Part shown: positions 1-18,798 of the stretch, in pieces
How positions within the stretch are numbered: position 1 is the stretch's first letter
Layout of the letters: each line of letters opens with the position of its first letter
Assembly (NCBI GenBank): GCA_036272735.1
Contig: DATAYF010000474.1
Location: forward strand, 1-18,798
Direction of reading: 5' to 3'
DNA length: 18,798 bases
Origin: Ktedonobacteraceae bacterium
Lineage (GTDB): Bacteria > Chloroflexota > Ktedonobacteria > Ktedonobacterales > Ktedonobacteraceae
Notes under the pieces: model-generated
Database searches by the model: none
Seen by the model: the letters and a program-made list of their open reading frames with translations, nothing else
What the model was told of the DNA's origin: nothing
Position numbers and translations under genes: made by a program

Positions 1-1
1 C

Positions 2-730
2 ATTTTTGCCCAGGTGAAGCAGTACAATGAGGAGGCTGAGACGGATGAGCAAATATTACGGCTCTCGATGGATGCGAAAGCGACGGTCAAGGTCGGTCCC
101 TTTGCGCAAGGAGGAAAGAGTCGCGTCCCAACCAAAGCTGCCGACCATGATTTTCAGCCGACGACCACGGTGACCCCTGTGGGCATTTTCTTGCCTGCCT
201 CCGATGAGGTCTTTTTCTACGGCGTTCTCTCGAAAGTGACCAGCGATTGCCTGGTAGACCGTTTGGTCGACTGGTGGGAGAGCGCCAAAGAGCGCTTTTC
301 CCACATCACGACCTTGCTTATCAACCCCGACAATGGTCCGGAGAGTCACAGTCGGCGCACGCAGTTCATGCAGCGCCTGGTGGAATTTGTCAAGCGGTAT
401 CACATCACTGTTCGTCTCGCGTATTATCCTCCCTATCACAGTAAATACAACCCGGTTGAACGCTGTTGGGACATTTTAGAACAGCACTGGAATGGTTCCT
501 TGCTTGATTCTGTGGACGCCGTGATCCAGTATGCCAGAACTATGACCTGGAAAGGGAAACATCCGGTGGTCGAATTGGTAACGACCGCCTATCAGACCGG
601 CGTAAAACTGACGAAGGAGGCAATGGACCTCGTAGAAACCCAACTTCAGCGGTTACCATCCCTGGAAAAGTGGTTCGTGGACATTTGGTATGTTCCCTGC
701 CAGGGAGTTGGGACAGTTAATAATTCTTGA
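2..730 (+). CDS. ISAzo13-family DDE transposase, 5'-truncated by the window edge (C-terminal ~243 aa present)
   Basis: The frame is open from the window edge, with no in-frame stop upstream of the ATG listed at 14, through to TGA at 728-730. C-terminal motifs ...LAYYPPYHSKYNPVERCWDILEQHWNG... and ...TWKGKHPVVELVTTAYQTGVKLTKEAMDLVE...EKWFVDIWYVP match, from memory, the DDE_Tnp_ISAZ013 family signature. Confidence 0.7.
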   Translation: MFAQVKQYNEEAETDEQILRLSMDAKATVKVGPFAQGGKSRVPTKAADHDFQPTTTVTPVGIFLPASDEVFFYGVLSKVTSDCLVDRLVDWWESAKERFSHITTLLINPDNGPESHSRRTQFMQRLVEFVKRYHITVRLAYYPPYHSKYNPVERCWDILEQHWNGSLLDSVDAVIQYARTMTWKGKHPVVELVTTAYQTGVKLTKEAMDLVETQLQRLPSLEKWFVDIWYVPCQGVGTVNNS

Positions 731-852
731 GTCCCTAAGTGCTGTTTTTGGAAAGAAGAGGCGGTTTCAGATTATTGATTATGTGATTTGGGGCCGCTTC
801 TTTGCTGGGTTCAGGGGTAGAGTGAAGTGGCGCATATCAGCGCATAAAAATA

Positions 853-888
853 AGGCAGAGCCAAGAACAACCCTCGGCTTGCCTTTTT
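853..888 (+). terminator. Candidate intrinsic terminator downstream of the transposase gene
   Basis: AGGCAGAGCC (853-862) pairs with GGCTTGCCT (876-884) with one bulge, followed by TTTTT (884-888). Confidence 0.35.
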
Positions 889-1016
889 ACTGTTCTGCAT
901 GAGGACGTGTTTGCTCACGCAAACACATTCAGAACAGTACTAGAGGGATGCGCTCTAGAGGAGAGAACACCACTCGGCCAGATCAGCTAATGGGAACCAC
1001 GCAAGATGCATGGCGG

Positions 1017-1322
1017 TTAGCTGTTGGAGACGCGAGCCTTATCGTAGCACGAGCTACAATAGACAGGGCGATCCTTCGTAGGAAGGAAAGGCACTTGCGT
1101 TTCAACGCCACACTCGTCACAGATCACCGTGTGCATTTCTCTTGGAGCACGCTCACCACGATTTCCGCCCCCACCGGTGGAGCGTCGTTGTGCACGGCAA
1201 GAAGAGCAGCGAGCAGGTTTGTTCATCAGACCTTTTTGCTGGTAAAATTCCTGTTCGCCCGCAGTAAATACGAAGTCGTTACCGCACTCACGGCATTTAA
1301 GGGTTTCGTCTACGAAGTTCAA
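1017..1322 (-). CDS. Small zinc-ribbon domain protein with duplicated CxxC-x17-CxxC modules (zf-trcl-like)
   Basis: 101-aa ORF with a TTG start preceded on the minus strand by GAGGAGG and a 7-nt spacer. There are two repeats of a C-x2-C...C-x2-C module: CRECGNDFVFTAGEQEFYQQKG...CSSC and CDECGVETQVPF...CSSC. Confidence 0.7.
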   Translation of the reverse strand: MNFVDETLKCRECGNDFVFTAGEQEFYQQKGLMNKPARCSSCRAQRRSTGGGGNRGERAPREMHTVICDECGVETQVPFLPTKDRPVYCSSCYDKARVSNS

Positions 1323-1676
1323 ACTAGGACCTCCTCGTGATATGTTGGTAATCCTCCGGGTCCATATCTAGCAGGTTCACCAGTCGTCCCCTTACCAGTG
1401 TGGGATTGTCTAATCTGGACGAGCACTGTATGCGAGACCAAGATTGGATACCGAAGGAAAGCATACACTATCTTTTAGTGATATGCAAGTGGTTTTAGGG
1501 CAAAGTACCATTATAATAAATATCTTTATGTATTTTTTATATGCGGGGCATTTCCCAGTCTAGATTGACCTGTCGGCCTGGCTTGCTTGACGCTTATGAG
1601 ACAATGAAACCGAGCCATCCGAGTCCGACATGTGCACGTATCATCTATACGCGAAGAACGTTAAACAGAGAAGTCT

Positions 1677-2855
1677 ATGCCACCATTGACCTTTACAATA
1701 CAAGCCGAGTGCCCCGATTCGTGGGCACGCGCTGGCACCATTGAAACTCCGCATGGTTCTATTCCCACCCCAATTTTTATGCCCGTAGGTACGCAGGCCA
1801 CCGTGAAAAGCGTCGCACCCGAAGAGTTGCGAGCGGCGGGCGCGAAAATCATCCTCGCCAACACCTACCATTTGATGCTGCGTCCTGGCTCCGAACTGAT
1901 CGATAGCTTCGGCGGTCTGCATTCCTTTATGCACTGGGATGGGCCGATTTTGACCGATAGCGGCGGCTTCCAGGTCTGGAGCCTGGGCCATCTGCGCAAG
2001 CTGAGTGAAGAGGGGGCCGTCTTTAGATCGCACCTCGATGGCTCTTCACATACTCTCACCCCCGAACGCGTGATGCAGATCGAGGCCGAGATTGGCGCGG
2101 ATATCATTCTACCACTCGACATCTGTGCACCCTATTCCTCTTCTCCCCAACAGGCGTTGCAGGCTATGGAACGCACGCATCGCTGGGAGGAACGCGCTCT
2201 CGAAGCCAAAGAGCGCTACCGGCCTGAGCAGGCGCTTTTCGGCATCGTGCAGGGAGCCTTTGAATCAGCATTGCGTCGCCAGAGTGCGCGTTTCATCGGC
2301 AACTTGCCGTTCCCTGGCTTATCTATTGGGGGACTGTCGGTTGGTGAACCTAAGGCGCAGATGTGGGAAATGTTGGAGCAGGTGACGCCTGAACTGCCAC
2401 GCGATAAGCCGCGCCACTTGCTGGGCGTCGGTTCGCCCGAAGACCTGGTGGTGGGTGTTGGCCTGGGCATGGATATGTTCGATTGCGTGCTGCCGACACG
2501 CGTGGCGCGCCACGGCGGACTTTTTACCAGTGATGGTCGCGTCAGTATCAAGAAGGCGCGTTTCCGCACGCAGCGCGGACCCATCGAGGAGGATTGCGAC
2601 TGCTACACGTGCCAGAACTACGACGCGGCCTACGTGCACCATCTGGCGCGCAGCGAGGAGCAGCTTTACTACCGCCTGGGCAGCATCCACAATATTCGTT
2701 TTATGTTGCGCCTGGCAGACCAGTTGCGTGTGGCTATTTGTGCTGGACATTACCAGGCTTTCCGCGACGAATTTCTGGCGCGCTACGTACCAGCTTCGGA
2801 ACAGGTACGCGAGTCGCAGCGGGAAAAATGGCTAGCAGCAACCAGGACACGGTAG
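1677..2855 (+). CDS. tgt: Queuine tRNA-ribosyltransferase
   Basis: 392 aa. The N-terminus ...TPIFMPVGTQATVKSV... aligns to the E. coli Tgt motif ETPCFMPVGTYGTVKG. A Zn-site CDCYTCQNY...H is present. LTDSGGFQV and the LGVG catalytic-region motifs are also present. Confidence 0.93.
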   Translation: MPPLTFTIQAECPDSWARAGTIETPHGSIPTPIFMPVGTQATVKSVAPEELRAAGAKIILANTYHLMLRPGSELIDSFGGLHSFMHWDGPILTDSGGFQVWSLGHLRKLSEEGAVFRSHLDGSSHTLTPERVMQIEAEIGADIILPLDICAPYSSSPQQALQAMERTHRWEERALEAKERYRPEQALFGIVQGAFESALRRQSARFIGNLPFPGLSIGGLSVGEPKAQMWEMLEQVTPELPRDKPRHLLGVGSPEDLVVGVGLGMDMFDCVLPTRVARHGGLFTSDGRVSIKKARFRTQRGPIEEDCDCYTCQNYDAAYVHHLARSEEQLYYRLGSIHNIRFMLRLADQLRVAICAGHYQAFRDEFLARYVPASEQVRESQREKWLAATRTR

Positions 2856-2901
2856 TTTGTAGGAACACCAATAGACATACATAATCGAGTAGAATAAATA
2901 C

Positions 2902-3732
2902 ATGGACACATTAACATTACCCTATCGATTTATCTACACAGGCGAGCAGGATGCGGCCCTCAATATGGCTATCGACGAAGCTATTTTGCTGCATCACATC
3001 CAGGGGAAGGTTGGACCGACGCTGCGCGTGTTTCGTTGGAAGCAACCGGCCATCTCACTCGGTCGTTTTCAGGATGTGGAGCGCGAGATTGCCAGCGACG
3101 TATGTGAGCAGAAGGGCGTTATGCTGGTGCGGCGTCCCACGGGCGGGCGGGCGGTCTACCATCGCGACGAGTTCACCTATAGTATTGTGTTGGGCAAGCG
3201 CGATGGCGCGCCTTTGGGCGTGGTCGCGGCGTATGCTTATCTCGCGCAAGGACTGGTTGCGGCGCTACAGCGTTTAGGCGTGCAGGCGGAACTGAGCGAG
3301 GGACGCGTGAGCAAGCAACCCTCGGCGGCCTGCTTTGCCTCTTCGACACAGGCGGATCTGACCAGCGGCGGCTTCAAACTGGTGGGGAGTGCGCAACGCT
3401 GGCAGGATGAATCGCTGGTGCAACAGGGCTCGCTACCGCTGGATGATCGTGCGCCGGAGTTCTACGACATGCTGTGTTTCTCAAGCGAGGAAGCACGGCA
3501 GGAGGCATTGGCACACTATCGCGAGCAGACAACGCCACTGCACGAATTCGCACCGACGGCCTCGTGGGATGAGGTTGCGCAGGCGTTTCGGCAGGGCTTT
3601 GGTGATGCCCTGGGCGCGCAATTTGCCGCGCAAGAACTCAGCACATCCGAGTGGGACCTGGCCCGCCAGCTTGTCGAGGAAAAATATCACACCCTGGCAT
3701 GGCGGCAGGAGCGCGTCAGGCTGATCAAGTGA
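2902..3732 (+). CDS. Lipoate-protein ligase / octanoyltransferase family protein (BPL/LPL catalytic domain; LplA/LipM-like)
   Basis: 276 aa. Motifs ...RRPTGGRAVYHRDEFTYSIV... and ...SACF...GGFKLVGSAQRWQDESLVQQGSLPLD... are characteristic of the LplA/LipB-family catalytic domain. It sits 46 nt downstream of tgt with no intervening terminator. Confidence 0.8.
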   Translation: MDTLTLPYRFIYTGEQDAALNMAIDEAILLHHIQGKVGPTLRVFRWKQPAISLGRFQDVEREIASDVCEQKGVMLVRRPTGGRAVYHRDEFTYSIVLGKRDGAPLGVVAAYAYLAQGLVAALQRLGVQAELSEGRVSKQPSAACFASSTQADLTSGGFKLVGSAQRWQDESLVQQGSLPLDDRAPEFYDMLCFSSEEARQEALAHYREQTTPLHEFAPTASWDEVAQAFRQGFGDALGAQFAAQELSTSEWDLARQLVEEKYHTLAWRQERVRLIK

Positions 3733-3748
3733 GCCAGGACGACCAGCC

Positions 3749-3785
3749 GCGAGGGACGGTTCCCTTTGCGGGGGTCATCCCTCGC
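3749..3785 (+). terminator. GC-rich hairpin immediately downstream of the lipoate ligase stop. Possible terminator or insulator; it lacks a T-run.
   Basis: GCGAGGGA (3749-3756) pairs with TCCCTCGC (3778-3785), a perfect 8-bp stem. The loop contains CCC...GGG. It is followed by AGGTTGTCTCCC, not T-rich. Confidence 0.3.
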
Positions 3786-3803
3786 AGGTTGTCTCCCACA
3801 ACA

Positions 3804-3832
3804 TTGCACCAATTTTACAGGTGCGGTACAAT
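3804..3832 (+). promoter_or_regulatory. Sigma70-type promoter for the GlcG-like operon
   Basis: TTGCAC (3804-3809), a 17-nt spacer, then TACAAT (3827-3832). This predicts a leader of roughly 180 nt before the GTG start at 4024. Confidence 0.55.
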
Positions 3833-4023
3833 GTGCGCAATACAGTGAGGTTCCGCTACAAAGCAACAGGTATTATCATCCGATGCCCGGCGTGCATTCA
3901 TCTGAACGGAAAAACATATTAGCGGACACCAATTGGCTGTGATCTGGGGCCTGACGAGAGGCAGAGTTTTATTCCTACCACCACTATGTTTGTTTTTTAG
4001 ACAAAAGGAAGGTAGTTTTCTGG

Positions 4024-4698
4024 GTGAGCATATCGATTGATATGGCGCGTCGGATTGTCGAAGCGTGTAAGCAGCGCGCCCGCGATTTTCGCAGTCCGGT
4101 GAGCATTGCCGTAGTTGACGCCGGAGGGCACCTGGTCCTCTTTGAGCGTATGATGGCACCGTATGGTTGGATCACGAGCGATATTAGTATCGCCAAGGCC
4201 GCAACGGCCGTGATGTTCAACCAATCCACCGATGCAGTCGCCCAATGGGGGGCGAGTATCCCTGGCTTTGCATCGAGCCTGTCATCAATGACCAATGGCA
4301 AATTTGTCATGGCGGCTGGCGGTTGGCCTGTTCGGGTTGGTGGGGTAACGATTGGTGGCATCGGCATCAGCGGTGGCAATGCGCCGGGACGCGATGATGA
4401 AATTGCGCGCGCAGGCCTGGCCGCAATCGATGCTGCGCCTGCAACGCCGGTCCCGCCTACACATCAGCAGGCGTATACCGGAGCGTTGACGGCTCAGCCA
4501 GTCGCGTCGTATCCGCCTTATCCGCAGCCCTACCAACAACCCTACGCCGCGCCACAAACGCCACGACCAAAAGAAGAAGCCCCACGACCAGGCTATAGCG
4601 GAGCACCCTATACCAGAGAGCTTCTTCCCGGCCAGGATCACGCTAATAACGATGGTTCCTTACCGCCCCCCACGGAACATTCAGGAGATCAATCATGA
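4024..4698 (+). CDS. GlcG/HbpS-like (DUF336) putative heme/corrinoid-binding protein with a C-terminal Pro/Gln/Tyr-rich low-complexity tail
   Basis: GTG start 11 nt after AAGGAAGG. The first ~140 aa (...VSIAVVDAGGHLVLFERM...SIAKAATAVMFN...GGVTIGGIGISGG...) match the GlcG/HbpS fold signature. The tail YPPYPQPYQQPYAAPQTPRPKEE... is low complexity. Confidence 0.7.
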   Translation: MSISIDMARRIVEACKQRARDFRSPVSIAVVDAGGHLVLFERMMAPYGWITSDISIAKAATAVMFNQSTDAVAQWGASIPGFASSLSSMTNGKFVMAAGGWPVRVGGVTIGGIGISGGNAPGRDDEIARAGLAAIDAAPATPVPPTHQQAYTGALTAQPVASYPPYPQPYQQPYAAPQTPRPKEEAPRPGYSGAPYTRELLPGQDHANNDGSLPPPTEHSGDQS

Positions 4699-5468
4699 GC
4701 CAGGAACAAAGAGAAATTCGTAGACGAGCAAGACGTACAGCTAACGCCCAGCGTAACCGACCAACGCTCGTCACCGCCAAAGATAGCGAGCAGCAAACGT
4801 CGGCCTTCGAGTCCTACGAAACCACTACGGCAACCGTCGATCAGGAGCCAGAACAGCCTATAGAGGTAACAGAGGCCAAAGAGAAGCCGAAAGTTCGTCG
4901 TGGCTTCTTCTTGACCACTGGGAAGAAGGATGCAGCAGCAGGCGAGAAGGACGAGGTTGCGCAGGAGCGACTGGCCCGTGCGACGCGCGGCAAAAGTGAG
5001 CTGGAAGCTAAACAGGAGTCAGTCGCCAAAAAGCCAGCGGCGGCCCGTACGCCCACCAAAGGTGGATTTAAGACCCGCTACATCGTCGGCATGGCGCTCT
5101 ACCTGCTGTGTGCCAACTTTGTCGGCTCCTTCGAGGTACAGGGTCTGCGTTCGGCTGGCCTGGACAGGGTGTTGACCACATTCAACCTCTTCGGTGGCAA
5201 GATGGTTGTTAGCACATCGACGATAGCATTTATTGCTACGCTGGTCATCCTCCTGATCTTGTTGGCGAAGTTCGACCTGATCCCCAGCAGCCTCGGTATG
5301 GGCATGAATACAGCGCGGCCCGTGAGCAAGACTGGTAGCAGTGAGGCAACGCCCGGAGTGCCAGCGCCAAAGTTTACCCAGCCAGCGGTGCGCCAGGGCG
5401 TGGCAGGTGAACACGACGATCTCTATCAAGAGTATCGCTCGAATCAACGCCGCAGCAAGAAAAAATAA
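4695..5468 (+). CDS. Hypothetical protein: highly charged disordered N-terminal region (~135 aa) followed by 1-2 predicted transmembrane helices
   Basis: Start ATG overlaps the upstream stop (ATGA at 4695-4698), indicating translational coupling. A K/R/E-rich N-terminus is followed by hydrophobic segments IVGMALYLLCANFVG and STIAFIATLVILLILLA. No family is recognised. Confidence 0.55.
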   Translation: MSQEQREIRRRARRTANAQRNRPTLVTAKDSEQQTSAFESYETTTATVDQEPEQPIEVTEAKEKPKVRRGFFLTTGKKDAAAGEKDEVAQERLARATRGKSELEAKQESVAKKPAAARTPTKGGFKTRYIVGMALYLLCANFVGSFEVQGLRSAGLDRVLTTFNLFGGKMVVSTSTIAFIATLVILLILLAKFDLIPSSLGMGMNTARPVSKTGSSEATPGVPAPKFTQPAVRQGVAGEHDDLYQEYRSNQRRSKKK

Positions 5469-5478
5469 GAGCACAGCA

Positions 5479-5522
5479 TAAAAGCAGCAGAGCATCATAA
5501 CCAGGATGCCCTGCTGCTTTTG
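5479..5522. terminator. Bidirectional intrinsic terminator between convergent genes
   Basis: AAAGCAGCAG (5481-5490) pairs with CTGCTGCTTT (5511-5520), with inner GCATC/GATGC pairing. The stem is flanked by A-run and T-run sequence on both sides. Confidence 0.65.
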
Positions 5523-5548
5523 TCGTCTTACCCCATCATGCGCACAGC

Positions 5549-8017
5549 TTATTTGAGCCTCTTGAAATCGATAGCGGCTGTTCCCAGGCCGTGAGCAACG
5601 ATGGTCTGTGGATCACCGGGCAGGATATCGAGCATGTTATCGTCCCACGAGACATTCGCGTCCGCGGAGAGTAGGACACCTTTAGCGGGCCGTACAGCCG
5701 AGATAATGATGGTATCATCCTCGCGTGCAAGCTTGATTTCAGGATCGGGTATATCCAGGTACTTGAACGGTTCAGGCCAGAGCGCGGTACGCGCCAGCGC
5801 GGCCCCGTCTTTCAGCAAGCGTGCATTAATAACCAACTGTTTGTTTCGCGTGTATGGCACTGTTCCCAATTCAGTGGCCTGGTTAGGCAACAGGGTTACA
5901 TGGCGTGTTTCTTCCCCGACGCATTCCCCTTGCAACGTCCACGTGCGTAGCTCTACATCGGCTTCCAGTGCCGTTAGCGTGCCGTTGACAGCCCAGAGTT
6001 CAGCCGTATCTTGCTGCCCTTGAACGAGACCGAGCGCGAACGATGCCAGCGCACGTTTGATGGTATAGTACGCGGCCTTGGGGTGCAGCTCATAGTCGAC
6101 ATAGGCCCAGCTTACGACCGGCCAGCAATCGTTAATCTGCCAGACCAAAGCTCCGGCACTGTATTCACGCTGAGGACCAGCCCAACGCCGTCGCCAGCCA
6201 CGAATGCCACTGACCAGCGCCTCGGATTGAACCAATTGCGATTTGTATACGTAGTCTGCCAGATCCACGGGATAGCGCACGTTCTCGATCAGATAATGCC
6301 CAAGACGTTCAGGACCGCCCCCGGCTTTATTATGAAAATCGAGGGTGCTACTTTGCGGATAGCGTTCGCTTTGTGGTGTGAAAGCTTCGATCATTTTCAG
6401 ATCAGGAAAGGCCTGCATGCCAAATTCGCTCACAAAGCGCCCCGGAAATGTATCGTACTGCTGATAGGAGGCCATTTGCCCGTGCCAGACCGACCAGACG
6501 TGCTGGTCACCAAGCGTAAGATCGTTCGCATCGCTGCCAGCGTAGGGACTGCCAGGCCAGTATGGGCGCGTTGGATCGAGTTGTGCGCAGGCCGTGGGTA
6601 AGAGCCGTTCGTAGAGCGTGCGACCAGGGAAGGCTGTCTGTGTGAAATCACCATCAAACGCGGAATCGTAGGTCCCAAGCGAGCCCGCGACGAGATAATC
6701 CTCATTGTTGCCACTCCATACGACCAACGAAGGATGGTGGCGCAGACGACGTATATTGGCTTCAGCCTCAGCCTGAACACTGGCCTGAAACTGCTCGTGC
6801 GCGGGATACATACCGCAGGCAAACATAAAGTCCTGCCACACCAACAAACCAAGCTCATCACAGAGCGCGTAAAAAATGTCCTCTTCATAAATACCACCAC
6901 CCCAGACGCGCAACATGGTCAGGTTGCCCTCGGCCGCGAGTTGTAGCCAGGCCCGGTAGCGCTCAGGTGTGGCCCTGGACAAAAAGGAATCGGCGGGAAT
7001 CCAGTTCGCCCCACCACAGAAAATGGGGGTATTGTTGATCTCGAAGAAGAATGATGTCCCTTCTTGATCGACGAGGGCTTGCTGTACCAGGCGCAAACGG
7101 CGCAGCCCCAGGCGTTCTTCTGCACGATCCAGCGTTTCGCCGTCTATCACCAGCGTTGTTTCTAGACGGTAGAGGGGCTGCTCGCCATAGCCACGCGGCC
7201 ACCAGAGTTCGGGTTGAGCCAGCGTGAACGTATGCTGAAGGATGGGCTCGGTGGCTGGTAAGGTATGCTCGGCTACCCGCTTTCCGGCGGCTGAGAAGAG
7301 GCACAGACGAAGCATAAGATTGGAGGACAGCGTAGCCTGCGCGCTTGCCAGTTGCACCTGCACGGGGAGCGCCGCGCTGCTGAGATCCTCGCTGACCTCT
7401 ACCGGACAGTGCACATCAGCGATACGGGCTGTAAAGGTTTCCAGGCGTACAGAGCGCCACAGACCGGCGGTTATAAAAGTCGGCCCCCAGTCCCACCCAT
7501 AGTGATACTGAGCCTTGCGTACATACAGGCGACTCGCATCGCCATTCCAGGCTGCCAGTGCTCCATACTGGGTTTCGAGCTCTTTGCCACGGCGCATGGC
7601 CGATTCAAACAAGATACGTAGCTCATTCTGGCCGGGCTGTAACAGGGAGGCAACGCGCACGCGATAGGGTACGAACATATTGTCACTGCACAAAATCTGC
7701 ATGCCATTGAGCCAGACGGTGGCGAAAGTATCCAGGCCATCGAAACAAAGCTCGGTTGTTTCATCTCGTGCGAAATCTGCGGGCAAGCTAAACTGGCAGC
7801 GGTACAACCAATCGGCCTCACCGATCCATTGCAGTTCCTTTTCGTTCTGACCGTAGAAGGGGTCGGCGATGCGACCGGCAGCCAGCAGATCCATATGAAT
7901 ACTACCGGGAACAGTCGCCGGAAGCCAATCGCCAGCGGAAGCGAAGGCATCCTCTAACGTTTGTGTTGCGGACCGCTGTTTGCATTGCCACTGTTGAGAA
8001 AGATGCAAGTGTTGCAT
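5549..8017 (-). CDS. Glycoside hydrolase family 2 beta-mannosidase
   Basis: 822 aa. The N-terminal ...WLPATVPGSIHMDLLAAGRIADPFYGQNE... and internal ...WSGNNED..., ...NEFP.../...VSEFGMQAFP... regions are typical of GH2 beta-mannosidase (ManB/CsxA-like) sugar-binding and TIM-barrel domains. Confidence 0.85.
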   Translation of the reverse strand: MQHLHLSQQWQCKQRSATQTLEDAFASAGDWLPATVPGSIHMDLLAAGRIADPFYGQNEKELQWIGEADWLYRCQFSLPADFARDETTELCFDGLDTFATVWLNGMQILCSDNMFVPYRVRVASLLQPGQNELRILFESAMRRGKELETQYGALAAWNGDASRLYVRKAQYHYGWDWGPTFITAGLWRSVRLETFTARIADVHCPVEVSEDLSSAALPVQVQLASAQATLSSNLMLRLCLFSAAGKRVAEHTLPATEPILQHTFTLAQPELWWPRGYGEQPLYRLETTLVIDGETLDRAEERLGLRRLRLVQQALVDQEGTSFFFEINNTPIFCGGANWIPADSFLSRATPERYRAWLQLAAEGNLTMLRVWGGGIYEEDIFYALCDELGLLVWQDFMFACGMYPAHEQFQASVQAEAEANIRRLRHHPSLVVWSGNNEDYLVAGSLGTYDSAFDGDFTQTAFPGRTLYERLLPTACAQLDPTRPYWPGSPYAGSDANDLTLGDQHVWSVWHGQMASYQQYDTFPGRFVSEFGMQAFPDLKMIEAFTPQSERYPQSSTLDFHNKAGGGPERLGHYLIENVRYPVDLADYVYKSQLVQSEALVSGIRGWRRRWAGPQREYSAGALVWQINDCWPVVSWAYVDYELHPKAAYYTIKRALASFALGLVQGQQDTAELWAVNGTLTALEADVELRTWTLQGECVGEETRHVTLLPNQATELGTVPYTRNKQLVINARLLKDGAALARTALWPEPFKYLDIPDPEIKLAREDDTIIISAVRPAKGVLLSADANVSWDDNMLDILPGDPQTIVAHGLGTAAIDFKRLK

Positions 8018-8194
8018 AACAGACTAATTTTGCTCTCTTTCGTTCATGAATTTTGTTAATGCGATGGGCACGTTTCTCCAAGCAGGGTCCAGGGGCGGTA
8101 GCCCCTGGCGGGGTGTGGGGTGTCCCCACCGGCTCTTTCTCCTTGCCGCCGAAGGTGGCGAAACGAACGTGCTATCAGCATAGCAGTATCGCAA

Positions 8195-8208
8195 CCATTG
8201 CGCAATGG
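8195..8208. promoter_or_regulatory. Perfect 14-bp palindrome CCATTGCGCAATGG. Candidate transcription-factor operator in the divergent mannosidase/DAHP-synthase intergenic region.
   Basis: Exact dyad symmetry with no spacer, about 180 bp upstream of the mannosidase start and about 135 bp upstream of the DAHP synthase promoter -35 element. Confidence 0.35.
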
Positions 8209-8285
8209 GAATTGTAGAGGATGCATGTAACACATCAACGTTTGGCAGCAAATACTATTTTGCGCCTCGTGTATAGTAAATAAGG

Positions 8286-8308
8286 GTTTGGAATTCGTAT
8301 TTCCAAAC
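8286..8308. promoter_or_regulatory. Inverted repeat GTTTGGAA-n7-TTCCAAAC. Candidate operator or activator site just upstream of the DAHP synthase promoter.
   Basis: Perfect 8-bp arms with a 7-bp spacer, centred about 36 bp upstream of the -35 hexamer at 8333. Confidence 0.35.
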
Positions 8309-8332
8309 GTCCTAAACGCGTAGCTTCCCCTC

Positions 8333-8361
8333 TTGACAGATAGGGACAAGCTACTTATAAT
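8333..8361 (+). promoter_or_regulatory. Perfect-consensus sigma70-type promoter (TTGACA-17-TATAAT) driving the leader and DAHP synthase
   Basis: TTGACA at 8333-8338, exactly 17 nt of spacer, then TATAAT at 8356-8361. Confidence 0.7.
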
Positions 8362-8404
8362 TTGTAATAGTAAGCAAGAAATTTTTCGAAGAGAATACAC
8401 AACA

Positions 8405-8476
8405 ATGCACAGCACAAAGTATAACCAACAATTAAATCACTTTTACTTTTATTATTGGTTTAGCCCTCCAGCATGA
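8405..8476 (+). CDS. Candidate aromatic-amino-acid leader peptide (23 aa): MHSTKYNQQLNHFYFYYWFSPPA
   Basis: ATG at 8405 lies 10 nt after the purine-rich GAAGAGAA. Codons 13-19 (8441-8461) are TTT TAC TTT TAT TAT TGG TTT, which is seven consecutive Phe/Tyr/Trp codons. Stop TGA at 8474-8476 lies inside the 5' arm of the downstream hairpin. The ORF is too short to appear in the ORF track. Confidence 0.6.
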   Translation: MHSTKYNQQLNHFYFYYWFSPPA

Positions 8477-8556
8477 TGGTGGGCCCTTTGGGCTGTGCAA
8501 AAAAAGACCACCAGCGTGCTGGAGAAGCAGAGGAAAAAAACCTCTGCTTTTTTGTT
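8466..8556 (+). terminator. Leader RNA structure: a long imperfect hairpin (8466-8524) followed immediately by an intrinsic terminator (8525-8556), about 40 nt upstream of the DAHP synthase start. This is a candidate attenuator.
   Basis: CTCCAGCA (8466-8473) pairs with TGCTGGAG (8517-8524), and TGGTGG (8477-8482) pairs with CCACCA (8508-8513). Then AAGCAGAGG (8525-8533), loop AAAAAAA, and CCTCTGCTT (8541-8549) are followed by a T-run TTTTTT (8548-8553). No + strand gene lies upstream that this terminator could serve. Confidence 0.6.
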
Positions 8557-8593
8557 TCCCAAAAATAAAGCAAGAAATTGAGAGGACCAGGCC

Positions 8594-9667
8594 ATGATTA
8601 TTACGATTAGTAAGACTGCTACCAACGATGAACGTGCTCAACTGATGATGTTATTATCGCGCATAATGGGTCGGCAAAGACCGATGGCGACCCTGCATAT
8701 GCGCGAACACGACGTTATTGCCCTCGACCTGCCCCTGGATATCGCCACCGAAACCATCCTCAAGCAACAAAAAGCCGTCGACACCATCCACACCCTCAAA
8801 ACTCCCTACCAACTCGTGAGCCGCGCTTTTCAGCAAGAAGATACCAGCATCCTTATCGGCGCAACCAGCGATAGTGCGCCTGTTACTCTTGGTGGATCGT
8901 CCGCATTTCCTGTCATCATGGCTGGTCCCTGTGCGGTCGAACATCGTGAGCAGTTGTTGGAGGCGGCTCGCGGCGTGAAGGCGGCTGGCGCACATATGTT
9001 ACGCGGAGGAGCGTACAAGCCACGCACGTCGCCCTACCAGTTCCAGGGTCTGGGGATCGAGGGTCTGCGTCTATTGGCGGAAGCGCGCGCCGAAACAGGG
9101 TTGCCGATTATTACCGAAGTCATGGAGCCAGCGCTGGTGGAAACGGTGGCTGAATACGCCGATGTGTTGCAGATTGGGGCACGCAATGTGCAGAATTTCC
9201 CGCTCTTGCAGGCGGCCGGACGAAACAGCAAGCGGCTTCCGGTGGTATTGAAACGTGGTTGGTCCTCAACTATCGAAGAATGGCTGTCGGCAGCCGAGTA
9301 CATCGTCGCGGCCGGAAATCCCAACGTTATTTTGTGCGAGCGTGGCATTCGTAGCTATGATCCACAGACGCGCAACGTCCTCGACCTCACCTGTGTTCCC
9401 TTGCTGCACGAGTTGACCCATTTGCCAGTCATTGTGGACCCCAGCCATGCCACCGGCAAGCGTTCGTTGGTGCCGCCCGTGTCGCGTGCAAGCATCGCCG
9501 CTGGTGCCCAGGGACTGATTATCGAAGTGCATCCCGATCCCGCCCACGCGCTCTGTGACGGCAAGCAATCGATCACGCCAGCAGAACTCCAAAAAGTTGT
9601 ACGCGAGGCCAATATGCTCACAGAAATGATCAAAGGGGATATACCACAGTTGACGCCAGTGATGTAG
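8594..9667 (+). CDS. 3-deoxy-7-phosphoheptulonate (DAHP) synthase, type I-beta, with an N-terminal ferredoxin-like/ACT-type regulatory domain (Thermotoga maritima-like architecture)
   Basis: 357 aa. The catalytic core (...IMAGPCAVEHREQLLE...LRGGAYKPRTSPYQFQGLG...IITEVM...IGARNVQNF...LKRG...ILCERGIR...VIVDPSH...IIEVHPDPAHALCDGKQS...) aligns closely with T. maritima DAHPS/KDO8PS-family enzymes. An ~90-aa N-terminal extension precedes the barrel. Confidence 0.9.
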   Translation: MIITISKTATNDERAQLMMLLSRIMGRQRPMATLHMREHDVIALDLPLDIATETILKQQKAVDTIHTLKTPYQLVSRAFQQEDTSILIGATSDSAPVTLGGSSAFPVIMAGPCAVEHREQLLEAARGVKAAGAHMLRGGAYKPRTSPYQFQGLGIEGLRLLAEARAETGLPIITEVMEPALVETVAEYADVLQIGARNVQNFPLLQAAGRNSKRLPVVLKRGWSSTIEEWLSAAEYIVAAGNPNVILCERGIRSYDPQTRNVLDLTCVPLLHELTHLPVIVDPSHATGKRSLVPPVSRASIAAGAQGLIIEVHPDPAHALCDGKQSITPAELQKVVREANMLTEMIKGDIPQLTPVM

Positions 9668-9711
9668 TACGACCCAACCTGGTCTGGTACAGTTCATTTT
9701 TTGCGCTAGAG

Positions 9712-9752
9712 GAACCGAGACGGAGACAAACTTCGTCTCGGTTCTTTATTTT
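9712..9752 (+). terminator. Intrinsic terminator of the DAHP synthase gene
   Basis: GAACCGAGACG (9712-9722) pairs with CGTCTCGGTTC (9734-9744), a perfect 11-bp stem. It is followed by TTTATTTT. Confidence 0.8.
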
Positions 9753-9867
9753 GTATGGAAAAGCACGTCAAGTATGATGCATATAGATGAACCACAAAGT
9801 ATAAAAAATGCCGCATTTGCATGACTTTTACATTGCCCTGAGTCCTCCTCCCACGCCTTTCTATCAC

Positions 9868-9908
9868 CCCAAATGGTAGCGCATAACCCCCGAATGGTAG
9901 TGTATAAT
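9868..9908 (+). promoter_or_regulatory. Tandem direct repeats (CCCaAATGGTAGcGcATAA / CCCgAATGGTAGtGtATAA, 21-bp period) overlapping a TATAAT -10 element (9903-9908) upstream of the secreted-protein gene
   Basis: Two ~19-bp near-identical copies start at ~9868 and ~9889. The second copy ends in TATAAT, about 125 nt upstream of the ATG at 10035. Confidence 0.4.
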
Positions 9909-10034
9909 TATGATCGGTACCCATCTATTCATATTCTTCTCGCACGAAGCGAGATCCTCCAAGGTTTTGTCTAGCACTAGCAAGGCGAAGCCAGTCTCTT
10001 TGTATGCGATGTATGTGAAAGGAAGGTCACTCGT

Positions 10035-11747
10035 ATGCACTTCTCCCTTCCCGCAATGGGAAAACACCTCTGCAAAGTCGCTGGGATGGCGGTGTTTCTC
10101 AGCCTCTTGCTTACAGGAAGTTTCTTTCTACACGTGCCTATCTCTCAGGCCACGGGCCTGGCGCAACAGAGCCATCAGCAGGCCACCATTTATACCAGTG
10201 CCACCAAAGGTACGCTTGCCCCATTTGGTACTGCCGATCCTCGCCATCCTCCGGCCTCAGCAGCCGTGACCGGGGTTCCAAAGATCAAACATATTTCGAA
10301 GGGGGTGCGCCCCATTCCCAGCATCGCTCGGGCGTCCACCGCGCCTGGGCAGGCGCGTGCTTCCGGGCTTGCGCTGCACACTGGCCGGATCTTACAGAAT
10401 TTCAATGGAGTTAGCAGCCTGGATAGCGAGGTCACGAACTTTAATGCTGAATTCGAGCCGCCAGACCAGGGGCTCTGCGTTGGCAATGGCTTCGTCGTGG
10501 AAGCGGTGAACTCAGCTTTCACGATCTATCGGACCAATGGTACAGCGGTCTTGGGTCCGCTGAACGTCAATGTGCTTTTTGACGAAGGGCTCAAAGAGTT
10601 TACCAGCGATCCTCGCTGCTACTTCGATAAGTCAACCAACACCTGGGTCGCAATCATTCTCTACATTCGTAGTGATAATGCGGAGGCGCGCACCGACATT
10701 GCGGTCAATCACAGTGGTGATCCAACAACCCCCTGGACGGTCTATCATCTGGAGGCAACCGACGATGGGAGCGGTGGGATGCCAAACCACGCTGGATGTC
10801 CCTGTCTGGGAGATCAGCCGCTGCTGGGCCTTGACCAGGAGAACGTCTATATCAGCACTAACGAGTTTCCCATTGTCGCGAATGGCTTCAATGGGGCGCA
10901 GATCTATGCCATCTCGAAGCAGCAGCTTTTTGGTCTTTCGTCCCAGGTTCATTTTGTGCATTTTGACAACTTGAATATCGGGGGCGCAGTGGCTGCCTCA
11001 GTTCAGCCAGCAACTGCAAACGACAAAGCTGACGCGGGCTTCTTCATGAATTCGCTGGATCCCTTTGGTACCTCTGATAATCGTATCGGCATCTGGGCGC
11101 TAACCAACCGTCACGAGGTCAGCAAAGGAGGGGTTCCAATACTCTCCAGTATTGTCGTTACCTCGGAACTCTATGGCGTTCCGCCCCCAGCCATCCAGAA
11201 GGGAAACACCCGCAAGCTGGACGCAGGGGATGACCGCATGCAGCAGGTCCAATTTATCAATGGCGATCTCTGGGGCGCGTTGGATACAGTCATCACAATC
11301 CCGAATGATAGCGCGTCGCGGGCTGGCATTGCCTGGTTCCAGGTGCGTCCATCCATTCGCCATGAGCTGATCAGTGGACCGGAAATTGAGTATCAGGGTT
11401 ACGTTGCTTCGTCGGGGAACTATGTGCTCTACCCGGCGATCCAGGCGGGGCCGGATCATAGCGCGGCAATCGTCTTCACGTTCAGCGGAGCTAACAACTT
11501 CCCCAGCCCTGCCTACGCGGTAATGCAAGGTGGGATGCATGCTTTTGGCGCGATTACGCTAGCTGCTGATGGCACTGGGCCGTATGTGAATGGCACCCGT
11601 TGGGGCGACTATTCATACGCGACGCTTGATCCTGACCATAACCATTTCTGGCTTGCAACCGAGTATATTCCCCCGGTGAGCAGCCAGACAACGGATGGCG
11701 CTGCCAACTGGGGAACACGCGTCTTCGAGGTCGATGGGCACTCCTAG
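10035..11747 (+). CDS. Secreted hypothetical protein (570 aa) with an N-terminal signal peptide. No family recognised.
   Basis: GGAAGG RBS 8 nt upstream of the ATG. The N-terminus has a K-containing n-region followed by the hydrophobic stretch MAVFLSLLLTGSFFLHVPISQA. The rest shows no recognisable catalytic motifs. Alternative start at M17 (10083). Confidence 0.6.
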   Translation: MHFSLPAMGKHLCKVAGMAVFLSLLLTGSFFLHVPISQATGLAQQSHQQATIYTSATKGTLAPFGTADPRHPPASAAVTGVPKIKHISKGVRPIPSIARASTAPGQARASGLALHTGRILQNFNGVSSLDSEVTNFNAEFEPPDQGLCVGNGFVVEAVNSAFTIYRTNGTAVLGPLNVNVLFDEGLKEFTSDPRCYFDKSTNTWVAIILYIRSDNAEARTDIAVNHSGDPTTPWTVYHLEATDDGSGGMPNHAGCPCLGDQPLLGLDQENVYISTNEFPIVANGFNGAQIYAISKQQLFGLSSQVHFVHFDNLNIGGAVAASVQPATANDKADAGFFMNSLDPFGTSDNRIGIWALTNRHEVSKGGVPILSSIVVTSELYGVPPPAIQKGNTRKLDAGDDRMQQVQFINGDLWGALDTVITIPNDSASRAGIAWFQVRPSIRHELISGPEIEYQGYVASSGNYVLYPAIQAGPDHSAAIVFTFSGANNFPSPAYAVMQGGMHAFGAITLAADGTGPYVNGTRWGDYSYATLDPDHNHFWLATEYIPPVSSQTTDGAANWGTRVFEVDGHS

Positions 11748-11754
11748 TTCTAAC

Positions 11755-11801
11755 GCTTCAGCCGTGAGACCTCTCACGGCTGAAGCATCCCTTTCTTCTC
11801 C
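11755..11801 (+). terminator. Intrinsic terminator of the secreted-protein gene
   Basis: GCTTCAGCCGTGAGA (11755-11769) pairs with TCTCACGGCTGAAGC (11772-11786), a near-perfect 13-15 bp stem. It is followed by the pyrimidine/T-rich ATCCCTTTCTTCTCC. Confidence 0.65.
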
Positions 11802-12141
11802 GGAGCTTTTGAACCGCCTCCCCATAAGAATCTCTAGCAAAGTATGACTGAAAATGAATTTAAATGGTAAAATCTACCTTAGCAACAAAAATGTTGTATA
11901 GCTGTAATAGAAAGAAGTAAAAAAAGCACAGAACACGATGCTTTCTTTTAGCCCAAGAATAGAGCCTCACACCTGCCTCACCTTTTAGTCCTCAGTGGGT
12001 AGCGCCACGGTTCCTGCGGCAATCTGGACTACGCCTATCGACTCACCTATGGTTGTATGATATACTTGCCGTAATGTGGCAAGAGAAATCAGTATCGTCA
12101 GTGGGCAGAGCCCAAGCAAAGGCTTTGAGGTAGGTAACGCT

Positions 12142-12714
12142 ATGCCAGTAAGAATTATAATTGCAGATGACGAAGCCATACAGCGTATGGACTTAAAAGA
12201 TGTACTCATCAAACAGGGATATCTTGTGGTTGGAGAGGCTGGCGATGGCGTGAGTGCCATCAACCTGGCGCGTGAACTTCGACCAGACCTGGTCATTATG
12301 GACATTCGTATGCCCGATATGGACGGCATTGCCGCCGCCGAAACGTTGACAGAAGAAAAGCTTGCACCAGTGTTGTTGCTCACAGCCTTCGGGGATCAGC
12401 CATTAGTCGAACGTGCCAAAGAGGCCGGGGTCGTCAATTACATCGTGAAACCGCTGCGTGAGAGTGAAGTCACTCCCGCCATCGAAGTGGCCCTGGCGCG
12501 CTACAATGAGTTTCGTGGCCTTGAAGAGAAAAATCGTTCACTCACCGATCAGCTTGAGACGCGTAAGATTGTTGAGCGGGCGAAGGGTCTTATGATGCAA
12601 AAGCAAGGCTTATCCGAACAAGAGGCGTTCCGCAAAATCCAGAAGGCCAGCATGAACAATCGCAAATCTATGCGCGAAGTAGCAGAAGCTATCTTATTAA
12701 CCGACGAAATGTAG
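12142..12714 (+). CDS. Response regulator with a C-terminal ANTAR RNA-binding domain (PdtaR/AmiR/NasT-like)
   Basis: Preferred start is the ATG at 12142 with the GAGGTAGG RBS. The ORF-track start at 12076 is less likely. The receiver domain (RIIIADDEAIQRMDLKDVL...PDLVIMDIRMPDMDGI...LLLTAF...) and ANTAR motif (...LETRKIVERAKGLMMQKQGLSEQEAFRKIQKASMNNRKSMREVAEAIL) are close to mycobacterial PdtaR. Confidence 0.85.
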   Translation: MPVRIIIADDEAIQRMDLKDVLIKQGYLVVGEAGDGVSAINLARELRPDLVIMDIRMPDMDGIAAAETLTEEKLAPVLLLTAFGDQPLVERAKEAGVVNYIVKPLRESEVTPAIEVALARYNEFRGLEEKNRSLTDQLETRKIVERAKGLMMQKQGLSEQEAFRKIQKASMNNRKSMREVAEAILLTDEM

Positions 12715-12726
12715 GTGAAAACTGAC

Positions 12727-12757
12727 AGGATGCGGCAACGAGGCTTCATCCTTTTTT
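12727..12757 (+). terminator. Weak hairpin plus T-run between the ANTAR regulator gene and ricT. It could be a terminator or an ANTAR-controlled attenuator.
   Basis: AGGATG (12727-12732) pairs with CATCCT (12747-12752), separated by a 14-nt loop, then TTTTT (12753-12757). A TATAAT at 12766-12771 follows. Confidence 0.35.
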
Positions 12758-12792
12758 CATCTCAGTATAATGCCTAATAGATAGAGAAGTAT

Positions 12793-13806
12793 ATGTCACT
12801 GGCGACAAAGGATCTTGAGAAAACTATTCATATCGTCGGCATTCGTTTTCGTCCCGCCGGGCGCATCTACTACTTTGATCCTGTAGGGCAGATGTTTAAT
12901 AACGGCCAATATGTAATTGTGGAGACGGTGCGCGGCGTGGAGGCAGGGCGGGTGGTGATCGCGGCAAAACGGGTTGCGGAAAGCGAGCTGAGCGATCCCC
13001 TGAAGCCAGTTCTGCGCCTGGCGAGCGAAGACGAGCTGCGCACTATGCTCTCTTTTAAGAGCAAGGAAAAAGACGCGTTGGTCCGGTGCCATGAACGTAT
13101 TCAGTATCACCAGCTTCCGATGAAGCTGGTTGAGACCGAATATACGTTCGATGGAAGTCGTCTGACGTTCTATTTTACCGCGGAGGAACGGGTAGATTTT
13201 CGCGCCCTCGTGCGTGATCTTGCCGCGACCTTTCGTACTCGTATCGAATTGCGGCAGATAGGCGCTCGCGACCAGGCGAAGCTACAGGGCGGTATTGGCC
13301 CTTGTGGGAAGACGCTGTGTTGTAGCTCCTGGATCACCGACTTTGGTATCGTCTCTATAAAAATGGCGAAGGAGCAGGGACTGCCTCTCAATCCAACCAA
13401 GATTTCCGGTGTGTGTGGTCGCTTGATGTGCTGCCTCTCTTATGAGAATGAGAACTATATTCAGGCGAAGCGGCAAATGCCACAAATCGGCGCGTTCCTG
13501 AATACGCCCAGCGGATCAGGTAAAGTGGTGGCGGTGAACGTCCCCAAGAATTCGGTTGATGTCATATTGGAAAGTGGCGTCACCATCCAGGTGCCAGTCG
13601 AGGAAGAGCAGAACACGCAGTCCAGCAGTAGTTGTAATAGTTGTGGAAGCGGCACGAATTGTAGCTGCTCGAATGGTGGCCCCTGCACCTGTGGCGCGAA
13701 AAAAAGCCCCTCCACCACGAGCGCTCCGGCCAGCATCCCCAAAGGTGGTTGCTGTGTTTCGTGTAGTCTTAATAAGCAAAATCAGGCACCAAAAGCATCA
13801 AAATAA
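12793..13806 (+). CDS. ricT: PSP1-domain protein RicT (YaaT-like; regulatory iron-sulfur complex subunit / 'stage 0 sporulation protein') with an extra ~60-aa Cys-rich C-terminal tail
   Basis: There is block-wise near-identity to B. subtilis YaaT: VGIRF..AG.IYYFDP, VIVETVRGVE.G.VVIA, FYFTAEERVDFR.LV.DLA.TFRTRIELRQIG.RD.AK..GGIGPCG..LCCS, VSIKMAK.Q.L.LNPTKISG.CGRLMCCL.YEN. The C-terminal SSSSCNSCGSGTNCSCSNGGPCTCGAKK...GGCCVSCS is absent from YaaT. Confidence 0.9.
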   Translation: MSLATKDLEKTIHIVGIRFRPAGRIYYFDPVGQMFNNGQYVIVETVRGVEAGRVVIAAKRVAESELSDPLKPVLRLASEDELRTMLSFKSKEKDALVRCHERIQYHQLPMKLVETEYTFDGSRLTFYFTAEERVDFRALVRDLAATFRTRIELRQIGARDQAKLQGGIGPCGKTLCCSSWITDFGIVSIKMAKEQGLPLNPTKISGVCGRLMCCLSYENENYIQAKRQMPQIGAFLNTPSGSGKVVAVNVPKNSVDVILESGVTIQVPVEEEQNTQSSSSCNSCGSGTNCSCSNGGPCTCGAKKSPSTTSAPASIPKGGCCVSCSLNKQNQAPKASK

Positions 13807-13843
13807 CATTGTGAAGCTGAGATGAGAGGCAGGTGTGTGACGT

Positions 13844-15370
13844 ATGTCTTCAGATGGGAAGGACCCTGGTGCAATCTGGCAAGGACCCTCTAAACCGGAC
13901 TGGGGCCAGTCCGAACAACAAGCACAGATGGACCAGCAACTTGAATTCGCAGATCTCTCGCAGCAGCAGGCAGACGCTCCTCATGTTTTCTCGCTTATCG
14001 ACGACGATCTGGCGGACGAGGCGCTACCGCCGGACGCCAATTGGCAGGAGCGGCTCAAGCGCTACGCACGCCAGGCTATGCCGGTGTGGCTGCCCTTACT
14101 CCTCGGTGTACTGACCAGCATTTTTGTCATCCCTTTCATTATCCAGGGCCGCGCCAGCATCTCACTTGATAACCTCTGGTTGATCGTCACCGTCATTGTG
14201 GTAGTGACGCTGTCACAAATGGCCGCGCTGTTCTACACGAGCACCGCTACGAGCCAGGATGACGCCGGTACTGGCAATATTTTGCGAATCCCGGCCATCG
14301 TCGGGGGCATCCTCCTCTTTGTGCTCAGCGGCGTGTTCGCTCTTGCAGGCTCCACGGTAGGCTTGATTACCCTCGTTATCGTGATCGCACTCTTCGTCGT
14401 CTTATTCCGCTTATATGTTCACCCCGTGCCAGAAGGTTTCGTCGATATCGTTTACACCTTAGGCAAGTATAGTCGCACGCTCTACGCGGGGCCAAATGTG
14501 CTGCTGCCCTGGGAAAAGGTGGCGCATCATCTCAAAGTCAGCTCGATCCAGTGGTTGTGCCCCCTGCAACGGGTACAGCTTTCGCGTGCAGAGGATGTCC
14601 TGTTGCGTGCGACCATCTCGTATCGCCTGTTGCCGAGGGACGCCTACCTGGCGGTAACGCGAGTTGATCGCTGGGAAGAGGGCCTGCGCGAACTATTTAT
14701 TACCTGCGTGCAGACGATTGCGACGGCGTTTGCCCCTGAAGATTTTATCTCCTGGCCTGAAGGCTTACACACGCCACCTTCGGTCAATGAGAACGTTGAT
14801 AGTGTTGTGCGCCGAGATCGTATCAATAACTACTTGTATAACCAGATGAGCGATAAAGCGGCGCTATGGGGCATTATCGTGCAAGGGGTGGGTGTGCGCG
14901 ACATCATGCTCGCGCCGCACGACGCAGTTATTGATGCTGAAACGCTCTTTGCGTCTCCGGATCCCCCGGCTGCTCCACAACCACAGTCGCAAATGGCAAA
15001 CACGCGCCCACCGGCAGAACCTGCCGCCACTACTCTCCCGGAGAAAAACCTTAGTGGAGCGGGAGCGCCAAAGACGAATAACGTGCCCAAGGCCTCGGAG
15101 AACGCCATGGTGGTTGAAAGCTCCGCGCGCGCTATGCCGCAACAGCCAGGAATTGTGAATGAAGAGATTTTGTCAAAAGCCTACAAAGAGGTGCAGAATG
15201 GCAGAATTACAGACCCCCAAACTATCCGCGAGATAGCCGCCAGGTTCCAGGCCATCGCCGACGATCCCCAGGCTAGCCAAAAGGTCAACTTCGATGCGGA
15301 GCGAGGCGCGGCAAACCTGCAAGAACAAGCACGTAAGTACGAGGAGTCCGCAAGCAAGCAGCGTAAATAA
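13844..15370 (+). CDS. Membrane protein with an acidic N-terminal region, four predicted TM helices, a divergent SPFH/band-7 (stomatin/HflK/C/flotillin-like) domain, and a long P/Q/A-rich disordered C-terminus
   Basis: TM segments lie at about aa 70-190. The segment VPEGFVDIVYTLGKYSRTLYAGPNVLLPWEKV...SIQWLCPLQRVQLSRAEDVLLRATISYRLLPRDAYLAV matches the SPFH core pattern VPxG...GK..RTL.PG...P....V...Q.L.....TKD...V.VDAV..YRV.DP. It lies 37 nt after ricT. Confidence 0.65.
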   Translation: MSSDGKDPGAIWQGPSKPDWGQSEQQAQMDQQLEFADLSQQQADAPHVFSLIDDDLADEALPPDANWQERLKRYARQAMPVWLPLLLGVLTSIFVIPFIIQGRASISLDNLWLIVTVIVVVTLSQMAALFYTSTATSQDDAGTGNILRIPAIVGGILLFVLSGVFALAGSTVGLITLVIVIALFVVLFRLYVHPVPEGFVDIVYTLGKYSRTLYAGPNVLLPWEKVAHHLKVSSIQWLCPLQRVQLSRAEDVLLRATISYRLLPRDAYLAVTRVDRWEEGLRELFITCVQTIATAFAPEDFISWPEGLHTPPSVNENVDSVVRRDRINNYLYNQMSDKAALWGIIVQGVGVRDIMLAPHDAVIDAETLFASPDPPAAPQPQSQMANTRPPAEPAATTLPEKNLSGAGAPKTNNVPKASENAMVVESSARAMPQQPGIVNEEILSKAYKEVQNGRITDPQTIREIAARFQAIADDPQASQKVNFDAERGAANLQEQARKYEESASKQRK

Positions 15371-15615
15371 TGAGAGTGGTATCCGTAAGTACTAGGTTAG
15401 GATGCAGAGACGTTGAGCGTGGTTAAGGTGCTAACAGAGCCATAAGACATTTAGGCTAAATTCCCCCCTTGCTAAGCCCTTGAGAAGCAACATGGTATAC
15501 AATAGCATGTGTAGAAAGCAATCGATGTGACGATATACATTTCTAGGCAACGACCGTCGCATGAGGGGATTGCAACCTCCCAAGATCACGGAGGTTTCCA
15601 TGAGAGAGGGCGACC

Positions 15616-15945
15616 ATGAGAGCACCACGCGTAACAGCAGCTATTTTTGTGCTTTTGCTCATCGGGATCGTCTCATTAGGCGCAATTGGGCTGGTGGACT
15701 GGATTGGACCGGTAGAGGCCCACGGTAACACGGTTGAACACGCAAGAGGCACCATTCTACAGCAAAGCAATGGAACGAGCTTCACGTTACTGACCAAAAG
15801 TGGGAAGCAACTGACGTTCCAGTGTACCAGCAATTGTGACGTGCAACTTCAGCATATCAAACGGCACCAGACCGAACATGCGTTTACCGACGTTTATTAC
15901 GTGCCAGGTTCCAACCATACGCTGATTGCTGTAGATGTAGATTGA
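15616..15945 (+). CDS. Small (109 aa) secreted or membrane-anchored hypothetical protein
   Basis: GAGAGAGGG RBS 6 nt upstream. N-terminal signal/anchor MRAPRVTAAIFVLLLIGIVSLGAIGLV. A CTSNC Cys pair is present. No terminator before the next gene 58 nt downstream. Confidence 0.55.
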   Translation: MRAPRVTAAIFVLLLIGIVSLGAIGLVDWIGPVEAHGNTVEHARGTILQQSNGTSFTLLTKSGKQLTFQCTSNCDVQLQHIKRHQTEHAFTDVYYVPGSNHTLIAVDVD

Positions 15946-16003
15946 TCAGAAGGGTCCTAAGGCAACAGGAAAAATAGTAACTTAGAGAGTCAGGCGTCAA
16001 GGG

Positions 16004-17869
16004 ATGAGTAGTTGGCAAAATCAGACCAGAGAAGCAGCACCTATGCAGATAAGCAACGCCCCGTTGGATAGCGCGGACATCGTCATTGTTGGCAATGGCA
16101 TAGCAGGACTCACGGCAGCGTTAGAAGCGCGTGCCCTGGACCCTGAAAAGCGCATCGTCATCATTACGAGCCAGATCCATCCAACGATCAATACTCCTGC
16201 CCTCAAGCAGTTTGCTATTGCGAAACTGAGCAGGGAGCAATTGTTGGCGTATCCAGCGGGCACGGAGCGCGAACGGCGTATCCATGTTGTCAATGCACAT
16301 GTAGAGGAGATTCACGCGCGTAGCAAATATGTGGCTCTGCGTGGGAGTCGCGGCTTTGGTTATGGTTCACTACTTATCGCGACCGGCAGCCAGCCGCAGG
16401 GCATATCGGACCAGATACCAGGCCACGAGTTCGATGGTGTGCTAACGTTGCACTGCTTGCAGGAATATCTTGATTTACGCAGGCGACTAAGCGAGGTTAG
16501 TGAAGCCGTGGTCATTGGTGGGGGGGTACATGCCATCGAGACGGTCATGGGTCTGCGCCACTGGGGCATACGCGTACACTGGCTCATTCGCGGCTCAACC
16601 TTTATGCGCAACGTGTTGGACGAGTCGGCTTCGAGTATTATTTTGGAACACGTACGCCGTCAGGGGGTCGTAATCCACACGGAGACCGAGATCGTCGGCA
16701 TCGTAGGCCGGGTGGGGGGGGTTGCAGGCGTCATCACCAACCAGCAGCAGATGCTTCCTTGCCAGATTGTGCTGGCATGCACGGGTACCAAACCGGTCAC
16801 GACCCTGGCCGAGCATTGTAGCGTGCCCATTCAGCAAAAAAACGGGATTATCGTTGACGATAAGCTGCGCAGCAGTGTCCGCGATATTTATGCTGCTGGT
16901 GACGTTGCCGCCCTGCTTAATCCACAAACCGGTTGCTATGAAACTCGTGCCCAGTGGTACGCGGCAACCTTCCAGGGACGCATAGCGGGCGCGATGCTCG
17001 TGGGTGATAAAGAGCTGGCACGGCAACCATTCGGTGTGTCCTGGCATGCTACGCACCTGGGTGTGCTCTCTATGCTCACTGTTGGCGAACCACTCAACCA
17101 GAGCAACAAAATCGTTACGCTCACAGATACCAGTCAGGGTGGATACCGTCGTTTGGCAATCGCCAACGACCGTCTAGTTGGTTACCTCTCGCTTGGGCAC
17201 AAACAATGTGATAGCCTGGCGATTAAGCGCATCATCGACGAGGGGCATTCTATCCGGGGCATCACGAAGTCGCTCCTGAAGGGCAACTTTGACGCGCGGC
17301 GTTATCTTTCACAGATACGCTCGAAAGCAGCGGCCGGTATTATTAGTAGTGGGAAGCTGCCACCACTTGCGTCCAACCAACCCTCGGAGATAGAACTGCG
17401 TCCGGTAAGTGGGCATCTGTCCCATGGCTCAACGCGGCGCGATGTGCAATCGCAGCCTGGCATTATTCAGGAACCAGCGCGCGAAGTAGTCTATAACGAG
17501 GACGATATTAATCCTTTTACCGGCAATCTGCCAGCATTTGCACAGCCTATCACCGGCGAGTTTGCAATAGACAACAGTTTGATAGAAGATACCGGAGAGC
17601 AGGATAGTCTGGATGATATGCCGAGCCCCTTTACTGGCAATCTGCCATCATTCGACGAGACAGATACCGACCCGACCATCTCGTATACAGAGCAAGATGC
17701 CAATAGAGCGCGTAACCTCTGGGCGTATAGCGATGCTACGCCAGCCAGCCAGCAGAAAAAACCAGAAGAGATAGCGCCAGCGAGGAAGCAAGATATGCCG
17801 AGCAGTACGAAGCGCAACCTCTGGTCGTACACGCCCAGGCCGGATCAGAGGAAAAAGGGGGGACACTAA
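16004..17869 (+). CDS. FAD/NAD(P)-binding pyridine-nucleotide-disulfide-type oxidoreductase (ferredoxin/rubredoxin-reductase-like), ~430-aa catalytic part plus a ~190-aa disordered C-terminal tail carrying internal repeats
   Basis: Dinucleotide-binding motifs are present: DIVIVGNGIAGLTAALEA (FAD), VVIGGGVHAIETVMGL (NAD(P)), YAAGDVAA. The tail contains duplicated NPFTGNLPAF / SPFTGNLPSF and RNLWAYSDATP / RNLWSYTPRP. Start is 16004; alternative 16043. Confidence 0.8.
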   Translation: MSSWQNQTREAAPMQISNAPLDSADIVIVGNGIAGLTAALEARALDPEKRIVIITSQIHPTINTPALKQFAIAKLSREQLLAYPAGTERERRIHVVNAHVEEIHARSKYVALRGSRGFGYGSLLIATGSQPQGISDQIPGHEFDGVLTLHCLQEYLDLRRRLSEVSEAVVIGGGVHAIETVMGLRHWGIRVHWLIRGSTFMRNVLDESASSIILEHVRRQGVVIHTETEIVGIVGRVGGVAGVITNQQQMLPCQIVLACTGTKPVTTLAEHCSVPIQQKNGIIVDDKLRSSVRDIYAAGDVAALLNPQTGCYETRAQWYAATFQGRIAGAMLVGDKELARQPFGVSWHATHLGVLSMLTVGEPLNQSNKIVTLTDTSQGGYRRLAIANDRLVGYLSLGHKQCDSLAIKRIIDEGHSIRGITKSLLKGNFDARRYLSQIRSKAAAGIISSGKLPPLASNQPSEIELRPVSGHLSHGSTRRDVQSQPGIIQEPAREVVYNEDDINPFTGNLPAFAQPITGEFAIDNSLIEDTGEQDSLDDMPSPFTGNLPSFDETDTDPTISYTEQDANRARNLWAYSDATPASQQKKPEEIAPARKQDMPSSTKRNLWSYTPRPDQRKKGGH

Positions 17870-18181
17870 ATGCTCAAGATGTTCAAACCCGAACCAGCGC
17901 TGATGCATAGAACAGCGCCCCAGGTGATGCAGGAGATCCGCGCCTGCATTGGTTGCAATGAATGCTTGATTGCCTGTCCTGCGCTGGGTGAGCCAATCAC
18001 CATCGATGTGTTGAATCACCAGACGATCTCTGGCATGGTTTCGCCCTCGGTTGCACGTTTTGCGCAGGCGTGCTATCAATGCGGGGCGTGCGTCGATCCA
18101 TGCCCGGTCGGCCTGCACCGCGATGCCATGATGATGTGGCTGAAGGTGCGCATGCGGCGTGCAGAGCAGGGAGAAGAGTAG
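17870..18181 (+). CDS. 2[4Fe-4S] dicluster ferredoxin-like protein
   Basis: Two CxxCxxCxxxCP motifs: CIGCNECLIACP and CYQCGACVDPCP. The ATG immediately follows the TAA of the upstream reductase gene (TAAATG). Confidence 0.8.
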   Translation: MLKMFKPEPALMHRTAPQVMQEIRACIGCNECLIACPALGEPITIDVLNHQTISGMVSPSVARFAQACYQCGACVDPCPVGLHRDAMMMWLKVRMRRAEQGEE

Positions 18182-18182
18182 T

Positions 18183-18798
18183 ATGCAAATCGCGGAGGAA
18201 AAACGCGGCGGCCGTAAAAATAAAAGTATGATGGTCTGGGTCGTCACCGTTGGTATCATTCTCGTGGCGGTTGCCATTGAGTTCTGGTATAGCCGCGTCA
18301 GCAACGATCTTTCGCCTGATAGCCTGCTCGGTTTTGCTTTTGCCATCAGTGGAACCATTTTCCTGCTGCTGGCGGCAATCCGTTATAGTATGCATCGCCG
18401 CTCACGCACAAACGGCTCAGGGCTGCTCAACAAGTCGTTACACTGGCACATTGGCTTCGCCATGATCGCCTTCGCCCTGCTCCTATTGCACTCGTTAGGT
18501 AACTTCAATCCGCGTTCAGGCACGTATGCGCTCTTTGCCATGATTGCCATGGTCGTTAGTGGCGTGATTGGCAAGGCACTGGATAAGGTGATGCCGCGCC
18601 TGATTACCAGAGAGGTCAGTAAGGCGTTGACGGCGCAGGGGGATGATCGACTGGAAGAAATCACGCAGGAACTGCACACCATGGTTGAGTATAGTACGCA
18701 GGAACTGCAAGGTTTTTCCGTTGCACAAAAAAACGGCAGTTCCAAGCTCCCCACAAAACCTCAATCGAACGAGCCGCTATTACCATTGACGCAACGCG
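18183..18798 (+). CDS. Polytopic membrane protein (at least 4 TM helices, His residues flanking TM3), 3'-truncated by the window edge. Possible membrane redox partner of the reductase/ferredoxin pair.
   Basis: The frame is open from the ATG at 18183 (GGGAGAAG RBS, 1 nt after the ferredoxin stop) to the window end. It is not in the ORF track because it has no stop. Hydrophobic segments: VWVVTVGIILVAVAI, LLGFAFAISGTIFLLLAAI, HWHIGFAMIAFALLLLH, YALFAMIAMVVSGVIG. Confidence 0.6.
   Translation, partial: MQIAEEKRGGRKNKSMMVWVVTVGIILVAVAIEFWYSRVSNDLSPDSLLGFAFAISGTIFLLLAAIRYSMHRRSRTNGSGLLNKSLHWHIGFAMIAFALLLLHSLGNFNPRSGTYALFAMIAMVVSGVIGKALDKVMPRLITREVSKALTAQGDDRLEEITQELHTMVEYSTQELQGFSVAQKNGSSKLPTKPQSNEPLLPLTQR

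Follow-up and report, generated by a model that had tools for sequence, protein, structure and literature searches.

The DNA analysed here, a stretch of 18,798 nt (the window), carries a gene for a type I-beta 3-deoxy-7-phosphoheptulonate (DAHP) synthase at 8594-9667 of the plus strand. The region just 5' of this gene holds a predicted promoter, a short reading frame rich in aromatic codons and a predicted intrinsic terminator. An earlier reading, made from the sequence alone (the sequence-only reading), took this arrangement for a leader-peptide attenuator of the classical trpL/pheL type. The question is whether the element controls the aromatic gene and, if so, by which mechanism. We found that the first part of the proposal stood: the mini-ORF and its aromatic run were conserved in relatives, the long hairpin in front of the terminator (P1) had compensatory changes, and the terminator (T) was always present. 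The classical mechanism, on the other hand, did not stand.

The regulated gene was identified by Pfam PF00793, by NCBIfam TIGR01361 and PRK08673 and by its homologues; its product has an N-terminal extension of ~95 aa. The region matched a Ktedonobacteraceae MAG (protein 100% identical), so the guess that the DNA comes from Chloroflexota was right. The gene has a Shine-Dalgarno sequence, GAGAGG, at 8581-8586 (plus strand, as are all features of the element), and similar purine-rich boxes were seen in relatives.

The consensus promoter that had been pointed out at 8333-8361 (-35 box TTGACA, 8333-8338; 17-nt spacer; -10 box TATAAT, 8356-8361) scored 12/12. Four promoter-like sites were seen in 7500-9500 compared to 1.6 expected from shuffles, and this was the only one with a 12/12 score. 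Judging by its position, transcription would start at ~8368. The 5' UTR of the leader mRNA would then span 8368-8404 (~37 nt) and include a small predicted hairpin (8381-8386 / 8391-8396) and a weak purine-rich Shine-Dalgarno of the leader ORF, GAAGAGA, at 8388-8394. Several relatives in Ktedonobacteria had TATAAT 50-60 nt 5' of the leader AUG, while relatives with short leaders had TTGAC 35-43 nt 5' of the AUG. The nearest gene 5' of the leader, a GH2 family member at 5549-8017, has the opposite (minus-strand) orientation; therefore, as had been claimed, there is no upstream plus-strand gene for the terminator to serve.

The leader ORF (ORF1, 8405-8476) has 23 codons, ends with UGA and reads MHSTKYNQQLNHFYFYYWFSPPA. 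It was present just as described earlier, with an unbroken run of seven Phe/Tyr/Trp codons (F Y F Y Y W F) at 8441-8461. This run is unique in the window, being the only F/Y/W run of six or more codons in all six frames, and a run of seven or more appeared in 0/300 block shuffles. Thus, a short translatable ORF enriched in codons for the end products of the pathway lies between the promoter and the gene.

Orthologous leaders were found in relatives, and every family member kept the aromatic run. Leaders L001-L013, together with metagenome loci, end with ...F-Y-Y-W-F-S-P-P-A. Most leaders end with P-A-UGA, and in leaders ending with PA the stop was always UGA; the conserved C-terminus thus has the order aromatic run, two residues, Pro-Ala, UGA.

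The hairpin P1 (8466-8524) follows, with a 5' arm at 8466-8482, a 3' arm at 8508-8524 and an apical mini-hairpin at 8483-8493. The MFE fold of 8368-8600 contained P1 (10+6+4 pairs) as well as the terminator stem, with z = -3.3. The 5' arm of P1 is the end of ORF1, including UGA at 8474-8476, so that the stop codon does sit inside the hairpin arm. The long imperfect hairpin also adjoins the terminator as had been described, with a linker of 0 nt; among 69 members, 29 had no linker nucleotide and 24 had one. The P1 base lies 5 nt past the last aromatic codon in the window and 4-6 nt past the run in most members (family range 1-6 nt; two extra predicted pairs bring it to +1 in a subgroup with FYFRCPA leaders). 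Comparison with relatives, suggested earlier as a way to find compensatory stem changes, revealed 40 distinct sequence variants of the P1 lower stem, all of them paired. The mean MFE of the P1 region across the family was -36 kcal/mol, and the P1 interior was highly variable between members.

In the ribosome-free RNA two more helices were predicted. In the first, P0, the start-codon region of the leader (8406-8419) pairs with a strand in the apical part of P1 (8486-8499, CUUUG-G-GCUGUGCA): U8406-C8413 with G8492-A8499 and C8415-G8419 with C8486-G8490. P0 was part of the MFE fold, with a duplex energy of -20.1 kcal/mol, and was supported in 17/19 leaders of the Ktedonobacteria type. Its covariation included a compensatory change in the window, CUC>CAC / GAG>GUG, and an extended GCACA/UGUGC in L012. 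A helix occluding the leader start region is also known in the trp leader, where we saw it in the fold as GGGUAUC/GAUACCC. The second helix, Pa (8463-8484), is an alternative local hairpin, GCCCUCC / GGUGGGC, that appeared in the MFE fold of the ribosome-free window RNA. Both its arms are invariant in Ktedonobacteria, and the model suggests that Pa may sequester the 5' base of P1 when P0 forms.

The predicted intrinsic terminator T (8525-8557) has a GC-rich 9-bp stem, A8525-G8533 / C8541-U8549, closed by an A7 loop (8534-8540) and followed in the MFE fold by UUUUGUUU; the U tract, UUUUUUGUUU, spans 8548-8557. As a predicted structure, the strong terminator that had been placed at 8525-8556 was confirmed. 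It was not called by a simple terminator scanner run on the window, probably because a G-U/A-U extension of the stem into the U run removes the required T tail.

The 7-bp core of T, GCAGAGG/CCUCUGC, was identical in 45/45 leader-bearing genome loci, each of which had T between the leader ORF and the gene. Covariation (AU/GU/GC) was seen in the two pairs beneath the core, and the loop varies in length and sequence. We considered whether T is a general terminator of these genomes and rejected this, as T was found once per locus in the 45 loci. In metagenomes, the same 7-bp stem was seen in many unrelated terminators as well, and the stem sequence alone is therefore not diagnostic. The distance from T to the gene start varied from ~35 to >150 nt.

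Past the ORF1 stop, an overlapping AUG (GC-AUG-A) opens a second reading frame, ORF2 (8473-8568), with 31 codons to UAA at 8566-8568. In the window ORF2 runs through T and ends 25 nt before the AUG of the DAHP synthase gene. In most leaders, either such an AUGA junction allows a stop-restart and opens a second mini-ORF, or the ORF itself is longer; in both cases the end lies ~30 nt before T. For example, in relatives with the AUGA junction ORF2 has 5-8 codons and ends 26-34 nt before T in 46/53 cases, with all three stops (UGA, UAG and UAA) in use, and nine extended leaders end 30-33 nt before T. The exceptions, where the ORF2 stop is lost and the frame reads through T, are the window, L005, L092 and L169.

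The same layout was found at 45 genome loci and ~31 metagenome loci, in Ktedonobacteria, other Chloroflexota and a few other MAGs. The aromatic leader, P1 and T precede the DAHP synthase gene in L001-L015 (Ktedonobacteria) and at ~30 further genome loci from other Chloroflexota and from one MAG labelled Polarisedimenticolia. Conservation of the mini-ORF and of its aromatic codon run, on which the attenuator proposal depended, thus extends to ~75 loci. All of them are linked exclusively to shikimate/aromatic pathway genes. The element also precedes an aroK-aroB fusion (L171) and, with a Tyr-only YYYY leader, a chorismate mutase gene followed by a DAHPS-like reading frame (L175). A near-identical copy of the latter leader was seen in L122, whose contig is too short for the genes that follow to be visible. 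Across 18 Ktedonobacteria leaders the nucleotide identity was 88%, compared to 66-78% for their DAHPS proteins. Since the layout recurs so widely, we regard the element as a real attenuator family; judged from these sequences, it is almost certainly a ribosome-mediated one, centred in Chloroflexota.

To our knowledge, nearly all work on leader-peptide attenuation has concerned Proteobacteria and Actinobacteria. None of the Rfam (15) leader families, including Trp_leader RF00513 and Phe_leader RF01859, had a match in the window; a search of 8200-8700 at E up to 10 gave noise only, and none of 16 related loci had an Rfam leader match. A published leader-peptide attenuator of this sort in Chloroflexota was not found in the searchable literature. 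Thus, the novelty that had been suggested held with respect to Chloroflexota. It did not hold for the idea itself, which has a precedent in Corynebacterium glutamicum aroR-aroF. The precedent comes from another phylum and a different DAHP synthase class, as the product of C. glutamicum aroF is not of the I-beta type. Its gene is preceded by a Phe-Tyr-Phe leader peptide (Neshat et al. 2014, as cited in PMC11802643 and PMC4046766), and the same two sources report that read-through rises under Phe limitation. We compared aroR by its published description rather than by its sequence: the F-Y-F triplet is the same as in the 11-residue relatives, M-x-x-x-F-Y-F-R-C-P-A, while the window has F-Y-F-Y-Y-W-F.

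The family resembles trpL, pheL, thrL, leuL and hisL of E. coli in several respects: a promoter is followed by a short ORF carrying tandem codons for end products of the pathway, an intrinsic terminator precedes the structural gene, and the ribosome serves as sensor. The likeness ends at two structural hallmarks. First, in the E. coli leaders the control codons fall within the first helix, at offsets of -17 to -53 nt, and stalling opens this helix. Control codons within the 5' strand of the first helix were not found in the family; the P1 base lies 1-6 nt 3' of the codons, and stalling would preserve P1. Second, the E. coli leaders offer the 5' arm of their terminator a strong alternative partner, and the family does not.

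The second statement relied on RNAduplex runs of the T arms against upstream RNA, with shuffles and with six control leaders (E. coli thrL, pheL, leuL, trpL and hisL, and the unrelated leader L061). For 69 members compared with shuffles, no strand complementary to either T arm was found in the family. The best duplex of the T 5' arm with upstream RNA had a family mean of -6.7 kcal/mol and a mean z of +0.44, and z was below -2 in only 2/69 members. Conversely, the best duplexes of the control leaders ranged from -10.9 to -18.7 kcal/mol. The known antiterminator strand was recovered for thrL, pheL, leuL, trpL and L061; for hisL the best partner was not distinguishable from shuffles. The sequence-only reading had failed to find an antiterminator pairing by eye, and this was a true negative, because the T arms have no complementary strand and the codons lie 5' of the hairpin.

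Folding with and without ribosome masks had also been proposed as a check. In MFE folds T formed in every simulated state, and no competing structure was seen. Still, the terminator of E. coli trpL also forms in every state; therefore full-length masked MFE folding was dropped as uninformative. Folds truncated after the T 5' arm were used descriptively only, as they did not recover the trp 2:3 helix either.

Several particular ways of controlling T were considered and rejected. A helix of the P1 3' arm with sequence past the U tract, as a core mechanism, is strong in some GC-rich members and absent in Ktedonobacteria, including the window. Extension of T into the U tract driven by a free P1 3' arm brings too small a gain (-2.4 kcal/mol on average, -3.8 in the window) and was kept as a minor contributor. 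An ANTAR protein encoded at 12076-12714 does not fit as an antiterminator, since the T loops vary in length and sequence and have no dual-hexaloop motif. In-frame fusion of the leader or of ORF3 with DAHPS by stop read-through was set aside as an artefact of open frames in GC-rich DNA; the frames are inconsistent between members.

The mechanism could nevertheless be classical, with an antiterminator formed by a pseudoknot with P0, by triplex contacts on the purine-rich stem of T, by non-canonical pairs, or by a slipped register in which the CCUCC base of P1 pairs with GAGG of the terminator arm. Several overlapping pairings would be expected to leave the T core invariant, and attenuators whose modelling needs triplexes have been reported by the Lyubetsky group (PMC4833913). 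There are candidate partners too. In PP-type leaders the P1 5' base CCUCCAGC resembles the T 3' arm CCUCUGC, and the P1 3' base GCUGGAG resembles the T 5' arm GCAGAGG; L183 and L171 have a significant partner of the T 5' arm just 5' of P1. In the FYFRCPA subgroup the F-Y-F codons are complementary to the T 5' arm at 9/10 positions. However, these partners differ by subgroup, are weak (-5 to -8 kcal/mol) and in 67/69 members are no better than shuffles. By inspection, the slipped register in Ktedonobacteria costs an 8-nt bulge for 4 pairs, and the P1 interior varies too much to be a partner for an invariant T. The F-Y-F pairing, which we also rejected as an antiterminator in its own right, is confined to that one subgroup, and its codons would lie beneath the stalled ribosome. 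Taken together, a classical mechanism of some hidden kind seems unlikely.

The reading we prefer is a ribosome-mediated attenuator in which the integrity of P1 is the switch; from the sequence comparisons we give it a probability of roughly 0.7. Such an attenuator would make transcription of the DAHP synthase gene depend on how much charged tRNA-Phe, tRNA-Tyr and tRNA-Trp is available. Transcription would begin at the consensus promoter, and a ribosome would translate the 23-codon leader. With aromatic aminoacyl-tRNAs scarce, the ribosome would stall within the seven-codon F/Y/W run. The start of P1, 5 nt past the last aromatic codon, would then be at about +11/+12 from the P-site, which is the mRNA channel entrance, and for this reason a ribosome stalled anywhere in the run should leave P1 intact. 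We infer that stalling leads to read-through.

With aromatics plentiful, the ribosome would proceed, unwind the P1 5' arm and reach the UGA inside it. In most relatives it would restart at the overlapping AUG or continue, and park at a stop in the P1 apex, ~30 nt before T. The parked ribosome would prevent P1 and leave its 3' arm single-stranded, so that T could form and transcription would end before the gene. In Ktedonobacteria, P0 (start codon with P1 apex) together with Pa would keep P1 unformed on untranslated RNA, again with termination as the outcome.

The way in which an intact P1 would suppress T may be steric. A rigid P1, 0-1 nt from the base of T and backed by the stalled ribosome, might block the lower T stem in the RNAP exit channel. 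In addition, an intact P1 would remove the single-stranded purine-rich 5' flank that can extend the T stem into the U tract. We favour this steric part of the model, which taken alone is no more than tentative. Steric control of this sort is known in pyrBI, where a ribosome close to RNA polymerase prevents the terminator hairpin with no antiterminator involved. There, the leader ORF goes through the terminator, as ORF2 does in the window, and the signal is UTP-dependent pausing of the polymerase. In our family, by contrast, the ORF usually stops ~30 nt short of T, and it is a helix beside T that is proposed to do the blocking. It is possible, although doubtful at present, that the element follows a new attenuation logic without an antiterminator, in which P1 is a clamp on T, the ribosome acts as a helicase and parks ~30 nt from T, and termination occurs only when aromatics are plentiful.

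Some observations do not fit easily with P1 as the switch. Thermodynamic folds show no mutually exclusive pairing of P1 and T. A helix likewise lies 2-3 nt from the terminator in the MFE folds of E. coli pheL and hisL, so that adjacency by itself may be insufficient to prevent termination. If restart is efficient, ribosomes translating ORF2 through T in the window, L005, L092 and L169 would antagonize termination under replete conditions. For the T 5' arm of the FYFRCPA subgroup, the sole complementary strand is the F-Y-F codons, which would be hidden by the stalled ribosome. The P1 switch does not account for the invariant T core.

We also considered that the polarity is reversed, with ribosomes that pass the leader promoting expression (by translating ORF2 through T or by relay re-initiation towards the DAHP synthase start), or that the control acts mainly on translation or stability of an mRNA with constitutive read-through. 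The course of ORF2 in the window would suit this, as would the GC-rich members L017, L027 and L183, where the P1 3' arm pairs just past the U tract (-28 kcal/mol) in read-through RNA only; moreover, folding of RNA alone yields read-through only with a ribosome-free leader. On the other hand, shutting off the entry enzyme when aromatic tRNAs are uncharged would be perverse and opposite to what is described for C. glutamicum. ORF2 ends before T in 46/53 relatives, the distance between T and the gene varies as given above with no conserved pairing to the Shine-Dalgarno, and the terminator with its U tract is the most conserved part of the element. We thus hold this explanation to be very unlikely.

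A TnaC-like arrest peptide would work the other way round: free aromatics would block release at UGA, the ribosome would hold P1 open, T would form and the gene would be off. Such a sensor would have a sensible sign of regulation and would agree with the frequent P-A-UGA ending, with the constant UGA of PA-ending leaders and with aromatic residues located 3-9 positions from the C-terminus. However, the P-A-stop nucleotides are the P1 5' arm, and they covary with the 3' arm: CCAGCAUG/CAUGCUGG, CCGACAUG/CAUGUCGG (with Thr for Ala) and CCGGCAUG/CGUGCCGG. L019 keeps the nucleotides and reads them in another frame, and at least nine leaders (including L014, L015, L054, L058, L089, L157, L173 and L086) have unrelated, extended C-termini. 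Dependence on peptide sequence near the C-terminus, typical of TnaC, was not seen among the leaders, whose C-terminal codons appear to be constrained as RNA. In addition, severe starvation would shut the pathway off. The chance of an arrest-peptide sensor is, in our estimate, slim.

Scarcely any weight can be given to a non-regulatory origin, i.e. an independent gene for a small protein or small RNA, with a strong promoter and a strong terminator of its own, located by chance 5' of DAHP synthase. Trans action of terminated attenuator RNAs and of leader peptides is known from other bacteria, as described for rnTrpL/peTrpL in PMC7968998, but the ~75 loci are linked to pathway genes alone, the 35-45 nt between T and the gene start in short-leader members leave no room for a second promoter, and conservation of the peptide is limited to the aromatic run and the P1-constrained part.

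With P1 as the proposed switch, leader-peptide attenuation would extend to Chloroflexota, and entry into their aromatic pathway, together with aroK-aroB and chorismate mutase in some genomes, would be under RNA-level control. Here is a family of ~75 members with an invariant terminator and fixed spacings that yet fails both structural hallmarks of the textbook mechanism. Solving the P1/T puzzle would uncover either a hidden kind of RNA interaction or steric control of intrinsic termination. The stop-restart ORF2 and the invariant T core are concrete and cheap to test, and cultured, sequenced hosts exist (Ktedonobacter racemifer DSM 44963, Thermosporothrix hazakensis and Dictyobacter species). 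Because current pipelines miss the family, it deserves an entry in RNA and small-ORF annotation resources.

Besides the variability in P1 and ORF2, the relatives also differed in the predicted start of the transcript. In GC-rich relatives the -10 box was 6-13 nt from the AUG, and the arrangement in short-leader relatives is leaderless. The Streptomyces lividans leaders TrpL1, LeuL2 and IlvL, with 11-18 residues, are likewise on leaderless transcripts and are followed by hairpins and a U stretch (PMC8079986); among the Streptomyces leaders listed there, none is an aromatic or DAHP synthase case. Amino-acid specificity and sequences differ between these leaders and the family, and the window has a predicted 5' UTR of the length given above.

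The leader of the DAHP synthase gene contained all the parts listed in the sequence-only reading. The promoter TTGACA-17-TATAAT at 8333-8361 (+) scored 12/12 against the consensus. Downstream of it, a 23-codon leader ORF at 8405-8476 (+), encoding MHSTKYNQQLNHFYFYYWFSPPA, carried seven consecutive aromatic codons (8441-8461, +). This was the only run of at least six aromatic codons in all frames of the 18.8-kb window, and a seven-codon run appeared in none of 300 shuffles. In the MFE structure predicted for 8368-8600 (z = -3.3), the long hairpin, P1 (8466-8524, +), was directly followed by the terminator, with a 9-bp stem (8525-8533 / 8541-8549, +), an A7 loop and then UUUUGUUU. The downstream gene (8594-9667, +) codes for a type I-beta DAHP synthase, and the 5' neighbour is on the opposite strand, leaving the terminator no upstream plus-strand gene to serve, as had been noted. 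The guess of a Chloroflexota genome was also right: the window is from a Ktedonobacteraceae MAG.

The query for the conservation search was an alignment of 36 close DAHP synthases, run against GTDB at one genome per species; the top 80 loci were analysed further. In Ktedonobacteria (L001-L015: Dictyobacter, Ktedonobacter racemifer, Thermosporothrix hazakensis and MAGs), the leader was present in 15/15 loci and ended in F-Y-Y-W-F-S-P-P-A or a near variant. About 30 more distant loci, from Limnocylindria, Chloroflexia, Thermomicrobiales, other Chloroflexota and one Polarisedimenticolia-labelled MAG, had an 11-residue leader M-x-x-x-[FYW]3-x-x-P-A (e.g. MSHYFYFRCPA, MNAPYWFTPPA) or a longer variant. 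The terminator GCAGAGG-(5-8 nt)-CCUCUGC-UUUUUUGUUU was found as a single copy upstream of the gene in 45/45 leader-bearing loci among the best 80. Thus, non-conservation of the mini-ORF or of the aromatic run, which the first reading had itself named as evidence against an attenuator, was not what we observed.

A metagenome scan for the terminator motif produced 120 stretches. Approximately 31 of these were further family members with new leader variants, while the remaining matches were ordinary terminators with an identical 7-bp stem. At locus L171, the family element was located on the minus strand 5' of a shikimate kinase / 3-dehydroquinate synthase (aroK-aroB) fusion, the leader lying ~90 nt before the ORF 230-2059. 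At L175 (1850-2440), a Tyr-only YYYY leader preceded a type I chorismate mutase and then a DAHPS-like reading frame; a near-identical leader was present in L122, a contig too short for downstream genes. The 18 Ktedonobacteria leaders had 88% nucleotide identity over 105 nt, compared to 66-78% identity of their DAHPS proteins. Given this difference and the linkage to pathway genes, we conclude that the element is genuine, that selection on it is strong and that it is dedicated to aromatic biosynthesis.

With respect to novelty, Rfam 15 produced no family match in the window or in 16 related loci, and no report of aromatic genes controlled by leader-peptide attenuation in Chloroflexota turned up in full-text literature searches, in line with the first reading. 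On the other hand, aromatic leader control of DAHP synthase is already known from aroR-aroF of C. glutamicum, according to PMC4046766 and PMC11802643. Thus, the family is new and widespread, and the type of regulator is a known one, present here as a structural variant. Independent aromatic leaders were seen 5' of type I-beta DAHP synthases in a deltaproteobacterial MAG (L061, 2166-2330; MKCSVLQSGLYQDYYWYYYYVTCGGD) and in a Bryobacter MAG (L078, ~2120-2270; MNRYFSYAGYRFWFTNQNARVACAVIR), with terminators different from that of the family. The former leader has a classical antiterminator-like strand (CGCUCCUGCG).

Anatomy was analysed in 69 non-redundant members. The base of P1 was 4-6 nt past the last aromatic codon in most of them (5 nt in the window), while in the subgroup with 11-residue leaders ending in FYFRCPA two additional predicted pairs put it at +1. 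With the ribosome A site on the last aromatic codon, the window P1 base is at +11/+12 from the first P-site nucleotide, a position that, from established ribosome structure and helicase work, is the mRNA channel entrance. The mean stability of P1 was -36 kcal/mol. Its lower stem had 40 different sequences with pairing kept in all, for example CUCCAGCAUG / CAUGCUGGAG, CUCCGACAUG / CAUGUCGGAG, GCCCGGCAUG / CGUGCCGGGC and CGCGGCUUGG / CCAAGCCGCG. The linker from the P1 3' base to the terminator base was 0 nt in 29 members and 1 nt in 24. The 7-bp terminator core was invariant; the loop and the two pairs below the core were variable, with AU/GU/GC covariation in those pairs.

The leader stop was within an AUGA stop-start overlap in 53 members. 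The second mini-ORF that begins there (ORF2) had 5-8 codons and a stop in the P1 apex, 26-34 nt 5' of the terminator, in 46 of the 53; a few members deviated. The stops UGA, UAG and UAA were all in use, and control frames had no such clustering. In nine members without the early stop the leader ORF ran on and ended 30-33 nt before the terminator, i.e. at the ORF2 stop site. GC-rich short-leader members had a TTGAC box 35-43 nt 5' of the AUG and would therefore be leaderless or nearly so, like the leaderless actinobacterial leaders (PMC8079986).

In Ktedonobacteria, including the window, the start-codon region (8406-8419) pairs with the P1 apex (8486-8499). This helix, P0, was supported in 17/19 sequences, with a clean compensatory change in the window (AUGCUCAGC / GCUGAGCA to AUGCACAGC / GCUGUGCA). 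With P0 formed, the MFE fold put the P1 5' base into a local hairpin, Pa (8463-8484), and left the P1 3' arm free.

The sequence-only reading had proposed a classical attenuator and had failed to find an antiterminator pairing by eye. Plain masked folding was dropped as a test because it fails on E. coli trpL too. Instead, the best duplex of the terminator 5' arm with all upstream RNA was compared with shuffled upstream RNA. For four E. coli leaders (thrL, pheL, leuL and trpL) and for the unrelated aromatic leader of the deltaproteobacterial MAG (L061), this test picked out the antiterminator strand already known; hisL gave a weaker, non-significant duplex. The six controls ranged from -10.9 to -18.7 kcal/mol, while the 69 family members, with a mean of -6.7 kcal/mol and a mean z of +0.44, had on average no antiterminator strand better than shuffles (only 2/69 were below z = -2). 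The failure by eye was therefore correct, an antiterminator of the usual kind being absent. Moreover, E. coli leaders have their control codons within the first helix, by 17-53 nt, and those of the family are just outside P1; therefore, a stalled ribosome would keep the helix rather than open it. The sequence-only interpretation is thus partly supported: the element is in all probability an attenuator, but not of the classical type, and such control of DAHP synthase has a precedent.

In such an attenuator, the state of P1 would separate a stalled ribosome from a passing one. A ribosome anywhere on the aromatic run would leave P1 intact, while continued translation would unwind P1, with a ribosome at the UGA, or one that has parked in the apex, holding it open. 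Since the biology and the C. glutamicum precedent demand that starvation lead to read-through, we infer that intact P1 would mean antitermination and open P1 termination. The P0/Pa pair fits this reading: untranslated Ktedonobacteria RNA would also have the P1 3' arm free, making termination the default.

P1 and the terminator have no core nucleotides in common. Conceivably, intact P1 removes a purine-rich single-stranded flank able to extend the terminator stem into the U tract; this extension is worth only -2.4 kcal/mol on average (-3.8 in the window). Steric exclusion, an idea from general structural knowledge, is also a conceivable contribution. Across the 0-1 nt linker, a rigid ribosome-backed helix would be tied to the lower terminator pairs, and these pairs would have to assemble within the exit channel of the polymerase. 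Against this idea, helices also lie 2-3 nt from the terminators of E. coli pheL and hisL in MFE folds. That the terminator is controlled by a mechanism so far undescribed seems to us quite possible, though less likely than not.

Several features are outside this account, among them the invariance of the terminator core. The ORF2 stop is lost in the window, L005, L092 and L169, and the window ORF2 (8473-8568) crosses the terminator. In one subgroup the F-Y-F codons are complementary to the terminator arm at 9/10. Several GC-rich members offer the P1 3' arm another strong partner right past the U tract. In L017, L027, L183, L041, L023 and L176, sequence 10-30 nt past the U tract is strongly complementary to the P1 3' arm (up to -28.7 kcal/mol), a partner absent in Ktedonobacteria; therefore, read-through RNA could form a much longer helix with the terminator at its tip.

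In the window, a protein with response-regulator receiver and ANTAR (RNA-binding antiterminator) domains is encoded at 12076-12714 (+), 3.5 kb 3' of the attenuator; the window leader showed no dual hexaloop target of the ANTAR type. Just 3' of a 570-aa ORF without a Pfam match (10035-11747, +) lies a perfect inverted repeat, CTTCAGCCGTGAGAGGTCTCACGGCTGAAG (11760-11790), that looks like the terminator of this ORF. Genes for tRNA-Ser(GCU) and tRNA-Arg(GCG), divergent from the leader promoter, were found on the minus strand 100-1500 nt 5' of the leader in L017 (tRNA-Ser only, at a contig edge), L018, L021, L022, L025, L026, L029, L030, L034, L047 and L056. This synteny was kept in the short-leader class, including the Polarisedimenticolia-labelled MAG. 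An M-box (Mg2+) riboswitch and tRNA-Sec genes were near two long-leader members (L125, 6626-6795 and 5162-5255; L183, 212-305). An unrelated recurrent element, the terminator GCAGAGGAGAAATCCTCTGC after a conserved GGCAAAGTACCTGGGGGAGGGTACAAGCCGG box, was present in many soil metagenome contigs (L087, L109, L111, L117, L121, L124, L130, L138, L162, L167, L186, L194, L195).

Follow-up and report, generated by a model that had tools for sequence, protein, structure and literature searches.

Three adjacent genes on one strand were found at positions 12142 to 15370 of the window (the whole stretch of 18,798 nucleotides that was analyzed), which comes from a soil bacterium of the class Ktedonobacteria. 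These genes encode a PdtaR-type regulator with REC and ANTAR domains, RicT and an SPFH protein with four transmembrane (TM) helices. Profile matches from Pfam and NCBIfam placed all three where an initial annotation had put them. The locus comprises the following features.

12038 to 12066, plus strand: putative operon promoter of the sigma-70 type from a promoter scan, with TCGACT and TATACT boxes 17 nt apart and a TG upstream of the latter
12142 to 12714, plus strand: PdtaR-type response regulator (REC plus ANTAR RNA-binding domain), 190 amino acids; Pfam Response_reg E 2e-27, ANTAR E 5.6e-22
12727 to 12757, plus strand: hairpin H1, from folding, with 5' arm 12727-12736, hexaloop AACGAG 12737-12742, 3' arm 12743-12752 and T-run 12752-12757; it may serve as a single-hexaloop ANTAR site and as a leaky terminator
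12773 to 12789, plus strand: ribosome-binding-region motif of ricT, CCTAATAGATAGAGAAG in the window; consensus (G)TCTAG(T/C)AA(A/G)GAT(C/A)G, 8 to 13 nt before the ATG
12793 to 13806, plus strand: ricT, PSP1 family Fe-S protein, 337 amino acids; PSP1 E 3e-34, NCBIfam RicT_YaaT_fam
13844 to 15370, plus strand: divergent SPFH/Band-7 protein, 508 amino acids; Pfam Band_7 57.7 bits versus 23.6
14081 to 14419, plus strand: four TM helices of the SPFH protein (residues ~80 to 192), behind a disordered N terminus; AlphaFold and hydropathy
14417 to 14917, plus strand: SPFH domain of the same protein (residues 192 to 358)
Residues ~376 to 435 of the same protein: Pro-rich disordered linker; AlphaFold
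15149 to 15367, plus strand: conserved helical C-terminal domain of the same protein (residues 436 to 508); family alignment and AlphaFold

The ANTAR domain of the regulator scored 77.7 bits against a Pfam cut-off of 27.3. ATG 12142 was taken as the start codon because homologues are 190 amino acids long, and GTG 12076 was rejected on the same grounds. The best relatives of solved structure were Rv1626/PdtaR of M. tuberculosis (1s8n, E 8e-57) and EutV (6wsh, E 1e-44). The phospho-acceptor Asp54 is present, and the acidic pocket (D9/D10), D54, T81 and K103 all have aligned counterparts in Rv1626, EutV and CheY; that of D54 in EutV is the Asp that carries BeF3. The RNA-contacting residues Arg142, Lys149 and Tyr164 of EutV, in a numbering whose offset was inferred from the Asp54 match, correspond to R141, K148 and F163; the Tyr-to-Phe change at F163 is shared with Rv1626. 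Several close homologues carry the JGI label PdtaR, and on one contig (L051) a 75%-identical regulator directly follows a GAF_PdtaS histidine kinase. Family profile searches of the larger ORFs of the window detected no histidine kinase and no RicA/RicF-type family, in agreement with the annotation, which had reported a PdtaS-type kinase and ricA/ricF to be absent. Upstream of the regulator, a (C)TCGACTC-N-TATG(A/G)TATACT block lies 75 to 110 nt before the start codon in most related loci, and we infer that its copy in the window is the operon promoter.

RicT matched PSP1 with 117.5 bits and RicT_YaaT_fam with 295.7 bits (cut-off, 70) over residues 40 to 250. Its cysteines C171, C176, C177, C208, C213 and C214 (nucleotides 13303 to 13434) have the exact CX4CCX30CX4CC spacing defined as the Fe-S cluster-ligating motif of RicT (PMC6751060), which was found in 82 of 84 RicT homologues of the class. 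A Cys/Gly-rich tail with 9 Cys occupies residues 281 to 324 (nucleotides 13633 to 13764), and the family model match and Cys counts bear out the earlier description of a RicT with a Cys-rich tail. Most class homologues have 8 to 10 Cys in this tail and the RicT proteins of Clostridia and Fusobacteria have none. Speculatively, the tail could supply in cis ligands that RicA and RicF give in trans. The motif preceding ricT, present in nearly all leader types, appears to be a degenerate AAGGA Shine-Dalgarno region lying partly within a weak small hairpin.

The AlphaFold model of the SPFH protein had a mean pLDDT of 76, with values above 90 across the TM helices and the SPFH domain, and Foldseek returned stomatin, QmcA, HflK/C, prohibitin and erlin at a probability of 1.0. 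Hydropathy and the model both corroborated the four N-terminal TM helices of the annotation; this arrangement ahead of the SPFH domain is conserved in the family and is not the usual single anchor or hairpin. A long disordered tail had also been proposed, which held for the Pro-rich linker but not for residues 440 to 507, where the single-chain model has a compact, confidently folded and conserved helical domain and no long wall helix. No match to NfeD was obtained with residues 1 to 195, even at E values up to 10, and none was present among the genes neighboring the trio in the compared loci. Relatives of this protein are rare, numbering only 242 among 1.84 billion representatives.

Gene order was compared across Ktedonobacteria, a deep sister lineage and the RicT loci of Clostridia and Fusobacteria. 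In counts over related loci, which are not independent events, the regulator-RicT-SPFH order was present in 31 of 31 Ktedonobacteria genome loci (Thermogemmatispora, Ktedonobacter, Ktedonosporobacter, Tengunoibacter and Ktedonospora among them), and in metagenome contigs with enough room RicT lay downstream of the regulator in 105 of 105 cases and the SPFH gene in 80 of 80. The deep lineage, which has a distant SPFH subfamily, kept the trio in 3 of 3 loci behind different upstream genes, with identities to the window of 26 to 27% for SPFH, 73 to 75% for the regulator and 69 to 73% for RicT. The synteny that the annotation had asked about is thus strongly conserved in both groups, with the genes adjacent and on one strand throughout; the RicT loci of Clostridia and Fusobacteria had neither an ANTAR regulator nor an SPFH partner. 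The spacer between regulator and ricT was 10 to 28 nt in many lineages and often 10 to 16 nt, which suggests coupled expression of the trio. That between ricT and the SPFH gene was mostly 21 to 82 nt, and the 37 nt originally given for the window was correct, as ricT ends at 13806 and the SPFH gene starts at 13844. The three genes very probably form a conserved operon, and positions 12038 to 15370 are best read as one transcription unit, expressed from the conserved promoter throughout Ktedonobacteria.

The spacer downstream of the regulator gene folds into a hairpin, AGGAUGCGGC[AACGAG]GCUUCAUCCU followed by U6, in which the loop is closed by a C-G pair. The region was overall no more stable than shuffled sequences (z = -0.86), and the reality of H1 follows from comparative evidence, not from folding energy. 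Aligned copies from 25 loci were 85% paired, a value inflated by the stem filter with which the copies were chosen, and had compensatory changes in 11 of 12 pairs, a result reached by 0 of 500 shuffles. RNAalifold independently predicted the helix. A covariance model of H1 scored 31.9 bits here, its sole match in the window (the runner-up reached 12.6). Over ~1.07 Mb of loci its matches were confined to this spacer, with one exception, a hairpin between the DAHP synthase and regulator genes of a single locus (L030). G4 and the closing C-G pair were invariant in the 25 copies, and A1 was present in 23 and replaced by G in 2. Although the stem sequence changed from copy to copy, the closing pair and the first and fourth loop nucleotides stayed fixed, an indication that the loop itself is recognized. 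Hairpins of the strict form C[A/G]NNGNNG numbered 53 in 1.67 Mb (both strands), and the short spacers contain 14 distinct copies. The hairpin and T-run described earlier are supported by both the fold and the comparison, and it is highly likely that H1 is a real structured element under selection.

H1 was present in about one-third of lineages, both named orders included. About two-thirds of unique leaders lacked it; ~27 of these were only 11 to 28 nt long, and others had some other structure in its place. As H1 is missing from many leaders and yet the regulator is 85 to 92% identical across the class, H1 cannot be the sole or chief target of the regulator. Furthermore, its absence from many lineages with a short regulator-ricT gap marks it as a modulatory add-on and not the core of the system.

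The leader was searched for known ANTAR target structures. A descriptor scan of the window for the canonical dual-hexaloop motif gave 3 matches, none near the operon, versus 6.5 expected by chance; the motif that the annotation had sought was thus not found in the leader. RNAalifold on 12 leaders gave one helix only, with no second hexaloop hairpin, and folding and RNAalifold of the leaders detected no alternative conserved pairing that competes with H1. No match to an Rfam family was obtained. The hexaloop caps the terminator-like stem itself and does not overlap a separate terminator arm, so that the textbook competition between antiterminator and terminator cannot apply. H1 does carry the ANTAR loop signature of a hexaloop with A1, G4 and a conserved closing pair; for EutV and NasR, these features were shown to be determinants (PMC3369931). 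The minimal ANTAR site has been proposed to consist of one hexaloop (Walshe et al. 2022; PMC8934654). The initial suggestion of an ANTAR-controlled hairpin is therefore supported as to a covarying stem with an A1/G4 hexaloop but not as to a canonical dual hexaloop or antiterminator geometry. Binding of H1 by the regulator encoded just upstream is proposed tentatively, with chances that we consider somewhat below even.

In the proposed mechanism, H1 would be a single-hexaloop site for this regulator and, together with its short U/C-rich tail, would act as a leaky attenuator. The phosphorylated regulator, once on H1, would determine the extent to which transcription or expression proceeds into ricT-SPFH. 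Either read-through or a stronger stop could result, since the hexaloop caps a terminator-like stem and not a competing antiterminator. Such a feedback device would be an addition to an already tightly coupled operon, and the lineage-variable site probably lets the regulator tune ricT-SPFH expression.

An alternative is that the operon is real and H1 is an ordinary intrinsic terminator or 3'-end stabilizer of the regulator mRNA, which would impose a fixed drop in ricT-SPFH expression. The regulator would then not bind H1, and its RNA targets would lie elsewhere in the genome. This agrees with the U/C-rich tail (U6 in the window, although most copies lack a good U-run), with the many lineages that do without H1, with the lack of the dual-hairpin geometry of characterized ANTAR antiterminators and with the action of mycobacterial PdtaR on distant targets under titration by a small RNA (PMC8131098, PMC11537054). 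The ordinary terminators of the same loci behave differently, however, having loops of 3 to 8 nt with no preference and seldom A1/G4: among 103 terminator-like hairpins elsewhere in these loci, 11 had hexaloops and 2 had A1/G4. The fixed loop positions and closing pair of H1 amid stem turnover likewise speak against a plain terminator, and we regard this explanation as unlikely, though a serious contender. Endoribonuclease processing was also considered, with H1 as a processing or stability determinant at which RicT/RNase Y-type cleavage of the polycistronic mRNA would give the regulator and ricT-SPFH segments different half-lives, as in the Ric-dependent maturation of cggR-gapA. Bacillus RicT does act with RNase Y to mature operon mRNA and controls the stability of the ricF transcript (PMC10470536, PMC6751060), H1 sits exactly at a gene boundary, and other lineages place a different structured element there. 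The A1/G4 hexaloop is, however, the known determinant for ANTAR and is not known as one for RNase Y, and this explanation is considered improbable.

The gene order could also reflect descent without functional coupling. The regulator would then be a generic orphan, RicT a housekeeping protein and the SPFH protein an unrelated scaffold in the membrane, each acting independently. In favor of this, the loci are all drawn from a single class and its close relatives, PdtaR-like regulators at a greater distance (72 to 75% identical) adjoin PdtaS or ValRS without RicT, one lineage has an MFS transporter in place of SPFH after the regulator and RicT, and Clostridia retain ricT in a holB context. Against this, the flanks have been reshuffled repeatedly: LplA/CorA can stand in place of DAHP synthase, the downstream genes vary from genome to genome and a 570-amino-acid ORF is inserted in the window. 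The trio nevertheless remained intact in all of >110 loci, down to 26% SPFH identity, and its frequent 10- to 16-nt spacers suggest coupled expression. Descent without coupling is considered very improbable.

From family knowledge, RicT would be an Fe-S RNA-processing factor held at, or working at, the membrane through a cytoplasm-facing SPFH scaffold, and the orphan regulator would couple this machinery to a cytoplasmic signal. The idea of a membrane-localized RNA-regulatory module, to which these family roles point, derives from the link of RicT with RNase Y in Bacillus (PMC10470536) and those of flotillins with RNase Y or the degradosome (PMC7492731). That the three proteins act jointly in RNA processing is considered doubtful. 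A more far-reaching version, which we regard as quite unlikely, would make the trio a signal-responsive, membrane-anchored alternative to the Firmicute Y-complex: the regulator would replace RicA/RicF as the partner of RicT and give target specificity by hexaloop recognition, the RicT tail would ligate a second Fe-S cluster in cis, SPFH would anchor and organize the machine at the membrane, and H1 would both serve for autoregulation and be the first natural ANTAR target known to have a single hexaloop. Overall, the best explanation combines the conserved operon, attenuation by the regulator at H1 and RNA processing at the membrane, and we give this combination about an even chance.

PdtaR-type regulators are conserved across several phyla, and few of their RNA targets are known. 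To our knowledge, RicT/PSP1 proteins are widespread outside Firmicutes without known partners or a known role there, and single-hexaloop ANTAR sites have been predicted by structural work with no natural example characterized. All three questions meet in this short conserved locus. It provides RicT with a set of candidate partners, and H1, which fits into a 34-nt RNA, is a candidate cis target for a regulator of the PdtaR type. The SPFH protein adds a new architecture with a genetic link to RNA-related proteins. Cultured strains exist for Ktedonobacter racemifer and Thermogemmatispora species. If the interpretation is true, the operon and H1 link signaling, RNA processing and the membrane; if the proposed links fail, a well-documented class-specific operon of ordinary components remains.

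Several known systems resemble parts of this locus. Like QmcA-YbbJ of E. coli and other SPFH-NfeD operons, the operon encodes a multi-TM module with an SPFH domain, and QmcA (8z5g) ranks with the closest folds of the SPFH part; the partner encoded in the operon here is RicT instead of NfeD, and the four-TM region does not match NfeD. Unlike stomatin, HflK/C and flotillin cages, the single-chain model lacks a long coiled coil after the SPFH domain and ends in a small helical domain. SPFH membrane proteins have been tied to RNA processing in S. aureus (FloA-RNase Y) and H. pylori, in which floA adjoins rhpA (PMC7492731). The window protein shares with FloA scaffolds this genomic or functional tie to RNA-processing proteins, but it is not a flotillin and has four TM helices in place of one anchor or hairpin.

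RicT belongs to the same family as its counterpart in the RicAFT (Y-complex)/RNase Y system of Bacillus subtilis and has the exact six-Cys spacing for the [4Fe-4S] cluster(s), whereas the window lacks ricA and ricF and ricT lies beside an ANTAR regulator and an SPFH gene rather than in holB-ricT-yabA. The window protein also has an extra C-terminal tail that the RicT proteins of Clostridia and Fusobacteria lack.

The regulator resembles PdtaR of the mycobacterial PdtaS/PdtaR system (Rv3220c/Rv1626) in its REC and ANTAR domains, its length (about 190 to 205 amino acids) and its best solved-structure match, and in neither case does the gene lie beside that of its kinase. We know of no linkage of the mycobacterial Rv1626 gene to ricT or an SPFH gene, and no hairpin with an ANTAR-type loop has been described downstream of it. 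Known PdtaR ligands comprise a few mRNAs and a small RNA with multiple hairpins (PMC8131098, PMC11537054). Compared to EutV/NasR/AmiR antitermination, H1 is optional across lineages and consists of one hexaloop on a 9- to 13-bp terminator-like stem instead of two 3- to 5-bp mini-hairpins that compete with a downstream terminator. In common with those sites, H1 is intergenic, lies upstream of a U-run and has a hexanucleotide loop with A1/G4 and an important closing pair (PMC3369931), and the regulator has retained the residues aligned with the EutV contacts to G4.

The initial annotation had described an ANTAR regulator, RicT and a Band-7 protein as neighbors, and their presence on the plus strand at 12142-15370 was confirmed. 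The window constitutes the full contig (18,798 nt) of a Ktedonobacteraceae metagenome-assembled genome and carries the following features.

14-730, plus strand: ISAzo13-family DDE transposase, 5'-truncated, at the contig end (profile positions 79-306 of 308 matched)
8594-9667, plus strand: DAHP synthase with an ~95-aa N-terminal extension ahead of the catalytic domain
10035-11747, plus strand: 570-aa ORF with a signal-like N-terminus
12038-12066, plus strand: promoter-like TCGACT-N17-TATACT with a TG upstream of the -10 (promoter scan)
12142-12714, plus strand: REC+ANTAR response regulator, 190 aa
12793-13806, plus strand: RicT
13844-15370, plus strand: Band-7 (SPFH) protein, 508 aa
15480-15508: separate promoter-like site 3' of the SPFH gene
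Minus strand of the contig: GH2 mannosidase
Further contig genes: tRNA-guanine transglycosylase, lipoate-protein ligase, HbpS-like protein and pyridine-nucleotide-disulfide oxidoreductase

The regulator start at 12142 was considered correct because homologues are of the same length. No histidine kinase or RicA/RicF-like gene was seen among the window ORFs. The 570-aa ORF, which had no Pfam or NCBIfam match, sits between DAHP synthase and the regulator and had no counterpart in other loci; a near-perfect palindromic hairpin (CTTCAGCCGTGAGA..TCTCACGGCTGAAG) was located directly 3' of this ORF at 11754-11790.

A genome scan with RicT detected 31 Ktedonobacteria loci, including those of Ktedonobacter, Ktedonosporobacter, Ktedonospora, Tengunoibacter, Dictyobacter and Thermogemmatispora, and the trio of regulator, ricT and SPFH gene was present on one strand in 31/31. 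Neither partner of RicT was found at any of the 16 Clostridia/Fusobacteria RicT loci from the same scan, one Clostridium locus having the classical holB-ricT-methyltransferase-rsmI context. A metagenome scan with the regulator added 80 more contigs. When both scans were pooled, RicT was downstream of the regulator in 105/105 loci having at least 600 nt of room and the SPFH gene was present in 80/80 loci having more than 2.3 kb of room. Searching with a profile built from the remotest SPFH relatives led to a deep lineage (labelled Ktedonobacterales) with identities of 26-27%, 73-75% and 69-73% for SPFH, regulator and RicT, respectively, an intact trio in 3/3 loci and a regulator-ricT gap of 10-13 nt. 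These results indicated that the trio is conserved across every relative reached within the class, and hence the synteny suggested by the initial annotation held within Ktedonobacteria. The flanks of the trio were not conserved: downstream genes varied among genomes, and the upstream neighbor was DAHP synthase in most of the class and LplA/CorA instead in the deep lineage. Exceptions consisted of one 73%-identical regulator with RicT but an MFS transporter in place of SPFH and two further regulators without RicT, one followed by a convergent ValRS gene and the other immediately 3' of a GAF_PdtaS kinase. In the lineage of loci L053/L054 (4333-6494), in which regulator and RicT occur but SPFH does not, the genes directly upstream encode a DtxR/IdeR-type iron-dependent repressor and an Nramp transporter, which hints loosely at a metal- or iron-related setting for the regulator and RicT.

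The three proteins evolve at sharply different rates across the class, with identities of 85-92% for the regulator, 70-86% for RicT and 27-45% for SPFH. The closest solved structure to the regulator was M. tuberculosis Rv1626/PdtaR (E 8e-57), followed by EutV (E 1e-44), and the signature residues of the receiver domain were retained. With the numbering offset fixed from the Asp54 match, regulator residues R141, K148 and F163 aligned to Arg142, Lys149 and Tyr164, with which EutV grips the flipped-out G at position 4 of the hexaloop (PMC8934654). RicT scored 295.7 bits against the NCBIfam RicT model, had no solved-structure relative detectable by sequence and contained, from C171 to C214, the exact CX4CCX30CX4CC spacing that ligates [4Fe-4S] clusters (Adusei-Danso et al., PMC6751060). 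A Cys/Gly-rich tail with 9 Cys within residues 281-324 (window 13633-13764) may serve as an additional site for metal or Fe-S binding. This tail was conserved across Ktedonobacteria, usually ending in a CGSCG-x-KK-like motif, and most of the 84 homologues had 8 to 10 Cys among their last 70 residues; the number was down to 3 in the L053/L054 lineage, and the RicT proteins compared from Clostridia and Fusobacteria had no such tail.

A structure model of the SPFH protein was built with 28 homologues (mean pLDDT, 76). In this model a disordered N-terminus was followed by four long hydrophobic helices at residues 67-191, in agreement with hydropathy, and by a confident SPFH domain at residues 192-358, for which stomatin, QmcA, HflK/C and prohibitin were the best structural matches. 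Cage-forming members of the family have a long coiled-coil after the SPFH domain, whereas none was seen in this single-chain model; a disordered Pro-rich linker leads instead to a conserved helical domain at residues 440-507. This C-terminal domain (window 15149-15367, residues ~430-505) had a single, weak Pfam match, TPR_TmcB (E 0.012), and also matched short stand-alone proteins of 79-146 aa and proteins of other lengths, one of which contained three copies, suggesting a mobile module. An NfeD-like identity for the four-TM region was dropped, as no NfeD similarity was detected. The family is very small: at E <= 1e-3, 1.84 billion representative proteins yielded 242 relatives, so that generic SPFH proteins were not even reached by the search. 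The contig index had no entry for the exact window sequence, although the cluster representative of the protein was found. The even number of TM helices and the basic residues ahead of the first suggested that the modeled SPFH domain faces the cytoplasm, where it could provide a meeting place with RicT.

Predicted transcription signals supported a three-gene operon. In most loci the TCGACT-N17-TATACT block was kept at a distance of 75-110 nt upstream from the regulator, the ricT-SPFH gap was mostly 21-82 nt, a further promoter-like site lies 3' of the SPFH gene and many lineages have very short regulator-ricT spacers. Directly after the -10 box (12066-12095), where the regulator mRNA is predicted to begin, the sequence would fold into a small hairpin, CUUGCC-GUAAUGU-GGCAAG; at equivalent positions in related loci the stem sequence varied and the loop was rich in AUGUA(C)GUAG, and this hairpin may be a 5'-terminal stabilizer.

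Among 92 unique leaders, the regulator-ricT spacer had lengths of 11 to about 410 nt and took three recurrent forms: spacers of 11-28 nt (about 27 leaders), a hairpin designated H1 (about 31) and a nested structure with a CCUGACCA loop (at least 5; L059, L067, L071, L073 and L078). The nested form, exemplified by the 118-nt leader of L071, has an outer helix, GGUGAGUUG.../...GGCUCACC, around a hairpin with the conserved CCUGACCA loop, followed by CCCAGGGGUCUAGCAAGGAUCG; it had no Rfam match and is unrelated to H1, occupying the same spacer in other lineages. Common to nearly all forms was a motif, (G)UCUAG(U/C)AA(A/G)GAU, 8-13 nt before the AUG, which we read as the ribosome-binding region. 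The conserved CTAGTAAAGAT motif had been considered as the -10 box of a leaderless ricT promoter, a reading dropped in favor of the better-fitting ribosome-binding region because its spacing from the ATG is variable (8-13 nt) and other lineages have AAGGA. The same motif as a second ANTAR loop (AAAGAU) was also dropped, the closing stem not being conserved.

In the window, H1 has the form AGGAUGCGGC-AACGAG-GCUUCAUCCU at 12727-12752, with U6 up to 12757. Among 25 distinct copies, the stem sequence changed freely while pairing was kept (85% paired), and compensatory changes were present at 11 of the 12 pairs. The covariation score was 0.56 versus 0.29 in shuffles, with 0/500 shuffles attaining 0.56, and shifted registers gave far lower scores. 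RNAalifold without a supplied structure predicted the H1 helix and nothing else. Loop position 4 was G and the closing pair was C-G in all 25 copies; position 1 was A in 23 and G in 2. This sequence comparison indicated that H1 is a conserved structure. As Thermogemmatispora shares H1 with Ktedonobacter, Ktedonosporobacter and Tengunoibacter, the hairpin is probably an old element of the class that has been repeatedly lost.

When all leaders longer than 35 nt were folded without bias, the dominant hairpin had a hexaloop in 28, and 18 of these combined A in the first loop position with G in the fourth (A1/G4) versus ~2 expected from composition. Among 103 terminator-like control hairpins from elsewhere in the same loci, loop sizes of 3-8 were about equally common; 11 had hexaloops and 2 had A1/G4, one of the latter being located in a Thermogemmatispora-type locus, in the gap from DAHP synthase to the regulator promoter. 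In 1.67 Mb (both strands) there were 53 strict C[A/G]NNGNNG hairpins, versus 14 unique copies within the short spacers. An H1 covariance model matched only 12723-12756 in the window (31.9 bits; next best, 12.6). Over ~1.07 Mb of loci it matched, at E < 0.05, equivalent sites only, plus one Thermogemmatispora hairpin upstream of the regulator in the DAHP synthase-regulator gap of L030. Thermogemmatispora-type genomes have a strong terminator between DAHP synthase and the regulator promoter, GGGGTGC-[A/G]ATG[A/G][G/A]-GCGCCC followed by T7-8 (L010, 5044-5063; L017, 4729-4750; L018, ~4697; L030, 4653-4686). Its hexaloop is of the same kind as that of H1, and the regulator gene in these genomes is therefore flanked by such hairpins on both sides.

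In the most likely mechanism, H1 would act as a regulator-binding site that tunes ricT-SPFH expression. The regulator, made just upstream, would bind its own polycistronic transcript at H1, and binding would change the amount of expression continuing into ricT-SPFH by weaker or stronger termination. Most copies had weak U/C tails, which would be as compatible with a stop assisted by protein as with a leaky one. H1 cannot be the main target of the regulator, since many lineages without H1 keep an almost identical regulator.

A joint function of the trio proteins is a possible inference by analogy. The S. aureus flotillin FloA promotes RNase Y oligomerization and activity, and in H. pylori floA adjoins the gene for the degradosome helicase and favors the formation of RNase J foci (PMC7492731). 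NO, copper, heme/iron and c-di-GMP are signals for the mycobacterial PdtaS/PdtaR system, and Fe-S and redox genes are among those it affects (PMC8131098, PMC11537054), which would fit loosely with an Fe-S partner such as RicT.

The substrates of EutV, NasR and AmiR are two short hairpins whose hexaloops require A1 and G4 and whose closing pairs matter (Ramesh et al., PMC3369931). A descriptor scan of both strands detected no such canonical dual hexaloop in the operon and fewer total hits than in shuffles, and RNAalifold gave one helix. Rfam searches returned nothing relevant for the window at E up to 10 or for eight related loci at E up to 1. The idea of a second hairpin in the 3' coding end of the regulator was dropped, the only candidate being a GC-NGAA-GC tetraloop forced by Ala-Glu-Ala codons. 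Of the ANTAR-controlled terminator proposed in the initial annotation, the canonical form was therefore absent, and what was uncovered was a conserved single-hexaloop hairpin. Overall, protein kinds that are already known occur here in a new genomic association, and H1 is a candidate new type of ANTAR site. H1 was not filed as a canonical ANTAR antiterminator because it has no second hairpin and its hexaloop caps a terminator-like stem rather than a competing antiterminator. Walshe et al. reported that an ANTAR dimer never contacts more than one hexaloop simultaneously; they therefore took one hexaloop as the new definition of the minimal site and urged a search for such sites (PMC8934654); H1 obeys the loop rules of known ANTAR sites and fits this single-hexaloop idea.

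Follow-up and report, generated by a model that had tools for sequence, protein, structure and literature searches.

The window, the whole 18,798-nt stretch analysed here, is a Ktedonobacteraceae MAG contig that ends in four consecutive genes encoding a small OB-fold protein, a flavoprotein, a dicluster ferredoxin and a membrane protein (Table 1), all four located where the initial annotation had placed them. The stop/start coupling that it described is also present, as the flavoprotein TAA (17867-17869) abuts the ferredoxin ATG at 17870, and the ferredoxin TAG and the membrane protein ATG at 18183 lie just one base (18182) apart. Likewise, no terminators separate the genes: the three terminator-like sites detected all lie inside coding sequence and occur at chance level (3 found versus 2.9 expected). 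A zero gap between the flavoprotein stop and the ferredoxin start was observed in about 35 to 36 scanned loci, and across the 36 zero-gap loci the consensus AAGAAGGGA is found 5 to 13 nt upstream of the ferredoxin ATG/GTG. The conserved basic KKG(H/R) C terminus of the flavoprotein is probably a consequence of the Shine-Dalgarno-like run carried by the same codons.

Table 1. Positions of the genes and sequence features of the four-gene cluster in the window
Feature	Position (nt)	Strand	Basis or remark
Small subunit, 109 aa	15616-15945	+	ORF
Small subunit TM anchor, aa 3-36	15622-15723	+	N-terminal, modelled helix
Small subunit OB-fold domain, aa 41-109	within 15616-15945	+	Five-stranded, extracytoplasmic
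Small subunit C70-x3-C74-x5-H80-x2-R83-H84 segment	15823-15867	+	Invariant; beta3-helix-beta4 connection
Flavoprotein, 621 aa	16004-17869	+	ORF
Flavoprotein FAD/NAD(P)H two-dinucleotide-binding core, aa 25-325	16076-16978	+	Pyr_redox_2
Flavoprotein Rubredoxin_C-type C-terminal domain, aa 358-413	17075-17242	+	PF18267
Flavoprotein low-complexity tail, ~aa 445-621 (~190 aa)	17336-17866	+	Composition
Tail motif A copy 1, NPFTGNLPAF	17513-17538	+	Direct repeat
Tail motif A copy 2, SPFTGNLPSF	17627-17652	+	Direct repeat, 88% identity with copy 1 over 26 nt
Tail motif B copy 1, RNLWAYS	17710-17727	+	Direct repeat
Tail motif B copy 2, RNLWSYT, 16 residues from C terminus	17812-17829	+	18-nt repeat, 89% identical
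Purine-rich Shine-Dalgarno-like run GAGGAAAAAGGGGGGA, in last flavoprotein codons	17847-17864	+	Serves abutting ferredoxin start codon
Dicluster 2x[4Fe-4S] ferredoxin, 103 aa	17870-18181	+	ORF
Ferredoxin cluster motif 1, C26/C29/C32/C36	17945-17980	+	CxxCxxCxxxCP
Ferredoxin cluster motif 2, C68/C71/C74/C78	18071-18106	+	CxxCxxCxxxCP
Membrane subunit (putative di-haem b), N-terminal 205 of 324 aa	18183-18798 (window end)	+	ORF, cut by window end
TM1-TM4 and start of cytoplasmic insert	18183-18798	+	ORF
H89, membrane subunit TM3	18447-18449	+	Invariant
H103, membrane subunit TM3	18489-18491	+	Invariant

The proposed cluster proved to be syntenic in relatives. The order small protein–flavoprotein–ferredoxin–membrane protein is kept in 56 of the 62 Ktedonobacteria loci with enough upstream sequence, to which the count was restricted, and the ferredoxin gene adjoins in 76 of 78 Ktedonobacteria loci. 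The small gene is absent from a subclade of at least four loci, while in two loci (L045 and L085) the small protein and the membrane protein stay paired without the flavoprotein and ferredoxin. Directly upstream, 25 of 50 loci carry a GAF-type sensor kinase and a NarL-type regulator, which would fit redox- or stress-regulated expression.

The flavoprotein, annotated initially as NAD(P)H:ferredoxin reductase-like, matches Pyr_redox_2 (PF07992; 161 bits), PF00070 (54.7 bits) and Rubredoxin_C (PF18267; 27.0 bits), in support of that assignment. Its nearest solved proteins are CoA-disulfide reductase, NADH oxidase and rubredoxin/ferredoxin reductases (E values of 1e-23 to 1e-16), and it is of the ferredoxin/rubredoxin reductase type, lacking a redox-active cysteine. 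Every NCBIfam equivalog cut-off was missed by a wide margin, and a match to FAD_binding_2 was limited to the 30-residue Rossmann start. An alternative start codon, M14, was used by JGI, which gives a protein of 608 aa.

Both duplicated motifs reported for the flavoprotein tail, PFTGNLP(A/S)F and RNLW(A/S)Y(S/T), were found twice, and the direct DNA repeats underlying both are real; in addition, the exact 12-mer GATATGCCGAGC occurs at 17615 and 17792. Disorder-promoting residues make up 69% of the tail versus 53% of the core. Among 71 nonredundant flavoprotein homologues, the motif F[TS]GxLP is present in 51 (copy number across the set, 0 to 3) and LW[SA..]Y in 63, with at least one tail motif in 69 and a variable copy number. 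Motif B is always C-terminal to motif A (45/45 flavoproteins having both), and its last copy mostly lies 7 to 18 residues from the protein end. This conservation, fixed order and variable copy number are what would be expected of short linear motifs, as suggested previously. Furthermore, a six-frame search of 1 Mb of Ktedonobacteria sequence showed the motifs to be essentially confined to the flavoprotein.

The dicluster nature of the ferredoxin is confirmed by its two CxxCxxCxxxCP motifs and by above-threshold matches to Fer4_10 (34.5 bits), Fer4_9 and Fer4_7. It also aligns over its full length to Fer4_8. A conserved 31-residue insert separates the cluster motifs and a conserved amphipathic segment follows them at the C terminus; identity across the class Ktedonobacteria is 66 to 83%.

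The membrane protein, truncated by the window end, was completed to 324 aa from contig L001 (99.45% nucleotide identity over 7,069 nt). Its AlphaFold2 (AF2) model has five TM helices (pLDDT 73.8), in line with the at least four proposed earlier; beyond the window, the insert, which bears WDLAYISLEE and YRFVPD motifs, is followed by TM5 with H295 and H309. The histidines noted around TM3 (HWH...LLLLH) are present as H87, H89 and H103, of which H89 and H103 are invariant but H87 is not conserved. The suggested b-type haem ligation gains strength from the second invariant pair, H295/H309, which lies on the last TM helix and is likewise spaced i,i+14, and the sequence pattern suggests that the subunit binds two b haems. 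Indeed, the double hydrophobic H-x13-H pattern was found in 120/120 class members, 120/120 members of a sister family and 33/35 distant relatives, and two His pairs on parallel helices are kept from 18% to 100% identity. Helix positions (TM3 and TM5) and spacing match the bis-haem site of the NOX2 ferric reductase domain, formed by H101/H115 and H209/H222 (PMC3591440). By the positive-inside pattern, the N terminus, loop 2 and the insert between TM4 and TM5 are cytoplasmic, and the C terminus lies outside. The outward-facing loops, with D42-P45-D46-S47 and HSFGNFNPRSGT, are among the most conserved parts of the protein.

No Pfam family matched the window membrane protein above threshold, and a profile search of the PDB returned nothing, with no significant match to any solved cytochrome. 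It belongs to no well-known nonredox family, and the subthreshold matches that recurred among family members and distant relatives were only to families of two-haem cytochromes b, namely DUF4405, Ni_hydr_CYTB and Ferric_reduct. DUF4405 was matched weakly by 25 of 54 class members, and in a set of 44 sequences (41 distant relatives and three class members) weak matches were obtained to Ni_hydr_CYTB (15), DUF4405 (9) and Ferric_reduct (9). PF01292 is a precomputed assignment for several sister family members, and distant relatives also gave weak recurrent matches to cytochrome b561. Experimental work has demonstrated haem b binding by DUF4405 (PMC11334425).

Genes for these distant relatives adjoin ferredoxin and/or Pyr_redox_2 genes and multihaem c cytochromes. 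All six Anaerolineales-type loci combine ferredoxin, Pyr_redox_2 flavoprotein and membrane protein, and TM-anchored cytochromes with 8 to 42 CxxCH motifs flank five of these loci. Locus L093 encodes an FeS/cNMP-binding protein, the membrane protein and multihaem cytochromes, and at P0224 a multihaem cytochrome gene comes next. At L092, a multihaem c domain is fused to the C terminus of the membrane domain, after TM5, in agreement with an outside C terminus; the next gene encodes Pyr_redox_2, Rubredoxin_C and two Fer4 diclusters in one polypeptide.

The small protein is extracytoplasmic, as its description as secreted implied; however, it appears to be membrane-anchored rather than freely secreted, with a 24-residue hydrophobic stretch modelled as a helix (aa 3 to 36) and no conserved cleavage site. 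One face of this helix is conserved. Neither a CxxCH nor a twin-arginine motif occurs in its sequence. C70, C74, H80, R83 and H84 are invariant in 65 nonredundant sequences, and E87, T91, D92 and Y94 are at least 98% conserved; the invariant segment is a putative metal or redox site. The closest OB fold is that of the periplasmic Cu/Ag chaperone SilF, although the small protein is only 9% identical to the CusF/SilF Cu(I)/Ag(I) chaperones, does not match the CusF family in Pfam and, unlike them, is TM-anchored. The CusF ligand set (His, Met, Met and Trp) is missing, the mature domain of the window protein being devoid of Met and Trp, and C-x3-C...H-x3-H is instead found on the beta3-helix-beta4 segment. 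Cys2His2 residues spaced in this way might just as well make up a structural zinc site, and a structural disulfide between the two Cys is likewise conceivable. The small protein is likely the acceptor-side partner of the membrane protein, a side missing from the initial annotation.

Class-wide synteny and the invariant His pairs support the earlier idea of a membrane-associated electron transfer system. We favor the reading, at a probability of roughly 0.58, that the four genes encode one membrane-bound electron export complex. The genes are co-transcribed and most likely specify a chain from NAD(P)H through the two-haem membrane protein to the small surface protein. In the cytoplasm, the flavoprotein would oxidize NAD(P)H on FAD and pass electrons singly to both [4Fe-4S] clusters of the ferredoxin, its translationally coupled neighbour, which would dock at the cytoplasmic face of the five-TM protein. 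There, two b haems would be stacked across the membrane, the inner one held by H89 and H295 and the outer one by H103 and H309, with both His helices running from inside to outside. The outer haem would then reduce a redox or metal centre made by the invariant Cys2His2 of the TM-anchored CusF-like OB-fold protein, which would hand on to an extracellular acceptor either the electron itself or a metal ion in reduced form, for example Cu(I) or Fe(II). The PFTGxLP and xLWSY motifs may act as multivalent tethers keeping the reductase at the complex, probably by binding the cytoplasmic insert of the membrane subunit, which is specific to Ktedonobacteria. In the Anaerolineales versions, the flavoprotein tail is missing, and so are about 50 aa of that insert. 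We infer the outward direction of electron flow and a metal or redox function for the small protein. Speaking against the reading, the Ktedonobacteria, a class of soil bacteria, live aerobically and show no evident extracellular acceptor. No description of the module was found in the literature.

The same architecture of flavoprotein, dicluster FeS protein and membrane cytochrome b would suit an NAD(P)H:quinone oxidoreductase made of three subunits, working forwards or in reverse and built along the lines of succinate:quinone reductase or QmoABC, with menaquinone as the acceptor at one haem and the OB protein as an accessory or assembly subunit. The full-length alignment of the ferredoxin to Fer4_8 and its long insert fit such an enzyme, as long inserts between cluster motifs are typical of FeS subunits docking on membrane anchors. 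In addition, MsrQ-type relatives are reported to contain a quinone (PMC12525009). Still, we consider this unlikely: extracytoplasmic multihaem cytochromes keep recurring as genomic partners of the homologues, in one case as a fusion, which argues for delivery through the membrane, and the conserved outward loops are kept alongside an extracytoplasmic partner. Quinone reduction on the outer side would presumably also consume proton motive force needlessly, because the step from NAD(P)H to menaquinone is already downhill. Alternatively, the outer haem could reduce O2 to superoxide for signalling, development or defence, as in a split bacterial NADPH oxidase analogue whose small protein modulates or scavenges. 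The bis-His TM3/TM5 arrangement shared with NOX (PMC3591440), the aerobic, mycelial hosts and the upstream sensor kinase and regulator are compatible with this. However, an FNR-type dehydrogenase domain is lacking, relatives supply cytochromes c rather than O2, and a dedicated invariant Cys2His2 partner would be superfluous for O2 reduction, which makes this quite improbable.

We see little chance that the membrane protein is not a cytochrome, its histidines serving metal ion transport, for example, and the flavoprotein and ferredoxin merely sharing an operon while working in a soluble pathway. The missing match to solved cytochromes is compatible with this, but the only recurrent remote matches are to haem b families, and the two identically spaced His pairs on parallel helices persist from 18% to 100% identity. 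For a noncytochrome membrane protein, the adjacency of FeS, flavoprotein and cytochrome c genes and the L092 fusions would be an unlikely coincidence. Least probable, and hardly to be expected, is an inward chain, with a donor outside the cell oxidized by the OB-fold protein and its electrons brought in to ferredoxin and NAD(P)+. Wires of haem and FeS clusters can in principle run either way, and the multihaem cytochromes of Anaerolineales relatives could take up electrons, but transfer against the membrane potential to low-potential ferredoxin/NAD(P)+ would be unfavourable with no coupling site evident, and no oxidase-type catalytic domain lies outside the cell.

An electron export complex would share several traits with known systems. 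Weak recurrent Pfam matches to DUF4405 and Ferric_reduct link it to the ferric reductase domain superfamily (NOX, FRE, STEAP and MsrQ/YedZ) and to DUF4405/PepSY-like cytochromes, in which, as putatively here, TM3/TM5 His pairs hold an inner and an outer haem b (PMC3591440, PMC11334425). Cytoplasmic NAD(P)H and flavin as the source and an extracytoplasmic acceptor (a metal ion, O2, MsrP or a flavinylated protein in that superfamily) are further common features. In contrast, five TM helices are predicted for the membrane protein, against six in FRD/DUF4405 proteins, and its TM4 and TM5 are set apart by a cytoplasmic insert of 150 aa. Instead of an FNR-type domain or Fre, a stand-alone Pyr_redox_2 flavoprotein serves as the reductase, a 2x[4Fe-4S] ferredoxin that is likewise a protein of its own comes in between, and the outside partner is an OB-fold Cys2His2 protein. 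SdhABC (succinate:quinone reductase), QmoABC and HdrDE follow the same three-part plan of a flavoprotein in the cytoplasm, a dicluster FeS subunit whose cluster motifs are set apart by a long insert, and a di-haem b protein (putative here) in the membrane, yet the flavoprotein is neither SdhA- nor HdrA-like, the membrane subunit is unrelated by sequence and has no known quinone site, and relatives of the cluster supply extracytoplasmic cytochromes.

The flavoprotein core is homologous to the reductases of the TodA, BphA4 and putidaredoxin/rubredoxin reductase pairs (E values of 1e-16 to 1e-21 for solved members), sharing FAD and NAD(P)H motifs and a Rubredoxin_C domain with oxygenase system reductases; it also scores 142 bits against the model of PadH, one of the FAD-plus-polyferredoxin subunits of AOR and phenylglyoxylate dehydrogenase. 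Unlike oxygenase systems, the cluster has no oxygenase or other soluble terminal enzyme, its ferredoxin is 2x[4Fe-4S] rather than [2Fe-2S] or rubredoxin, and the flavoprotein has a 190-aa tail with linear motifs. Finally, the Anaerolineales-type module resembles the entry points of extracellular electron transfer (CymA, ImcH, CbcL and CbcBA, and Ndh2/EetAB/PplA of Listeria) in lying beside giant multihaem cytochromes, the expected place for a gate that passes electrons across the membrane. The gates known so far take their electrons from the quinol pool, whereas this module has its own NAD(P)H-flavoprotein and ferredoxin donors and, in Ktedonobacteria, is without any cytochrome c partner. A fifth gene, just beyond the window end, encodes a small membrane protein that may be part of the same complex.

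The four ORFs that the initial annotation had placed at positions 15616-18798 were recovered on the same strand exactly as described. The stop/start coupling was likewise reproduced, with the ferredoxin ATG abutting the flavoprotein stop codon and a single base between the ferredoxin stop codon and the next ATG, and in agreement with the earlier claim no terminator-like structure was found between the genes in a scan of the window. Promoter and terminator scans of the window gave results at chance level, and no Rfam match was obtained anywhere in it. The exact ferredoxin sequence is present on three further metagenome contigs. One of these carries L001, a homologous locus with 99.45% identity to the window over 7,069 nt, which reaches 3.2 kb farther and shows that the complete membrane protein is 324 aa long. 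In L001, the membrane gene is followed by the gene of a small membrane protein on the same strand and then by two GH64 gene fragments, the latter probably reflecting a frameshift or a pseudogene. The small downstream membrane protein, detected in 32 of 68 loci, might belong to the system as its fifth component.

Features of the window and of homologous loci from other genomes and metagenome contigs (coordinates of L loci are local to each)
Feature	Location	Strand and position	Basis or remarks
Small protein, 109 aa	window 15616-15945	same strand as rest of cluster	ORF
Flavoprotein, 621 aa	window 16004-17869	same strand as rest of cluster	ORF
Ferredoxin, 103 aa	window 17870-18181	same strand as rest of cluster	ORF
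Membrane protein, first 205 aa	window 18183-18798	same strand as rest of cluster	ORF
ANTAR response regulator, PSP1-domain protein, 508-aa Band_7/SPFH protein	window 12076-15370	same strand as cluster, directly upstream	
Partial DDE transposase, ISAzo13 family	window 14-730	near left window edge	Pfam
HbpS-like haem-degrading-protein gene	window 4024-4698		
257-aa ORF	window 4695-5468		no Pfam match
570-aa ORF	window 10035-11747		no Pfam match
126-aa small membrane protein	L001:7510-7890	same strand, just past window end	motif FPD...P.vGT.lGvPlDAGfDW...LLR.FP; no family match
GH64 glucanase gene as two overlapping ORFs	L001:8213-8910	downstream of cluster	
GAF-HisKA_3 sensor kinase and NarL-type (NarL/GerE) response regulator	e.g. 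L004:2819-4704, L005:3325-5222	same strand, directly upstream of cluster	
Convergent gene, ~287 aa	L004:9943-10749	(-), just downstream of cluster	faint FG-GAP match
Paralogous two-gene units, small OB gene beside membrane gene	L045:6440-7927, L085:4535-5865		
Ferredoxin/Pyr_redox_2/di-haem-b block	e.g. L087:4424-8519, L088:4399-8488		
Two adjacent fusion proteins	L092:6001-13770	beside Ser/Thr kinase and another FHA protein	

Ktedonobacteria are abundant in soil and geothermal settings, and few of their systems have been characterised. No annotated family matches the membrane protein, the small OB-fold protein or the motif-bearing flavoprotein tail, although the cluster is conserved throughout the class. 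A word-indexed protein search returned 342 membrane-protein homologues, every named one of them from Ktedonobacteria. Among the 80 loci scanned (one genome per species), all records named below phylum or class level were likewise Ktedonobacteria, including the genera Ktedonosporobacter, Tengunoibacter, Dictyobacter, Ktedonospora and Thermogemmatispora; the remainder were labelled only Chloroflexota, Chloroflexi or Chloroflexia. Synteny in relatives, which the initial annotation had proposed as a check, held: the four genes occur in order in 56 of the 62 loci with at least 3.4 kb of upstream sequence. A ferredoxin gene adjoins the membrane gene in 76 of 78 loci, and the flavoprotein stop codon meets the ferredoxin start with zero gap in 35 of the scanned loci. 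The sensor kinase and response regulator pair, which is absent from the window, precedes the cluster in half of the loci (25/50) and likely represents its dedicated regulators. L045 and L085 contain the small gene next to the membrane gene and neither a flavoprotein nor a ferredoxin gene, which marks these two genes as the core pair; L045 and a full cluster, L084, come from one MAG. The small gene is missing in a subclade of at least four Ktedonobacteria loci, in which no homologues of its product were found. The convergent gene with the faint FG-GAP match lies beside the cluster in 42 Ktedonobacteria loci and is absent from L001. A reductase and ferredoxin feeding an oxygenase was ruled out, since none of ~90 loci contains an oxygenase gene.

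The membrane protein, in both the window and L001, had no family match above Pfam or NCBIfam thresholds, and it fell below the gathering cut-offs of Ferric_reduct (PF01794), DUF4405 (PF14358) and Ni_hydr_CYTB (PF01292). In an alignment of 54 homologues (mean column identity, 49%), TM3 has two invariant histidines, H89 and H103, and the last TM helix has two more, H295 and H309, with the members of each pair spaced i,i+14. Four conserved histidines, two per parallel TM helix and 13-14 residues apart, are the pattern of two-haem cytochromes b. A further histidine to which the initial annotation had pointed, H87, is not conserved in this alignment. The AF2 model (pLDDT, 73.8) shows five TM helices, in agreement with hydropathy, and a 150-aa, partly disordered insert between TM4 and TM5 that contains the invariant motifs WDLAYISLEE, PQE and YRFVPDxKS. 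The predicted five helices fall short of the six-TM core of the FRD and DUF4405 families. By the distribution of positive charges, the N-terminus, loop 2 and the TM4-TM5 insert are assigned to the cytoplasmic side, in which case both His-bearing helices would run from inside to outside. An inner haem would be held by H89 and H295 and an outer haem by H103 and H309. This matches the arrangement described for ferric-reductase domains, in which NOX2 has H101 and H115 on TM3 and H209 and H222 on TM5 (PMC3591440). Residue 105 of the window's membrane protein, in the outer loop beside H103, is Leu (18495-18497), while Phe occupies this position in all 54 aligned homologues, 99%-identical strains included.

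An exhaustive profile search extended the membrane family to 1,319 representatives at E <= 1e-3. Two hydrophobic H-x13-H elements were present in 120 of 120 Ktedonobacteria homologues, in 120 of 120 members of a sister family of ~272 aa and in 33 of 35 distant relatives. Among the 54 Ktedonobacteria members, the commonest Pfam match was a subthreshold one to DUF4405 (25/54; best E, 0.0036). Subthreshold matches in a 44-sequence alignment of 41 distant relatives and three class members were to Ni_hydr_CYTB (15/44; 9e-6), DUF4405 (9/44; 3e-6) and Ferric_reduct (9/44; 2e-5). In both sets, the Pfam families matched most often are two-haem cytochrome b families, and for DUF4405 there is experimental proof of haem b binding (PMC11334425).

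The genomic context of the distant relatives is the most informative evidence. All six sister-family loci (L086 to L091), of which both taxonomically named ones are Anaerolineales, contain a tight block of ferredoxin, Pyr_redox_2 flavoprotein and membrane protein genes. Their flavoproteins are 30-34% identical to that of the window, and TM-anchored c-type cytochromes with 8-42 CxxCH motifs directly flank five of the six blocks. In L093, a locus with a more distant relative, a cNMP-binding FeS protein is encoded 5' of the membrane protein and two multihaem cytochromes 3' of it; its first gene was ruled out as a flavoprotein gene, and the product has a CcsA-like WGxxWGWD motif. A multihaem cytochrome also follows a GYF-fused relative. 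At L092, the first of two fusion proteins (1,072 aa) joins FHA, a di-haem-b domain and, after TM5, a multihaem c domain, while the second (1,508 aa) combines Pyr_redox_2, Rubredoxin_C, three FHA domains, a Fer4 dicluster, a cNMP-binding domain and a second Fer4 dicluster. Fusion to cytochrome c at the C-terminus confirms the C-out topology of the membrane protein, and the kinase and FHA neighbours hint at phospho-regulation of the electron chain.

The flavoprotein passed the Pfam cut-offs for PF07992 (161.2 bits; cut-off, 26.1), PF00070 (54.7; 22) and Rubredoxin_C (27.0; 25.9). These scores and its nucleotide-binding motifs, GxGxxG for FAD (VGNGIAG, aa 29-35), GxGxxA/G for NAD(P)H (IGGGVHA, aa 171-177) and the second FAD motif (A/T)xGD (YAAGDVA, aa 295-301), assign it to the ferredoxin/rubredoxin-reductase group of Pyr_redox_2 proteins. 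Among the solved proteins of the PDB, it comes closest in sequence to CoA-disulfide reductases, NADH oxidases, and rubredoxin and ferredoxin reductases. A CoA-disulfide reductase or NADH oxidase was rejected because the redox-active Cys is absent, the segment after the FAD motif (SQIHPTINTPALKQF) being Cys-free; the NCBIfam CoADR score was 126.9 against a cut-off of 578.8. Named ferredoxin-reductase equivalogs were also rejected on NCBIfam scores (score/cut-off: HcaD, 119/450; AndAa, 103/650; NorW, 117/392; PadH, 142/475). With no redox-active Cys and every equivalog cut-off missed, the protein is best described as a generic NAD(P)H:ferredoxin-type reductase. The ferredoxin is of the bacterial 2x[4Fe-4S] type, with CxxCxxCxxxCP motifs at C26/29/32/36 and C68/71/74/78 that are invariant among 71 homologues, and it exceeded the cut-offs of Fer4_10 (34.5; cut-off, 25.5), Fer4_9 (33; 27) and Fer4_7 (33.2; 27). 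A conserved 31-residue insert separates the two motifs, and Fer4_8 aligned over the full length.

NCBI annotates the exact sequence of the small protein, in a Ktedonobacteraceae MAG, as hypothetical. Pfam and NCBIfam scans gave nothing above threshold, and a PDB profile search with the family gave only TM-helix noise. Its N-terminus is a 24-residue hydrophobic stretch, modelled as a long helix, in which residues 5, 8, 12, 15 and 16 are invariant and form one helix face, suggesting specific packing within the membrane. Speculatively, this anchor could supply a sixth TM helix to the membrane protein in trans. A five-stranded OB barrel is predicted outside the cytoplasm, as in CusF/SilF; a metallochaperone of this kind was rejected, as the mature domain has neither Met nor Trp and the His-Met-Met and capping Trp ligands are absent. 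Residues C70, C74, H80, R83 and H84 do not vary across 65 sequences. The protein does not qualify as a c-type cytochrome (no CxxCH; C-x3-C is followed by D or R, not His) or as a Tat-exported FeS protein (no twin-arginine; Arg is single and separated, M-R-A-P-R). This favours a metal site filled after export, or a Cys pair that is either redox-active or structural, over haem c or an FeS cluster, and a structural zinc site formed by the Cys2His2 set is possible. In Ktedonobacteria, the protein takes the place held by multihaem cytochromes in the six sister-family loci, where no small-protein homologue was found by tblastn or HMM. It is a candidate for a new extracytoplasmic redox or metal-handling centre.

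The best-supported model, to which we assign a probability of about 0.58, is an outward electron wire ending at the OB-fold Cys2His2 protein. Electrons would pass from NAD(P)H via FAD, two [4Fe-4S] clusters, the inner haem b and the outer haem b to the OB-fold protein and on to a final acceptor. The data show the linkage of the genes, their domain identities, the invariant ligand patterns and the coupling or fusion of homologues to donor and acceptor redox proteins, while cofactor binding, the direction of flow and the roles of the small protein and the tail are inferred. NOX, FRE, STEAP and MsrQ likewise move electrons from NAD(P)H over a flavin into a two-haem wire across the membrane, and SQR and Qmo have the same layout of flavoprotein, FeS subunit and di-haem b subunit. 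The cluster is not a demonstrable member of any of these families; no Pfam threshold is reached, and five rather than six TM helices, another class of flavoprotein, a separate, interposed ferredoxin and the OB-fold partner set it apart. An NAD(P)H:quinone reductase resembling SQR or Qmo appears unlikely, and a superoxide generator built as a split NOX is improbable.

It is very unlikely that the membrane protein is something other than a cytochrome. A PDB profile search with the membrane family returned nothing and fold searches nothing specific, so its link to known cytochromes rests on the sequence pattern, weak profile matches and genomic context; the invariant histidine pairs and the families that those weak matches favour speak for haem b. 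Inward electron flow through the same components is the least probable alternative. Adjacency to redox genes recurs in several contexts, with fusions limited to one locus (L092), and together they argue that the membrane family takes electrons from a cytoplasmic flavoprotein/FeS module and passes them to extracytoplasmic redox proteins. If the outward wire is correct, cytoplasmic NAD(P)H would be wired directly to the cell surface through the flavoprotein, the ferredoxin and the di-haem b protein, bypassing the quinone pool, and the cluster would be a modular equivalent, in separate parts, of the NADPH oxidases and ferric reductases of eukaryotes.

The tail of the flavoprotein is richer in disorder-promoting residues than the core (69% and 53%, respectively) and in the window contains motif A, PFTGNLP(A/S)F, and motif B, RNLW(A/S)Y(S/T), twice each. 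Homologues carry 0-3 copies of motif A (F[TS]GxLP) and 0-2 of motif B (LW[SA]Y), with at least one motif in 69 of 71 nonredundant sequences. Motif A is N-terminal to B in 45 of 45 homologues, and the last copy of B is mostly found 7-18 residues before the C-terminal end. The initial annotation had suggested looking for the motifs in other proteins; in a six-frame search of ~1 Mb of Ktedonobacteria locus sequence, they were essentially confined to the flavoprotein. Outside the defined flavoprotein ORFs, a YidC-like ORF gave a single chance match, and all other matches were tails of missed or shortened flavoprotein genes. A basic C-terminus, KKG(H/R), was rejected as a third motif: it coincides with the purine-rich Shine-Dalgarno sequence of the abutting, coupled ferredoxin start, and its conservation probably reflects a nucleotide-level constraint. 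In the sister family, the tail is absent and the cytoplasmic insert of the membrane protein is shorter by ~50 aa, which weakly suggests that tail and insert interact. To our knowledge, tethering of a reductase by short linear motifs is rarely documented in bacterial respiratory-type complexes, and the tail motifs may offer a tractable case.

A broader reading is possible, though we regard it as less likely than not. The Ktedonobacteria cluster may be an aerobic, cytochrome-c-free branch of an unrecognised, widespread and quinone-independent export machine composed of an NAD(P)H flavoprotein, a dicluster ferredoxin and a five-TM di-haem cytochrome b. In Anaerolineales-type Chloroflexota and other lineages, giant multihaem cytochromes might receive their electrons for extracellular transfer through the same machine, as the missing gate in the cytoplasmic membrane. 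In Ktedonobacteria, it might instead drive a new type of surface redox protein, an OB fold with a TM anchor and a Cys2His2 centre that may contain copper, the reductase being tethered by short linear motifs of its disordered tail. No description of the module turned up in literature searches. In monoderm Chloroflexota, the sister-family block is a candidate for the gate through which electrons bound for extracellular transfer cross the cytoplasmic membrane, and its position beside the giant multihaem cytochromes of Anaerolineales makes this candidate testable; a paper on those cytochromes mentions no membrane component (PMC7399161).

Between the upstream Band_7 gene and the cluster lie 245 nt. 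The genes farther upstream appear unrelated (ANTAR response regulator, PSP1, DAHP synthase, GH2 mannosidase, HbpS-like protein, lipoate ligase, TGT and a transposase fragment), and the ANTAR, PSP1 and Band_7 genes are not conserved beside the cluster in other genera. Only positions 79-306 of the 308 in the profile are covered by the Pfam match of the ISAzo13 transposase, whose domain lacks its N-terminal part. The 257-aa ORF overlaps the stop of the HbpS-like haem-degrading-protein gene by 4 nt.
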